DNA from: Fimbriimonadales bacterium
Lineage (GTDB): Bacteria; Armatimonadota; Fimbriimonadia; Fimbriimonadales; JABRVX01
DNA length: 64,000 bases
Assembly (NCBI GenBank): GCA_045862955.1
Contig: BTVI01000002.1
Location: 90,090 to 154,089, forward strand
Reading direction: 5' to 3'
Shown: positions 1-64,000 of the stretch, piece by piece
Layout of the letters: each line of letters starts with the position of its first letter
How positions within the stretch are numbered: the stretch's first letter is position 1
Made by a program: the position numbers and the translations under genes
The notes under the pieces: generated by a model
What the model saw: the letters and a program-made list of their open reading frames with translations, nothing else
Told to the model about the DNA's origin: nothing
Database searches by the model: none

Positions 1-1392
1 ATGAAGAAGAGCAAGCAGATCACGCCTGCGATTCAGATGAAGGCCGAGCAGTACATCAACCTCGGGTACCAGCGACTGCTCAGCTTCGAGGTGCCGGGTG
101 GAGGCTTCGAGTGGTTCGGCAATCCGCCTGCTCACCAGGTACTGACTGCGTACGGCCTGATGGAGTTTGCCGACATGGCCAAGGTGTATGCCGTAGACCC
201 CAACTTGCTGACGAGAACGCGCGCATGGCTGGAGTCCAAGCAGGCCGCTGATGGTACCTGGACGCCGGACAAGGGTGGCATCGCGGAGGGCGCTATCAAC
301 CGTCAGAGTGACGTGTTCAAAACCACCGCCTACATCGCTTGGGCGCTAGCCCATACTGGCGAGAAGAGCCCGGCGTTGCAAAAGGCGACCGGGTGGTTGA
401 GGCAGCACTTGGCAGGCGAGAACGATCCATACGGCTTAGCACTGGCAGCCAACGCGTTCTACCTCTCCGGTGACAAGGTGGCGGGTCGGCAGACGTTGGA
501 GGCCGTTCTGGCCCAGGCCAAGCGCGACGGCGATCACGTCTACTTCGCAGCGTCCGAGCGCACGCTGGTATACGGCTCCGGACGTGGCGGCGACGTCGAG
601 ACCACGGCGATCGTGGCTCTCGCTCTCACCGAAGCCGGCGACAGGGCCGACACTCTCCGGAAGGTAATCGCCTACCTGATCGCGGCAAAGGACCCGAACG
701 GTACGTGGTACTCCACCCAGGCGACGGTGTTCGCACTGAAGGCTCTCATTCGAGCTTCGGAGGCGACAGCTCGAGGGATGAACGGTGAAGGGAGAGTGTT
801 AGTAAACGGCAAGGTCATCGGTACGTTCGTGCTAACACCCGAGGATTACGAGGTAGTGCGGCAGTTCGACGCCCGCGATGTAGTGACCGTCGGTTCCAAC
901 GACGTCCGAATCGAGTATTCGGGCAAGAGCGGACCGATGTACCAGATCGTGGGCATCTTCTACGTTCCGTGGGACAAGGTTCGCGACAGGGAGCAGCGCG
1001 AGATGGACATCGAGGTGAAGTATGACAAGCGCGACCTCGCCGCAAACGACACGGTAACGTGCAGGGTCTCGGTGGCGTATCGCGGTCCGGGCCAGGCAGC
1101 AAATATGGTGATAGTGGACCTGGGCATCCCTCCGGGATTCGAGGTGATGACCGGAGATCTGCAGGAGCTAGTAGGCAGCAAGGTGATCCAGAAGTTCAAC
1201 CTGACCAGCCGCCAGGCGATCCTTTACTTCGACAAGCTGGAGAAGGGCAGGGAGGTGGAGTTCTCGTATCGGCTGATCGCCAAGTACCCGTTGCGGGCCC
1301 GCACGCCATCCAGCCGAGTGTACCAGTACTACGACCCGGACGAGGTGACCTACTCTGCTCCTCAGACGCTGACTGTGTCTGCAGGCAGGTAG
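1..1392 (+). CDS. alpha-2-macroglobulin family protein, C-terminal part (starts before the window)
   Basis: GYQRLLSF-x4-GGFEWFG, LTAYGL, VETTA, WYSTQATV, MVIVDLGIPPGF and VYQYYDP motifs of the A2M thioester (TED) and receptor-binding domains. Confidence 0.88.
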   Translation: MKKSKQITPAIQMKAEQYINLGYQRLLSFEVPGGGFEWFGNPPAHQVLTAYGLMEFADMAKVYAVDPNLLTRTRAWLESKQAADGTWTPDKGGIAEGAINRQSDVFKTTAYIAWALAHTGEKSPALQKATGWLRQHLAGENDPYGLALAANAFYLSGDKVAGRQTLEAVLAQAKRDGDHVYFAASERTLVYGSGRGGDVETTAIVALALTEAGDRADTLRKVIAYLIAAKDPNGTWYSTQATVFALKALIRASEATARGMNGEGRVLVNGKVIGTFVLTPEDYEVVRQFDARDVVTVGSNDVRIEYSGKSGPMYQIVGIFYVPWDKVRDREQREMDIEVKYDKRDLAANDTVTCRVSVAYRGPGQAANMVIVDLGIPPGFEVMTGDLQELVGSKVIQKFNLTSRQAILYFDKLEKGREVEFSYRLIAKYPLRARTPSSRVYQYYDPDEVTYSAPQTLTVSAGR

Positions 1393-1411
1393 CTTCGTAT
1401 GCCAAGTGAAC

Positions 1412-1452
1412 CCACGCGGGGCGCCGCCTCCGGCGGCGCCCAGCCCCGTGTG
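1412..1452 (+). terminator. GC-rich hairpin after the A2M gene (terminator-like)
   Basis: cacgcgggg-cgccgcc tcc ggcggcg-cccagccccgtgtg inverted repeat about 20 nt after the stop; no U-tract. Confidence 0.35.
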
Positions 1453-1502
1453 ACCGACCGGTTGGAGTGACTCCGCCCGATGGCAGGGTGCGTCATCGAG
1501 AA

Positions 1503-1765
1503 CTCCCTCCCCTTGGAGCGAAGCGGAAGGGGGAGGGGTGGGTGGGGGTCCAGTTAAGACTGCAGACCGATGGATGCGAGAGCCTTGTAGCAGGGGGCAC
1601 TGGCCTCGTCACTGCCCCACCGTCGAGGGTGGATGGAGAGATCGACTCGCGCATGTATCGTCATGCTGAGCCAGTCGAAGCATGATCGGGCATGCCGCAC
1701 GTAGGCGCCTCGGGGCACGGCGCTCTCGGCTTCCGGCTGCATGCTTCGACAGGCTCAGCATCACG
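1503..1765. repeat. REP-like palindromic cluster (inverted pair of type-C repeats plus degenerate hairpins)
   Basis: gtcatgctgagccagtcgaagcatga (~1660) and its inverse gcatgcttcgacaggctcagcatc (~1739); ctccctcccctt...aaggggggaggg hairpin at ~1503-1538. Confidence 0.75.
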
Positions 1766-1940
1766 GTGAGGACCTCGAGTCTGTTAGGTAGCACTAGGCA
1801 TGCAGTCAGCTGGCGGTATGGCGAGTGGATGGACTGCGCCCGAGACGGCGCGAGCCTGCTCGCGCCTTGTCACTCGGCACAGCGTGGCACGCCGCATAGC
1901 GCGAGCAGGCTCGCGCACTTCCAAACTAAGATCTCTCGTG

Positions 1941-2501
1941 TTAGGTGTCGGGACCTTCCACCTTCAGGCCTACTTCGTCGGCCAGCAGTCGCAGCCATCG
2001 GCGGCGGCCCTCCAACAGATGCGCGAGGTTGAGAAATCCCAAATCCACGAAGCGGTCCTTGCCGGGCAGCTCGCCCAGCCGCTGCGTGAAGTATGCGATG
2101 TACGCCTCGTTCTGCTCGATCCACTGCCGAACCGCCTCCAATCGCTCACGAGGCTTGAGCAGCCGCAGGTTCAGGCAGCGGGATCGCAACGGGTCGGACA
2201 GCATCCCGAGGTCCTCCTCGGAGACCGGAGCGGTCAGCCAACGACGGAGAGCCGCAGTGCCCTTGGCGGTCAGCGAGTAGGAGGTTCGTGTCCGAGAGGC
2301 CTTGTCCGCCGTCTCCGCAGTGAGGTAGCCAGAGGCCTCTAGCCGGCGCAGCGCGGGGTACACGGCTCCGGTGCTTCCGCTCCAACGCGAGCCTTTCGTG
2401 CGCAAGATCAGATTGCGGATGGAGTAGCCGGTGGTATAGCCGCGATACACGGCACCCAACAGAACGTAGTCGAACTCGGCGAGTTGCTGCCGGGAAGGCA
2501 T
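1941..2501 (-). CDS. PadR family transcriptional regulator
   Basis: TGYSI...WSGSTGAVYPALRRLEASGYL...YSLTAKG wHTH signature with a helical C-terminal region. Confidence 0.9.
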   Translation of the reverse strand: MPSRQQLAEFDYVLLGAVYRGYTTGYSIRNLILRTKGSRWSGSTGAVYPALRRLEASGYLTAETADKASRTRTSYSLTAKGTAALRRWLTAPVSEEDLGMLSDPLRSRCLNLRLLKPRERLEAVRQWIEQNEAYIAYFTQRLGELPGKDRFVDLGFLNLAHLLEGRRRWLRLLADEVGLKVEGPDT

Positions 2502-2619
2502 GTCCTATTGTATCACGCCCTTCACACAACTCAGATCAGCAGAGCAGGAGCTCCCGCTGCTGTCGTTCAACCAGCGGGAGCGTCTATACTCGGGAGAACG
2601 CCCGAAAGGATGTCCGAAC

Positions 2620-3918
2620 ATGGTATCGATCGCACTATCCCTGTTCCTGCTCGCCTCCGCTTCGACTGGCATTTCCGCCCAGATCCCCAGCGACTGGCAG
2701 ACCAACTTCCGACCTGACGGAACCCCGAAGCCGCTGAACGACTCGGCGGACAACACGATCTGGCCGAACAAGTGGAGCCGTGCCAACTCCGACGAGTGGA
2801 TCGTGAAGAACCACGACCGCATCCGACAAATGCGCCCGCGCATCCTCATGATCAACTTCTCGAACGAAGTGGACCCAGCCAAGCCGATGCGGTTGGCTAA
2901 TGAACTGATTGCGGCGCTGCGAGAGAGCAGCCGGTATCACGGGTACGAGAACCCCGCAGCGCCGCCATTCCTGGAGTACAGCGTGTGGCGCTACGTGGAC
3001 CTGCGGGACGAGGACCGTAAGGAGAAGAACAGCCGCAAGAGCCCCATCAAACCCGACGTGCCGGAAAACCGCTGGAACTGCGACTACGGCGGCTTCTTCT
3101 CTGAGACGTTCGCCCAGTACATCGGCGTGCGCGATCCGAAGGACCCTAAGCGCTTTTTGCGGCTGGATGAGCTGGTCGACCAGGGTTACGTCCACGAGGT
3201 GTGGTTCACCGCCGCGGCGACCGGCGACTTCCGCTGCCTGGAGTGCGTGGAGATGAAGCCGGTGTATGACGAGAACTTCCAGCGCATTCCCGACAAGTTC
3301 GCGCAGGCAGGCAACGGTGGAGACCCTGACCAGAAGTGGACGGGTCGCTCCGTTCGTATCAACTGCTTCAATCAGGACCGTGGCATCGGGTGCGCCATGG
3401 AGAATCTAGGGCACGCGATGGAGGGTATGGCCCACAGCGGGTGCATTCCTTACTTCAGGAAGTACTTCTACGAGTATGCGATGTTCGACCTAGACAAGCG
3501 ATACGGCTTGCCGTTCAACTCCTACTATCCCTTGTGGGGCGAGGGGAAGGGTATCACCTATCCCGACCCTAACACCGCTGTCGTGACGGACGGCGAGAAG
3601 ATCTGGACGCTGAAGAACTACGTGGCAACAGGCGGCAATGTGCACTTTCCTCCGAATGCACGAAGTCACTATGATCAGGCCAACACCCAGCCCGTAATGT
3701 CTACTATCGAGGACTGGCGCATTGGTAGTGGGCCGGGTGGAAAGGATCGGGCCAAGCCGTGGACCGTCGCGGTGCTGGATCGTTTCAAGGACCTGGCGCC
3801 CGATTGCATGGGGAAGTGGCTGGTGTATTGGCGGCAGAACATGCCGGGTCTGGACAACCGCTCGAAGGACGATGACGGCAAGCCCATGAAAAACTGGTTC
3901 GTGTTTCTATTCTATTGA
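2620..3918 (+). CDS. secreted hypothetical protein (possible metalloprotease-like, ENLGHAMEG)
   Basis: ATG at 2620 after aaagga; signal peptide MVSIALSLFLLASA; 432-aa ORF with typical codon usage. Confidence 0.7.
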   Translation: MVSIALSLFLLASASTGISAQIPSDWQTNFRPDGTPKPLNDSADNTIWPNKWSRANSDEWIVKNHDRIRQMRPRILMINFSNEVDPAKPMRLANELIAALRESSRYHGYENPAAPPFLEYSVWRYVDLRDEDRKEKNSRKSPIKPDVPENRWNCDYGGFFSETFAQYIGVRDPKDPKRFLRLDELVDQGYVHEVWFTAAATGDFRCLECVEMKPVYDENFQRIPDKFAQAGNGGDPDQKWTGRSVRINCFNQDRGIGCAMENLGHAMEGMAHSGCIPYFRKYFYEYAMFDLDKRYGLPFNSYYPLWGEGKGITYPDPNTAVVTDGEKIWTLKNYVATGGNVHFPPNARSHYDQANTQPVMSTIEDWRIGSGPGGKDRAKPWTVAVLDRFKDLAPDCMGKWLVYWRQNMPGLDNRSKDDDGKPMKNWFVFLFY

Positions 3919-3972
3919 TGTCGCCGGGACCTACGCCGGGGGCCTAATGACCTGCCCTCCGCGCGGGGAACT

Positions 3973-4326
3973 TGGTGGAGGCGGGGGGAGTTGAACCCCC
4001 TTCCAAGACCGATGCCTCTCGGGCGTCTACGAGCGTAGCCTGCCTTCTTGTCTCGCGGAGCGCTAACCCGCAGGCGGGGATGCCACTCTCGCCAGTCCGG
4101 TTTCTTCTCGCCCCTCCGTGCTACGGACCGAAGCCGGAGACGCTAGTCGGATTTGTCCACGCCTCCTTCGCGCCTACCGACCCGGCGCTGGGAGACGGCT
4201 GCTGTTAATTAGGCAGCGTAAGCGTAAGAGTTCGCACTTACTGTTTTTGCCGCTTTTTTACGAGGCCAACGGCACCTCGGCTCGCAGCTCGAGCGCAAAC
4301 CGACCCTGTCGAGCCCGTTCGCCCCC
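3973..4326 (-). ncRNA. ssrA: tmRNA; tag peptide ANSYAYAA*
   Basis: minus strand starts GGGGGCGAACGGGCTCGAC and ends GGGGTTCAACTCCCCCCGCCTCCACCA; internal GCG AAC TCT TAC GCT TAC GCT GCC TAA. Confidence 0.95.
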
Positions 4327-4337
4327 ACGTTGCACTT

Positions 4338-4343
4338 ATTATA
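4338..4343 (-). promoter_or_regulatory. -10 box (TATAAT) for ssrA
   Basis: perfect TATAAT 11 nt upstream of the mature tmRNA 5' end. Confidence 0.6.
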
Positions 4344-4428
4344 CTTCCCAGACCCGCATTAGGTTCCACCAGGACCGTTGCGGGCTGTTGGGCAGGGAGG
4401 GCGGCGCCCGTCGGAGAAACTCTCGTTC

Positions 4429-5334
4429 GTGAGCAAGGCTTTTCTCTTCCCCGGTCAAGGTTCCCAGGTTCCCGGCATGGGCCGCAACATCCGCGAGGCT
4501 TCATCGGCCGCGCGCGAGGCCTTCGAGCGCGTGAGCGAGGCGGTTGGAAGCGACGTGGCCGCCCTCTGTAACGAAAGCGATCCGGAGACGCTCCGCCGCA
4601 CCGAGAACGCCCAGATTGCGCTCTATACCTGTGGCGTAGCGACGGCCGCAGCGCTGAACGAGAAGGGACTCGTGCCTGCGTTCACTCTCGGCCACAGCGT
4701 CGGCGAGTACGCTGCACTAGCGGCTGCAGGCGTCATCTCGCTAGAAGACGGCGCTCGCCTCGTCGCTCGCCGCGGCGAGCTAATGTCCCAAGCAGAGAAC
4801 GGCGGAATGGCTGCGATCATCGGACTGGACGATGCACAAGTGGAAGCGGCTTGCTCCGGTGTTTCGGAAGGCATCGTGGTGGTCGCCAACTACAACTCGC
4901 CCGGCCAGGTCGTGATCTCCGGAGAGCCGGCTGCGGTGGCGGCGGCGTGCGCGAACGCCACGGCGGCAGGGGCGCGACGGGTGGTCCCGCTGAACGTCTC
5001 GGGTGCATTCCACTCGCCGCTGATGCAGGAAGCTGCGGCCCACATGCGCTCGGCTCTGGCGAGCGTTTCGTTCTCCACGGGCACCGCCCGGGTGGCGTCC
5101 AACGTCCTGGGCGATTTCGTGACAGACGCAGCCGCCTGGCCCGATCTCCTCGCGAGGCAGATAGCGTCGCCTGTTCGCTGGACAGACTGCATTCGGGCGG
5201 CGGTGCGCGAAGGCGCTACGGAGTTCTTCGAGTGTGGGCCAGGCAACGTGTTGTGTGGTCTGCTGCGGCGCATTGCGCCCGAGGCCGAGTGCACCGGCGT
5301 GGGGGACGCAGAGGCTTTGGCAGGACTTTCTTAG
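4429..5334 (+). CDS. fabD: malonyl-CoA:ACP transacylase
   Basis: FLFPGQGSQ, GHSVGEY, ANYNSPGQVVISG, VSGAFHS, SPVRW, ECGPG. Confidence 0.95.
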   Translation: MSKAFLFPGQGSQVPGMGRNIREASSAAREAFERVSEAVGSDVAALCNESDPETLRRTENAQIALYTCGVATAAALNEKGLVPAFTLGHSVGEYAALAAAGVISLEDGARLVARRGELMSQAENGGMAAIIGLDDAQVEAACSGVSEGIVVVANYNSPGQVVISGEPAAVAAACANATAAGARRVVPLNVSGAFHSPLMQEAAAHMRSALASVSFSTGTARVASNVLGDFVTDAAAWPDLLARQIASPVRWTDCIRAAVREGATEFFECGPGNVLCGLLRRIAPEAECTGVGDAEALAGLS

Positions 5335-5356
5335 TGGCGCAGGTAGACTTTCCCGC

Positions 5357-6550
5357 ATGGATTTCGCCCTAACGAACGAGCACAAGCTGATTCAGGAGAG
5401 TGCCCGCCGCTTCGCCGAAACCGAAGTGCTGCCCGGCCTGAAAGAACGAGACCGGGAGGGAAGGCCCGACCCCAACCTGCTCAAGAAGATGGGCGAAGCG
5501 GGGCTGCTCGGCGTGTGCATTCCCGCCAAGTACGGGGGGCAGGATGCGGACTATGTCAGCCTCGGCCTCGTGTGCGAAGAACTGGAGCGAGCCGATAGCA
5601 CCGCGCGCGTGATCATGTCCGTGCACGTCGGGTTGAACAGCCTGGCGCTGCTGCAGTGGGGAACGGAGGAACAGAAGCAGCGATTCCTGGTGCCACAGGC
5701 GAAGGGTGAGAAGTTCGCCGGCTTCGGACTGACAGAGCCCAACGCCGGCTCTGACGTGGTGGGCATCCGAAGCACCGCGGTGCGCGATGGTGACACGTAT
5801 GTGTTGAACGGCGAGAAGACGTGGATCAGCCTGGCCGACCTGGCGGACCACTTCCTGGTAGTGGCCTACACGGATCGTGCGAAGAAGTCGCGTGGGATGA
5901 CGGCGTTCGTAGTGGAGCGGGGCATGCCCGGCTTCACCACCCAGCCGATCCATGGCAAGCTGGGTGTGCGCGCCGGCGACACGGGAACTCTAGTCATGCA
6001 AGACGTTCGCGTGCCGGCCGCGAACCGCATCGGCGAGGAGGGTGAGGGGTTCAAGATTGCGATGTCGGCGCTCGACAACGGACGCTACACGGTGGCGAGC
6101 GGAGCGGTAGGGATCATCGTCGCGTGCTTGGATGCGTGCGTGCCGTATTGCCGCGACAGGAAGACGGGTGGGCAGGAGATCGGCAAGCACCAACTCGTCC
6201 AGCAGATGGTAGCGCGCATGGCAGCATCGCGCGACATCGGAAGACTGTTGTACTACCGGTGTGGGTGGATGAAGAACCAGGGCATGCGTTGCACGCGCGA
6301 GGTGAGCATGGCGAAGTGGATCAACTGCGATAACGCATTCGCTGCAGCCAACGACGCGGTGCAGATCCATGGTGCCTACGGATATAGCGATGAGTTCCCC
6401 GTGGAGCGTTACCTGAGGAACAGCCGGGGAGCGGTGATCTATGAAGGCACACGCGAGATCCACACTCTGATGCAGGCGGAGTATGAACTCGGCTACCGCC
6501 ACGATCGCCCTCTTCGCTGCGAACTTCCCGGCTGGCCGTTCGAGGGCTGA
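5357..6550 (+). CDS. acyl-CoA dehydrogenase
   Basis: FGLTEPNAGSD, LNGEKTWIS, QIHGAYGYSDEFPVER, IYEGTREI. Confidence 0.95.
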   Translation: MDFALTNEHKLIQESARRFAETEVLPGLKERDREGRPDPNLLKKMGEAGLLGVCIPAKYGGQDADYVSLGLVCEELERADSTARVIMSVHVGLNSLALLQWGTEEQKQRFLVPQAKGEKFAGFGLTEPNAGSDVVGIRSTAVRDGDTYVLNGEKTWISLADLADHFLVVAYTDRAKKSRGMTAFVVERGMPGFTTQPIHGKLGVRAGDTGTLVMQDVRVPAANRIGEEGEGFKIAMSALDNGRYTVASGAVGIIVACLDACVPYCRDRKTGGQEIGKHQLVQQMVARMAASRDIGRLLYYRCGWMKNQGMRCTREVSMAKWINCDNAFAAANDAVQIHGAYGYSDEFPVERYLRNSRGAVIYEGTREIHTLMQAEYELGYRHDRPLRCELPGWPFEG

Positions 6551-6589
6551 CTGGTAGGTTGGCGGTGTAGGGGCATGCTGTGCTACTCC

Positions 6590-7120
6590 CGTTCGATCCC
6601 CCCACCCGCGCTCGGGTGGAGAGCGTCTGTCTGTCGGCATTGCCTCCATCCGAGGGCGGATGGAGGAACACATGCCGCGGCTCAGCATCCTCACAGGCCG
6701 TAGCCTTCATCCTAGGGTGGAGGGAGGAACGGATGCCGCGGCCCAGCATCCTCACAGGCCGTAGCCTTCATCCTAGGGCGGAGGGAGGAACGGATGCCGC
6801 GGCCCAGCATCGTCACAGGCGCTAGCCTTCATCCGAGGGTGGAGGGAGGTATGGCTTGGGCCAGCGTAGAGCGGTAACAAGGCACATAGCACCAAACCGT
6901 CATGCTGAGCCTGTCGAAGCATGACGGCGGGTACCGCGAACCTCACTTTGCACACTGCTACCATGCGGCTCGTGGTGTCATGCTTCGACAGGCTCAGCAT
7001 GACGTTGCTTGCGGGGTTGCCAAGGGCGAGGGCCGCATGCCTCGACGGGCTCGGCATGACGGTGCTTGGGGGGTTGCCGAAGGATAAGCCCACATGCCTC
7101 CTCAGGCTCAGCATGACGGC
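6590..7120. repeat. REP-like cluster: 4 type-B hairpins at 61-bp period (6642, 6703, 6764, 6825) followed by 4 type-C repeats
   Basis: gcct(c/t)catcc(g/t)aggg(c/t)gga(t/g)ggagg x4; gtcatgctgagcctgtcgaagcatgac (~6899) and inverse copies at ~6977, ~7035 and ~7092. Confidence 0.85.
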
Positions 7121-7223
7121 TACCACTGAACAAGTGTTGTAGGAGTACGGAGGCACGGTGTGTGCACAATCAATACCCCACAACGGGTGAGGGCGACTCG
7201 TGTCCTTGTGGTATCCTGCGCAC

Positions 7224-8177
7224 ATGGAGTCAGCCGACAGGGACAGCGTAGAGGCAACTCCCAGGGAGGAGTTGCTGCGGGAACTACAGCACATCTACAC
7301 CGAACTCCAGAGCCTCAAACAGACGGTCGAGAGCCTAGATTCGAGGCTCACATCGGCGTTGGACTCGCTACGACATCTACGGCCCGATGCCAATGGAGCG
7401 CAGACCGATGGGGGTACGAACCAGACCAGTGACGGACTTGGACACCTAACCGCGCTCGAGTGGCTCAGACTCAAAGGCATCGCGGTCCGCCACGAGAGCC
7501 CACCGGACTACGACTACTCCGCGTTGGATCACCTTTCCAAATTGCTTGGAGAGCACAGAAAGGATGTTCGTCGGGTATTCGACGCTATCCGTGCGGCGCT
7601 GAGCGACAAAGGCATAATCCGAGTCGACCTGTCTAGGGCCAGCCAGGAGGAGCTCTCGTACTCCACGCAGATGTGCACCATCATGCGTGACCATGCTCTT
7701 CTCAGGGAGTACCACTACGCTAAGGGCCGGCGACTTGTGTTAGGGAATGTTCTCCGCGAAGGCTATATCATCAACTATCTGACTGGGAAGTGGTTCGAGC
7801 GCTTTGTGCATCTGAAAGTGTCGGCTCTGCTCCAGGCGCATTCCCTGCAGGCAGATTTGCTAGTCAACCCTAAGATTATCTTCCCGAACGGGGATGACTT
7901 CGAGCTGGACCTGTTCTGGACTGTGGACTCCACACCTTTGTGGATAGAATGCAAGACTGGAGACTATAGTGAGCATGTGGTAAAGTATGCCAAGGTGAGA
8001 AAATCGCTCCATGTTCCCGCAGAGCGATCGATTTTGGTAGTGTACGGTCTCGATGACTGGCGGTGCAACTCGCTAACGAAGCTGCACGGGATAAACATCA
8101 CCAATGAGGTGGGATTGTCGGATGTAGTGAGAAGGTGTCTTGGGCTAGCACCCGTCAATGCTCAGGTTGGGGGGTGA
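7224..8177 (+). CDS. coiled-coil + PD-(D/E)xK nuclease-like protein (Card1/DUF1887-type nuclease domain)
   Basis: YLTGKWFE...NGDDFELDLF...LWIECKTG motif; N-terminal heptad-rich helix. Confidence 0.65.
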   Translation: MESADRDSVEATPREELLRELQHIYTELQSLKQTVESLDSRLTSALDSLRHLRPDANGAQTDGGTNQTSDGLGHLTALEWLRLKGIAVRHESPPDYDYSALDHLSKLLGEHRKDVRRVFDAIRAALSDKGIIRVDLSRASQEELSYSTQMCTIMRDHALLREYHYAKGRRLVLGNVLREGYIINYLTGKWFERFVHLKVSALLQAHSLQADLLVNPKIIFPNGDDFELDLFWTVDSTPLWIECKTGDYSEHVVKYAKVRKSLHVPAERSILVVYGLDDWRCNSLTKLHGINITNEVGLSDVVRRCLGLAPVNAQVGG

Positions 8178-8310
8178 AGCGAAGACCTACTCACCCAGCC
8201 CCTCGAGGGGCGAAGCGCATCACACCTCGACAGAAGGCGCGGATAACACTACGAGCCTTCTCGGTCACCAAGACTGGTGCCAGTTGCCGTGTGGTTCCAC
8301 CTCTTGCCGG

Positions 8311-9243
8311 CTATGCTGGTTCAGCCTGCGCCTGAGCCCAGCTGGAGTCACAGGTCACTCGGTTACGCCCTGATCTCTTACTCTCGTACATCAGTTCGTC
8401 TGCGCGGCGCAGCGCCTCGTCCAGTGTCTCGTCATCGCCTACCAGCGAAGCACCGATGGACACGGTGACCTGAATGTTGCCCTGCGGGCTCTCGACGTAC
8501 GAGTTCTCCACGAGCATCCGATATCGGTGAGCACAACGAAGCATCTCGTGCTCGTCTACCTGTGCAAGGCCCACGACGAACTCCTCACCGCCCCACCGAC
8601 CAACCACGTCCATCGCCCTCGAGCTGTTGGCTAGGGTCTGGGCAACCATTCGCAACACTCTGTCGCCTGTGTCGTGTCCGTAGGTGTCGTTGACCCACTT
8701 AAATCGGTCCACGTCCAGAAACAGCAGCCCGAACCCCCAACCCATTCTCCGTGACTGCTCCAGTCCGGATTGAAGCGCCTGCTCACAGTAGCGGCGATTT
8801 GCCACCTCGGTCAACGGATCCAGGCACGCCGACCGCTTCAGATCGTCGGCGAGCGAGAGTGCCGCAACGGTTCGGGTGTTGTCACTGAACACCTCGACGG
8901 CACCGATGATCTGGCCGTTCTCCCCGCGGATCGGCGATACCCGTACGATTACAGGTACCCGATGCCCATCTCGATGGTGCAGGCAGACCTCGGCCTGCTG
9001 CGACTCGCCGCTTAGAATGGTGGCAGTAAGCGGGCACGCCGTGTGGCAGAGCGCAGTCCCCTCGTCGTCCACATGCCTCAAAGGTGTATTCCAGCAGCAC
9101 TTTCCCACCGACTCCTCAGAGGAGTAACCCGTGAGCCGCTCGGCACCCCGGTTCCAATACGTGATCCGCCGGTCTCGGTCTACGAAGTACACCCCGTCGT
9201 ACAAGTTGTCCAGAAGTTCTCGATAGAATTCCTCGTTGTGCAT
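8311..9243 (-). CDS. PAS-GGDEF diguanylate cyclase
   Basis: PAS (DGVYFVD..ITYWNRGAERLTGY), DPLT, DVDRFK-VNDTYGH, RxxD I-site (RAMD), GGEEF. Confidence 0.93.
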   Translation of the reverse strand: MHNEEFYRELLDNLYDGVYFVDRDRRITYWNRGAERLTGYSSEESVGKCCWNTPLRHVDDEGTALCHTACPLTATILSGESQQAEVCLHHRDGHRVPVIVRVSPIRGENGQIIGAVEVFSDNTRTVAALSLADDLKRSACLDPLTEVANRRYCEQALQSGLEQSRRMGWGFGLLFLDVDRFKWVNDTYGHDTGDRVLRMVAQTLANSSRAMDVVGRWGGEEFVVGLAQVDEHEMLRCAHRYRMLVENSYVESPQGNIQVTVSIGASLVGDDETLDEALRRADELMYESKRSGRNRVTCDSSWAQAQAEPA

Positions 9244-9388
9244 CACGCAGCCTCCACCCATTTCCTTCCATAGCCGTTACGCCTTCTGAACGAGATTCCC
9301 CGCACTGTGCAAGGAGCTCCAGCCCGCCGCGTCAGACGCTGGAGCGGTCCAGGGGCATTCGGACGCACGGAACGGGTAGGCTATTCGT

Positions 9389-12004
9389 GTGGACAACGAG
9401 GTCATCTCCAGCGGTATCGCACCGCTGGACGAGGCAATACAGGGACTTCGGCTCGGAGACAACGTCGTCTGGAGAGTCGCCAACCTCGCCGACTACAAGT
9501 ATTTCGCCGAGCCTTTCGCCCGCCATTCCATCTCCGAAGGCCGGGACTGCTACTATCTGCGTTTCGCGCCACACGAGCCCATCGTAAGCTCGGTCCCCGG
9601 GGTCGAGACCATTGAGCTGAATCCGAAGCAGGGCTTCGACGCTTTCACCGGCGAGGTGTACGACCTGGCCGAGCGGCTCGGCGAAGAGGTCTTCTACGTT
9701 TTCGACAATCTCTCGGCGCTGGTGGAGGAGTGGGCGACCGACGAGCTGCTGGCCAACTTCTTCCAGGTGACCTGCCCGTTCCTCTACGAGCTGCGCACGA
9801 TTGCTTACTTCGCGCTCTCACGCCAGCAACACCCTCACAGTGCGGTGGCCAGGCTTCGCGACACCCCGCAGGTACTGCTGGACGTGTACCGCGTGAAGGG
9901 GCAGATGTATGTCCACCCGATCAAGGTGCTGGGCCGCTACTCCCCCCATATGTTCGTGCCGCACGCCGTTTCCCCCGACGGCTGGACACACGTCGTGCAG
10001 AGCGGCGATGCTGCCACCGTAACTGCAGCCGCCCGAAAGGCACCGCTGGGCGGCCCCATCACGCAGACTGCGCCATGGGAACGCGTGTACCGCAAGCTTC
10101 TGCAGTTCGTGGAGGACGGCGACGAGGTGCCGGAGCAGAACCCCGAGATTCGCGAGCTGAAGAGCCATCTCTGTCGCATGGTCATGGGCAGTCACCCGGG
10201 CTTCGACCGCCTGGCTGATAGGTACTTCACGCTAGATGACCTGCTGAGTGTACGCAATCGTCTGATCGGTTCGGGGCGCGTAGGGGGCAAAGCGGCGGGG
10301 ATGCTGCTCGCCCGCGCCATCTTGCGCTCGGAAGCCGAAGAAGTGGCACTCGATTACGGACCCGTTCTGGAGCGACACGACTCCTTCTACATCGGGTCGG
10401 ACGTCTTCTTTACGTTTCTGGTGAGGAACCAACTCTTCCGCGATCGGTTGCACATCAGTCATAGGGCTGAGATCTCGCCTGAGGAGTTCGAAGAGATCGG
10501 GCGGCGGTTTCAGTCCGGAACCTTCCCCGCGGAGATCGTAGACCAGTTCCGCAGCATGATTGACTACTACGGACAGGCTCCGATCATCGTGCGGTCTAGC
10601 AGTCTGTTGGAAGACAGCTTCGGTAACGCCTTCGCGGGCAAATACCACAGCGAGTTCTTGGCTAATCAGGGCTCGCCGGAGGAGAGACTCGAATCGCTAA
10701 TGGCTGCGATCAAGCGTGTGTACGCGAGTGCGCTCAGCCCGGACGCGCTAGCCTACCGCAAGCGACGTGGCCTGCTCCGAAACACGGAACAGATGGCGGT
10801 GTTAGTGCAGCGAGTTTCGGGCATGCCGTATCGCAACTGGTTTTTCCCTGCGCTCGCGGGCGTCGCCTTTTCGCGGAACATGTACGCATGGACCGACCGG
10901 ATCGACCCTAAGCAGGGCGTAATTCGACTGGTCTTCGGGCTGGGCACGCGTGCCGTGGAGCGCGTGGGAGGCGACTATCCCCGCATGATCCCTGTTAGTG
11001 CTCCCTTCCTCCGGCCAGAGACGGGGCTGGACATCGCTGTGCACTCACAGCACGCTGTAGACGTGTTGGACATGACAGCCAACCGTGAGGTGACACTACC
11101 ACTGACCGAGGTGCTGCGTGATCTCGACTACCCGGGCATGCATTACTTCGTTTCTCAGCGCACCGACGATGACATTCAGCATCCTGTTAGTAATCGCGTG
11201 GAGGGCCCCGCAGAGAGGCTGGTGCTAACGTTCGAGAACCTGCTGCGTCGCACGGACTTCGTGTCCACGCTGGGTGGGCTTCTCGCACGCTTGGACTCGG
11301 CATATGGTATGGCAGTGGATGTGGAGTTTACGGCGCACGTTCGACAGGACGGCTCGGTCAGGGTCAACCTCCTGCAGTGCCGCCCGATGACCTTGCCGGG
11401 CGCGGCAGAGCGTGTTACGGTTCCCAGCGATCTTCCTGCCGAGCGAGTCGTCTTTCGCACGAACAGGATGCTGGCGGGTGGCGAGGTGCACGGCATTCGG
11501 CACATCGTCTACGTAGACACCGCCGCTTACGCAGCCCTGCCGCAGAGCGAGAAGCGGTCGGTGGGACGGGCAGTGGGCAAGATCAACGAGCGATTCGGAT
11601 CGCGAGGGAAGCTCTTGACGATGGGACCAGGCCGCTGGGGGAGCAGCAACCTGGACCTGGGGGTGAACGTCGGATACGCCGATATAAGCAACGCTGCGGT
11701 GCTCGTGGAGATTGCGCGATCGGAGTCGGGGCAGGTTCCCGAAGTCTCCTACGGCACTCATTTCTTCCTAGACCTCGTCGAGGCCGGAGTCATCTATTTG
11801 CCCGTATATCCCGATGAACCGGAGTCCCGGTACAACGAAGCGATGTTACAAGGGGCGCCGTCTGTGCTCAGCGAGGAACTCCCGGAGTTGTCCTCGCTGA
11901 ATGAGCTGCTACGTGTGATAGACGTGCCCGCTGCCACCGGTGGCATGTACGCCCACGTGGTAGCAGACCCCGATAGCCGGCAAGCGGTGTGCTACTTGGA
12001 GTAG
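9389..12004 (+). CDS. PEP/pyruvate-binding (PPDK_N ATP-grasp) protein with an N-terminal RecA/KaiC-like remnant
   Basis: VGGKAAG, IVRSSSLLED-FAGKY, MAVLVQ, GLGTRAV, DVEF, LLQCRP, SYGTHFF; N-terminal SSGIAPLDEAIQGLRLGDNVVW. Confidence 0.85.
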   Translation: MDNEVISSGIAPLDEAIQGLRLGDNVVWRVANLADYKYFAEPFARHSISEGRDCYYLRFAPHEPIVSSVPGVETIELNPKQGFDAFTGEVYDLAERLGEEVFYVFDNLSALVEEWATDELLANFFQVTCPFLYELRTIAYFALSRQQHPHSAVARLRDTPQVLLDVYRVKGQMYVHPIKVLGRYSPHMFVPHAVSPDGWTHVVQSGDAATVTAAARKAPLGGPITQTAPWERVYRKLLQFVEDGDEVPEQNPEIRELKSHLCRMVMGSHPGFDRLADRYFTLDDLLSVRNRLIGSGRVGGKAAGMLLARAILRSEAEEVALDYGPVLERHDSFYIGSDVFFTFLVRNQLFRDRLHISHRAEISPEEFEEIGRRFQSGTFPAEIVDQFRSMIDYYGQAPIIVRSSSLLEDSFGNAFAGKYHSEFLANQGSPEERLESLMAAIKRVYASALSPDALAYRKRRGLLRNTEQMAVLVQRVSGMPYRNWFFPALAGVAFSRNMYAWTDRIDPKQGVIRLVFGLGTRAVERVGGDYPRMIPVSAPFLRPETGLDIAVHSQHAVDVLDMTANREVTLPLTEVLRDLDYPGMHYFVSQRTDDDIQHPVSNRVEGPAERLVLTFENLLRRTDFVSTLGGLLARLDSAYGMAVDVEFTAHVRQDGSVRVNLLQCRPMTLPGAAERVTVPSDLPAERVVFRTNRMLAGGEVHGIRHIVYVDTAAYAALPQSEKRSVGRAVGKINERFGSRGKLLTMGPGRWGSSNLDLGVNVGYADISNAAVLVEIARSESGQVPEVSYGTHFFLDLVEAGVIYLPVYPDEPESRYNEAMLQGAPSVLSEELPELSSLNELLRVIDVPAATGGMYAHVVADPDSRQAVCYLE

Positions 12005-12013
12005 CCGCTCGGG

Positions 12014-12916
12014 TTAGCTCGGCTCGGCTTCGTACAACATCTGGTCCATCATCGACGTAGTGTCCATCAGCTCGAGTACCAAGCCGCGGTGGTGGCGGGT
12101 CCCTCGCTCGCTGGGAGCCAACACCAGCCGGTGCGAGCGTCCGAACATCTCCAACTCCCGATCCGTCAGAAACGCAGCGTCATCGAATACCTGCTCGGCG
12201 AACGTGCGCAGGATGTTCATGCAGATCGTCTTCTGCTCGCGTCCTACGTCGCACATCTCGAGGTCTGGCAGGCCTAGCTTCCTCATGCCGTGAGTGTGCA
12301 GCCACCAGCCACGCGCCTCCTCGACGGCGTCGAAGGCGATGAGCCGCTCGAACGTCTGCTTGGCATTCTCCGACATCATTTCCGTCTTCCATCGCTCGCC
12401 GGTGTAGAAGCGCATGCCTTCGCGGTCATAGATGAGATCCGAGCCCATGAGATCGGCTACCGCATCGGCGAGGTGGGTGAGGAAGTGGAGGTAGTCGCGG
12501 TTCGGCATCGGCTCCTCGGCCACGAAGCGAACAATCACCATGGACTTCGCCTCTCTCATCGTGTCCATCGCCTCCGGCGGCACGATGGCCTCGTCCGAGT
12601 AGAAGTTGGGGTCGAACAAGTGGCGGTTCTTGGGTGGCAGTGAGATGCCTACGTGCGTTCGGATGTCGGTAAGCAGCAGAGCCTCGTCAGTGCTCAGTGC
12701 GGGACGTCCGTAGGAGTTGTGCGGGTTTCCCCGCATCAGTCGGTTGCTGATGGCGTGTTCGGAAGGAAGGCGTTCCTTGGGGGTCCACATCCAGAACTCG
12801 TGGACGGCGGGCTGGGAGCGCTGAACCACAGGGGTGCGTCGAAACAGACGCCTCGCGCCTCGCGCCACCACGTAGAGCACCAGAACGAGTGCAATGGACC
12901 AGCCAAGCTCCCACAC
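12014..12916 (-). CDS. membrane-anchored hypothetical protein (start uncertain, 12916 or 12964)
   Basis: N-terminal TM segment; WLHTHGMRKLGLPDLE motif resembling DUF4261/DUF2314-associated proteins. Confidence 0.6.
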   Translation of the reverse strand: MWELGWSIALVLVLYVVARGARRLFRRTPVVQRSQPAVHEFWMWTPKERLPSEHAISNRLMRGNPHNSYGRPALSTDEALLLTDIRTHVGISLPPKNRHLFDPNFYSDEAIVPPEAMDTMREAKSMVIVRFVAEEPMPNRDYLHFLTHLADAVADLMGSDLIYDREGMRFYTGERWKTEMMSENAKQTFERLIAFDAVEEARGWWLHTHGMRKLGLPDLEMCDVGREQKTICMNILRTFAEQVFDDAAFLTDRELEMFGRSHRLVLAPSERGTRHHRGLVLELMDTTSMMDQMLYEAEPS

Positions 12917-12998
12917 GCCACTGAGTATGACACCCCGGCCGCTGGTACAATGGGCAGTCGCCACTCAAAGGCGATGTCTCGAATCGGGGAGGAACACA

Positions 12999-13466
12999 TT
13001 GGCCAAGGTGCAGCCGGGAGACCGCGTTCGGATCAAGGAGAGACCAGCGACGGAGCAGGACGTTGCGTCCATGACGTATTTCCCCCACTATGCAGGATTG
13101 GAGGGAGAAGTGACCCGCGTGTACGACTCGGGCGAAGCGGCGGTCACGATCGACCCCGACTGTCTCCAACCGGCAGCAGCAGAGATGCATCGTAAGGTTC
13201 AGCAGCGGGTCGCCGATAAGTTCCTGACCGGCCTTTCAGAGGAGGGCCGGAAGCGGCTCACGCCGGAGGAGAAGGAGATCCACCTGAACTACGTCGTGCT
13301 GGTGAATTCCGCCGACCTCGAGCCCGCCAAGACCGCGAAGGCAGCGGCAAAGCCGAAGGTACGGGCCCACGAGGCCGAGCCCGACACGGCTCCGAAGCGC
13401 CCGAGTGCCAAGGACCTGAACAAGGCCGAAGAGGAGTACCTGGCTACTCGCAAGAAGCCGAAGTAG
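12999..13466 (+). CDS. hypothetical protein (SH3/KOW-like N-terminus)
   Basis: TTG after ggggagga RBS; TACAAT -10 box at 12946; VQPGDRVRI...GLEGEVTRV. Confidence 0.7.
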   Translation: MAKVQPGDRVRIKERPATEQDVASMTYFPHYAGLEGEVTRVYDSGEAAVTIDPDCLQPAAAEMHRKVQQRVADKFLTGLSEEGRKRLTPEEKEIHLNYVVLVNSADLEPAKTAKAAAKPKVRAHEAEPDTAPKRPSAKDLNKAEEEYLATRKKPK

Positions 13467-13481
13467 CTAAGTAACCACCTC

Positions 13482-14762
13482 ATGTCACTCCACGAAATCG
13501 TAGCCCCGAATCGACCGCGAGTGCATCGCAGGCCGATCCAGCTCTTCAACATCTCTCTGCTCTGGCTCTCCGTCAACTTCTGGTGGGCGGGAGTGCTGGG
13601 GCTGCTTCTGCCGTTGTTCGTGGAGCGGCTGGTGGGCAGAGACTGGAAAGGCACCTACCTGTTCACCATCGGGGCGGCGGGGGCCGCGCTTTCGAGCATC
13701 ATTCAGCTGGTCATCGGGCCGATTAGCGATCGCACGGTCAGCCGGTTCGGGCGGCGGACTCCCTACGTGTTCATCGGTGTGGTGCTGTCACTGCCCGCGA
13801 TCTATCTCTTCTTTTACGCCCCGCTGGTGTTAGGTAGCTTCGCCTGGTTGTTGTTCGCCTTTTGCTGGGTACAGGTTTGGCTCAACATCAGTAACGGCCC
13901 CTATCAGGCCTTCATTCCGGACTTGGTGCCCGAGGATAGGCAAGGCTTGGCGTCCGCGTTCATGGGGATGATGCTGCTGCTCGGCCAGGCTGGTGGATTC
14001 CTCGCATACATGCTGCTGTCCGAGAAGCTGTTCGTGCTATGCTGGATTATTATCGCCATGCTCGGGCTGTCGGTGCTGTATACTACTATCAGCGTAAGGG
14101 AGCCTCCCTCGACCGTTTCGACACTACCTGCACTTCAATGGTCACACATTCTGCTCGTACCACTGCGACCCTATCCCAGCTTCGTGTGGCTCATGGTATC
14201 GCGCTTCTTCATCAACATGGGTTTTTACACAGCCCTCCCCTTCCTACTCTACTACTTGCAAGACGCGCTGGGCTCTGCTCATCCGGGAGGGGACTTCGCG
14301 AAGCTTGCGTTGCTCTTTACCGGAGGAGCATTGATAGGCAATTGGCCCTCTGGCTGGCTGAGCGATCGTGTTAGCAAGAAGGCAATCGTGTATTTCACCT
14401 GTGCGATGATGGGGGCCTCCGCCATCGCCTTCGTGCTCGACCAAACACTAACAGGCGCGTTCGTGATCGGGTTTGCGTTCGGCCTGAGTTACGGAGCGTT
14501 CGTGGCAGTGGACTGGGCCTTCGCATGCAATCTGGTGCCGAAGGAGCAGGAGGGACGCTACATGGCGGTGTGGCACCTGGCATTTACGGTGCCTCAGGTC
14601 ATCGCGCCATGGGTGGGGCCGGTGGCCGATTGGTTCAATCGCACGTATCCGCACCTGCCGGGCATCGGTTGGCGGGTAGCGTTTTCCATCATCCCGATCT
14701 ATCTCGCCATCGGTGCGTGGGCCATACGCCACGTGAAGGAACGGAAGCCGATCTCGGCTTGA
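13482..14762 (+). CDS. MFS transporter
   Basis: 12 hydrophobic segments; GPISDRTVSRFGRR and GWLSDRVSKK motif A. Confidence 0.92.
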   Translation: MSLHEIVAPNRPRVHRRPIQLFNISLLWLSVNFWWAGVLGLLLPLFVERLVGRDWKGTYLFTIGAAGAALSSIIQLVIGPISDRTVSRFGRRTPYVFIGVVLSLPAIYLFFYAPLVLGSFAWLLFAFCWVQVWLNISNGPYQAFIPDLVPEDRQGLASAFMGMMLLLGQAGGFLAYMLLSEKLFVLCWIIIAMLGLSVLYTTISVREPPSTVSTLPALQWSHILLVPLRPYPSFVWLMVSRFFINMGFYTALPFLLYYLQDALGSAHPGGDFAKLALLFTGGALIGNWPSGWLSDRVSKKAIVYFTCAMMGASAIAFVLDQTLTGAFVIGFAFGLSYGAFVAVDWAFACNLVPKEQEGRYMAVWHLAFTVPQVIAPWVGPVADWFNRTYPHLPGIGWRVAFSIIPIYLAIGAWAIRHVKERKPISA

Positions 14763-14847
14763 GCGGAGGTGCCGCAAGGTTGCGGGCCAGCGACTTCCAT
14801 GATACGCTAGGGGTAGCCTCGCGACGACGTGGGAATTGGTGAGCACG

Positions 14848-15681
14848 ATGAGGATTGGCACTCTAACCGGACTGATGCTCGTTGCCAGTAACGCGTTCGC
14901 TGATAGCTGCGTGGAACTGGTGCGCTTCACGTCCTGCCCTCCAAGTGATGACGCGTCCGTGAGCTACGCGGCACAGTTCCTAGTCGCTTGCAGGGACGAG
15001 CCGGCAGACTACGGCACAACCACCGCGGTGCTGTTTCGTCGGGCGGGCTATCGCGGCTATGAGACTCTGAGCCAGTGTACCAACTGGTTCTTCGGTATGC
15101 CCAAGTCCGCCTACTTCCAGGTCGACTCGAACTTCACACAACCTGGCATCTACGTGTTCCAGGCGGAGGCAGACCCCGCTTGCTCCGACGATCCGTGTGG
15201 AGACCCGCCCTGCAATCTCGACCGCTGTGAGGTTCGCTGGCGAGTTGCAGACATCGCGGTAGACGTGACGCTGCAGAACTACGCATTTAGCGGTCCTGTG
15301 ACCCTGCGTGCGGAGCTTCGCGACCCTGTCAGTGGCGAGGAGGTTCGCCCGACCTGGCTCGTACCAGTTAGCAGCAACGGCACGGTGGTCCTCGACGAGG
15401 CCCCCTTCGGCAGCTGGAAGCTGCGGATCGGCACCCAGGGAGGGCAGTGGCTCAGTCGGGTGCAGGACGTGCTGATTGACAACCGAGCCTATCTGGCACC
15501 TGCGTTCTCGCTGCGGAACGGTGACGCTAACCGTGACGGCTGTGTGGATCTCGCGGACCTCAACTTCGTGTTGTTGCGGTTCGCCCAGACCGCTGGCCCC
15601 GCCGACCTCGACAACGATGGGGAAGTAGGTGTGCCCGACTTGGCCATCGTGCTCGTGAACTTCACGCGCTGTTCGGAATAG
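14848..15681 (+). CDS. secreted protein with a C-terminal dockerin-like domain
   Basis: signal peptide; LRNGDANRDGCVDLADL...ADLDNDGEVGVPDL Ca-binding duplication. Confidence 0.75.
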   Translation: MRIGTLTGLMLVASNAFADSCVELVRFTSCPPSDDASVSYAAQFLVACRDEPADYGTTTAVLFRRAGYRGYETLSQCTNWFFGMPKSAYFQVDSNFTQPGIYVFQAEADPACSDDPCGDPPCNLDRCEVRWRVADIAVDVTLQNYAFSGPVTLRAELRDPVSGEEVRPTWLVPVSSNGTVVLDEAPFGSWKLRIGTQGGQWLSRVQDVLIDNRAYLAPAFSLRNGDANRDGCVDLADLNFVLLRFAQTAGPADLDNDGEVGVPDLAIVLVNFTRCSE

Positions 15682-15685
15682 CCAC

Positions 15686-17242
15686 CTAGTCGAGCACCTG
15701 GCGCACCGAATCGATCACGGTTCCATCCACCCACTTGATCGCAGCGACGACTTTCTCACCGAGCTTCGGCCGCGCCGGAGGCCCGCCGCAGATGGCATCC
15801 ACCTCTCGCTTGATGTCCTCCAGGGGTCGGATCGGAAGCGATGAGCACTTGACTGCGTCTATCAGATCCTGCCGCAGCGGATTGATGGCGATGCCCCGTT
15901 CGGTGACGATAACATCGATCAGCTCCCCAGGCCCACACAGCGTAGTCACTTCGTCCAGGATGACGGGGATGCGGTCACGGAAGGACGGAATAGGTAGCAT
16001 GGTGCACTTGGCAAAGAGGCAGTTCTGCCACCCACCTATTCCGTGCAGCAGTCGTCCGTCCGAGTGCGTAACGACGTTAGCGTTGAAGTTCAAGTCCACC
16101 TCGGTCGCACCCAGCACCGTTACGTCCACCATCGAGGCGAAGTTGCCCTTGCCGTGGTAGTTGTAACTCGTAAACGGGCTAGTGTTCACGTGGCGTGGGT
16201 TGTCCCTCATGGAGCGGACTCCGTCCAGATCGAACGTCTGCCCGTCCAGGATATATTCGACCAAACCCTCTTCGAGCATCTGCACGAGGTACTTGTTGCT
16301 GCCCCCTCGCGCGAACCTCGCCTTGATCCCCTTCTTCCTCATCATCTCGCCGAGGAAGATGGAGAAGGAGAGGGCAGTCCCGCCCGCGCCAGCCTGGAAC
16401 GAGAACCCGTCGCGCACGATGCCTACCTCTTCGCAGAACCGCGCAGCCAACTCTGCTATTAGTAGCCGATCGGGACTGCGCGTGATCTGCGTCGTGCCGG
16501 AAACGATCTTCGCCGGCTCGCCGATGCGATCCATCACAACCACATAGTCCACGTAGTTGCCATGGATCTGCCACGGGATACAAGGAAACGGAACTAGGTT
16601 ATCGGTGACCACGATGACCTTATCTGCATACTGACTGTCCGCGAGTGCGAAACCTAGTAGACCACACGCCGAAGGTCCCGTCACGCCGTTTGCGTTGCCG
16701 AAGGGGTCCGCAGTCGGAGCCGCAATCACTGCTATATCGATATGAACCTCGCCATCCTGCACCGCTTGATAGCGGCCCCCATGCGACCGCAGCACTCCCA
16801 GTCCCCGCATCTTTCCCCGAGAGCAGTACTCTCCCAGCGGCCCATTGAGGCTGCCCTCGATGTGGTGGATCACACCCGATTCCATGTGGTCCACCATGCG
16901 CGCGTGGCAGGGGAACGATGCGCTGGGGAACCACATGAGGTCCTTCGCACCCAGCTCGGCAGCCGCGTCGAATACCGCGCAGGCCACCATGTCACCGTCC
17001 CGAAAGTGGTGGTGGGTGGAGATAGTCATCCCGTCGCGCAACCCACACGCCTGCAGCGCCTCGTGCAGCGAGCCGACCACCTTGTTGCCGTCGGCGGGGT
17101 AGTCGGCGCAACTAGCAATGGGCGGTGCAGCCTTGCGACCCGATGGGCGATACTTACCCACTCCTTGGTAGGGAATGGCCTCTCTGCCGTTCACTTCGGT
17201 CGGAACCCATCGGCCTATCGCGTTTTGCACCAGCTCACTCAT
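15686..17242 (-). CDS. citF: citrate lyase alpha subunit (acyl-ACP/CoA transferase)-like
   Basis: GMTISTHHHFRDGD, RSHGGR, FSFQAGAGG, LGATEVDLNFNANV, VIVTERGIAINP. Confidence 0.92.
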   Translation of the reverse strand: MSELVQNAIGRWVPTEVNGREAIPYQGVGKYRPSGRKAAPPIASCADYPADGNKVVGSLHEALQACGLRDGMTISTHHHFRDGDMVACAVFDAAAELGAKDLMWFPSASFPCHARMVDHMESGVIHHIEGSLNGPLGEYCSRGKMRGLGVLRSHGGRYQAVQDGEVHIDIAVIAAPTADPFGNANGVTGPSACGLLGFALADSQYADKVIVVTDNLVPFPCIPWQIHGNYVDYVVVMDRIGEPAKIVSGTTQITRSPDRLLIAELAARFCEEVGIVRDGFSFQAGAGGTALSFSIFLGEMMRKKGIKARFARGGSNKYLVQMLEEGLVEYILDGQTFDLDGVRSMRDNPRHVNTSPFTSYNYHGKGNFASMVDVTVLGATEVDLNFNANVVTHSDGRLLHGIGGWQNCLFAKCTMLPIPSFRDRIPVILDEVTTLCGPGELIDVIVTERGIAINPLRQDLIDAVKCSSLPIRPLEDIKREVDAICGGPPARPKLGEKVVAAIKWVDGTVIDSVRQVLD

Positions 17243-18440
17243 TGGCAGTCTCTCTCCAGTTCTCAGGTATCAAGCCGCACGCTACGGCCAATTTCACGGT
17301 GCGGAGCGCACGCTTGACGACGGGAGGATCGATCATCTTGCTGCCCAGCGCTACGACACCTAGACCCTTCGCCGTAGCATCTTCATACGCTGTTACGATT
17401 CGCTTGGCCCTCTCGACAGCCTCCGGCGACGGGGCGAACTCCTCGTGAATGGGACGTATCTGGCGTGGGTGGATACAGCCCTTGCCTTCGAAGCCGAGAG
17501 CTTTCGCTTCGCGCACGCTGGCCCGCAGACCTGCCTCATCGTCGATGTCGGAAAACACCGTGTCGATCGGCTGGATGCCTGCGGCTCTCGCTGCGTTTAA
17601 GACCTGGGAGCGCGCCCAAAAGCTTTCGCGACCTTCGGCGGTACGTTCCGCACCTATGTCTGCCGTATAGTCCTCCAAGCCGATGGCCAAGGCACACACG
17701 GAGCGGCATGCCGACGCGATCTCGTAGGCACGGAAAGCGCCCAGTGCGCTCTCGATGATAGGCATTAGATAGGTATCGGAGGCGCCGGACTCGCGCATCG
17801 CTTCGTCCACTTCGCGCACCTGCTCTGCGCTCTCGCACTTCGGGATCAGCACGACATGCACGTTGTGCGGGGCGATCACCCGGATGTCTTCCAGGCCGAG
17901 TGGCAGCTGATTGATACGTACCATTCGCTCGCCACTGCCAAAATCCACCTGCCGGAGTGCGTTGCGAACCAGGAGACGTGCGGAGTCCTTCTCGGTGGGG
18001 GCCACGCTGTCTTCCAGGTCTAAGATATAGCCGTCTGCGCCGTGGAGGCCGGCGTTCGTGAAGAACTTCGGCTCCCCGCCAGGCAGGTACAGCCGCGAGC
18101 GTCGGAACCGCTCCTTCTCAGTAGGGACTTGCGTACACGGTAGAGCCTCCGGCAGCCAAGTGTTCGTATTCAGTGGGTCCGCGCGCTTGACCGCGGCTTC
18201 CAACCGAGCAGCTATCACGTAAGGTAGCGCACCGTAATCTTGCATGGTCACCTTCGCGTGGTGCACTCCCAGCTCGCCCAGCACGTCGCGGACGAAAGAG
18301 CGGATGGAGTCTCCGTACATCGACTCGACGCGGGTCGTCACATCCACTTCGAGCGGCCCACCATCACGCAGCTCGATGGACACCCAACAATCCGATCGTA
18401 CGCGGTCGCCTTGACGCCCAGCAGTGCCAGTCCCACTCAT
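17235..18440 (-). CDS. citE: fused CitD-like ACP + CitE-like (HpcH/HpaI) lyase beta subunit
   Basis: N-terminal ~90 aa resemble CitD (YGDSIR..V..VL...DYGALPYVIAARLEAA); then RRSRLYLPG, ILDLEDSV, IESALG, GLEDY, GFEGKGCIHPRQI, MIDPP. Confidence 0.9.
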   Translation of the reverse strand: MSGTGTAGRQGDRVRSDCWVSIELRDGGPLEVDVTTRVESMYGDSIRSFVRDVLGELGVHHAKVTMQDYGALPYVIAARLEAAVKRADPLNTNTWLPEALPCTQVPTEKERFRRSRLYLPGGEPKFFTNAGLHGADGYILDLEDSVAPTEKDSARLLVRNALRQVDFGSGERMVRINQLPLGLEDIRVIAPHNVHVVLIPKCESAEQVREVDEAMRESGASDTYLMPIIESALGAFRAYEIASACRSVCALAIGLEDYTADIGAERTAEGRESFWARSQVLNAARAAGIQPIDTVFSDIDDEAGLRASVREAKALGFEGKGCIHPRQIRPIHEEFAPSPEAVERAKRIVTAYEDATAKGLGVVALGSKMIDPPVVKRALRTVKLAVACGLIPENWRETANE

Positions 18441-18931
18441 GCCATGCCCCTCTCGCGCTCGAGCTTCTGTAGCGTGTAGTTGAGCAGGCCCCCTGCATCA
18501 CGTATTGCGAGCATCTCGTCCGGCAGTCCTGGGAACCGGTAACTCGATTCGCCGACCGTGATCACGCCCTCGCGCGCATCAATCTCTACCTTGTCACCTT
18601 CGCGATAGGCATAGACCGCCTCAGAGCATTCTACTAACAGCAGGCCCTGATTGAGGGCGGCACGGTAGAAGATGCGTGAGAAGCTACCTGCTACCACCGC
18701 CTGAATGCCAACGGCGCGCAGACCTATCACGGGTTGCTCACGCGAGCTGCCACATCCGAAGTTCTTACCAGCCATGATGATGTCACCCTCGCGCACCCCT
18801 TCGGCGAACTCCGGGTCGAGATCCTCTAGCAAGTGCGGACGGATTTCGTCTGGCGTAGCACATGTGTAGGTGTACTTGCCGGGAAACAGCAGATCGGTAT
18901 TGATGTCGTCTCCGTACTTCCACACCCTCAT
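18437..18931 (-). CDS. LeuD/HacB/DmdB-type hydro-lyase small subunit
   Basis: GDDINTDLLFP, AGKNFGCGSSRE, SFSRIFYR, GGLL. Confidence 0.93.
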   Translation of the reverse strand: MRVWKYGDDINTDLLFPGKYTYTCATPDEIRPHLLEDLDPEFAEGVREGDIIMAGKNFGCGSSREQPVIGLRAVGIQAVVAGSFSRIFYRAALNQGLLLVECSEAVYAYREGDKVEIDAREGVITVGESSYRFPGLPDEMLAIRDAGGLLNYTLQKLERERGMA

Positions 18932-20187
18932 GCCTCATACTCCTCGCGGGGGTCGGTGATCCTGCCATGGATCGCGCTGGCTGCGACCGTAGCAGGACTC
19001 GCCAGATAGATGTCGGCCTCCACGCATCCCATACGGCCCCGGAAGTTCCGGTTGGCGGTGCTGATGCACGCCTCGCCCGGTGCCAGCACTCCCTGGTGAG
19101 CCCCCATGCAAGGACCGCAGCCCGATGGCAAGATCAGCGAACCAGCTGCGCTCAACACTGCGATGGTGCCGTCGGCCAGCGCCTCGTCCAGCACCTTCTT
19201 ACTTGCGGGCACGGTAAGCATGCGGCAGTCGGGCGAGATCCTCCGGCCCTTCAGGATTCGCGCGGCCTCGTGCAGGTCGCTGAGCCGCCCATTGGTGCAT
19301 GTGCCGAGAAAGGCCTGATGGATCGCGACGTCTCCCAGCTCGGCAGCAGGGCGCACGTTGTCCACCCGATGCGGGATTGCCACCAGGGGGACCAGCGAAT
19401 CCAGGTCGAACGAGTACTCTGCCACGTACTTGGCGTCTGCGTCCGCCCATAGCGGCTCGCCCGTTGCGCGATGGCCGCTCATATACTCGAGGGCGATCTC
19501 GTCCACTGGGAATGCAGCGTTCTTCGCACCCATCTCCACAGCCATGTTACAAATCGCGATGCGGTCGTCCATGGTGAGTCCATCTACCGCACCGTGAAAC
19601 TCGACCGAGCAGTAGTTGGCACCGTCCGCACCCATCTCGCGGATGATTGCCAACATCAGGTCCTTAGCTGCCACGGGCGGGCGTAGCCTGCCGGACAGCG
19701 TGATCTTGATGGAGTGAGGTACCCGCAACCATGTCTCACCCGTGAGCAAGAGGCATGCTGCCTCGGTGCGGTCGATACCCGTGCTGAATGCGCCGATGGC
19801 GCCATAAGTACAAGTATGCGAGTCCGATCCCACGATGAGCTTGCCGGGACCCGCGAGGCCCTCTTCCATCACCAGCTGATGACATATACCCATACCGACA
19901 TCGTAGAAGTGCCGGATGCCTTGCGACTTGACGAACTCCCGAACCGCCTTGTGCTGAGCGGCTGCTTTCTCGTTAGCGGCAGGAGACACATGATCGAGCA
20001 CGATGATAGGCAGCTCTGGATCGCAGACGCCGTACTTCAGCAGCTCGTTCTCCACCTTCTTGATGATCGGTGCCGTGTTGTCATGGGTGAGCAAGTGATC
20101 CGGACGAACGGTGACCACCTGGCCCGGAACCACTGCATCATGGCCAGACGCCCTAGCTAGCACTTTCTCGGCAAACGTCATTCCCAC
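18928..20187 (-). CDS. LeuC/HacA/DmdA-type [4Fe-4S] hydro-lyase large subunit
   Basis: LDH, GICHQ, GSDSHTCTYGA, GTCTNGR, GCGPCMG, STANRNFRGRMG; three cluster cysteines intact. Confidence 0.95.
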   Translation of the reverse strand: MGMTFAEKVLARASGHDAVVPGQVVTVRPDHLLTHDNTAPIIKKVENELLKYGVCDPELPIIVLDHVSPAANEKAAAQHKAVREFVKSQGIRHFYDVGMGICHQLVMEEGLAGPGKLIVGSDSHTCTYGAIGAFSTGIDRTEAACLLLTGETWLRVPHSIKITLSGRLRPPVAAKDLMLAIIREMGADGANYCSVEFHGAVDGLTMDDRIAICNMAVEMGAKNAAFPVDEIALEYMSGHRATGEPLWADADAKYVAEYSFDLDSLVPLVAIPHRVDNVRPAAELGDVAIHQAFLGTCTNGRLSDLHEAARILKGRRISPDCRMLTVPASKKVLDEALADGTIAVLSAAGSLILPSGCGPCMGAHQGVLAPGEACISTANRNFRGRMGCVEADIYLASPATVAASAIHGRITDPREEYEA

Positions 20188-20197
20188 GATACGACTC

Positions 20198-20773
20198 CTA
20201 TTCGATCAGCCTGCCCGCTTTACGGAACACGAAGGGGTCGAAGGCCGCGAAGTCCGCCTGGTGGATGAAGATAGTTTCTACTACCTGCGGACGTCCATCG
20301 CCCTCCTTGGAGTGGCAGACGATGATGTTGATGATCTCCTCGGGCAGCCCGACGACCGCCGCTAGCCATGCACCGGAAATGGGATGGCGCGCGCAGCGAC
20401 CGGTGTGGCTCATCCGATACCCGCCCTGTCCGTCTGGCTCGATCTCGAGCAGCTTGCCCACGTCGTGCACCAGTCCGCCCGCGATCAGTCGATCCATGTC
20501 CACGTGGTAGGGCATCTTGTCATAGGCTCGCCGTTGTGCCTCGGCTAAGGCAACAGCGCCCTCTGTAACCGCAATAGTGTGCTGGATGAAATTAATGCCC
20601 TCTGCATCTACCAAGAGAGTAAAGGGCATGTTGCGCACGTCCTCGATACTGTTCCAATTGCCGCGCTTGCACGCCAGCAGCCACGTGTCAACCACCTTAC
20701 GCCTCAGTTCTTCGTTTTCTATCCGCTGCAACTGGGAACGGAAGAGGTCTTCGATCTCGGTTCTGGTTATCAT
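20198..20773 (-). CDS. HD-domain protein
   Basis: H...LVHDVGKLLE...HPISG...CH...HQAD HD signature. Confidence 0.9.
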   Translation of the reverse strand: MITRTEIEDLFRSQLQRIENEELRRKVVDTWLLACKRGNWNSIEDVRNMPFTLLVDAEGINFIQHTIAVTEGAVALAEAQRRAYDKMPYHVDMDRLIAGGLVHDVGKLLEIEPDGQGGYRMSHTGRCARHPISGAWLAAVVGLPEEIINIIVCHSKEGDGRPQVVETIFIHQADFAAFDPFVFRKAGRLIE

Positions 20774-20812
20774 GTCATTGGTCCCGTCGAGTGTATTCTT
20801 GGCCGAGTGTCC

Positions 20813-21994
20813 CTACAGGTTGGCGATGATGGCATCCGTCATCTCATAGGTGCTAGCGGCTCCCTGCGCGAGCGCCTCCGGGCCGCCGCGCAGCTTCAGC
20901 ATGTCATAGGTTCGCACTTTGCCTTCCTGGACCACCGCGGCGATGGCTAACCGAATGCGAGCGGCACGCGAATCCTCCCCTATGTGATCCAGCATCATGC
21001 ACGCGCTCAGGATCATGGCTATGGGGTTCACGATAGGTGGATCGAGATGTGCGTACTTCGGTGCGGAGCCGTGAGTGGGTTCGAATACCGCCACCTCTTC
21101 TCCGAGGTTCGCACTGCACGCGAATCCCAACCCGCCGACCAGCCCCGCAAATGCATCCGACACGATGTCGCCGAAGAGGTTGCCGCAAACGATCACACCA
21201 TAGTCTTCGGGGTTCTTTGTGAGCCACATAAGCTGTGCATCGATGTTCGTGTCCCAAAGCTGGATCTCCGGAAATCCCAACGCGATTCGCTCGGCCTCCG
21301 TCATCATCATGCCGCTCGTCTCGCGCAGCACGTTCGGCTTCTCGCACACGGTGACGGACTTGTACCGGTGTTTGCGTGCATACTCGAATGCCGCAGAGAT
21401 GATACGTTGGCTCGCCTTGCGCGTAATGATGCGGCAGGAGATGGCCAGGTCCTCGCTCGGTGTGTCGGAAAATGCTTGCATCTTCGGATGAGTCTCGAGG
21501 GCTGCTCGGACGCGGTCGGGCGGGTTGGTCCACTCCACCCCGCAGTACTCGCCCTCTGTGTTCTGCCGGAACACCACGACGTCTACGTGCGGCTCTTCGA
21601 TGCCGGACACGCCTTTGCGCACGAAGTTGAGCGGGTTGCCCGGGAACGAACGACACGGACGGATGCAGATGTCCAGGTTGAAACGCTGGCGCATCGTGAC
21701 GATCGGGCTGTAATAAGTGTAGCCCTTGTCTTGCAGCTCGGGAGCCAGCTCGGCCTTCGCCGCCGCTTTCGGCTTCGAGGTGATCGCGCCAAACAGCCCG
21801 AGCTTATGCTCGGCGAGAAGCTCGATCGTCCGTTCGGGAAGTGCGTTGCCCTCCTTGCACCAGAACTCCCAGCCGATGTCGCCGTGAACGTATTCGGCCT
21901 CGAACCCCGCCGCACGAAGAACCTTGAGAGCGCAAGGCATTACTACCTTGCCGATGCCGTCCCCCGGCATCGTTACGACCGTCCGATGCGCCAT
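20813..21994 (-). CDS. isocitrate/isopropylmalate family beta-decarboxylating dehydrogenase (homoisocitrate DH-like)
   Basis: PGDGIG, SPIVTMR, RQNTEGEY, NLFGDIVSD, FEPTHGSAPKYA, NPIAMIL; strong ggaggagga RBS. Confidence 0.93.
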   Translation of the reverse strand: MAHRTVVTMPGDGIGKVVMPCALKVLRAAGFEAEYVHGDIGWEFWCKEGNALPERTIELLAEHKLGLFGAITSKPKAAAKAELAPELQDKGYTYYSPIVTMRQRFNLDICIRPCRSFPGNPLNFVRKGVSGIEEPHVDVVVFRQNTEGEYCGVEWTNPPDRVRAALETHPKMQAFSDTPSEDLAISCRIITRKASQRIISAAFEYARKHRYKSVTVCEKPNVLRETSGMMMTEAERIALGFPEIQLWDTNIDAQLMWLTKNPEDYGVIVCGNLFGDIVSDAFAGLVGGLGFACSANLGEEVAVFEPTHGSAPKYAHLDPPIVNPIAMILSACMMLDHIGEDSRAARIRLAIAAVVQEGKVRTYDMLKLRGGPEALAQGAASTYEMTDAIIANL

Positions 21995-22155
21995 CACTCC
22001 TCCTCCATCGCCGCTGCGGAGCGGTCTCGCGACGCGGAGGGGGAAAGACGCAAGAACCTGAGGCGGAGCGCCCTCGATCGTTGCTGTTCCCGGCCTCGCC
22101 GTTGAGACCCGTCAGCGTGCCGGGATTTTACCCAGTTGCAATCGTGCGAAACGAC

Positions 22156-23403
22156 CTAGCGCTTGCGAGCCGGAATTAAATACACCTGATCGAGCCAAAG
22201 AGCGTAGTCTATGGCCGCAGGCAGGTTCTCTTCGCAAGTCGGGATGATCTGCTCCTTGGGAAGCACGAAACCGTACTCGCCGGTGTCGCGCAGCTCGATA
22301 GTGATCGCCCGCGTGCCTGCGACCGCATAGGACCAATCGAGGCTGCAGCCCGATGCGAGATAGAGCGAACCGCCCACGCTGCCGTAGTCGTACACCATGC
22401 CGTGGACCTGGTTGATGAGCGTCGCCATGCGCCCCGTCGCCGAGAGGAATGCCGCATAGTCGGGGCACTGCGCCGACGTGTAGCCCCAAGGAAAGAGGAT
22501 GAGCTGGCTATAGCTGTGGTAGTCGAGGTGCCCCTTGACCCGCGGGTTGGCTAGCAGGAAGTCTCGCACCGCGCGCGTTTCCGGCTCGGAAAAAGGCGAT
22601 GGACCTCGGTAGGTCTCGCTCGAGGTGTTGCCACTCGACCCGTCTCCGCCCCACATGTAGCCCCAGTTGCGGTTGAGGTCCACACCGTAGGTGCCATCCC
22701 CGTTGTTCCTGCGGTTCTTGCGCCACATGCGGTTATTGGTCCACGTGTAGCGATAGCCGTCGGGGTTCATCACAGGCATGCAGTACACGTCCATGTGATT
22801 CAAGATGTCCGTCGCTCGTTTGTCCACACCGTAGTTCGTCAAGAGGTAGTTGGCGATGTAGAGGACCACCGGCGGACTGATCCACTCCCGCGCGTGCTCC
22901 GCGCCGTGGTACAGAACTCCCAGCTTCTTGCTTCCGTATGCGTCGGTCTGGTTGACGCCCGTCGAGAGGCGCAACACGTAGATGGGCCGGTTCTGAACGC
23001 TCGTACCGACCTGGATGCGCTTCGCCAGAGCAGGGTATTGCTGTTCCCAAGCCAAGAGCTGATCGTTGATTTGGTCGAGGGTCAGGTAGTCGTCGAAGAT
23101 GCCCTGGGCCTGCACGTCCGACTTCTGGGAGTCGATCAGCTTCTGGAGGTCTTCGATCAGCACCATGTAGGGAATGCGAGCCTGCTCAACCCGCTTGAGC
23201 TGCTCGGGCGTAACTCGCACGTCTACGGGGCCGAGATCCGGTCGCTCCGACCAGAAGTCCACGTTCAGCTTCTCCAGAAAGGTCAGCTGCGAGGGCTTGG
23301 TGATGTAGGTTCGGATGACCTTGTGGCCGTGGAACTCGACCTGCTGCGCGAAGACGCAAGCAGCGAAAACCAGGACCAGCAACGCGACGAGCGCTCTCTT
23401 CAT
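22156..23403 (-). CDS. secreted M14 zinc carboxypeptidase with propeptide
   Basis: signal peptide MKRALVALL; HAREW, NPDGY, WRKNR, GVDLNRNW, HSYSQ, TIELR. Confidence 0.95.
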   Translation of the reverse strand: MKRALVALLVLVFAACVFAQQVEFHGHKVIRTYITKPSQLTFLEKLNVDFWSERPDLGPVDVRVTPEQLKRVEQARIPYMVLIEDLQKLIDSQKSDVQAQGIFDDYLTLDQINDQLLAWEQQYPALAKRIQVGTSVQNRPIYVLRLSTGVNQTDAYGSKKLGVLYHGAEHAREWISPPVVLYIANYLLTNYGVDKRATDILNHMDVYCMPVMNPDGYRYTWTNNRMWRKNRRNNGDGTYGVDLNRNWGYMWGGDGSSGNTSSETYRGPSPFSEPETRAVRDFLLANPRVKGHLDYHSYSQLILFPWGYTSAQCPDYAAFLSATGRMATLINQVHGMVYDYGSVGGSLYLASGCSLDWSYAVAGTRAITIELRDTGEYGFVLPKEQIIPTCEENLPAAIDYALWLDQVYLIPARKR

Positions 23404-23574
23404 CGATTCCACCTCCGGCGGTGGGCGTGGCACTACGCCCGGCCTCTTCACGGGCCATTCACTCAAACAATCCCTGCCCTCCACCGGTTCCCGGTGCAGC
23501 GACGACGATGAGTGCAGTGGGCCTCGAGAGTCGCCAGCGACGGCGCCTCGGTGCAGGGCGTTCGACTCCGGCTG

Positions 23575-24219
23575 CTAGTTGCGACCCGATTTGGTTACCA
23601 ACTCAGGATGCCACTTCATGCTGCCGTCGAGCAATAGGCCGTTGCCCCCGCGGCCGTGCGCCGTCAGTCCGAAGTCGGAGTCGGCAGGCAGCGCGACCCA
23701 GTCGCCGATGTAGTAGGTCTCGCTTGGGCCGGTCCTCAACTTCGAGACGCGAATGGCGAGCGTACCGTTGGGGCCCCTATACTTGCGAAGGTACAGTAGA
23801 AGATGCGACATCTGATAGCTCGTATATTGCTGCCGGTGGTCCTCGGGGTGGTCGTACTCCGCAATGAACTCGGTGCCGCGGTGGCTGTCGGCGGGGCACC
23901 AAAACACCTCGTGCGATCTCGTATAGGTGCTGAGGGAGTCTCTCCAGTCCTTGGGTCGTCCGACAACGGGAGTACTCAGCACTTTCGCGCGCTCACCCAG
24001 TTCCTTGACGGACTGAAGCGAGTGGCACGGAAGCCAGCCCTGGTGGTCGTCCGCGTACATGATGACCGCCTTGCCGATCTGGCCCAGGTTGCTGCCGCAG
24101 CCGGAGACGAGGCTGCGTGCGCGAACCAAGTTCGAGACCGGCATTGCGACTGCGATGAGCGCAAGGATGATGACCACGACGACCAAGAGCTCGACAAGCG
24201 TGAAGGCGCCTGCTCTCAT
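23575..24219 (-). CDS. prepilin-type N-terminal cleavage/methylation protein (DUF1559/H-X9-DG type)
   Basis: GAFTLVELLVVVVII, CGSNLGQIG, FWCP, HGRGGNGLLLDG. Confidence 0.9.
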   Translation of the reverse strand: MRAGAFTLVELLVVVVIILALIAVAMPVSNLVRARSLVSGCGSNLGQIGKAVIMYADDHQGWLPCHSLQSVKELGERAKVLSTPVVGRPKDWRDSLSTYTRSHEVFWCPADSHRGTEFIAEYDHPEDHRQQYTSYQMSHLLLYLRKYRGPNGTLAIRVSKLRTGPSETYYIGDWVALPADSDFGLTAHGRGGNGLLLDGSMKWHPELVTKSGRN

Positions 24220-24253
24220 ACCTCACCTCACTTGACTGGGCGATCCCTAGTCC

Positions 24254-24944
24254 CTAGTGGTGACAGCACTTGCGCGAATACTGCCCGGCGTCCCATGGCC
24301 CCTCACAGTCCTTCAGTTCGTATACCCGCGTCGTGCAGCTATCCCAGACACAGCCCGGTCCCTGCTGATCGATGCACCTATCGAACCCACTGGGCAAGTA
24401 CAGGGTTGACCCGCCGTACTGCCAGTTTGAGCAGCCGTAGTCACAGCAGTGGCCTTCCGGATCGCAGTTGGGGTTGGGCTCAGACATGGTCGCCACACCC
24501 TGGGCGACCGCGATGCCCACCAGCAGCAGCACCGCCACCGATGCGAGGCTGCGGACTGCCGATAGTTGCTGGGCGCGAGCTACGATTTCGCGGACGGTAG
24601 CCGCGGCTACGACACTAAAGCACGCCCAGACGCCTACGCACAAGGGGCAGAGGGCACCGTCGCGGGACATCGCGTCCAGGGCGACCACCCCGACCGGAAT
24701 CCCCGCCAGGACGGCAAGTCGGGAAATACGACGCAACCGGGACCTGCACACGCCGTTGAGCAACTGAAGCACGAAGAAAGCTGCGCCGGCAATGGCTGGC
24801 AAGAACGCTGCGAATGTCGCCCCGACAATCGTCTGCCCAGCGCAATCACAGATCCTCATGCCTCCGGCCTCAGCGACGCGAGTAGCTAGGATGGCAGTGG
24901 AGAGTACCACCCCCCCAGCACGCTAACGAAGTGAGCTTCTTCAC
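24254..24944 (-). CDS. membrane protein with CDC and CPLC (VKOR-like) plus a C-terminal 10-Cys domain; apparent +1 G in a G7 run at 24910-24916
   Basis: ORF 24254..24910; the upstream frame from GTG 24944 (MKKLTSLACWG) joins VVLSTAIL if one G is removed. Confidence 0.6.
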
Positions 24945-25189
24945 TTCTTCCACACCTCATCTTGGTCTAGCGCGCCTGGTGCGCCGGGTTCGTAATCATT
25001 CTATCGCTTCCCGAGGGCTGCGTCAAGTCTTCCGGGTGTCATCCTGCGAGGTTCCTTCGATTCTGATGGTACATCGGTACAACGAACCGGCGACGCCGGT
25101 TGGCCCAACGCCGAGCCGGGTGCGAGCTTCCCCACTCTCGGCCGTTGAGAACTTCGGGTAACCTGCAACGTATCCGACAATGGAGCCTG

Positions 25190-25411
25190 ATGAAGCCGCA
25201 CTTGACGATCATCTATGAGCTGGGCGAGGACGGGTGGTGGCTCGCCACGATCCCTGAGGTGCCGGGAGCCTTCTCGCAGGGGAGAACGAAGGACGAAGCC
25301 CGCGAGAACGTCCTCGACGCCCTTCACGAACTGATGGAGGCACGGAGAGAGCTCGCGCTCCGCGAGCGCCCTGCCGACGCTGAGGTGGAGTCGCTGCCGT
25401 TCGCGGGCTAG
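25190..25411 (+). CDS. hicB: HicB-family antitoxin (short, no DNA-binding domain)
   Basis: EDGWWLATIPEVPGAFSQGRTKDEARENVLDAL. Confidence 0.9.
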   Translation: MKPHLTIIYELGEDGWWLATIPEVPGAFSQGRTKDEARENVLDALHELMEARRELALRERPADAEVESLPFAG

Positions 25412-25602
25412 CCGGCCGCCGGAGGCTGAATCTCGAGCTCCGAGCATATACGCCGAACCAAGAGGCGGCCAATCTCGTGGTGACGCGGAACCGGCGCGGT
25501 TTTGCCCGAGACCGGATTGCGATAGATCGTGTGCTTCGCACCTTCCCTGATCTTCTGGCAGCCCTGCTCTCGCAGGTGCCTCAGCAGATCGCCTCGCCTC
25601 AT
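25408..25602 (-). CDS. hicA: HicA-family mRNase toxin
   Basis: LLRHLREQGC..IREGAKHTIY...VPRHHEI...RICSEL; catalytic His present. Confidence 0.9.
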   Translation of the reverse strand: MRRGDLLRHLREQGCQKIREGAKHTIYRNPVSGKTAPVPRHHEIGRLLVRRICSELEIQPPAAG

Positions 25603-26309
25603 GGCTCACCGTTGGTTTCGTCTAGCAAGTCAATACGCAGATGGGCGAACAGCTTTGCTAGCTCTTGCCGGGTCAAGTCATCTGGCACGCGCAACTCGGC
25701 CATGCGTCCCCTGGTCAGGAAGTAGCGGAGAACTACAACCTGCGTAGCCGCAGGAGTGGAATCAGTCGCAACGGAAGGAGGCTGACCAGTACGCTTCGTC
25801 TTGCCTGAGCCAACATCGTGCTGCCTACTGGAACCCGTGCGGCGCGAAGATCTCTGGCCAGCCGACTTCGCGTGCTCACCAGACCAAAGTACCTGGAACA
25901 GTCTGGCAACATTGCGTGCTGTCTGCGAGCCCAGACCTTTCGTGACCAGCATTCGCTGCACCGTCTCCGCGTCCGGGGCCGTCCCGGACAGCGCATCCAC
26001 GATGTCCCCGGGAAAGGCGGCTCGCAACATCTGGGCACAGGCTTCGCGGTAGCCATCCTCCGTTCGCCATGCTTTGGCGATCTCGGTCGGCGTCCCATCA
26101 GCATCGATGAGACTCAGCCTCTTGAGCTGACTAACAACCGTCCGCGCGCTGCGTTCCTTTTGATACCCTGGCACATGGGCCATTACCCAGGTCGGGTCAA
26201 CACGAGCCGGACTTCTCCTAATAAAAGCTTCCCTAATGGCGAAGTAGGCCGATCTTGTCAACTGGGGGAAGTTGTCGGTTTTCGCAGGCCTTTCCATAGG
26301 TTTACTCAT
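25599..26309 (-). CDS. DUF5343-like wHTH protein
   Basis: P.RVD..W...A..VVSQLKRLSLIDADGTPTE....WR....YREA pattern; short C-terminal LRVPDDLT..E domain. Confidence 0.65.
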   Translation of the reverse strand: MSKPMERPAKTDNFPQLTRSAYFAIREAFIRRSPARVDPTWVMAHVPGYQKERSARTVVSQLKRLSLIDADGTPTEIAKAWRTEDGYREACAQMLRAAFPGDIVDALSGTAPDAETVQRMLVTKGLGSQTARNVARLFQVLWSGEHAKSAGQRSSRRTGSSRQHDVGSGKTKRTGQPPSVATDSTPAATQVVVLRYFLTRGRMAELRVPDDLTRQELAKLFAHLRIDLLDETNGEP

Positions 26310-26608
26310 CTCCCTTCGCCCAGAGCGACCGCATCACGACCGGCACTGAACGCTGCGGGCATAATACCCGTAATGCAAGTTGGACGTCAATACCATATAT
26401 GGCGACGCCACAAGACCCGCAATACCACCAGCGCGCCCCCGATGTTCTCAGCCACATCGAGCCATCTGCCGCAGGCGCATGTGTGGAGGAGCGCTCGCAA
26501 CTCCCGACGGGTCAAGCCTGAACTGACGGCCATCTCCCATCGAACTCGTCTGACCGGTCGGACCCGTCAGCCTCGTCGTACCCCTCCGACTCGTCCTGCA
26601 CCTCCCGT

Positions 26609-27586
26609 TTGGAATACACTCTCCCCGTGCAAGCGCAACCTGAACTAAAGCGTGCAGTGGTCACCGGAGGGGCCGGGTTCCTCGGCTCCCACCTCGCCGA
26701 CCGGCTAATCCGCGAGGGCTGGGCCGTGACCGTGCTCGATAACCTGATCACCGGTAGTCTCAGCAACATCGAGCACCTGTTCGGCAACCCCGCCTTCCGC
26801 TTCATCAAATACGACGTCACCGAGTACATCCACGTGGACGGGCCGGTGGACTTCGTGTTCCACTTCGCCTCCCCCGCCAGCCCGGTGGACTTCGACCGCC
26901 TGCCGATCCAGACGCTGAAGGTGGGTGCGCTCGGAACGCACAAGGCGCTGGGTTTGGCCAAGGCAAAGGGCGCGCGCTTCATGCTTGCCTCCACCTCGGA
27001 GGTATACGGCGATCCGCTGGTGCACCCGCAGCCGGAGGAGTATTGGGGCAACGTCAACCCCATCGGCCCGCGCGGCGTGTACGACGAGGCGAAGCGCTAT
27101 GCCGAATCGCTCACCATGGCCTACAAACGCTACCATGGGGTGGACGTGCGCGTGGTGCGCCTATTCAATACGTATGGCCCGCGAATGCGAATGGACGATG
27201 GGCGCGCGGTGCCGAACCTATTGACGCAGGCGCTAACGGGCAAGCCTTTGACCATCTACGGCGATGGGAGCTATACGCGCAGCTTCGGCTACGTGGACGA
27301 CATCTTGGAAGGCGTGTGGCGGCTGGCGTTCTCGGACTACTCGCTGCCCATGAACATCGGCTCGCCTCACGAGTTCACGATGCTGGAACTGGTGGAGGTG
27401 ATCCGACGGGTGACCGGGGCGCAAGTCCAAGTCGAGCATCATCCACCGCTGCCGGATGACCCGAAGCGCCGCCAACCCGACATCACCAAGGCGCGCACCA
27501 TCCTCGGCTGGGAGCCCACCACGCCGCTGGAAGAAGGCCTCCGTATCACCGCCGAGGACTTCCGAAGGAGGCTGGCCGCCGGATAG
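26609..27586 (+). CDS. UDP-glucuronate decarboxylase family SDR
   Basis: [51 protein letters not shown]. Confidence 0.93.
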
Positions 27587-27595
27587 GACGGTTCT

Positions 27596-28690
27596 ATCAT
27601 CTCTCCACCCCCCATGGGGTGGAGAGACGTTGACCGAAACCCGGAGACCACACGCCCGCGCACCTCCACCCCCCATGGGGTGGAGAGACGAGAAGGCGCG
27701 CCACACCACTATACGAGCAGGCGCGCCACACCACCATCTCTCCACCCCCCATGGGGTGGAGAGACGAGCAGGCATGCCACACCACAATCTCTCCACCCCC
27801 CATGGGGTGGAGAGACGAGCAGGCACGCCACACTACTATCTCTCCACCCCCCATGGGGTGGAGAGACGATCACGCACGCCACACCACTATCATCTCTCCA
27901 CCCCCCATGGGGTGGAGAGACGATCAGGCATGCCACACCACTATCATCTCTCCACCCCCCATGGGGTGGAGAGACGAGCAGGCATGCCACACCACCATCT
28001 CTCCACCCCCCATGGGGTGGAGAGACGATCAGGCACGCCACACCACTATCTCTCCACCCCCCCATGGGGTGGAGAGACGAGAAGGCACGGGAGCCTCCAT
28101 CCGAGGGCGGATGGAGGCAAGGGACTCTGAGAGCGGCGGAGGCATGCCACACCACTATCTCTCCACCCCCCCATGGGGTGGAGAGACGAGAAGGCGCGGG
28201 AGCCTCCATCCGAGGGCGGATGGAGGCATGGGTCTCGAGTGCGGATGGAGGCATGACGAGAAGGCGCGGGAGCCTCCATCCGAGGGCGGATGGAGGCATG
28301 CCACACTATCATCTCTCCACCCCCCCATGGGGTGGAGAGACGAGAAGGCACGAGAGCCTCCATCCGAGGGCGGATGGAGGCATGGGAAAGGCATCACCAC
28401 TATCTCTCCACCCCCCATGGGGTGGCGAGGCGAGAAGGCGCACGATCCTCCATCCGAGGGCGGATGGAGGCATGGGAAAGGCATCACCACCATCTCTCCA
28501 CCCCCCATGGGGTGGAGAGACGAGAAGGCGCACGAGAGCCTCCATCCGATGGCGGATGGAGGCATGGGACTCTGAGATCACCACCATCTCTCCACCCCCC
28601 ATGGGGTGGAGAGGCGAGAAGGCGCACGAGCCTCCATCCGATGGCCGATGGAGGCATGGGACTCGGAGAACGGCGGAGGCATGACGAGAC
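27596..28690. repeat. composite palindromic repeat array: 14 type-A and 7 type-B hairpins
   Basis: type A atctctccacccccc(c)atggggtggagagacga; type B gcctccatccgagggcggatggaggc; linkers are near-identical (gcaggcatgccacaccac variants). Confidence 0.92.
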
Positions 28691-28714
28691 TGCCGATTGT
28701 TGACCGAGGACGCG

Positions 28715-29908
28715 CTACTTCGAGAAGACTCCCCCAATCCCGTAGCGGGTAGCAAGTGCTGCTAGGATGGTACCGACGCCCATCCCGATCACGTAGCCAT
28801 ACGGCAATCCCACCGCCATCAGACCTACCATGATGGCGATGGGCAGCGCATAGCGCGGCGCGTCGGTCGCAGCCTGGTCCCGCACTAACACCATCAGCGC
28901 CAGTCCTTCGAACGCTAGGATCACCCCGAGGATCGGCTTGGGGAACACCTGGATGACCGATGCGAATGCACCACTGAGAAACAGCCCAAGCACCAGGTAG
29001 AGCGCCCCATAGATCACCACCGACCCACCCGTGCGTGCCCCGAAAGCGTAATGCCCCGCAAGCCCACCCGACCCGTGGCATGTAGGGATGCCGCTGAAGA
29101 AGGGGTTGATGAGGTTCATCACCGAGTAGGTGAAGCCGATCTTCCGCAGGCTCAATGGGCGATCCGGGAAGTAGTCTGCCACCAGCTGCTTGGTCGCTAA
29201 CACGGAGTTGCCGAGCGATAGCGGTATTTGCGGCAGAGCCAGCAGCAGGAATCCTAGCCAAATATGCTCGAGCGTCGGCACACGTACTTGGGGAGTGCTC
29301 AGCCCGATGCCCGCCAGTGCGCCATCGAAAGGGGCCTTGAACGCCAGCGCGTACGCCACCCCGAGGCCGATGATGAAAAGTGCGGCAGGGTACTTCCTGT
29401 TTCCCAGCAACGCCACTGCTATCACGAACGCAACGCCAGCTAACACGAAACCTGCGGCGCCGTCCGCAGGTACGAACTCCTTGAGCGCCAGCGTGGCGAG
29501 CTGCAACCCCAGTCCGAACTGGATGCCACGAATCACTAGCTTCGGAATGATCCGCGCCAAAAGGTCCAAGCCGCCTGTGACGGTGAGCGCCAACATCACG
29601 ATGCCGATCGCCAGCCCCGCCCCATACAGCACTTCGGGCGTTGCCTTCTGGGCGATCACCAGCGCAGCAACGGCCTTCAACGGCTGAACCGGGATCGGCA
29701 TGCGATACCACAGTGCGGTCAGCACCTGCATCGCGCCGAACAGGATCAGCACGCTGGCTGCGTCCAGCCCCGCAACCAGGATCATGCCGACGATGAGCGG
29801 CAGATCGGTGCCGATATCACCGAAAGCGCCCGCGAACTCGTTGCGGTCGAAACGGATGCGGGGCTTATCAGGCGTCATGCGGCTCGGTTGGATCTCGACG
29901 ACGGCCAT
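28715..29908 (-). CDS. MOT1-type molybdate/sulfate (oxyanion) transporter
   Basis: NEFAGAFGDIGTDLP, PIPVQPLKA, QIPLSLGNS, PTCHGSGGLAGHYAFGARTG. Confidence 0.88.
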   Translation of the reverse strand: MAVVEIQPSRMTPDKPRIRFDRNEFAGAFGDIGTDLPLIVGMILVAGLDAASVLILFGAMQVLTALWYRMPIPVQPLKAVAALVIAQKATPEVLYGAGLAIGIVMLALTVTGGLDLLARIIPKLVIRGIQFGLGLQLATLALKEFVPADGAAGFVLAGVAFVIAVALLGNRKYPAALFIIGLGVAYALAFKAPFDGALAGIGLSTPQVRVPTLEHIWLGFLLLALPQIPLSLGNSVLATKQLVADYFPDRPLSLRKIGFTYSVMNLINPFFSGIPTCHGSGGLAGHYAFGARTGGSVVIYGALYLVLGLFLSGAFASVIQVFPKPILGVILAFEGLALMVLVRDQAATDAPRYALPIAIMVGLMAVGLPYGYVIGMGVGTILAALATRYGIGGVFSK

Positions 29909-29941
29909 GGGGGCTATCTTGACACACGAGATTGCGCGCGA

Positions 29942-30035
29942 TGGCGGGAGCGTGTGGGAATCGAACCCACCTGACCCGTTTCCGAGTCACAACGGTTTTG
30001 AAGACCGCGGGGCACACCAGCGCCCATTCGCCCCC
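29942..30035 (-). tRNA. selC: tRNA-Sec (anticodon UCA)
   Basis: GGGGGCGA AT GGGCGC-TGGT-GTGCCC C GCGGT-CTTCAAA-ACCGT, long variable arm with GAAA loop, GTGGG-TTCGATT-CCCAC, ACGCTCCC GCCA. Confidence 0.95.
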
Positions 30036-30051
30036 GCGCGAGGATACCGAT

Positions 30052-31074
30052 TCAGACGACGAAGATGCGCGGCGGGCCTTCTTCGGCACCCCCGATCTCC
30101 GCGGCGCCCGGCAGCTCCGCGAGCAGGACATCCACATGCTCCGGTGCGACGAAGAGCGCCAGCCCGCCTGAAGTCTGCGGGTCCACCACCAGCTTTCGCA
30201 TCTCCTCCGGAACATCCGGCGCGAACTCCAGGATGTCGTCCAGCCACGCGTGGTTCGCCATCGCCCCGCCGGGAGAGTGCCCCTCGGCAGCCAGCCGCCT
30301 CGCCTCGGGCAGCAGCGGCAAGCGCTCCCATTCTAGGCGCAGCCCGACACCCGAGGCTCGCGCCACATGGGAGAGATGGCCAGCGAGCCCGAAGCCCGTA
30401 ATGTCCGTGCCGGTCCTCACGCCGTGCCTCACTGCAGCATAGGAGGCTTCTCGGTTCAGGCGAGTCATGGAGGCGCATGCTGCTTCCAGCGCATCGGGCG
30501 GGCAAGAGTCGAACTTCGCCGCGGTGGTGATCACCCCGGTCCCCAGCGGCTTGGTGAGCACGATGCGCTGCCCAGGCCGAGCGTCCTTGTTCGTGATGGC
30601 CTGGCCAGGATTGACGATGCCCGTCACGGCCATGCCGAACTTCGGCTCCTTGTCCTCCACGCTGTGCCCGCCGACTACGACGGCTCCGGCTTCGTTCACC
30701 TTTTCGTAGCCGCCGAGCAGGATGCGGCTCAGCACTTCGGGCGGCGCCACGCCGGCGGGGAAGCACAGGATGTTCAGCGCAGTGAGTGGCCGGCCACCCA
30801 TCGCGTACACGTCGCTGAGCGCGTTGGCCGCGGCGATGGCCCCGAACAGGTACGGGTCGTCCACGATGGGCGTGAAAAAGTCCACCGTCTGCACCAACGC
30901 CGTTCCGTCGGGCAGCAGGTACACGCCCGCGTCGTCCGCCGTCTCTAGGCCGACGAGCAGGTTCGGATCTGTCGGGATGGGGAGCCCGCGGAGGACCTCC
31001 GCGAGTTGGGCAGGGCCCAGCTTACTCGCTCAACCCGCGCAGGCGACCATCTGGGTAAGCCGTATCTCGCTCAC
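30052..31074 (-). CDS. selD: selenide, water dikinase; selenoprotein (UGA codon 15)
   Basis: GTG 31074 gives MSEIRLTQMVACAG-U-ASKLGP...DDAGVY, in frame with QTVDFFTP, ANALSDVYAMGG, GGHS, DITGFGL, DPQTSGGL. Confidence 0.95.
31001..31032 (-). promoter_or_regulatory. putative bacterial SECIS hairpin
   Basis: UGA followed directly by GCGAGU-AAGC-UGGGC-CCU-GCCCA-ACUCGC stem-loop. Confidence 0.7.
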
Positions 31075-31125
31075 GGTGAGAGTATAGCCCACTCCGCTAG
31101 CTCAGGCGCCGCCCGAAAGTGGGCG

Positions 31126-32253
31126 CTACCCGTTGTAGATGATACGCTTCACTACGTCGATCGTCTCGGCGGCGTCGCCCGTGGATTGGGCGCGGCGGAG
31201 ATCGGCGCGACGGGCGTATATCAGCAGAGCCTTCTTCATCGCGTTGCCGAAGAACTCTTTGCTCAGCATCATCGCGCGCACTTGCTCGGTTCGATAGGTG
31301 AACTGGTCCTCGCCGAACCACCCATCGTAACCGGTGTCCACCGCGGCATAGCAGAACTCTACCAAGCGCCAAATGTCGTCCGTGCCGGTGATGCGGTCCT
31401 CGTCGTTCGAGTTGTACTTCGCGGCGTTGATATGGAAGTTGGCGATGGGCACCCCCATGCGCTTCAGCAGGTACAGGCTGTCCGCGGGCTGGTTGCCTAC
31501 CATCTGCTCATGTCCGTAGTCTATCACCACACCCATCACCGTCTTGCCGAGGTTCTTGTTGACCTCGAGTGCTACCAGTGCGGCCTTGCCCACGGTGTTA
31601 ACGATCATGTTGCCTTCGCGCGGCTCCTTCTGCTTCGCCTCGGTGCCGAACTTGAGACCTAACTGCGCCGCCCGCTCAGCGATGGCAGTACAACCTTCGA
31701 TGAACCAGTTAAGCCGCTCTCCGTAATCCACCTCGAAGTGGTAGTCCCACCCATCGGAACCCGGCCAAAGCTGACACGACGCGCACCCTAGCTCCTTGCC
31801 GATCTCCACCCCCTGCAGGCAGAGTGTCAGGCAGTCTCGCCGCACGCCGGGGTCGGGATGGGTGACACCACCGAACTTCCACTTGGGGTCGGACCAGGTG
31901 TTCATGTTCATGTTGGTGCAGACGATGCCATGCTCGGCGAGCGCAGCCCGAACGCTCTCGATTCGGCGCTGATCCTTGGCGTAGTGGGTATCTATGAAGC
32001 AGCGCTCGTGGAACTCGATGCCCTTGATGCCGGCGGCCTTCACACGCGCGATCTGTGCCTCTTCCGAACTGTCGAAGTCGGTGTCCCTGTTGTAGCCGTC
32101 GGGACAGAATCGATCCCGGAACTCCCCAGCACACCAGTGCCCCGCAGAGAAGTTGATGCCGTACTCGTCCAAAAACCGATTGACCCTGTCGCCTTCCAGA
32201 TAGCCGCCGAACTCGGACGACAGCTTCGCCAGGTTGTCAGAAGATACATTCAT
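31126..32253 (-). CDS. xylose/rhamnose isomerase-like TIM-barrel sugar isomerase
   Basis: IEFH, THPDPGVR, WPGSDG, EAKQKEPR, IDYGH, DEDR, DQF metal ligands. Confidence 0.85.
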   Translation of the reverse strand: MNVSSDNLAKLSSEFGGYLEGDRVNRFLDEYGINFSAGHWCAGEFRDRFCPDGYNRDTDFDSSEEAQIARVKAAGIKGIEFHERCFIDTHYAKDQRRIESVRAALAEHGIVCTNMNMNTWSDPKWKFGGVTHPDPGVRRDCLTLCLQGVEIGKELGCASCQLWPGSDGWDYHFEVDYGERLNWFIEGCTAIAERAAQLGLKFGTEAKQKEPREGNMIVNTVGKAALVALEVNKNLGKTVMGVVIDYGHEQMVGNQPADSLYLLKRMGVPIANFHINAAKYNSNDEDRITGTDDIWRLVEFCYAAVDTGYDGWFGEDQFTYRTEQVRAMMLSKEFFGNAMKKALLIYARRADLRRAQSTGDAAETIDVVKRIIYNG

Positions 32254-32646
32254 GTCGGACCTCGGATGTTCGTGCTGAACGGCCTCTTCGCCACGCGCTC
32301 GCAGTCTCCCTGCCCATACGCATGGCAGGTCACTCTCGCTCGCGTCGGAGTTCTGGGTGGCAACGCCAGCCATGACGGCTGAAACGCAGCGATTCCACCT
32401 CGCGGCACGGGACGAGCGCATGCATAGGACGCGTGTGCGGGCATGTCGTGAGGGGCTATGGAAGCGGCTCCACGATCCGAGTGGTTCGAGCCGGCTGCCC
32501 CGAGCCAGGAACGTTTCACCGACGTGACGTGGACCTCGCGGGCGTTTCGCCGAGGTACCTGCCTGTGGCAGTGAGGCGTAGAGAGCAAAATCCGGTTGGC
32601 AGCTTACTGGGACGGCGCAGCTGGCACAGAGCGCGTAGCGACAGCC

Positions 32647-32865
32647 CTATTTCACGACTGGATTCCCTGCGTGTGGGCACGCGCCCTTGGAGCACGGACC
32701 GTAGGTCATACAGTTGTTCTCGAAGCGGAAGCTGCCGGTGTAGCGAAGAATGCTCATGTCCGGAGCACCCAACCTGGGCTCGTAAGTCTCTACATGGGCG
32801 ACGGCCATTGTCGCCAGAAATGCGGAGCCTAGACGAAGGGCAAGCGTCTGCAGCGACTTCTTCAT
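32647..32865 (-). CDS. small secreted Cys-containing peptide 2
   Basis: gaagga RBS; MKKSLQ..AVA signal; LGAPDMSILRYTGSFRFENNC motif shared with the neighbour. Confidence 0.6.
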   Translation of the reverse strand: MKKSLQTLALRLGSAFLATMAVAHVETYEPRLGAPDMSILRYTGSFRFENNCMTYGPCSKGACPHAGNPVVK

Positions 32866-32994
32866 CGGAGATCCTTCGGTAGACGGACAGATTTGCCCTG
32901 GATGCACCCATGCCGTCATGACCAGTCTGGCCGGAACGAACAAGAAGGCCCAGCCGAGAGCGGCCGGGCCGGCGGATACAGCTGATGACTAGAA

Positions 32995-33255
32995 CTACTT
33001 CGAAGTCGCGCCGCAGCAAGGCACCTTCTCAGCGCAACAGGCCGACTGGCTGCCCTTGGAGCTGCATGCTGACTTGGCGCAGGGCGGGCAGAGCGTGCCG
33101 CAGTTGTCCCAAGCGCGGAACTTTGCCGTGTGCCTCAGAATGCTGTAGTCAGGAGCTCCCAGACTGCTCGGCTGGCAGCAGTTTCGCCCCCCGAAGCTGC
33201 TGGCGGACAGGGCCAGGGCCGCTGCCGCAACGATCAGAACGATGGCCTTTCTCAT
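32995..33255 (-). CDS. small secreted Cys-rich peptide 1 (10 Cys)
   Basis: ggagga RBS; MRKAIVLIVAAAALALSA signal; LGAPDYSILRHTAKFRAWDNC. Confidence 0.75.
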   Translation of the reverse strand: MRKAIVLIVAAAALALSASSFGGRNCCQPSSLGAPDYSILRHTAKFRAWDNCGTLCPPCAKSACSSKGSQSACCAEKVPCCGATSK

Positions 33256-33590
33256 TCCCAGATTCCTCCGTTGCCAAGATGACGCATCGGCGCACGCCCC
33301 CGAAGAACAGCGGGCCGATTACTTTCGTAATCGGTCCGGGGCCGCCCGGCCTCATGCGCGAAATGCCAGTTTACCCTTTGGGGGGCGGCATGCGCCATCG
33401 TTGGGAGGCACACTGGCGGCGCGAACCGCCGCCAGTGCAAGACTCACCGGGCGATTGTGCCACGTAGATCTGCGAGTCGTGCCACACCGTGATGCAATAT
33501 GGGCACGGTCCCTTAGGTCTGAATGCACGGCCAGTGCCATGCGCCCGAGGTGATTCGAACCGCAACAGGGACAATGCAGTGCGCTGGAAT

Positions 33591-34986
33591 GTGAGACACC
33601 TTACGTGTTTGTTTGCAATATGGGGGGCAAGTAGTCCCACTCCACGCCCAGTCCGAGCAATTACTGCTCAAGTCCCAGTGGCCCATGGCGGGCTACGGCT
33701 ATCTCCGACAGACCAATCGTGGCGTGTTTCTCCCGCCCGCTGACGCAGGCCCCGTGGGCAGCACCGTGTGGCAGTGGACCGTTCCTAACGGTGCCGCGAT
33801 CAACACGGGAATCGTCTGCGCGCCGGCCTCCGAGAACGGGAACTGGGACCCCTCGGCAGGGCCTGTCGAGCCGGTTGCGACCATCTACTTCGGATCGGAT
33901 CACGGATACCTGAATGCCCTGGCCATCGCGAACCGACAGGCGACCCTCGAGTGGCGGTTCCCAGTCGAGGAAAGTGGCGTCCATTACCCGGTTCGCTCGA
34001 CTCCGACGCTCGTGAAGTTCTCGAGCGGAAGTCCCGATTGGGGCATCTGCTTCGGCGCGGACAACGGACGCGTGTACTGCCTGCGCGATGCGGGGCCGGA
34101 CCCGCCCACTGTGGTGTGGCGCTCAGCGCGCTTGGGCGATCCGGGAACCATCGTCCGTGGTAGTCCCCTGTACCGGCCCGGCCGGGGCATGCAGCAAGGA
34201 GCCGGGGAGCAGTATCCGTCGCTGGTCTTCGTGGGAGCCGTCACCCCCGATGGCGGTCGGCTCGTCGGTCTACCAGTGAACGCGACCGGGAACGAGGTCG
34301 CCCCTGCAGCAGGGTATTCCGCGTCGCCCCCGTATGGCATCATCGGCTCCGTAAGCTATCTCGCCGAATGGGTCCAATTCGGCAGTGACTGGCACATCAA
34401 CGGCGGGTTCATCTATGACGTAAAGGCCGAACTGGACTGGGACCACAAGCAGGCAACCCTTTCGTGGCTGTGGCCGAACCTTAGCAATCGCCGGATCGAG
34501 ACCGTCCCGTATCCGTCGCTCCCCGTGCAGCACCTCAACATGGGATTCATGTATGCGGACGGCTGTGTGGGAACGAGCGGCATGCCATTCTTCAGTAGCT
34601 GGAGAGCCGGCGCGGGCGACCCGACTGGACCGCAGACGCCTGCGGGTACCCTGCAAAGGGTAGATGCGTCCCCGGTAGGAGCGGTGGCGACGCCCATATT
34701 CCGTAACACCACTCACCCGACGGACCGCGATCTGCGTGCCACGGCCTGCATCGCACAGGGGCCGGGAACGGGTGAGCTTCTCTACTTCGTTACTTCCACG
34801 GGGTGGTTGTATGCAGTCACGTCCAGCGGAGCGATGCCTTTGGAGTTCCCCGTCTACCTGGGCGGGACCGTCGGCTCCACCGATCCGTATGGTGCACGTC
34901 CCCACGTTGTCATTGACGGTGAAGGCATCATCTACATCGGTAACAACAGCGGTGTGATGCGCGCGATCTGGGCTAAGCGGAGTTAG
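33591..34986 (+). CDS. PQQ-like beta-propeller secreted protein; apparent +1 G in a G6 run at 33622-33627
   Basis: SQWPM.G, IYFGSDHGYLNAL, FGADNGRVYCL, DGEGIIYIG; upstream MRHLTCLFAIWG joins QVVPLHA-Q if one G is removed. Confidence 0.7.
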
Positions 34987-35062
34987 GCGGGCGCTGTTGC
35001 GGTGGCGCCTAAGACGCGCTACGTAGCGTCAAGGCGTCACCCTCCTGCACAAGGGGGACCTC

Positions 35063-36456
35063 ATGAAGCAAGTTTGCCATCTCATAGCTGCGATATGCAC
35101 AGCGTTGGTGCAATTAGGCACCCATGCGCTGGCGCAGCAGCAGTGGCGTCACGAGAAGCTGCTGTCGCAGGTTTATGACGTAGCGGCTAGCCCACAGGAT
35201 GTTTGGATCAACTCCAGGGGTGACGTCGCGTACTTCGCATCTCTTAGCTGGTCCAGTCCGTATACAGACGCCTATCGCAACCGCAACAGCGTCAGCGAGT
35301 GGCTTGGGCCTGGGAGGATCACATCACTAACACATGGGATCAGCGAGAACGGCGACGTATTGTTCCGAGCCGGATGGCGCAGCACTCAAGGCCGCATGGG
35401 AATTGGCCTGTATGTCAACGATAACACGTGGTGGGAACAAGTGTACAGCGGCGGGCAGTACATGCAGTTGCTCGTCGCCGAAGGGGGCGTTGACAACCAG
35501 GGCGTGCCTGTGTACATTCTTCGAGAGGACAAGCCCGGGGGCAACTACTACCTTTACCAGGGACACCGCTTGGTGCAGGATAGCATCTTGAGCGGCAAGT
35601 CCTGGATTGGAATGCCGAAGGTCAACGGGGCAGGGCAGATTGCGTGGCATGGAAAGGGAGACGAGACCGGAGGGAAGTCTCAAGCCTTCTTGGACGACTA
35701 CCCTCTCTCGCGCAGCATCGTAGGCCCCGACTACTCCGCAGCGGCCGCCTATCTCAATCGCCGCGGCGACGTGCTATGGACCTGCCCGGACCTGGACGGC
35801 TACACCGACATCTTCATTAACGAAGTGAACTACAGCCGATCGCACTTCGGAAACGCGCCCAGAAACTACCATGCCTATGCGCGGGGCATGAACGACAATG
35901 GCGATATCGTCTGGGCGGGCATCGACTGGAACCTCGCCTACCCGACCCAGACGTCTTCAAGAATCACGAGAACCTCTCGCTGGCCGTGTACGGCGATATA
36001 CCTCGTGCAGCGTTCCCGATGGGCATCAGCAACACTGGCCAGGCGCTGTGGATCGGCTTCCGGGAGGGTCTCGGGTTCAAGAACACCATCTGGCGGGACA
36101 CTACCAACATCTCGGGCCCGGTTCTCGGCCCCACTGGCACTCCCACCGATGAACCGCAGATTGACAACTGGGGGCGCGTCATGCGGTGGGCGTACGGCCC
36201 GCAGTGCAACGGGTGGGTGCGGACCTTCGTGGACTCGCTGGACATCTCGGCGGATGCGCTCGGCGACGACGTGTGGAACTACACCCGCAAAGGCGTCAAG
36301 ATAGGCCCTAACGGCCACGTCTTCTGGATCGCGTTGGACCTACGCACGAACCTGGCGGACGTCTGGCTGTCCACCCCTGTGCCCGAGCCGAGTGGAGCGT
36401 TGGGATTGGGAATGCTCCTCATCTGCATCGCACACTGGCGGAGTCGCCGGCGGTAG
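35063..36456 (+). pseudogene. PEP-CTERM surface protein split by a 1-nt frameshift at ~35941
   Basis: signal peptide; repeated (I/L/M)NxxGDV.W blades continue in the other frame (PDVFKNHENLS); ends VPEPSGALGLGMLLICIAHWRSRRR. Confidence 0.8.
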
Positions 36457-36561
36457 CGTGTCCTAGCGCACCACGCTCCGGGACCGAAGAACCGACGACC
36501 GTCGGCGGGACGTGCCGATCGGGACAATGAACCCGATGTGTGTGCCCGGCGTGATATCGCT

Positions 36562-37467
36562 GTGAGCCAAAGGAAGGACCTTGCGGCAGACTTTGCCCTG
36601 TTGGCCGTGTTGGCCATTTGGGTGGGCAGCTTCCTGGTGTTCAAGGTGGCCTTCCACCAGTTCCAGCCGCACGCGTTCAACCTGGCGCGGTTCATTCTAA
36701 TGATCCCTCTCGCGTTCGCCACACTCTGGTTCTCCGAGGGAGACCTAAGGCTCCGGCGGACCGAGCTCCGTCCGATGATCCTGTCCGGATTGCTGGGTTT
36801 CGGCATCTATCAGTCGCTGTTCATCTCCGGCCTAGCCCGCACGCAGGCGTCCAACATGGCGTTGCTCCTCTCCATGACACCCGTCTTCTCCGCGTTGATG
36901 CTGGCGGCGTTCCGGCTGGAAACCGTGACCCGCAGGCAGTGGGCGGGGATCGCTATCTCCATGGCGGGTGTCGCGCTTTTCATCACGAAGGGCGGCAGGC
37001 TGGGTGAGTTGCGGCTCGGCCCAGGCGACCTGATGGCTCTCGGTAGCTCGGCATGCTTTGCGGCGTACGGCATCTTGAACAAGCCGTTGCTGGAGCGCAT
37101 GACCCCGGTCCGCCTGATGGCCTACGGACTGCTACTCGGGATCGTGCCGCTCATCCCGGTGTCGCTACCGGACGTGCTGCGCCAGGACTGGACGGCAGTC
37201 ACTCCGGCCGGATGGCTGCTGCTGGCGTACGCAACGGTGTTTCCCGTGTACCTTGCGTACATGCTCTGGAACTGGGCCATCGCACGGCACGGGGTGATCC
37301 GCACCGCTCCGGTGAGTTACCTAGTGCCCGTGTTCACCGGCCTCGCGGCTTGGCTGCTCCTGGGCGAGCGGCTGTCCGCCGTGCAGGTGCTGGCGGGTGC
37401 GGTCGTCCTGGCGGGCGTGGCGCTAACGCGGTCATCCTCCGGCCTGCCGGCACCGGTGAAGGAGTGA
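36562..37467 (+). CDS. DMT/EamA family transporter
   Basis: 10 TM segments; IWVGSF..K, RF, YLVPVF, LGERLS. Confidence 0.9.
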   Translation: MSQRKDLAADFALLAVLAIWVGSFLVFKVAFHQFQPHAFNLARFILMIPLAFATLWFSEGDLRLRRTELRPMILSGLLGFGIYQSLFISGLARTQASNMALLLSMTPVFSALMLAAFRLETVTRRQWAGIAISMAGVALFITKGGRLGELRLGPGDLMALGSSACFAAYGILNKPLLERMTPVRLMAYGLLLGIVPLIPVSLPDVLRQDWTAVTPAGWLLLAYATVFPVYLAYMLWNWAIARHGVIRTAPVSYLVPVFTGLAAWLLLGERLSAVQVLAGAVVLAGVALTRSSSGLPAPVKE

Positions 37468-37631
37468 GCGAGACGCGGCGGGGCCTCATAGTACGAAACT
37501 TTGCTACCTGGCCCGTATTGTCTTCGTTGGAGCTATTTTTATGCGAAAATCCATGTGATTCCTTTACAACCGGCGAGATTGCCTGTATCATGTTGGCATC
37601 AGAAGCGTCAATACGGTGCTGGAGGTACGAG

Positions 37632-38927
37632 TTGCGTTCGCAGTGGATTGGGCTCGCGTTCCTGGCAGTCGGCCCTCTGCTCGGCTGGGGGCAGGGCGTG
37701 GCGATCCTGCCACTCCCGTATCCGTTCGCTGCGCTGGATTGGAGCACGGAGCGCAGTCGTGAGGAAGCCGAGATGTGGCTGCGTGTGTCAGGTGTTCCCC
37801 CGATCGACCTTCGCTGTACGCCCCTCAGCTTTGAATGGACCTTCCAGGGCTGCGGGGCGCACCTCGCGGACCCCGAGCATTATCCGCCGGGAGCGGAGCT
37901 TTACCTGCGGTTCACGAGTCCTGGCGTCTGCCACGTCGCTGTGGATGTAGCGGAGAACGGGTCCGAGGGCTGCACGCGGAGTTGGCATGCCGAAGCCGAT
38001 GTCTATGTTTTGGGGGGTCCCATCAGCGTGCAGATGAATGATCATCCTCAGCATTACGACGTCCACCAGGACAGTACGACCTGTTGGTATCTCTCTTACT
38101 ATGGTTACAACGTAGGATATCTTGTCCCTCGTAAGACCACAGAACAGGCGACTAGCGAGGCTAGGGTATCAGCCGACCGTGCCCCACAACAGCCTCCGGG
38201 GACCCGCTTTCGTTGGTCCGTCACATATCCCGGTGTTTTCACCTCTAACCCCGCCCTGAACGGTTCGACCCAAGCCACCAGCATCAGGATCAAGGCGAAC
38301 GGCCCGAGCAACCCCGGCCAGATTCAGGTGCGACTGGAGTACGAACTGGACATCCCCGGCTGGGGTACGGCTGTGGTGCCGGATGACACGGACAACGTTC
38401 CCAGACCACCCCACAACGTCCCTTCGTCGAACTACAGACGCTTCACGGGTCACAAGCCGATCCGCGTCGAGTTGGCCGAAATGGTGGTGAACCCGATGAA
38501 CACCATATGGGTAATCGGCCCTCCGGAATGGGTATACCAGGACGACTACTATTACACGCTATTCGATCAGCTCTCGGCTGCGATGAGAGGTGTGTGGGTG
38601 CAGGAGCGCTTCCCTGATGGTGTTCCCACCCAGTATAACGATGGCAGACCGCTGCCACAGCCCTTCCTTTGGAACGGGATTACTGGTTTCCACTGGAGTA
38701 CGCTGGTCAACGGCGCTTGGAACCCGGAGCGGCCATTCGGTACATTCGGTCCCGACCACATCATCATGTCCGACATTCGGGAATGGCCTTCCAACGAACC
38801 GCCAGGACTCGGTCCGCTCCGGCACGAGTATTGGGCCGGTACTAAGGGAACGGCTGGTAACGGCGGCGGATGCAAAGTCGGCGAGTTCCAGATGAGTATG
38901 TGGACCGATGCCACGGCTCACTGGTGA
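37632..38927 (+). CDS. secreted hypothetical protein
   Basis: ggagg RBS then TTG; signal MRSQWIGLAFLAVGPLLGWG; beta-rich orphan. Confidence 0.65.
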   Translation: MRSQWIGLAFLAVGPLLGWGQGVAILPLPYPFAALDWSTERSREEAEMWLRVSGVPPIDLRCTPLSFEWTFQGCGAHLADPEHYPPGAELYLRFTSPGVCHVAVDVAENGSEGCTRSWHAEADVYVLGGPISVQMNDHPQHYDVHQDSTTCWYLSYYGYNVGYLVPRKTTEQATSEARVSADRAPQQPPGTRFRWSVTYPGVFTSNPALNGSTQATSIRIKANGPSNPGQIQVRLEYELDIPGWGTAVVPDDTDNVPRPPHNVPSSNYRRFTGHKPIRVELAEMVVNPMNTIWVIGPPEWVYQDDYYYTLFDQLSAAMRGVWVQERFPDGVPTQYNDGRPLPQPFLWNGITGFHWSTLVNGAWNPERPFGTFGPDHIIMSDIREWPSNEPPGLGPLRHEYWAGTKGTAGNGGGCKVGEFQMSMWTDATAHW

Positions 38928-38952
38928 TGGGAGGGATTGGAGGTCGAGAAGT

Positions 38953-40185
38953 ATGCTGAACCTCATCGCATGTCTCATAGTTCTGCCTGCTCATATGCCC
39001 GACGACGGACGCGGCGCCTTCACTGACGGCCTGTTAGGCCTATGGTGTCTGGCCGACGCGGTGGCTTACGTTCGGCCCAGACCCGCCGAAGCGACCACGA
39101 TTCGGCTCGATGTCGTGGACACCCGAGGCTCACTCCTAACTGACGAGAATGGTAACCTGTTGGCGAAGCGAGCGGACGGGAGTGTTCTGATCGAGAATCG
39201 CGCATTCCGTCTTGTGCCGTGCGACGTCCTCCACGTTGTTAAGGGTCAGCTGCCGGAGTGCATCTCCATTTTGCTGTGGCCACAACCTCCCAAGGGAGAT
39301 GCAGCGACGCTTCCACGTCCGTCCGACGGGCAGGCTGTGCTAGCGTTTCTCAAGCGACCCGACAGCCGCGGCTACCTCCTTCTGGACAACATCTCGCCGG
39401 GGGTGTTTTACTACGAGGTGCGGCCTCCGGCCGGCGGGCTGACGGTACTAGGTCCGCTGGACCTGGTCAGTTCCCTATCCTTCTGGCCAGTCGGATGGCC
39501 CGTCGCTGAGTGCCACGAGCAGATGGCATTCCGTAGGCTAGTGCATGGTGTCGTCTCCACGTTGCTCCTGCCGGAGCAGGCGTCCCGGGCAAGTGCACTC
39601 AGGCTGCTCGCATGGGCTGCGCCCGCTCGTCTCCGCTTGAGTTGGCCGTTCTTACCGACTCCGGATGTTGGTCTGTCCCAAGTCGGAGGGGACTATGAGG
39701 GGTGGTTCCGCAGTGTCGTGCACCCCGCTGTTCTGAGTCGCACGCAGTCTGGGGACGACCAAGAGGCCGTGTTAGCCCTGAGCGTGCTCCTGTACAACGA
39801 CGACTGGCAATATATGGAGCAGTTCGCTGACCGAGTCGTCGCACTGAGCGAGAAGTCCGACTCTGTCGGCACCGACGTGATCGGGTGGCTCAGACGAGCG
39901 CCGGACCCGGACGTTGCCTACAAGAAGCTCCTGCAGTCCAGGCATCCGTTGGTCCTGACCCGCACCCTGGAGGAAGTAACCCAAAGCAAGAGGGTTGCAT
40001 GTCGTGCCGCAGTCAAAGGTGTCCTTGAGCACTCCAGTGCTCGCGTGCCGATCAGGGCGATGCATGCACTCTCAATCCTAGACAACGACCCGGAGCACGA
40101 TCCCGGATCGGGCGGGGTTGTCGCCAAGATCGAGCCAGGCTCACGGGCCGCGGCGCTCTTGGAATATTGGCGTAACAAGCCCTAG
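38953..40185 (+). CDS. hypothetical protein with a HEAT-like helical C-terminus
   Basis: long ORF 25 nt after the previous gene; LLQSRHPLV..LEE..., VLEHSSARV..RAMHAL. Confidence 0.6.
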   Translation: MLNLIACLIVLPAHMPDDGRGAFTDGLLGLWCLADAVAYVRPRPAEATTIRLDVVDTRGSLLTDENGNLLAKRADGSVLIENRAFRLVPCDVLHVVKGQLPECISILLWPQPPKGDAATLPRPSDGQAVLAFLKRPDSRGYLLLDNISPGVFYYEVRPPAGGLTVLGPLDLVSSLSFWPVGWPVAECHEQMAFRRLVHGVVSTLLLPEQASRASALRLLAWAAPARLRLSWPFLPTPDVGLSQVGGDYEGWFRSVVHPAVLSRTQSGDDQEAVLALSVLLYNDDWQYMEQFADRVVALSEKSDSVGTDVIGWLRRAPDPDVAYKKLLQSRHPLVLTRTLEEVTQSKRVACRAAVKGVLEHSSARVPIRAMHALSILDNDPEHDPGSGGVVAKIEPGSRAAALLEYWRNKP

Positions 40186-40260
40186 CGCCCGCATCGGCAT
40201 GCTTCCCGCCCGGTAGGGGCGGTGGGCGACCACGCCACGGATAGGTCTGCTCTTACACCG

Positions 40261-42135
40261 CTATCTCCGCGGCAGCCAGACCTCCATCTCGCCCGGGTCG
40301 CGGTTGTCCCACAGGCAGTAGGGGATGAGTGTGAGCCGTTTCGGCGCTCCCACAGGCAGCTCGGGCGCGTACAGCTTTCCCTCCCAAGCCGATGGCTCCA
40401 CAGAAAAGCCCTCCACGTCCAACACGTTCACTCCTCCTAGCACCTCGCTGCAGCGCACTCCGGCCTTCGGCTGCACTGAGACGAACGGCAGACCGGGCCC
40501 GTTGTCTACCTGCTCGGCGCAGTACACGATGGGGCCCATTCGGAATGCCACGCGCCCCGTGTCGGCACGCACGAGCGGGTTCGCGAAGAGGGTCTCCGGC
40601 GTCATCCCGAAGTCCACCTCCACGGTGTCGCCCGATGCCCATGCACGTCTCATGACAGCCCACCCATCGGCCACCTGCCACCCATCCGCCGTGAGGGCCT
40701 CTGCGTTTCGCGACCAACCGGGAACCCGCAGTCGCAGCCCGAACTCCGCAGGTCCGTCGCTCTCCACGCGGAACCTAACTCTGCCCGACCACGGGTAATC
40801 CGTCTCCTGTCGCAGCGTCACCGTGTGTTCGCCCGCCTGGACGCGCGCAGTACCCTGCACGTACATGCCGACCCACACTTCGTCGCCGGCCACCGCATAG
40901 GCATACGAGCCGAGCGAGGCGAGGAGACGTGTGATGTTAGGTGGGCAGCAAGCACAACCGAACCACTCTTGCCTGTGGTGGGTTCCGTCTGCAGCTAAGG
41001 GATTGACATAGAAGTACTTCGTGCCATCCAGCGAGATGCCGGAGAGGAAGCCGTTGTGTAATGCCAGCTCCATCACGTCCACGTACTCCGACTTGCCTTC
41101 GATCAGCCACATGCGGTGCGCCCATAGTATCAGCGCGATGGAAGCGCACGTCTCTGCATACGCAGTCTCGTTCGGCAGGTCGTAGTCGCGCGTGAAACCC
41201 TCGTTGGAGGCAGAAGGTCCCACTCCGCCGGTCACGTACATCCGCTTCTTGGTCAAGTTGTCCCACAGACGGTGGAGCGCTGTTAGTAGTGTCTCGTCCT
41301 TCGTCCAGTCGTACAGGTCCGCCATGCCAGAGAACAGATAGAGCGCCCGCACCGCATGACCTACCACTTCGCTCTGCTCGCGCACCGGTAGGTGGTCTTG
41401 GGTATAGCTCCCCTCATACTCCCCTCGCTTGAACCACAATCCCGCCCAGTCCACGATGTTGCGAGGAGCGTTCGGGTCGCGCAGCTCGGCCTCGAAAGGA
41501 GAGGGTCGGCTTCCGCGTGCGTCAATGAAGAACCGAGCGAGCTCTCGATACTTGTCCTCGCCGGTCGCGCGTGCCAGGCGGAACAGCGCCAGTTCGATCT
41601 CCGGGTGCCCGCAATAGCCGAGCCGCTTGCTAGGCCCGAAGATGGATGCGATGTGGTCGGCGTTCCTCACTGCGACGTCTAGCAGGCGCCTGCTGCCCGT
41701 CGCCTCGTAGTGCGCGACTGCGGCCTCGAACAGGTGCCCCGCGCAATACAGCTCGTGGTTCATCGAGAGGTTCTGCCACTTCTGCTCGGGGTGCTCCACG
41801 GTGAAATAGGAGTTCAGATAGCCGTCAGGCTCCTGCGCCGCCTCGATAGCCTCGATGCATTCGTTCACGGCGGCCTCGAGCTTCGGGTCGGGGTGCGTGG
41901 TGAGCGAGTAGGCGGCCCCCTCGAGCCACTTGTATACGTCCGAATCGTTGAACCGATAGCCCTCGAAGCCCCCTTGCATCTTGCCGCCGGCTTTCAGGAT
42001 GTTGTTCAGGCGGCCGGTGCCGGTGAGCTGCTCGAACTGCTGGTGGAGGGTGACCTCGCGATTGGTCTTCTGTCGCGGGGCCCAGAAGGTGTCCTCGAAG
42101 GTGACCTGGGTGAATGGCACGGGTTGAAGCTTCAT
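40261..42135 (-). CDS. GH127 beta-L-arabinofuranosidase family
   Basis: FNDSDVYKWLEG, HELYCAGH, GHPEIELAL, GHAVR, YAETCA, CACCPPN, TDYPW. Confidence 0.95.
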   Translation of the reverse strand: MKLQPVPFTQVTFEDTFWAPRQKTNREVTLHQQFEQLTGTGRLNNILKAGGKMQGGFEGYRFNDSDVYKWLEGAAYSLTTHPDPKLEAAVNECIEAIEAAQEPDGYLNSYFTVEHPEQKWQNLSMNHELYCAGHLFEAAVAHYEATGSRRLLDVAVRNADHIASIFGPSKRLGYCGHPEIELALFRLARATGEDKYRELARFFIDARGSRPSPFEAELRDPNAPRNIVDWAGLWFKRGEYEGSYTQDHLPVREQSEVVGHAVRALYLFSGMADLYDWTKDETLLTALHRLWDNLTKKRMYVTGGVGPSASNEGFTRDYDLPNETAYAETCASIALILWAHRMWLIEGKSEYVDVMELALHNGFLSGISLDGTKYFYVNPLAADGTHHRQEWFGCACCPPNITRLLASLGSYAYAVAGDEVWVGMYVQGTARVQAGEHTVTLRQETDYPWSGRVRFRVESDGPAEFGLRLRVPGWSRNAEALTADGWQVADGWAVMRRAWASGDTVEVDFGMTPETLFANPLVRADTGRVAFRMGPIVYCAEQVDNGPGLPFVSVQPKAGVRCSEVLGGVNVLDVEGFSVEPSAWEGKLYAPELPVGAPKRLTLIPYCLWDNRDPGEMEVWLPRR

Positions 42136-42269
42136 CGGTGCGCTCCTTGCTGTCAGACTGCGGTGCCGTCTGGGGACTACCCATTCCACTTCTCCGCGCC
42201 ACCTTGCCTCCCTCCCCCACCCGCCGAAGGTCCCGTTTCTCGGTTCGTTGACCCCCCGCAAGCCTGGGG

Positions 42270-43580
42270 TCATCCTGTTCGAACCGGCTCCGGCTTCTCC
42301 AAGTAGATGGTCGAGGTGCTGTCATCGTACGCGAGCAGCTCGGCATATCGGCCCCAGGCAATGGCTAGCTCCAGCTGACGAGCGGCGTCCTCGGGAGGAA
42401 ACTCCAGCTCCAGCGCTGCGAGTGTCACGTCGTACTCCAGCCGCTTGTCGTCGGCTGCGTGCAAGAGCCGCAATAGCCATCGGAACAGTGGCAGCCTGCG
42501 AATCCGCATGGCAAAGATCTCCTTTCGCGCCAGGATGCTTGCTTCGGCGAAGGTGTCCCCTAGCGGTGTCGAAGAAATGTCACCTTGTGCAAGCGTGGCA
42601 AAACCTAACAGCTCGGCAGCCTCTGTTAGTGCGAGCAGGTGATCCGAGTCTGCTTTGAGGTCGGTCGCCAAACGAAAGATGTCTGCTTTGCGCTCCGGCT
42701 CTTCCTGAAGGCGTTCCATCATGCCTATCAGATCGTCGATCTCGATGTCGGGTAGAGCTCGTGTTCGGCCAGGTTCTCCAGGGGCGGTGCCCATCTCGAG
42801 GTACTCCGGCTGCGTCTGGCCGGCCAGCGTGGCATACAGCTGGTCGACGATCTCGGCAAACGCCCTAGAGTGCCGGTCCCGCGGATGAGGCAGAGCTACG
42901 TTGATGTGTGCGATGATCCGGCCGGGGTCTTTGTCCATCACCACGATTCGATCTGCCATGAACACCGCTTCCTCGATGTTATGTGTCACCATCAGGATGG
43001 CCTTGGTAGGAATGTTGCCGCTGAGCCACAGCTCCATCAACTCCCCTCGCAGCGACTCCGCACTCAGTACGTCCAGAGCCGAGAAAGGCTCATCCAGGCA
43101 AAGCAGCTCCGGCTCGACCGCCATCGCACGTGCGAACCCCGTCTTTTGGCGCATGCCACCGGAGAGCTCCCGGGGGTAGGCGGTCTCGAACCCGTCCAGA
43201 CCTACCATATCCAGCAGTGCGAGCGCTCGTTTCCTCCGCTCTTCGGCCGGTACGCCGCGTGCCTGCAGTGCAACTTCGACGTTCTGCTGAACGTTGAGCC
43301 ACGGGAAGAGTGCGAAGGTCTGAAAGACTATCGTAGAATGGGGATTCACTCCTACCAGAGGCTGTCCGCGGTAGATCACCTCGCCCTCGCTCGGGCGCTG
43401 CAATCCTGTCACGAGCCGAAGAAGCGTGCTCTTGCCACATCCCGAAGGACCTACGAGGAGTACCAGCTCTCCTTCCTTGATGCCGAGATTGATATCCTTT
43501 ACCGCAACGAACTCGCGGCGTGTACCTCGATATCGCTGTGTGACATTTTTCAACAGAGCCAGACTGCTATCATTCGTCAT
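42270..43580 (-). CDS. NitT/TauT-type ABC ATP-binding protein with a C-terminal AAA-associated domain
   Basis: GPSGCGKS, LSGGM, LCLDEPFSALD, VTH; C-terminal WGRYAEL..YD. Confidence 0.92.
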   Translation of the reverse strand: MTNDSSLALLKNVTQRYRGTRREFVAVKDINLGIKEGELVLLVGPSGCGKSTLLRLVTGLQRPSEGEVIYRGQPLVGVNPHSTIVFQTFALFPWLNVQQNVEVALQARGVPAEERRKRALALLDMVGLDGFETAYPRELSGGMRQKTGFARAMAVEPELLCLDEPFSALDVLSAESLRGELMELWLSGNIPTKAILMVTHNIEEAVFMADRIVVMDKDPGRIIAHINVALPHPRDRHSRAFAEIVDQLYATLAGQTQPEYLEMGTAPGEPGRTRALPDIEIDDLIGMMERLQEEPERKADIFRLATDLKADSDHLLALTEAAELLGFATLAQGDISSTPLGDTFAEASILARKEIFAMRIRRLPLFRWLLRLLHAADDKRLEYDVTLAALELEFPPEDAARQLELAIAWGRYAELLAYDDSTSTIYLEKPEPVRTG

Positions 43581-43584
43581 AGTA

Positions 43585-45309
43585 CTACTCCAATCGGAAC
43601 TGCCTCTCGGCGAGTCGGTACAGCCTGCGCCAGAACACCCTGTTGATCAGCACCACCGCCAGCACCATGCTCAGCGTGGCTGCAAGGAGCAGCGGGTAGT
43701 CTCCTGCCGCCGTCGCCTTTGCTATGGTTGCACCGATGCCGGTCGTAAAGAGGGTCTTCCCACCGAACTCGACATACTCCGCGACAATGCTCGCGTTCCA
43801 CGCACCCCCGCTTGCTGTAATGGCGCCAGTCACGAACGATGGAAAGATCGCAGGCAGGATGAGTGTTTTCCACCGCAGACCCCTCGATAAGCCGAGCAGC
43901 GAAGCAGTGAACCTGAGCTCCTGGGGCATCGCACTCGCTCCGGCGATGACGTTGAACAAGAGGTACCACTGAGTGCCCAGCAGCATCAACACGATTGCTG
44001 CGATGTTCAGCCCACCGGGAAGCCCGAGCAGTGCTAGCAACAGCACAGGGAATAGCGCCGTCGCTGGGATGGCAGCGAGCGTCTGTGCGACCGGCTGTAG
44101 CCACGATGCCAGTCGCCGGTTGGTGCCGATAAGTGCTCCGACCGGCACCGTCCACGCCGTGGCGATTGCAATGGCCACGCCGACGCGCAAGAATGTCGCA
44201 AGAAGTCCGACGCCGATCTCCACCCACTGCTGTGTGGGGACACGTATCAGCATGTCACTGGTCCGATAAGCACCCCAGACGAGCGCCATGAACAATGCAA
44301 TGCCCAATACGGCTCTCAGCACCGGATGCTGATCGCGCACGGTCGCAACGGGACGCCGGGCATAACGGCGGTACATCCACGCGTCCACTCGCTCGCCGAG
44401 GGATCGAAGCACGTTACTCGAGAACCACCGCACCAGGCGGGAGTGGTGCAGTATTTCATACGCCCAAGAGCGAGCCGTCGTATCGGACGCTATCATCTCG
44501 AGCTTGAACCGCTCTGCATAAGCGAGTAGAGGCCGCCACACGAGCTGATCGAGCAGAACGATAACTGTTACCAATGCGACGAGCCCCCACCCCAACGCAG
44601 TTACATTGCCCTCGTTGGCTGCCGTCTGGAGGTAGCTCCCTAACCCTGCCAATCGGAAGTCGCGCGAGCCGACGGTGAACATCTCCGCCGCCATGAGGAA
44701 GAACCAGCCGCCGGACCAACTCATAACACTGTTCCAGATCAGACCAATGGCGCCCGATGGAAGCTCTAGCTGTCGGAACCGCAGCCACGGGTTGAGACGA
44801 AAGATGGCGCCGGCTTCACGCAGCTCTCGCGGTATCGTCTTCAGGGATTGATACCAACTGAACGTCATGTTCCAGACTTGGCTAGTGAAGATCAGCACCA
44901 CCGATGCTATCTCAGCGGCTAGGCGCTCGGGCAGAATGGCAGCCAAGGCCACCAAGACCACAGGTAGGAAGGACAAGATCGGGACGCTCTGCAGAACATC
45001 GAGGATTGGTAGCAGCCATTGCTCGGCCCTTCGGCTTGCGGCGGCGGCAGAACCGTAGAAGAGCGTGAACAGCAACGACAGCGCGTAGGCTGCCGCCATG
45101 CGCAGCGTAGAAAGCACCGCATAGAACGGTAGCGCGGAGGGCGAGAGACTGATGCGCGGCCCCTGCACCACCTCGGGAGCCTGGCGAGCGAGCTCCGTGC
45201 CGATGTACACCAGCACGGCCAGACTCGCCAGAACGACCGCATCAGCAGGCGTTGCCTGACGGATCAGCTCCGGACCGAAGCGGGGGATGAACCGACGCAC
45301 ACCTTGCAT
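43585..45309 (-). CDS. NitT/TauT-type ABC permease (duplicated TM domain)
   Basis: LDVLQSVPILSF, SQVWNM, WNSVMSWSGGWFFL, GGAWNASIVAE. Confidence 0.92.
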   Translation of the reverse strand: MQGVRRFIPRFGPELIRQATPADAVVLASLAVLVYIGTELARQAPEVVQGPRISLSPSALPFYAVLSTLRMAAAYALSLLFTLFYGSAAAASRRAEQWLLPILDVLQSVPILSFLPVVLVALAAILPERLAAEIASVVLIFTSQVWNMTFSWYQSLKTIPRELREAGAIFRLNPWLRFRQLELPSGAIGLIWNSVMSWSGGWFFLMAAEMFTVGSRDFRLAGLGSYLQTAANEGNVTALGWGLVALVTVIVLLDQLVWRPLLAYAERFKLEMIASDTTARSWAYEILHHSRLVRWFSSNVLRSLGERVDAWMYRRYARRPVATVRDQHPVLRAVLGIALFMALVWGAYRTSDMLIRVPTQQWVEIGVGLLATFLRVGVAIAIATAWTVPVGALIGTNRRLASWLQPVAQTLAAIPATALFPVLLLALLGLPGGLNIAAIVLMLLGTQWYLLFNVIAGASAMPQELRFTASLLGLSRGLRWKTLILPAIFPSFVTGAITASGGAWNASIVAEYVEFGGKTLFTTGIGATIAKATAAGDYPLLLAATLSMVLAVVLINRVFWRRLYRLAERQFRLE

Positions 45310-45577
45310 CAGCGCCTCCCCGTGCAGGGCGGATCCGCGCTAGCAGGCGAAGAAGCGAAGGCTCGAAGTGCGAGGGCAACTGAACCCATCGTCCGCCCTC
45401 GACGTGGGTTCTTCGAGCGTGCGTGTCTTATGTGCGTGAACGTTCATCGGGATGCCCTCCAGTGAAAAAGTCTTACTGTTCGCAGGCGAGCTTCGGGCTC
45501 CGCCAACCATATCGAACCGGGGTGCCCCAGTACGTCGCGCACAATGCCTTCTCGAGCGGGGCGCCCGAGGCGCGTAG

Positions 45578-45607
45578 AGTGTACTGCCCGCACCCACCGG
45601 ACGTCAA
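45578..45607 (-). promoter_or_regulatory. sigma70-like promoter for the ABC operon
   Basis: TTGACG-N18-TACACT on the minus strand. Confidence 0.55.
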
Positions 45608-45631
45608 GTCGGTCCGAGGCCCTCGGGCTCG

Positions 45632-46060
45632 CTACAGCCCGCCGAACGGGATGGCGGTGATTCCGGGGCCCAGAGGAAGGGTGTGTGGCCCGAGGTGCAC
45701 GAGCCAACCATGTTCCGCCTTGTCCGGGTAGTCCCGCAGGAAGGAGGCTAGCCCGGTTGCCATTCCCGGTCTTGGCGTGGCAGAGCTCCTCACCTCGATG
45801 GGGACGAGTGTGCCGCCGTGGTCCAGCACGACGTCCACTTCGTCACCACGGGCGGTTCGCCAGAAGAACATCTGGGGCTCGGCACCCACGTGCAGAAAGG
45901 AGCGCAGTACCTCTCCCACGGGTAGTGTGCGTGTGGCTTGGCCGCCAGTTCGTGCCATGACAGGGGAAGCAGCTTCAGAATCGCGCATCGGCCAGCGAGG
46001 GACTCTGTCACGTTGCTCAACAGACCGAGCGACTGCGAACCCGATAGCAAGAATCTGCGT
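45632..46060 (-). pseudogene. AAA_14/DUF4143 ATP-binding protein remnant
   Basis: RFLLSGSQ..L...VTESLAGR..L.PLS in one frame and FFWRTARGDEVDVV...PIEV in another; the middle and Walker A are missing. Confidence 0.75.
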
Positions 46061-46634
46061 GAGCTATGCTCGTGCTGCGCATCGTGGGTGGCAGGCGACT
46101 GACCAGTCGGCGACCGCCGCTGGTGGCGAAGGAGGGTGATGATGCGTTCCGCATGCACCCCGTCAATCCTGTGTCTCGCCGTTGCAGCCGTCTGCCAACT
46201 CGCTGACACGCCCTGGCAGACTTACTGTGGGGGCCTGTCTAAGCTGCTCGGGTCAGCGGCACCTGGGCCTACGCAAATCGGCGCGAGACCGACGAGGCTC
46301 TACAGGTGGCTTACCGATCCCAGTTGGGAGACGAGGAGGGTCACGTGTACGTCACTCTTAGCTGGGCCCTCCTGGACAAGGTTGGCACTGATTTTCGGGT
46401 TGCTCGGAGCAAGCCCTTGGGGGTGCCCCACGCGGTACGCAAGAATGGGTCTCGCCTTGTAGCGGGGCGTGACCGGGCAATACGGTGGAGACGGCCCTGT
46501 TCTGTTCGTGAATAGCGGCAGCGCTGTTCTCGCCCAGACTTCTGTGAGTCTGACGATCTGGTGCTACACCGTCTGGTCTCAGCACAGCAGACCCATGCCC
46601 GATGGTGGCTTCGTCCCCGACGGACGGCAGGAGG

Positions 46635-47408
46635 CTAGAACGTCCTGCACATGCCGAAGCCGAAGACAACGAGTCGGCGATCAGCGCCACTGGCTCGTAG
46701 GTCGGAATCGAGCAACTCGGTAAGTGACAGGGAGGCGCAAAGGTCCCAACCGGGTGACAGTTCGCGCTCGAGCGCTAGCTGCAGGGAAGCGACGTTCCAT
46801 GCAGATTTCATGACGCCTGCATACACCTCGTTGAACTTGCGCGACCCGGCCGACACACCCCCTGACAGCCCTAACGATGTGTGCGTGTCGAGTGCACAAT
46901 CGTAGCGCAGCCCTGCCTCCGTGTAGTGCGCACCCCGGTAGTGCATGAAGTCCGAGGCTTGAGAGAGGTATGCAGTTAGGGATCCGACCGGGTAGCACAA
47001 CGACGCCACAGCCTCTCCCGTAGCTGGCGAGTCCGCCTGGTTAGGATACGCAAAGAACTGCAAACAGCCTTCGAGTCCCAGCTTGCCCGAGCTAGCCTCG
47101 TAAGAGAGCACTAGGTCCACTTCATTGAACGAGGTACCGTCGCGCCGGTCTAGGCCGAAGTTAGCCCATGCGGTAGCCGAGAAGTGGCCCCGTGCTACGG
47201 TGACGGATGGCTGAAGGACTGGTCCCTGGCTCCATGCCAAGCCCCTCCACACGTAGCGCGAGAAGAAGTCCACCTGTGCGCTGACAACATGGCCGGACGG
47301 CTCGTCCGCTCCAGTGTCCTGGGCATCCGCCGTCTGTACCACCGCTAGTAGCAGACACGCGGTCGGCAGTACGCAACCTACCAGCCGCGACCTGATGCGT
47401 CCCTCCAT
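46635..47408 (-). CDS. outer-membrane beta-barrel protein (TorF-like)
   Basis: signal peptide; DFFSRYVWRG...PVLQP, EVDL; alternating beta-strand pattern; terminal Phe. Confidence 0.75.
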   Translation of the reverse strand: MEGRIRSRLVGCVLPTACLLLAVVQTADAQDTGADEPSGHVVSAQVDFFSRYVWRGLAWSQGPVLQPSVTVARGHFSATAWANFGLDRRDGTSFNEVDLVLSYEASSGKLGLEGCLQFFAYPNQADSPATGEAVASLCYPVGSLTAYLSQASDFMHYRGAHYTEAGLRYDCALDTHTSLGLSGGVSAGSRKFNEVYAGVMKSAWNVASLQLALERELSPGWDLCASLSLTELLDSDLRASGADRRLVVFGFGMCRTF

Positions 47409-47412
47409 CTTC

Positions 47413-47796
47413 GCACCTCCCCGTGCCGGTATTCCACACGTGGTCGGTGGCCTTCTCCAGCAGATCGCCCAGGGTACGCGTTGCTCAGGAGGAGAGTGCT
47501 TCTACCCGTCATGCTGAGCCCGTCGAAGCATGGCAGCTTCTGCCGTGAACTAGAACATGAGAACACTACCATGCAGGTTGTCATTACCTTCTTCCCCGCG
47601 CCTCCCCGTACCGGTATTTGACACGTGTTCGGTGGCTTTCTTCCGCAGATCGCCCAGGGTGCGCGTTGCTCAGGAGGAGAGTGCTTCTACCCGTCATGCT
47701 GAGCCTGTCGAAGCATGGCAGCTTCTGCCGTAACGTCGCACAGGACAACACTACCATGCGCTTTTCGATGGCATGCTTCGACAAGCTCAGCATGAC
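47413..47796. repeat. ~185-bp direct duplication, each copy carrying a type-C repeat, plus an inverted type-C copy
   Basis: gcagatcgcccagggt.cgcgttgctcaggaggagagtgcttctacccgtcatgctgagcc.gtcgaagcatggcagcttctgccgt at ~47460 and ~47646. Confidence 0.85.
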
Positions 47797-48155
47797 GGGT
47801 ATGGGCTCCTGCAACCTGGCATCTCAGCATGACGGGCATGGTCTCCTGCGACCTAGCAGCTCAGCATGACGGGTATGGGCTCCTGCAACCTGGCATCTCA
47901 GCATGACGGGTATGGTCTCATACAACCTAGCAGCTCAGCATGACGGGCATGGTCTCCTGCGACCTAGCAGCTCAGCATGACGGGTATGGTCTCCTGCGAC
48001 CTAGCAGCTCAGCATGACGGGTATGGGCTCCTGCAACCTGGCATCTCAGCATGACGGGCATGGTCTCCTACAACCTAGCAGTTCACCGTGACGGGTATGG
48101 ATTCCTGCAATCTAGCATCTCACCATAACGCAGCTAGAGACCTGCTACCTGACAG
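47786..48155. repeat. 37-bp tandem repeat, 9 copies plus 1 degenerate
   Basis: ctcagcatgacgggYatggKctcctgcRacctRgcaK units, decaying toward 48155. Confidence 0.92.
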
Positions 48156-48216
48156 CCAAGTAAGACATAAGTAGAGCAGTGCTAGCTAGTAGCCAGACTC
48201 ACCCTGTCCGGCCCGC

Positions 48217-51200
48217 CTAGCGGTCCTTCGGCTGTACCCCGATACCGCTACGGTCCGGATACTCCGGCGTCTTCGGGGCCACGTAGGGGCGCCGCTTCAG
48301 TTCGTCTAGCATGTGTCTTATCGCCGCGTCGAGCTGTGGGTCACTACCATCTACCATGAGCGCCGGGTCGTCTACCACCTCGATGTCGGGGGCCACACCG
48401 TAGCCCTCCACGCCCCACGTCCCGTCGGTTTCGAAGAAGGCGTGCCTAGGCACACGTAGCGCCCCACCATCGATCAGCTCGGGGTTCCACGAGAGGCCCA
48501 CCAACCCGCCCCAGGTGCGAGTGCCAATCAGCTTGCCAACACCTGCCTTGCGGAAGTAGTAGGGAAATGCATCTCCGCCGGAGCCCGCCAGGGAGTTGAT
48601 CAGCATGCACTTCGGTCCGAGATGCGAGATGCCTGGCACCGGATCGTTTCTCCCGTTCCGCGTGTGGAAGTAGGAGAGCGCGGGGCGGTTGAGGAGCTCG
48701 ATGAACTTGTCCGGTGACTGGCCACCCCCATTCCAGCGCTCATCCACGATGAGAGCCTCTTTGTTCATCTGCCCGATGAACTGGCGGTTCAACTCGTTCA
48801 TCCCGTTGGTCCCCGTGTCGGGCACGTGGATGTAGCCGACACGTCCGCCACTCTTCTCCTCGACGTACTTGCGGTTCTTCTCCACCCATGTGCGGTAGCG
48901 GAGCGATCCCTCGTTGGGGATTGGCCTAACCACCACGTCGCGCGCCTTCTCATCGATCACGGGGTTCTCGCTCACTGTGATCGTGATGGTACGCCCCGCG
49001 GTGTCGAGGAATGCAGCGTGAATCTCTTTGCTAGCATCGACTGGGGTACCGTTCACTGCCAGCACGTAGTCACCCACCTTCACATCGACCCCGGGCTGAC
49101 CTAGCGGCCCGCGCGCATCGTCATCCCAAGGGGCGCCGCCGAGAATCCGCGAGATGCGATACGCGCCCCGATGCAGCTCATAGTCACAACCCAGCAACCC
49201 AACGTTGGCGGGAGGCGACTGCTCTACATCACCTACGTTCCAAATGTAGGCGTGCCCCACGTTGAGCTCTCCCAGCATCTCGCCGAGTATGTAGTTCAGA
49301 TCTCCCCTGCTCGAGCAGTCTCCGAGCATCTGGGCATACTGCTCGCGCACCGCGGGCCAATCCACACCGTGCATGTTCGCGGCATAGAAGTAGTCACGGA
49401 ATAGCCGCCATGCATCGTTGAATATCTGCTTCCACTCTTCGCGAGGCTCTACGCTGACAGTCATGCCTTGCATGGGCACCATCTTCTCGGCCTTCTGGTT
49501 GGGTGCCGCAGAGATCACTGCCAGCCCCTCCCCCACGGCTACGAGCAGCTTCTTGCCGTCCGCCGACATGGTGAACTGCTCGACGCCTGCAAGCACCGTC
49601 TGTTCTTGCGCTTGCGGTCCACTCATCTCGAACATCTTGATGCCCGCTCCGCTCCTCGTGTACACCAGCTTCCCATCCGCTGTGACGTTCAGGCTGTGAA
49701 AGGAACCCGGTGGCACGGGCAGCCTCATGGCTCTGGCCTCGAAGCCGTCGAGGTCTATCACCAACGACTTCTTCTCGTCCTTAGGCTTCTCTCCGTCGCC
49801 CGCCGGCTTGTCACTCTTCTTCTCGCCATTCTCTGCAGCGTTCTCGTCCTTCTTGTCGCCTTCGCCTGCAGGCTTAGTATCCTTCTTGAAGCTCTCCTCG
49901 TCGCTCTTCGGCAGGAAGGGCGACTTGATATCCTTTCGCAACGGCACGGCGAGCAGCACGTCGGTGTTAGCATAGACCGCTCTCCACCCTCCGAACTCAT
50001 CGAACACCGGAGAGGTAACATTTCGATTGCTCGCGAGGAACAGGTAATCCCCCTTGCGATCGAACACGGGCCAGCTATCGGGGAACACGCCCGCCGTGAC
50101 TTGCGTCGCCTTGTCTTCTGCTACGTTGTACAGCCACACTGCAGAGAGCCGAGTAGGGGACAGCTTCGTGTACGCGAGCCACGACGAGTCGTGCGACCAG
50201 GCGACCCTCGAGTTATAGCCGCTTCCGTCCGTGTCTACCACCTTCGGCTCGCCACCTTCCGCCGAGATGAGACAGATCCGGCCCTTCTCGTCCTGGAACA
50301 CGAGGCTCGTCGAATCCGGCGACCACGCGAGGTTCTGCCGGAACCCAGCGCCCAGTGATGTGAGCTTCTTCGTCTCTCCCGAGCCGTCGGATGGCATCAG
50401 GTATAGCTCGTACTCTCCGCTGTCGTCGGACCAATAGGCGATCCACTTGCCGTCAGGGCTCCACGTCGGTTCTCGCTCGAAAACGCCGCTGGTACGAGTC
50501 AGGTTGCGCAGCGCTCCCTCCTCTGCAGGCAACGACCACACATCGCCGCGCGCCGATACCACGACGCGTTTGCCGGTGGGTGAAAGGTCGAACGAGGAGA
50601 GGTAGCGTGCCGCGTTGACCGCGCGTGCCTTTAGGGTAGGCCGAGCTCCCGGCACGCGGACCTCCACCTTCTCGCTCTTTCCGGTGGCCAGGTCGAGCAG
50701 TCGGATGTCCGGGCCATACTGGTACACGATCTCTCCCTTGCCGTCGGGACCCGGCCCGATGGATGGCCACTTCACGTCGAAGTCCGCGTAACGCGTGACC
50801 TGTCGCCGTTTGCTGCTCTTCGTATCGTAGGCCCAGATGTTCAAGCGGTGCGACGGACCGTCATCCGATAGGTAGTACACGGTGTCGCCACTCCACATAG
50901 GCAGCGAGTCCGTGCCCATCCAACTCGTGATTTTCTTCGACTGATGGGTCTCCAGATTGAACAGCCAGATGTCTGTCGCCTGGCCACCCGTGTACCGCTT
51001 CCAGGTGGAGAAGTCGGTCGAATGCAGCACGTATGCAAGCCACTTTCCATCGGGACTGATCGCACCGTTCGCGCCGTAAGGCACTGGGAGCTTGAGTGGC
51101 TGGCCACCCGTCGCGGGCACGCGCATCAGTTGCGACTGTGAGCCATGGAGGTCCCGGCCATAAGCAAAGAAGAGAATGTCTCCCGACGCCGTCCAGTCGC

Positions 51201-51585
51201 AGGGGATCTCCTGACCTGGATGATACGTCACGCGGAACGGCACTCCGCCCTCGATCGGAAGCGTGTAGATATCAGAACCGGCATCGTAGCCGCCCAGGAA
51301 GGCCACCTGCGAGCCGTCGGGGCTGAACTTGGCGAATACCTCGCCTCCGACGGCGCTCGTGAGCGGCCGGGCGACCCCGCCGGTCCTCGGAACGATCCAT
51401 AAGTTGCCCGCGTAGGTGAACACGATGTGCTTCGCGCTCACATCCGGATACCGGATCCTCCCCGCGTGGGGAGCAACGAAATCCTCCTGAACCAGTAGCG
51501 CTAGGGGTGCCGCGCAATAGGCGCCGATTTTGCTCAGCAATGCGAGCGACGCGACCGTAAGAACCGCACGAAAGAACCCGATCAT
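48217..51585 (-). CDS. tricorn protease homolog (S41, beta-propellers + PDZ)
   Basis: FSPDG repeats, GELNVGHAY, VGYIHVPD, DERWNGGG, AGSGGD, GTRTWGG, GVAPDIEV. Confidence 0.95.
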   Translation of the reverse strand: MIGFFRAVLTVASLALLSKIGAYCAAPLALLVQEDFVAPHAGRIRYPDVSAKHIVFTYAGNLWIVPRTGGVARPLTSAVGGEVFAKFSPDGSQVAFLGGYDAGSDIYTLPIEGGVPFRVTYHPGQEIPCDWTASGDILFFAYGRDLHGSQSQLMRVPATGGQPLKLPVPYGANGAISPDGKWLAYVLHSTDFSTWKRYTGGQATDIWLFNLETHQSKKITSWMGTDSLPMWSGDTVYYLSDDGPSHRLNIWAYDTKSSKRRQVTRYADFDVKWPSIGPGPDGKGEIVYQYGPDIRLLDLATGKSEKVEVRVPGARPTLKARAVNAARYLSSFDLSPTGKRVVVSARGDVWSLPAEEGALRNLTRTSGVFEREPTWSPDGKWIAYWSDDSGEYELYLMPSDGSGETKKLTSLGAGFRQNLAWSPDSTSLVFQDEKGRICLISAEGGEPKVVDTDGSGYNSRVAWSHDSSWLAYTKLSPTRLSAVWLYNVAEDKATQVTAGVFPDSWPVFDRKGDYLFLASNRNVTSPVFDEFGGWRAVYANTDVLLAVPLRKDIKSPFLPKSDEESFKKDTKPAGEGDKKDENAAENGEKKSDKPAGDGEKPKDEKKSLVIDLDGFEARAMRLPVPPGSFHSLNVTADGKLVYTRSGAGIKMFEMSGPQAQEQTVLAGVEQFTMSADGKKLLVAVGEGLAVISAAPNQKAEKMVPMQGMTVSVEPREEWKQIFNDAWRLFRDYFYAANMHGVDWPAVREQYAQMLGDCSSRGDLNYILGEMLGELNVGHAYIWNVGDVEQSPPANVGLLGCDYELHRGAYRISRILGGAPWDDDARGPLGQPGVDVKVGDYVLAVNGTPVDASKEIHAAFLDTAGRTITITVSENPVIDEKARDVVVRPIPNEGSLRYRTWVEKNRKYVEEKSGGRVGYIHVPDTGTNGMNELNRQFIGQMNKEALIVDERWNGGGQSPDKFIELLNRPALSYFHTRNGRNDPVPGISHLGPKCMLINSLAGSGGDAFPYYFRKAGVGKLIGTRTWGGLVGLSWNPELIDGGALRVPRHAFFETDGTWGVEGYGVAPDIEVVDDPALMVDGSDPQLDAAIRHMLDELKRRPYVAPKTPEYPDRSGIGVQPKDR

Positions 51586-51864
51586 CCTCTTCGCCTCCAG
51601 CGGGGGAGGTTCCATGCCGAGTTCTCTCCTCCTCTCCGGGTCCCAAAGTCTGCCGAGCGCCGGATCAGAGCGCCTCATCGGGAACCCGATTCCTCTTCCG
51701 TTTGTCCGTTCCAATGAGCGTCGCCATCTCATGTGGCGATGCCGCGCAGTCGCGTGTGGGTCGCTCGGGATGGCCGGCCCGTCGAAAGCCACAGCGAGCG
51801 CTGAGTCGTCGACCTCGGCGATCAGGGTTCGTTGCGCAGAGCAGAGCCTCGGAAAGGGGAATAT

Positions 51865-54576
51865 ATGCGCTCAAGCCTATGGCGACTTCTGGTCGCCTTT
51901 GCCCCCGCATTCATCACGCTCGCTGCCAGTGCACAGCCTTGGCCGTTCGATGGTCCACGAGCACAGGCGAACGACTATCCCGACATCGACGTCTTGTACA
52001 TCGAGCGCACTCCGCGGCTGTCGTTCAATCCGAACGATATGACGTACAGCAGCGGGCTGCCCAGCTTGGGCCAGCCGGTCACTTATCGGGCGCACATCAA
52101 GAACTGGGGACCGGTGGCGCAAGACGTCGAGTACCTCTGGTACTTCGACGGAGTGCCGGGCCCGGGCGGCACGGTTCAGATACCGGCTGGACAGACGGTG
52201 CAGGTGAACTACGCCTGGAACTGGGACCCTGCGGACCACGACCTGAAGATCGTCGTCGACCCCAACGGCCTGCTGACCGAGTTGACCAAACTGAACAACA
52301 TCGTGGAGACCCGCACCAACGCGCTCCTCGTCGGCCTGTGGGTGGAGCAGGGGCTGTACGACTACTTCCACGAGAATCAGTACAAGCTTAACGACGGCGC
52401 GAACGGATTCGAGGACTGGGGCCAGCGAATGGTGCGCCGCTGGAACGAGATGCATGCCAAGGCCAAGTTCCCGTTCTGCCCGAACGGAGCCCTGGACAGA
52501 ATGTCGCTGGACAAGGTGGTAGTAGTGCCGAACGGTGCCTTGCCGCTGAACGGTGGACTCGCCACGAACAACCCCGATCGCCTCGACCGTACCGTAGACA
52601 TGATGTGGGGCTATCCCTACAACCCTAACGACATACTGCCTGGCGCCTTCTATGGTTTTCGATGGAGCGGTCCGTTCCTGATTGACATGGGCAGCATCCA
52701 CGAGATGAACCACGCCAGGTTCATGATCGACAACTACGGCTTCGATGTGCACCAGAGCGAGAGCGAGCCCTGGTCCATTGACGTCCGCGACGATGACGGC
52801 AAGATCATTACTGGGACGAAGTACATGCCTTTCATCGCTTGGCAGGGCGTGCACTACGACAAGTGGTCCGATATCATGGGCGGCCCCGCCATCTATGACG
52901 CTTATACCGCCTGTGTATGGAACTGGAAGCACCACAAGCGCGGACGCGGCAACCAGAACTCTCCCCCGGACATCGGCGTGTTCCTGACCGACCTGCCACA
53001 GAACAATCACTTCCAGTTCATAGACGAGAACGGAGTGCCACTGGTAGGGGCAACCGTGGACGTGTATCGGGCGACCGGCGGCACCGGCTGGTACGCTAAG
53101 ACGTACGACAACGTCTCCGACGCGACTTTCACTACGGATGCTAACGGCTTCATCACGATGCCTCAGAACCCCTTCGGCAGCCCAATCCGTCACACCTATG
53201 GGCTAGCCAACACCGTGATGATCCTGAAGATCCGCTACCACGGGGAGCTCTACTTCACCTTTCAGGAGATCACGGATTTCAACCTCGCATACTGGAGAGG
53301 GAATACCACGAACGCGTACTACCTGCGGCAGGTCGACCTTCGCGACAATCCAGCTACCGTGCCGAACAATGCGTGGTTAGGCAACTACTTCAACGGGACG
53401 AACTATCAGGCGTTCGTTACCAGTCGCACGGACGGCACTATCGACTTCGAAACCGCGGGCGCTCTCGCCCCCGGCTTGGACGAAGACAACGTGAGCGTGT
53501 TCTGGCACGGGAACTTCACCTTCACGGACGGCTGGAAGCGATTCACGATCACGACGGATGGCGGGGTCCAGCTGTACGTGGATGAGAGGCTCGTGTTCGA
53601 TGCGTGGGATAACACGTCGCTCAACACCTTCACCCCCGACATCTACACTACGAACTGGTCTAGCTACGTGAACCCCGGCCAGGCGAGCGCGGACACCACG
53701 AGACACAGAGTGGCGGTGCGTTACCGGCACGGTACGGGAACTGCGCGAATCGAGGTTAGCTGGACCGACCAACCGCCGCCCGAAGAGATACCCTACGACG
53801 CTTGGCGAGCCGATCTTTACAGCCAGAAGAACCTGACCGGCTACATCACCAGCCGGCTGGAGGATCGAATCGATCACGAGTACGACACAGGTAGTCCCGA
53901 TCCGGCGATCAACGGTGACAATTGGAGTGTGCGCCGAACGGGGTATTGGTACTTCCCGGCTGGCACGTACCTATTCACGGCGACAACCGATGATGGTATG
54001 CGCATCTGGATCGACGATGCGCTCGTCCTGAACAAATGGTTCGATCAGAATACGGCCACCTACACCTTCACATGCGAGATGGACGAGGGCTATCACCTGT
54101 TACGAGTGGAGCACTATGAGAACGGATCCTCGGCAACAGCGAAGCTTTCGTGGGAGCTGCAGAGGCCCGTATATGGGGGAGAGGTGACACTGGGCCACTG
54201 GTCGGCACCGATTGCCGGTGTGCAGCTGAACCTTCTGGTAGGTACGTCGCAATATACGGTGACTCTCGATGCCGAGGGCAAGTTCTCGATGCCCGGGTCC
54301 ATTCCGGCCGGCACCTACGATGTGAAGCTATGGGGCCGCGCCTGGCTTCGGAAGACGGCCCCTGCCGTCACCTTCCCGCTAACAGAGACGCTGTCCTTCA
54401 GCCTGACGAATGGTGACTGTCAGGTGAACAACGCGGTAGACATCGGCGACATCACGCGCGTGCTGATCACCTACGGGCGAACCGACGAAACCGCGGATCT
54501 GGATGGAGTGGGTGGCGTCACGCTAAGCGATCTCAACATCGTATTGATCAACTTCGGGCAACAGGGTGACCCGTAG
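51865..54576 (+). CDS. secreted CARDB + HExxH + 2xPA14 + dockerin-like protein
   Basis: signal peptide; VVDPN...E....NN; IHEMNH; two PA14 domains (TDGGVQLYVD, TDDGMRIWIDD); LTNGDC...ADLDG. Confidence 0.8.
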   Translation: MRSSLWRLLVAFAPAFITLAASAQPWPFDGPRAQANDYPDIDVLYIERTPRLSFNPNDMTYSSGLPSLGQPVTYRAHIKNWGPVAQDVEYLWYFDGVPGPGGTVQIPAGQTVQVNYAWNWDPADHDLKIVVDPNGLLTELTKLNNIVETRTNALLVGLWVEQGLYDYFHENQYKLNDGANGFEDWGQRMVRRWNEMHAKAKFPFCPNGALDRMSLDKVVVVPNGALPLNGGLATNNPDRLDRTVDMMWGYPYNPNDILPGAFYGFRWSGPFLIDMGSIHEMNHARFMIDNYGFDVHQSESEPWSIDVRDDDGKIITGTKYMPFIAWQGVHYDKWSDIMGGPAIYDAYTACVWNWKHHKRGRGNQNSPPDIGVFLTDLPQNNHFQFIDENGVPLVGATVDVYRATGGTGWYAKTYDNVSDATFTTDANGFITMPQNPFGSPIRHTYGLANTVMILKIRYHGELYFTFQEITDFNLAYWRGNTTNAYYLRQVDLRDNPATVPNNAWLGNYFNGTNYQAFVTSRTDGTIDFETAGALAPGLDEDNVSVFWHGNFTFTDGWKRFTITTDGGVQLYVDERLVFDAWDNTSLNTFTPDIYTTNWSSYVNPGQASADTTRHRVAVRYRHGTGTARIEVSWTDQPPPEEIPYDAWRADLYSQKNLTGYITSRLEDRIDHEYDTGSPDPAINGDNWSVRRTGYWYFPAGTYLFTATTDDGMRIWIDDALVLNKWFDQNTATYTFTCEMDEGYHLLRVEHYENGSSATAKLSWELQRPVYGGEVTLGHWSAPIAGVQLNLLVGTSQYTVTLDAEGKFSMPGSIPAGTYDVKLWGRAWLRKTAPAVTFPLTETLSFSLTNGDCQVNNAVDIGDITRVLITYGRTDETADLDGVGGVTLSDLNIVLINFGQQGDP

Positions 54577-54633
54577 TGCAGATGCAGCGGCGGTTCTGAA
54601 CCTGCACCTGTTCTTAGCGTAGAAAGGGACGCG

Positions 54634-57600
54634 ATGAGACTAGCCATCCGTTACATCTTATGCGTGGTCGCAGTAGTGTCGGTCTGCGTCTGTCACCCAG
54701 GACCGCAACACTGGGGATTCGGTTTCTCGTACTTGGCTGCCCTCGAGGAGCTAGCCGGGCAGCGACGACTTGTCGTCTACGAACCGCCACTGCGCGCTAA
54801 GGACGGTGTGTGGCTCAGCCGCTGGATAGACCGCACGACGTCGTTCGAGGATGTTCCGGTGGGCGGTTTGACGGTAGGTAACTTCTGGCCCTCCAGCTTC
54901 GGTACCGACCACCTCGCAGTGGTACGCCTCGTGGGTGGTCAGGTCATCGTTCACGTGTACGAGCCACCGCAGTGCTTCGCGGTCCGCCAGTGGTCGCAGA
55001 AGAGCGTGTCGAATGCGGTTAGCATAAGCGGGAACTTCCTCGGAGCTACCGCCGGCAACCCGCGCGCCTCTGCCAAGGACCAACTGCTAATTGCCAGCGA
55101 GTACAACGGCAACATCCGCATCAGCATGCTCAATCCACCTACCAGCCCGACGGGTACCACCTGGAGCAAGCTTGCGGAGGCCGATCTGCCGAATGTCCAA
55201 GGCAGCTTCGTAGCGTTTGCATGTGGCGACTTCTGGGGCGAGAAGAAGGACTACATCGCTCTTGCCACGCTGGTCGGCGGCAAGACTCGCATCGCCTTCT
55301 ACCGATACGACGTGACAGGGAACCGTTTCGACTTCGTGGTGGACGACCGAGCTTCCGACCTACCCGCATTGGTACCCGGAGGTCTGTGCGCCGCAGATTA
55401 CCAGAAGGATGGGTTCGACGTTCTCACGATGGTACCACCATTCGGAGGCTACCAACTTCGTGTGGCGCCCGCTCTGCCTGGTAGGAAGTACGATGACGGA
55501 CCACAGTACGACGGCAAGGCGCTCTCCGGTCAGTGGATGCCGGGAAACGGTGGCTATGGCAGCAGGAAGGTGATGACGGGGTTCTTCGGCGCCGAAGCGG
55601 GCAACAGGTTGGCATTCGGAGCGGGTCGACTTTTCGGCTATATCAACACCGACCTGAACTCGCGTTATAGCATCTCCTCTGCCGCAGATGCCCAGATTTC
55701 CTTCGCCAGGCGCAGCCCCCGCAAAGACGAGCGCGCCCCCTATGGCTGGCCCGCATACGGGGAAACTGTCAGCTATGAGATCAACCTACAGAACACCGGC
55801 GCAAGTACGATACCCGGGGGCAGTGTGCGCCTCAAGGTGTGGGTGGATCGAGACTACCGGAACGCTGACACGGATCCTGTCACTTGCGACACACCGGATT
55901 ACGACCTTCTCATCGGGGAGGACATCCCCGCCTACGATGCTAACAGCCCTACCTACGTGTCACGCACCGTGACTCTCACCTGGCCGTACCAGCTCATCCT
56001 GGCCGGTCCGCGCGCAACGTGGCGAAAGATCAACGTGGAAGACGTGGGTGAACGTTGGGTGATCGCCGTGCTGGAGTGGGCAGGTGACGGTAACCAGCGG
56101 AACAACCGCTATGAATTCGCAATCCATGGGCTGACCTTCCACCCCATCTTCCGTAGTCAGGCATCGCTCGCCGACAGGCAGCCCACGGTGCTGGGTGACC
56201 CACCCAGCAAGGAGTACCTAAGTCGCAAGCTGGCGGATGCCGTGCAATGTATGTGGGAGCGGTCGGCCACACGCGATGGGCAGGATGTGTTGCAAAGGCT
56301 CTGGTTCGACAGCTACGAGATCGGATGGCCCTCCGACTCCGCGAACCCGAGCGAGGCCTGGCAGATCGTGCAGGCCAAGTACGAGGGCTGGCGAGAGCTG
56401 GACGGCTGGTGGGGACACTACCAGGGATGGGAGCGCTTCAATTGGGGGGACGGCGGAGCGGAGCTGCACGAAACCGGACACCTATTCCATCCGCTCGGCG
56501 ATCTATATCAGTATTACACCCATCCGGTGTTCACATCGGCGTCGAGCATGGCAGATGGAACCCCCGTGCAGATCGCATCGTGGTGCTGGGGCGCCGACAG
56601 CTTCGGCCCGGGCCAAACGAAGATATCGTGGCCTGCGTGCGAGATGATGCGACGCTTCCTGGTCGGTGCACGCAACAACGGCATCTCTGGCTGGGAGTCG
56701 CTCGCACCTGACCGCACCTGGGTGCGAGTCTTGGACCGCGACGGCAAACCCGTCGAAGGGGCTGAGGTGAAGCTCTGGCTTTACGGTAGCAACACACCGA
56801 TCGCGAGCGGCACCACGGGGGCCGACGGGCGATGGGAGATCACCTCGCTGTTCGGCAGCTACACCCTGGACGCTTTCGGTCGCAAGCACTATACGCAGAA
56901 TCAGTCGCTGATCCACACTCTCGCGCAGGTTTTCACCGTTCGCATCGGCCAGCACTACCATGACGCTACGATATGGGGGATCGAAGATACGGCTTCGCAC
57001 AGCCGTCACACCTACATGGGCTATTCCATGGTGCACGAGGCCGGGTGGACGTGGGACTTCCGTACGAACTATCGTGCCACTGCTGCGCCTCCGGATTTCA
57101 CCGTCACGGCAGCCGTCGAAGGACGCAAAGTCAGCTTAGAGGTAGCGGGCCCGCTGAACGCGACCTATCGCGTGTACCGCCGCTGGCAGCCGACCTTCGT
57201 GCGTACGGTCGTCGGCGATTACACTGCGACGGGCAGCACCGTGCGCATCGTGCAAGACATGGCGGAGGCAGATTCCTTCGACTCGAACCGGTTTCGCGCG
57301 TTGTACGAGGTTACTCGCATCATAGGCACTGCACCCGCGACCCCTGGTGGCGTTCAGGATGCAATCGAATCGCTCCCTCGCAGCGTCTTCGTCACTGGCC
57401 TCTCCAACGCGTGCGGCATTAGCGATGACGGTCAGGGTAGGCTGCTGGTCGCCTCCAACGCCGGTATCGCCAACCCGTTCTGTCAACTATTCGACGGAAC
57501 GACCCCCTACCGTGAGTTGTTCTATCACTTCCGCTTTGGCCACACAGCGCAGAAGGTGGTAGCATCGAAGCTGACCACCGGCAAGTATTACGCGACACTG

Positions 57601-59319
57601 CAGTTCGCAGACATGACACCCGAATACCGCTTCGACCTCGTCACGCCTCCCACGTCTGCCCCCTACGGCTACGACGTGCGCAATGATATCCAGCCGTATC
57701 AAGCGAGCTCTTTCAGCAAGACCGCACCGTACTGGATACAGAACTCGCAGGCTGCCACTCGCTATCTGCCGGGTGACTTGGTGATTGGCACCGCTGCATC
57801 TTCGAGAGTGAACGCTGTTTCGGGCAACCGCATCTACACGGACGCGCTGGTGTTCAATCAGTCGGACACCAATCCGTGGTTTTCCGGCAGTCGTCTCGCG
57901 GGTTATGCGGGGACCGATTCGGCGAGGCGAGAACTCCAGTCCGCCCGAGGACTAGCAGTGTTCTTGCGCTCTGGCGTTGAGTACGTTGCCATCGCAGACA
58001 CCGGCAACCGAAGGCTGGTTGTATGGGATGCGAGCACGAGGTACGTGACTCACTATCAGTTCGAGGATGCCGGGGCAAAGCCCGCCGCAGTCGCGGCTCA
58101 TCCGCTGGCACAGGGCAAAGTGTACGTTCTGGATCGAGGCACGAATCGGCTGTACCGCTTCACTTTCGACGGTTCATCGCTGACTGTGGACCCCGGCTTC
58201 CCCGTGTCGCTGGTAGCAGGCGATTGGTCGGGCGGCAAGGAGATAGGTCTCGCTGCTGCGAGTCCGGACGGCTCGACGGTCCTGCTCGCGGTCACTAATG
58301 CCTCGTCTAAGGTGGTGCGCGAGTACAACGAGCAGGGGACCGTGCTCGCCACGTACAACGCGCCCACCGGTAACTATATGGGCAATGGCACCCTAGACGC
58401 ACCCAGCGATGTGGCGTACGTGACACGTGACGGCCGCCTGAGCCTGTATGCCGTGGATGGGTTGGATCGCGTCGTGCTGTTAGCACAGCGTCTGGTCTTG
58501 GGTGTTCCGAGCCTAGGCGGCACGGCAGTCGCTGCCGAGTTCGCCTCCGGCTCGCTGAAGCCTATCCGACTGCTGGTACTGGATACACGGGAGACGGAGG
58601 CTCCTGCCGGTAGGGACCTCGTAGAGCGCTACACCGCGGCTCTGTTCGAGGCCAGTCATGGCACGATAGAGTACCGCGTGACGGAGTACGCACAGTCGGA
58701 AAGCAGCACTTTACTCGAGCTGCTACAGCGCGCACGCGTGGCGAAGGCAATCAACGACGGAGAAGCCGACGAGGTGTTAGTACTCGCAAGGAGGGACTTC
58801 CTCGCTACCGGTGCCTACATGTTCGGAAACCACGCGATCGCACTCGACTACCCGCCGTATACGCGAGCGCCATTCCGCCGCACCTTCGTGGTGACGGTAG
58901 CCGACATAGAGCAGGGGCTGGGCGGTCTGCTAGCCACCTTCTGTCGCCGTGCCGAGAAGCTGCTAACACGCGCGTATGGGAGTTGGAACGGATACCCACC
59001 ACAGCACGACTGGGATCGCTTCACGCTGTACGAAGGCATCGCGCCGGGCCAGGCGGCGTGCGGGACGCTGTCGCAGCCTCCCGGCGAGACCACGGTGCTC
59101 AGCTCGTCGGACGACTGGCTGCACAACTGGCCGAACCTGCGCGGGACCCGCCGCGCTCTCGGTCCCGAAGACTGGGGCTCTGGCAATCCGGTCGCGCACG
59201 CCGAGTGGTGGCTCAGCCATCTCCCTCACGCGGCTGGCCGGGATGCGGCGGGCATGCCTCTCAACTGGTGGTCTCACATAGTCCTCCCATCCCCAGTCCC
59301 ATCCGAGGCTCACCGCTAG
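54634..59319 (+). CDS. large secreted multidomain protein (HExxH, NHL-like repeats)
   Basis: N-terminal hydrophobic leader; LHETGH; VLDRDGKPVEGAEV; IADTGNRRL. Confidence 0.75.
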   Translation: MRLAIRYILCVVAVVSVCVCHPGPQHWGFGFSYLAALEELAGQRRLVVYEPPLRAKDGVWLSRWIDRTTSFEDVPVGGLTVGNFWPSSFGTDHLAVVRLVGGQVIVHVYEPPQCFAVRQWSQKSVSNAVSISGNFLGATAGNPRASAKDQLLIASEYNGNIRISMLNPPTSPTGTTWSKLAEADLPNVQGSFVAFACGDFWGEKKDYIALATLVGGKTRIAFYRYDVTGNRFDFVVDDRASDLPALVPGGLCAADYQKDGFDVLTMVPPFGGYQLRVAPALPGRKYDDGPQYDGKALSGQWMPGNGGYGSRKVMTGFFGAEAGNRLAFGAGRLFGYINTDLNSRYSISSAADAQISFARRSPRKDERAPYGWPAYGETVSYEINLQNTGASTIPGGSVRLKVWVDRDYRNADTDPVTCDTPDYDLLIGEDIPAYDANSPTYVSRTVTLTWPYQLILAGPRATWRKINVEDVGERWVIAVLEWAGDGNQRNNRYEFAIHGLTFHPIFRSQASLADRQPTVLGDPPSKEYLSRKLADAVQCMWERSATRDGQDVLQRLWFDSYEIGWPSDSANPSEAWQIVQAKYEGWRELDGWWGHYQGWERFNWGDGGAELHETGHLFHPLGDLYQYYTHPVFTSASSMADGTPVQIASWCWGADSFGPGQTKISWPACEMMRRFLVGARNNGISGWESLAPDRTWVRVLDRDGKPVEGAEVKLWLYGSNTPIASGTTGADGRWEITSLFGSYTLDAFGRKHYTQNQSLIHTLAQVFTVRIGQHYHDATIWGIEDTASHSRHTYMGYSMVHEAGWTWDFRTNYRATAAPPDFTVTAAVEGRKVSLEVAGPLNATYRVYRRWQPTFVRTVVGDYTATGSTVRIVQDMAEADSFDSNRFRALYEVTRIIGTAPATPGGVQDAIESLPRSVFVTGLSNACGISDDGQGRLLVASNAGIANPFCQLFDGTTPYRELFYHFRFGHTAQKVVASKLTTGKYYATLQFADMTPEYRFDLVTPPTSAPYGYDVRNDIQPYQASSFSKTAPYWIQNSQAATRYLPGDLVIGTAASSRVNAVSGNRIYTDALVFNQSDTNPWFSGSRLAGYAGTDSARRELQSARGLAVFLRSGVEYVAIADTGNRRLVVWDASTRYVTHYQFEDAGAKPAAVAAHPLAQGKVYVLDRGTNRLYRFTFDGSSLTVDPGFPVSLVAGDWSGGKEIGLAAASPDGSTVLLAVTNASSKVVREYNEQGTVLATYNAPTGNYMGNGTLDAPSDVAYVTRDGRLSLYAVDGLDRVVLLAQRLVLGVPSLGGTAVAAEFASGSLKPIRLLVLDTRETEAPAGRDLVERYTAALFEASHGTIEYRVTEYAQSESSTLLELLQRARVAKAINDGEADEVLVLARRDFLATGAYMFGNHAIALDYPPYTRAPFRRTFVVTVADIEQGLGGLLATFCRRAEKLLTRAYGSWNGYPPQHDWDRFTLYEGIAPGQAACGTLSQPPGETTVLSSSDDWLHNWPNLRGTRRALGPEDWGSGNPVAHAEWWLSHLPHAAGRDAAGMPLNWWSHIVLPSPVPSEAHR

Positions 59320-59380
59320 CCTGCAAATCTGCCGGCCATCTTCGGAAGGGACTTCGATTACCCTAACGAAACCCATTCGC

Positions 59381-60847
59381 ATGGAACAGCCCGACCAGAA
59401 GACCGATAAGACCGAGAAGAAGGAAGAAAGATACCCGCTGACCACCGACCAGCCGCCGGTCGTCACCACCCACAAGCTGCAGATCGGCCAGAAGGCGCTG
59501 GCCTACGAGGCCCACGTTGGCATGCTGCCGATCAACGGCTCCACGGGCGAAACCGAGGCCGGGGTCTTCTTCATGGCGTACTTCAAGAAGGGTGCGGACC
59601 GCGCAAAACGACCCCTCATGTTCTCCTTCAACGGCGGGCCGGGTTCGGCGTCGCTCTGGCTCCACCTCGGCGCCGTCGGACCGAAGCGTGTGCGGTTGCA
59701 GGACGATGGCAACCTCCCGCCACCCCCCTATCAGCTGGTGGACAACCCGCAGACGTGGCTGGAGGACACGGATCTGTGCTTCATAGACCCCGTCGGCACC
59801 GGCTATAGCCGTCCTGCAACCAAGGAACTCGGCGAAAAGTTCTGGGGACTGAAAGGCGACATCGAGTCGGTTGGCGAGTTCATCCGCCTTTTCCTAACAC
59901 GGTTCGAGCGGTGGACGTCACCACTCTTCTTGGTAGGCGAAAGTTACGGCACCACCCGCGCTGCCGGCCTCGCCGGGCACCTGATCGAGAAGGGGATCGC
60001 CTTCAACGGCATCGTCCTCGTCTCGTCCATCCTCAACTTCCTAACAGCGCGGTTCGTCAAAGGCAATGACTTGCCATATGTGCTCTTCCTACCTACCTAC
60101 ACGGCTACCGCGTGGTACCACGAGAAGCTGCCTAAGAACCTGATGAAGGATCTGAAAACGACGCTCGCCGAGGTGGAGCAGTGGGCCGGCAACCAGTACA
60201 TGCTCGCGCTGGCCAAAGGTGACAGGTTGTCAGCGCAGGAGAGAGACGAAGTAGTATCGCGCCTCGCCCGCTACACCGGTCTGGAGCCGAGGTTCATACG
60301 CAACTGCGACCTACGCGTCAACATCCACCACTTCTGCAAGGAGCTACTTCGCGACGAGGGGCGCACGGTGGGACGGCTCGACAGCCGAATCAAGGGCATG
60401 GATGCGAGCGGAGTGACCGAAAGACCCGAGCACGACCCGAGCATGGCGGCCATTCGCCCGCCTTACACATCCATGATTAATGACTACATCCGACGAGTTC
60501 TCGGCTACAAGACGGACGTGCCCTACTACGTGCTAGGTGAGGGCATCGAGAAGCCGTGGGATTGGGGCTCGGCGGGAGAGGGCCCGCCGGATACCAGCGA
60601 GGCCTTGCGCTCAGCGTTCGCGAAGAATCCCTATATGCGATTGATGGTGGCTTCTGGATACTACGACCTAGCGACCCCCTACTACGCGACGAAGTACACG
60701 CTGGCACACATGGGGCTCGACTCTTCGCTGCGGGATCGTGTCAGCACGTCCGAGTACGAGGCGGGCCACATGATGTACATCCACGGCGCCTCTCTAAAAA
60801 GGCTGAAGAAGGACGTTGCTACGTTCATCCGCTCCGCGCTGACGTAG
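59381..60847 (+). CDS. S10 serine carboxypeptidase
   Basis: FNGGPGSAS, FIDPVGTGYS, GESYG, GYYDLATP, YEAGHMMY. Confidence 0.95.
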   Translation: MEQPDQKTDKTEKKEERYPLTTDQPPVVTTHKLQIGQKALAYEAHVGMLPINGSTGETEAGVFFMAYFKKGADRAKRPLMFSFNGGPGSASLWLHLGAVGPKRVRLQDDGNLPPPPYQLVDNPQTWLEDTDLCFIDPVGTGYSRPATKELGEKFWGLKGDIESVGEFIRLFLTRFERWTSPLFLVGESYGTTRAAGLAGHLIEKGIAFNGIVLVSSILNFLTARFVKGNDLPYVLFLPTYTATAWYHEKLPKNLMKDLKTTLAEVEQWAGNQYMLALAKGDRLSAQERDEVVSRLARYTGLEPRFIRNCDLRVNIHHFCKELLRDEGRTVGRLDSRIKGMDASGVTERPEHDPSMAAIRPPYTSMINDYIRRVLGYKTDVPYYVLGEGIEKPWDWGSAGEGPPDTSEALRSAFAKNPYMRLMVASGYYDLATPYYATKYTLAHMGLDSSLRDRVSTSEYEAGHMMYIHGASLKRLKKDVATFIRSALT

Positions 60848-61759
60848 AGCCCTGGACCACTTCTCGTGCGCTAGGCGATGTCGGGGCCGGTTCGAAGGTC
60901 CTGCCGCGAGCGCTGGTACCCGGCTGGTTGCCCTACACCCTCCCCGGCATCCGTAGACGCGGCGCTTGCTACCACACCCCCAACCGAATCCTTCCTACCC
61001 CTGCGGCACCTCGCACGGAGCTCTAGCCGCGTCGGCGACGAGCCACTGCGAGGATAGTCAGCGTGGGACGAGCACCCGATCCGAACCCGCACCTCGCCCA
61101 ACGTCTGCGCAGGCCCAAGCCGATCCATGGTGGTTACTTCGTTCCCATCCCCATCGGGCTCGTACCCTTTGCGCGAGAGGGCCACCGGATAGGGGTTGGG
61201 CTCTTCCAACACCTCGCTTGCTTCGCCTACCGAATCTCTCCGGCCCGTGCGCACTCCCCACTGCTCCTTCCACAGGCCAGTCCCATAGCCCCGGTAGGCT
61301 AGCCTCTCGCTATCCTTCGTCGTGCCGGACCGAGCCATCCGTCTGCCCAATTTCCTCTAGTACGCCTGCCTGTTGTGAATGCCGCTAGCTGGCCCGCAAC
61401 GGTGTTGGAATATTGGCCGCACGAGTTCACCCTCATGAAACTCGGGTAGTCGCACCTCCGGGTCCCTCAACAGCTAAGTCCGCGCATGCTGAATGCGTAT
61501 CACCGGCACGACGGGTTGCGGGCCCGAACCAAACGACACCGGGGTTCGCAAGAAGGTGCAGACAGAGGCGGCGCACCCGCCCTTCATCGCCCGGCACCGT
61601 GCGCCGCCTCAGGGTAGAGCAGGCCCTCGTCCCCTTCGTACTTCGCCTCCAGTGGCCGGTTTGCACCGAATGCTAACGAAGTTGCGAAGGGGCGAGCCGA
61701 TGGATGAGGCGGAAGGTTCTCGTTGGGCGCTGGCGCGGAGTGTCGTGTAAAATGGAGGA

Positions 61760-62368
61760 GTGCCCAGGGTAGAGGAGTACCGTGTCGCCGCTCCCTTCAC
61801 CTTGGAGGAACTGGTGGCGGCGGCAAACAGTCTGCTGCGTGCGCACCCCGACCTAATGGTCGGCCGGCGCACCGTCCGCTACTACATCCAAGAGGGCATC
61901 CTGCCGCCTCCGAGCGGCGCCCCGAAGTACGCGCGCTACCGCTACGAACATCTGCTCCGGCTGGTCCTCGTGCGTCTTCTCCTTATCAAAGGATTTCGCC
62001 TAGAGGCGATAAGGACGCGCGTGCAGGACCTGGCTCGCGGCGGGACATCCCGACTGGAGGCAGCCGTGAGGCAGCTCCTGCATGCCGTGCCCGAGGGTTT
62101 CGACCCCTTGGTCTGCGAAGAGCCCCTCCAACTGTTCCACCTCGACCCAGTGAACCGACGGGCCGAGGCCCCGATTGCAATGGCCCCCCCGGTCGAATGG
62201 CCAGAAGAGGCACCGGGCGACTGGAATCCGCCTGGGCTCTTCCAGCGCATCTCTCTCACGGAGCGCGTGTCGCTCGAGATAGCTGCCGGTGGAGACCTAC
62301 GAAGCGATCTCGAAGAGGCTGCCGAGGCACTCTTACTTTTTCTGCAAAATTTTCGTGACACCCCTTGA
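61760..62368 (+). CDS. MerR-like HTH protein
   Basis: FTLEEL...RTVRYYIQEGILPPP...ARYRYEHL.RL.......GFRLEAI. Confidence 0.85.
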   Translation: MPRVEEYRVAAPFTLEELVAAANSLLRAHPDLMVGRRTVRYYIQEGILPPPSGAPKYARYRYEHLLRLVLVRLLLIKGFRLEAIRTRVQDLARGGTSRLEAAVRQLLHAVPEGFDPLVCEEPLQLFHLDPVNRRAEAPIAMAPPVEWPEEAPGDWNPPGLFQRISLTERVSLEIAAGGDLRSDLEEAAEALLLFLQNFRDTP

Positions 62369-62393
62369 CAGACCTGCGCAGTCATGATACACT
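62365..62393 (+). promoter_or_regulatory. consensus sigma70 promoter for the vWA gene
   Basis: TTGACA-N17-TACACT with extended -10 TG; aggagg RBS before ATG 62436. Confidence 0.75.
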
Positions 62394-62435
62394 GACGCTG
62401 TCGTGAACCTGGATTCGCGACACAGGAGGTGTCTA

Positions 62436-63899
62436 ATGAACAAGTCATCGGCCGAGACGGCCCATCTGTCTGTCTCCGTTACTGCCCATAGCGAGCATGG
62501 TCTGTCGTGTCTGATGGTGCAACTCGAGCCGAAGGATCGCGAGATGGAACGCACTCCGGACCTGCGAGTCGTGCTGGTGCTCGACCGCAGTGGCTCGATG
62601 GCGGGTGACAAGCTAGAAAAGTGCAAGATTGCAGCCGGAAGGTTGATCCGATCTTTGGGCACTGAAGACAGAGTCGGTGTCGTGACCTATGATAACCGCG
62701 TCGACGTGCTGTGCCCGCTGGTTCCCCCTTCGTCGGGCCTGGCTCGTATGGTCGAGTCCATCCAGTCGGGTGGTTCTACCAATCTGTACGGGGGTTGGGT
62801 CGCGGGGGCCAAGCTTCTGGAGGGCGGCGGACGGGTGATTCTGCTCTCCGACGGGCTGGCCAACGTGGGGCGCTGGACATCTGCCGAGGACCTGTCTCGG
62901 CACGCCGAGTGCTCTTACCGCGAGTTCATGGTGACTACCAGCACCATTGGCGTTGGTTCCGACTATGACGAGGCGCTGATGGCAGGGATGGCGCGCGCCG
63001 GGGGCGGTTCGCACTACTTCGCGCACACCGCGGACGACGTCATGAAGGCTTTCAGCCGGGAGCGCTTCTCGATGGGTGCGGCGGCCGTGCAACACTGCGA
63101 GCTTCGGCTGGGCGACACCCTGGTACCGGTCGGTCACCTGTGGATGGGGGAGCGGATATCCCGCATCCTGCCCATCACCGATCTGGGAGGCGCAACCCTC
63201 ATTGTCCGATATCGCACCGTAGAGGACGAGCAGGTGGTGCAGGTCGAAGTCCCCTTGCCTCGGGCGTTCGCATACAGCGATGAAGCCGCAGTGGAGTACC
63301 AGCTGCAGCGCGTGGCGGACCTGCAGGCCGAGATGCTCGCAGTACGCAGTCCTCGTGCGGCGCGTGAGCTCCGGGAGCGGGCGCGTGCTCTGCTTCTGGA
63401 CCTGCTCAACCATCGTTTGGCCGATGAGGAGCGCATGGTAGCGGTGCGGGCGGAGCTAGAGCGAGCTATCGAGCGGCTGCACGAGCTGGAGGTGGACTAC
63501 GACGAGGTGCGAGCGTCTGTGCACCGCAAGCGCGCTATGCAGTTCAGCGATGCATTCCGCGCACCGGCCAAGGCTTACAGTACCTTTGATGAAGATGCCG
63601 CGACAGTGGACGCTTTCTATTGTCTTGCGATGCAACCCGATCCGCGAGGCCTGCCGGATGATCTCGACCCGTCGTTGCTTGCCCCCGTTCCGGTAACACA
63701 GTGGCTCGCTTGGAAGGCCATGCCGGTGCGACGCCGACGCAGTGGCGCGCTCCTGGTAGCAATGCCTAACCCACGCGACGGGTTCCTAATCGCCGAGATC
63801 GCCGGTGCACTCGGTTCGCGTGTCGAAGCCTGGCGTCACCCGGTGAGCGAGCAGGAGATCACCAGGAGGCTGCTTGCGCTGCAGGCACACGATGCCTAA
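62436..63899 (+). CDS. vWA domain protein with a C-terminal GspE/PilB N-terminal (T2SSE_N)-like domain
   Basis: DRSGSM, GGSTNL, LLSDGLAN, TIGVG.DYDE; C-terminal AMPV....LLVAMPNPRD...I...LG..V. Confidence 0.85.
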   Translation: MNKSSAETAHLSVSVTAHSEHGLSCLMVQLEPKDREMERTPDLRVVLVLDRSGSMAGDKLEKCKIAAGRLIRSLGTEDRVGVVTYDNRVDVLCPLVPPSSGLARMVESIQSGGSTNLYGGWVAGAKLLEGGGRVILLSDGLANVGRWTSAEDLSRHAECSYREFMVTTSTIGVGSDYDEALMAGMARAGGGSHYFAHTADDVMKAFSRERFSMGAAAVQHCELRLGDTLVPVGHLWMGERISRILPITDLGGATLIVRYRTVEDEQVVQVEVPLPRAFAYSDEAAVEYQLQRVADLQAEMLAVRSPRAARELRERARALLLDLLNHRLADEERMVAVRAELERAIERLHELEVDYDEVRASVHRKRAMQFSDAFRAPAKAYSTFDEDAATVDAFYCLAMQPDPRGLPDDLDPSLLAPVPVTQWLAWKAMPVRRRRSGALLVAMPNPRDGFLIAEIAGALGSRVEAWRHPVSEQEITRRLLALQAHDA

Positions 63900-64000
63900 C
63901 AGCCACTGACTTGCACGCCGAGAGATCGGGACGGCGTGCAACCACTCGTGCCCTGGATGCTGCATCTCAGGCACGGCAGACGCGGCGCGGCGCCATGCGG

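What the first reader, a model, noticed from the sequence alone, without database searches (positions are those of the whole stretch)
15686..21997. Synthase-less 2-oxoacid chain module: HICDH-like DH + HD + LeuCD-like + CitD-CitE + CitF in one operon
Seen: six minus-strand genes with 39- and 10-nt gaps, then ATGA, ATGA and 8-nt overlaps. Established: LeuC/LeuD-type hydro-lyases and LeuB/HICDH-type dehydrogenases normally partner an acetyl-CoA condensing synthase (LeuA, CimA or homocitrate synthase), whereas citrate lyase CitDEF normally travels with citC/citG/citX. Here the synthase position is filled by a citrate-lyase-like pair and the activators are absent from the locus. The dehydrogenase has YYSPIVTMR, which by eye resembles homoisocitrate DH/archaeal-type enzymes more than E. 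coli Icd (SLN). Inference: an undescribed pathway in which CitE/CitF make or cleave a citrate analogue (homocitrate, citramalate or citrate itself), coupled to isomerisation and decarboxylation. It could be a homocitrate-lyase route or an alternative entry to 2-oxoglutarate/2-oxoadipate.
Basis: partly seen in the sequence, partly recalled or inferred. Interest (0 to 1): 0.8.

Follow-up and report, generated by a model that had tools for sequence, protein, structure and literature searches.

The report
Cofactor-free homocitrate lyase pathway
Six linked genes shared by many unrelated bacterial groups pair a citrate-lyase relative lacking the usual cofactor-installing genes with enzymes resembling the first half of fungal lysine synthesis, and they likely run that route backwards, turning the lysine breakdown product 2-oxoadipate into 2-oxoglutarate plus acetate, an apparently undescribed and still untested pathway.

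Summary
Observation confirmed: six intact minus-strand genes with the stated gaps and overlaps. The genome (97.6% complete) has no citC/citG/citX and no LeuA/CimA/homocitrate-synthase-type gene; IDH, aconitase and citrate synthase lie elsewhere. Among 50 relatives' genomes the dehydrogenase occurs in 45, citC in 0, citG in 1. The carrier domain lacks Ser at the E. coli Ser14 column in 143 of 143 sequences. Substrate clues point to homocitrate. The dehydrogenase shares the S. pombe homoisocitrate-dehydrogenase motif but has NADP-type residues. Relatives often replace the window's LeuC/D with a protein passing the homoaconitase cut-off. A second dehydratase slot holds a PrpD-like protein (here on another contig) or another aconitase. 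Best reading (0.55): 2-oxoadipate is reductively carboxylated, isomerised to homocitrate and cleaved through CoA esters to 2-oxoglutarate plus acetate, a likely lysine-degradation route. Lysine-catabolic genes adjoin the module in 7 of 180 loci. Against: this genome lacks the usual aminoadipate-semialdehyde dehydrogenase, some lineages carry CitDE-CitF alone, and nothing was assayed. Ten literature searches found no description. This scan reached the same reading earlier on other genomes, which is not independent support.

The parts
20813..21997 (-). Beta-decarboxylating dehydrogenase of its own clade; HICDH-like substrate motif, NADP-type cofactor residues; predicted homoisocitrate dehydrogenase / 2-oxoadipate reductive carboxylase
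20198..20773 (-). Stand-alone HD-domain protein with YhaM-type HD fold; function unknown; travels with the DH and aconitase genes
18928..20187 (-). Aconitase-family large subunit (hacA family) with GTCTN and GCGPC Fe-S cysteine motifs; predicted homoaconitate/homoisocitrate hydratase
18437..18931 (-). Aconitase-family small subunit with the PGKYTY loop shared with the fused proteins that pass the homoaconitase cut-off
18126..18440 (-). CitD-like acyl-carrier domain, N-terminal part of the fusion; Arg at the E. coli Ser14 column (motif RSDC)
17235..18125 (-). CitE-type acyl-CoA C-C lyase domain, C-terminal part of the fusion; 40% identical to E. coli CitE; predicted homocitryl-CoA lyase
15686..17242 (-). 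CitF-type CoA/ACP transferase; 38% identical to E. coli CitF, about 66-82% to module relatives; predicted acyl-CoA:homocitrate CoA-transferase

Best explanation
The six genes, with a PrpD-like gene on another contig, likely form a homocitrate pathway that would run the upper alpha-aminoadipate route backwards, converting 2-oxoadipate (likely from lysine) plus CO2 and NADPH into 2-oxoglutarate plus acetate or acetyl-CoA. Inferred steps: (1) the DH reductively carboxylates 2-oxoadipate to homoisocitrate; (2) LeuC/LeuD dehydrates it to cis-homoaconitate; (3) the PrpD-like protein (G000 C6:89039-90406), or in other lineages a second fused aconitase, hydrates it to homocitrate, likely the (S) form that a CitE-type lyase accepts; (4) CitF moves CoA from acetyl-CoA or another acyl-CoA onto homocitrate; (5) CitE cleaves homocitryl-CoA to 2-oxoglutarate and acetyl-CoA. 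Free CoA would replace the ACP-bound prosthetic group, and the CitD domain would remain as a scaffold. The HD protein's role is open; my guess is a metal-dependent repair hydrolase, for example for homocitrate lactone. Shown: gene content, linkage, absences and motifs. Inferred: substrates, stereochemistry, direction and CoA use.
For: Activators: citC/G/X not found in G000; citC in 0 of 50 and citG in 1 of 50 relatives; 0 of 143 distinct ACP domains have Ser at the E. coli S14 column, 128 have Arg (113). Redundancy: G000 has two other IDH-clade enzymes with the S-x-N motif, an AcnA-like gene, two citrate synthases and prpB/prpC/prpD/prpE homologues. Substrate: all 63 module DHs have S-P-I-V where E. 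coli Icd has S-L-N-V and keep the catalytic residues; S. pombe HICDH 3ty3 reads YSSPIVALR; the fused slot-A proteins L008 and L218 pass TIGR00139 homoaconitase (856.5 and 862.5 vs 529.9), share the PGKYTY loop with the window LeuD, and never share a locus with window-type LeuC (0 of 79 loci). Two dehydratases: fungal homoaconitase does only the homoaconitate/homoisocitrate step, and PrpD does the syn-elimination that aconitases cannot (PMC3556520, abstract and passages). The PrpD-like orthologue (at least 47% identity) is in 24 of 50 genomes, but in only 1 of the 15 whose locus has the second aconitase; G044 carries HD-LeuC-LeuD-PrpD together. Direction: G000 has dapA, dapB, dapF and lysA and no LysW/LysX; LysX is over cut-off in 5 of 50. 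K344/Y345/V351 are present in 63 of 63 and Y391 in 62 of 63 DHs (NADP-binding residues per a PMC8623467 passage), whereas solved HICDHs have HGSAPDIAG. Piperideine-6-carboxylate DH is over cut-off in 30 of 51 genomes vs 1 of 14 controls, and LAT in 23 of 51 vs 0 of 14. P6C-DH, LKR or SDH genes lie beside the module in 7 of 180 loci.
Against: G000 itself has no LAT, no LKR and no P6C-DH orthologue (best ALDH 34.5%), only a saccharopine-dehydrogenase-family gene that may be a lysine 6-dehydrogenase. It also has SucAB, a possible oxidative sink for 2-oxoadipate (recalled). 12 of 50 relatives showed none of three lysine-catabolic entry genes (draft genomes). 173 of 180 loci have no lysine-catabolic neighbour, and no background rate was computed. 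Four same-order genomes have CitDE-CitF but neither DH nor PrpD orthologue, and the DH is in only 13 of 80 metagenome CitF loci (many short). The second aconitase should give the (R) isomer (recalled), and no PrpF was found in 5 of 5 such genomes, so the stereochemical argument is incomplete. R292 is replaced by Asn in 62 of 63 DHs, so the NADP signature is partial, and NADP-IDHs work oxidatively. The LysW clusters of 5 genomes have no aconitase or DH within the regions fetched, so there the module could supply 2-oxoadipate. The co-occurrence counts are confounded by kinship.
Confidence: 0.55

Rival explanations
1. Same homocitrate chemistry, run forward: CitE/CitF act as a non-canonical homocitrate synthase, and the module makes 2-oxoadipate/2-aminoadipate for lysine or another product.
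For: It has the same enzyme set as the upper aminoadipate pathway. LysW clusters in 5 of 5 genomes examined have no aconitase or DH of their own nearby. G030 has LysW-LysX, no HMGL-like hit and no lysA hit, with only an IDH-like enzyme and the module DH. 19 of 50 relatives have neither lysA nor LysX over cut-off. LKR/SDH homologues are ambiguous in direction.
Against: 45 of 50 genomes lack LysX over cut-off. G000 has the DAP genes. Three LysW clusters carry their own homocitrate-synthase-like gene. The linked ALDH is the oxidising P6C-DH. CitF returns the thioester energy to acetate, so net synthesis is near equilibrium (recalled). The DH has NADP-type residues, unlike solved anabolic HICDHs.
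Confidence: 0.15
2. A citrate route: an ACP-independent citrate lyase with its own aconitases and NADP-IDH, for citrate fermentation, glutamate breakdown or a reverse TCA cycle, as suggested for the I. album lyase.
For: CitE and CitF are 40% and 38% identical to the E. coli enzymes. CitDE-CitF occurs without the DH in four same-order genomes. PMC3362086 (passages) read IALB_1146/1147 this way.
Against: G000 already has two IDH-clade enzymes and an AcnA-like gene. The module DH lacks Asn115 in 63 of 63. Slot-A proteins of relatives pass the homoaconitase cut-off. Two extra dehydratases would be redundant for citrate. No citT homologue was found.
Confidence: 0.17
3. The module works on another 2-alkylmalate, such as citramalate, isopropylmalate or a longer homologue (leucine/isoleucine synthesis, or breakdown of an unknown C5-C8 acid).
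For: The module holds the genome's only LeuC/LeuD-like genes, and there is no separate LeuB. CitE relatives include citramalyl-CoA and malyl-CoA lyases.
Against: No ilvD hit in G000. The DH has Ser at the Icd S113 column where LeuB has Gly, and lies outside the LeuB branch. Several module genomes carry a separate leu cluster. 2-Methylisocitrate is a tertiary alcohol that a DH cannot oxidise (chemistry), and G000 has its own prp genes.
Confidence: 0.1

Closest known systems
Citrate (pro-3S)-lyase, citCDEFXG of E. coli and Klebsiella
   Same: CitD, CitE and CitF homologues; 40% and 38% identity of CitE and CitF to E. coli.
   Different: CitD is fused to CitE; no Ser at the S14 column (0 of 143); no citC/citX/citG found; linked to an HICDH-like DH, two dehydratases and an HD protein instead of citT and the activators.
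Upper alpha-aminoadipate pathway of fungi (Lys20/21, Aco2, Lys4, Lys12) and Thermus (LysS, LysTU, Hicdh)
   Same: HICDH-like SPIV motif; homoaconitase-class slot-A enzyme in relatives; two separate dehydratases, as in fungi (PMC3556520).
   Different: No homocitrate synthase; a lyase/CoA-transferase pair instead; a PrpD-like protein or a distinct aconitase in the first step; NADP-type DH residues; mostly no LysW; linked to oxidising P6C-DH in some loci.
2-Methylcitrate cycle (PrpC, PrpD or AcnD+PrpF, AcnB, PrpB)
   Same: A Si-type C-C step paired with a PrpD-family dehydratase and an aconitase.
   Different: Ends in a decarboxylating DH, not a PrpB lyase; the PrpD-like protein is only 23% identical to E. 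coli PrpD; G000 has a separate prp set; no PrpF in 5 of 5 genomes tested.
Known 2-oxoadipate sinks: 2-oxoadipate dehydrogenase to glutaryl-CoA, and HglS/YdcJ dioxygenase to 2-hydroxyglutarate (recalled)
   Same: Would dispose of the same lysine-derived intermediate.
   Different: The proposed route is reductive, fixes CO2, needs no O2, and yields 2-oxoglutarate plus acetate.

Membership tests
Canonical ACP-dependent citrate lyase | CitD, CitE and CitF homologues present | tested here: met
   (all slightly or well below their equivalog cut-offs)
Canonical ACP-dependent citrate lyase | ACP serine (E. coli Ser14; role as attachment site recalled) | tested here: not met
   0 of 143 have Ser at that column; 141 have Ser one column later, where E. 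coli has Gly, so a shifted site is not excluded
Canonical ACP-dependent citrate lyase | citG, citX and citC in the genome | tested here: not met
   G000 none of three; relatives citC 0 of 50, citG 1 of 50; citX not searched in relatives
Canonical ACP-dependent citrate lyase | Cleaves citrate to oxaloacetate and acetate | not testable with these tools
   needs an assay
Homoisocitrate dehydrogenase | Beta-decarboxylating DH catalytic residues | tested here: met
   R119, R129, R153, Y160, K230, D283, D307, D311 columns conserved in 63 of 63
Homoisocitrate dehydrogenase | Substrate motif as in fungal HICDH, not the S-x-N of IDH | tested here: met
   SPIV in 63 of 63 (113); YSSPIVALR in 3ty3 (116)
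Homoisocitrate dehydrogenase | Curated HICDH equivalog cut-off, or grouping with a characterised HICDH | tested here: inconclusive
   below all cut-offs; own clade at SH-aLRT 97 apart from IDH and LeuB in a quick tree that held no characterised HICDH
Homoisocitrate dehydrogenase | NAD-type cofactor motif HGSAPDIAG of solved HICDHs | tested here: not met
   K-Y in 63 of 63 module DHs vs D-I in 3asj and 3ty3
Homoaconitase (Lys4/LysF type) | TIGR00139 cut-off | tested here: inconclusive
   window split subunits score 281.8 and 90.2 vs 529.9; fused slot-A proteins of relatives pass; shared PGKYTY loop and mutual exclusion
Anabolic LysW aminoadipate pathway | Homocitrate synthase plus LysW/LysX in the genome | tested here: not met
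   G000: no HMGL-like hit, LysX below cut-off, no LysW/LysX/HCS tblastn hit; LysX in 5 of 50 relatives
2-Methylcitrate cycle | PrpB lyase and PrpC synthase in the module | tested here: not met
   absent from the window locus; the prpB-prpC pair lies on C23

The most novel reading that the evidence does not exclude
An undescribed, O2-independent, CO2-fixing lysine-degradation pathway spread over more than ten bacterial groups. An NADPH-dependent HICDH carboxylates 2-oxoadipate, a PrpD-like hydratase makes (S)-homocitrate, and a first-of-its-kind homocitrate lyase, evolved from citrate lyase by discarding its prosthetic group for free CoA, releases 2-oxoglutarate and acetate or acetyl-CoA.
Probability: 0.45. 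Interest if true: 0.85.

Novelty: new variant of a known kind. Interest (0 to 1): 0.72.

Why it matters
If right, it adds a new sink for 2-oxoadipate, and so a new way to degrade lysine without oxygen, in lineages such as Ignavibacteria, Phycisphaerae, WOR-3, KSB1, Aminicenantes, Eisenbacteria and some Bacteroidota and Chloroflexota. It would also define a homocitrate lyase and a prosthetic-group-free citrate-lyase architecture. It would change how these genomes are read: the I. album pair was taken as a citrate lyase that might close a reverse TCA cycle (PMC3362086). A reversible, ATP-free C5-to-C6 2-oxoacid link and a reductive carboxylase are relevant to adipate and CO2-fixation engineering. 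The claim is directly testable with five or six soluble proteins, and cultured carriers exist.

Tried and rejected
Short-motif PDB search of the DH loop was uninformative; the fungal motif was seen through a relative's alignment instead. The single-sequence fold of the HD protein failed (pLDDT 44.8). The alignment fold was good (95.6) but gave only the YhaM HD domain (E 5e-5) and no function; the Atlas gave generic HD/YhaM clusters. The promoter/terminator scan found nothing above shuffles. Sequencing runs: no run held half the words, and only short scattered contig pieces from four runs lay on the region, so expression and co-transcription are not shown. No complex prediction was obtained, so whether the Ser-less CitD domain still docks on CitF is open. 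Regions around 20 DH orthologues showed no further conserved neighbour. PrpF was not found in 5 of 5 second-aconitase genomes. The DH tree was the quick one; the careful search did not finish. Rejected readings: a chance cluster (linkage across phyla); a 2-methylcitrate cycle (tertiary alcohol; separate prp genes); leucine synthesis (no ilvD or LeuA hit); canonical citrate lyase activated in trans. Literature searches returned no description of the module. The library lacks most subscription papers, and no supplements were read.
Full report
Observation. The six minus-strand ORFs, their 39- and 10-nt gaps and their 4-, 4- and 8-nt overlaps are as described. Family scans give an Iso_dh enzyme below all equivalog cut-offs, an HDIG protein, hacA-family large and LEUD_arch small aconitase subunits, an ACP-CitE fusion and CitF. 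Module GC is 0.607 against 0.627 for the genome. The window CitF has relatives in only 4 of 200 other genomes sampled from the phylum.

The genome. G000 is 97.55% complete. CitG, CitX and CitC families were not found, while controls rang, and E. coli citG/citX/citC/citT gave no tblastn hit. No HMGL-like domain was found, so no LeuA, CimA, homocitrate synthase or Re-citrate synthase. It has two citrate-synthase-family genes, an AcnA-like gene and two further IDH-family genes with the S-x-N motif. It also has prpB-prpC, prpD and prpE homologues, dapA, dapB, dapF, lysA and sucAB, no LysW/LysX and no ilvD hit. The module is therefore not needed for the TCA cycle, propionate use or lysine synthesis here.

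Relatives. The fusion query gave 80 loci from genomes labelled WOR-3, Ignavibacteria, Phycisphaerae, Acidobacteriota, KSB1, Eisenbacteria, Aminicenantaceae, Gemmatimonadota, Chloroflexota, Eubacteriales, Cloacimonadota and others (best 80 of 511 confirmed, scan truncated). CitF was in 63, LeuC-like in 45, HD in 31 and the DH in 30 of 80. Of 46 loci with full flanks the counts are 41, 31, 24 and 24. I searched the genomes behind 50 of the 80 loci, chosen for spread and contig length; their completeness is not reported. The DH was in 45, citC in 0 (46), citG in 1 (47), HMGL-like in 19 (49), and LysX over cut-off in 5 (48). In 80 metagenome CitF loci the fusion was in 72 but the DH in only 13 (many contigs short, genomes not searchable). 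Four same-order genomes have a more divergent CitDE-CitF and no DH or PrpD orthologue, so the lyase pair has a wider range than the module.

The lyase has lost its cofactor site. Against E. coli CitD, the window has Arg at the Ser14 column. Across 143 distinct ACP domains none has Ser there; 128 have Arg and 141 have Ser one column later. That Ser14 carries the prosthetic group, and that CitE/CitF accept CoA esters in vitro, is recalled; one search did not supply it. With citC/G/X missing, use of free CoA is the simplest inference. A shifted site loaded by an unknown transferase is not excluded.

Substrate. All 63 module DHs keep the catalytic residues and read S-P-I-V where E. coli Icd reads S-L-N-V; S. 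pombe HICDH reads YSSPIVALR. In a quick tree the module DHs form a clade (SH-aLRT 97) apart from IDHs and LeuB; no characterised HICDH was in the tree. The loci hold two dehydratase slots. Slot A is either a fused protein of about 660 aa, of which both tested pass the homoaconitase cut-off, or window-type LeuC/LeuD. Both mostly carry a PGKYTY loop, and they never share a locus (0 of 79, which includes the window and one duplicate). Slot B is a PrpD/MmgE-like protein or a 604-aa aconitase with an HNR(Y/H)L loop. The PrpD-like orthologue is in 24 of 50 genomes but in only 1 of 15 with the 604-aa aconitase in the locus. G000 has it on C6 (56% to L084), distinct from its C12 paralogue, and G044 has HD-LeuC-LeuD-PrpD in a row. 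PMC3556520 (abstract and passages) reports that fungal homoaconitases do only the homoaconitate/homoisocitrate step and that (2S,3S)-methylcitrate needs a syn-eliminating dehydratase. By CIP reasoning from recalled stereochemistry, a CitE-type lyase would handle (S)-homocitrate, which aconitases should not make; a PrpD-type enzyme fits that gap. The argument does not explain the 604-aa aconitase, and no PrpF was found in 5 of 5 such genomes.

Direction. For catabolism: most carriers have no LysW route; 27 of 50 have lysA over cut-off. LAT is over cut-off in 23 of 51 and P6C dehydrogenase in 30 of 51, against 0 and 1 of 14 controls and, for P6C-DH, 16 of 201 in the own phylum (confounded by kinship). 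P6C-DH, LKR or SDH genes lie beside the module in 7 of 180 loci (P6C-DH over cut-off in L234, L078, L031). In G049 and G039 a saccharopine-pathway cluster lies about 8 kb from the PrpD-like gene. The DH has K344/Y345/V351/Y391, listed in part as NADP-binding in a PMC8623467 passage, whereas solved HICDHs have D-I; R292 is missing. Cleavage to two products is favoured at cellular concentrations (recalled). Against: G000 lacks LAT, LKR and P6C-DH orthologues, having only a saccharopine-DH-family gene and a 34.5% ALDH. 12 of 50 relatives show no entry gene. Five LysW clusters have no aconitase or DH nearby, and G030 also lacks a synthase and lysA, so the module may run forward there.

HD protein. 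It keeps His65, Asp104, His130, His154, Glu157 and Asp174 in 26 of 26 aligned sequences, while the His of the HD pair is Ile in many. It folds like the YhaM HD domain. It follows the DH and aconitase genes even when the lyase genes are elsewhere. A repair hydrolase for homocitrate lactone is a guess only.

What is known. PMC3362086 (passages) noted the CitD-CitE fusion and citF of I. album as a citrate lyase and missing DAP genes; the passages seen did not mention the neighbours. PMC3534657 and PMC2996986 (passages) add nothing on the module. Ten searches found no description; the library is incomplete and supplements were not read. Earlier notes of this scan reached the same or a close reading on other genomes. 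My reading was recorded before the look-up; the saccharopine lead came from there and was tested here.

Verdict. Real, conserved, and not a canonical citrate lyase by two tested criteria. It works most likely like the upper aminoadipate pathway in reverse (0.55); rivals are citrate (0.17), forward homocitrate (0.15) and another alkylmalate (0.10). Class: new variant of a known kind, since the parts are known families in a new pathway. Interest 0.72.

Noticed in passing
G000 C6:89039-90406 (L088:7037-8407): PrpD/MmgE-like gene outside the window, orthologous to the slot-B protein of relatives' operons; likely the module's missing seventh gene.
   Followed up: yes
G000 C26:39662-40810 (L148:1102-2253): Saccharopine-dehydrogenase-family gene, possibly a lysine 6-dehydrogenase; relatives in 17 of 51 genomes.
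   Followed up: partly
window 5234-6550 (+): Acyl-CoA dehydrogenase with best hits acryloyl-CoA reductase and glutaryl-CoA dehydrogenase Acd, both below cut-off, about 9 kb from the module.
   Followed up: partly
window 27713-28661, 47412-48130, 6642-7119: Tandem and interspersed repeat arrays (periods 37-185, including a 51-nt unit with a CCCCCCATGGGGTGGAGAG core, 7 copies) in intergenic DNA.
   Followed up: no
L006-L060, Ignavibacteria loci: Small inserted genes at many junctions between module genes (about 120-aa four-helix-bundle-like, GxxExxY-like and toxin-antitoxin-like pairs; labels by eye), varying from genome to genome.
   Followed up: no
L200-L202, L205, L212, L215, L241, L243: Two CitF copies in tandem after the CitD-CitE fusion (about 65% and 75% to the window protein).
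   Followed up: no
L268-L271 (G248, G147, G219, G165): Divergent CitDE-CitF pair in a conserved ABC-transporter and hydrolase-like neighbourhood (labels by eye), with no DH or PrpD orthologue in the genome; possibly a different substrate.
   Followed up: partly
P0022, P0024, P0027, P0031, P0033, P0034, P0038, P0040: A related clade of this dehydrogenase is fused to a CinA/MoCF-type domain (715-764 aa); another relative is fused to an RraA-like aldolase (P0032).
   Followed up: no
L092-L096: LysW clusters without aconitase or dehydrogenase genes in the regions fetched; two also lack a homocitrate-synthase-like gene.
   Followed up: partly
G000 genome-wide: No LeuA-family or ilvD hit, suggesting branched-chain amino-acid auxotrophy.
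   Followed up: partly
L049:6629-8881, L065:6644-8899: NADP malic-enzyme-like gene (MaeB type) sits between LeuD and the CitD-CitE fusion in two loci, which would suit an oxaloacetate/malate link or NADPH supply.
   Followed up: no
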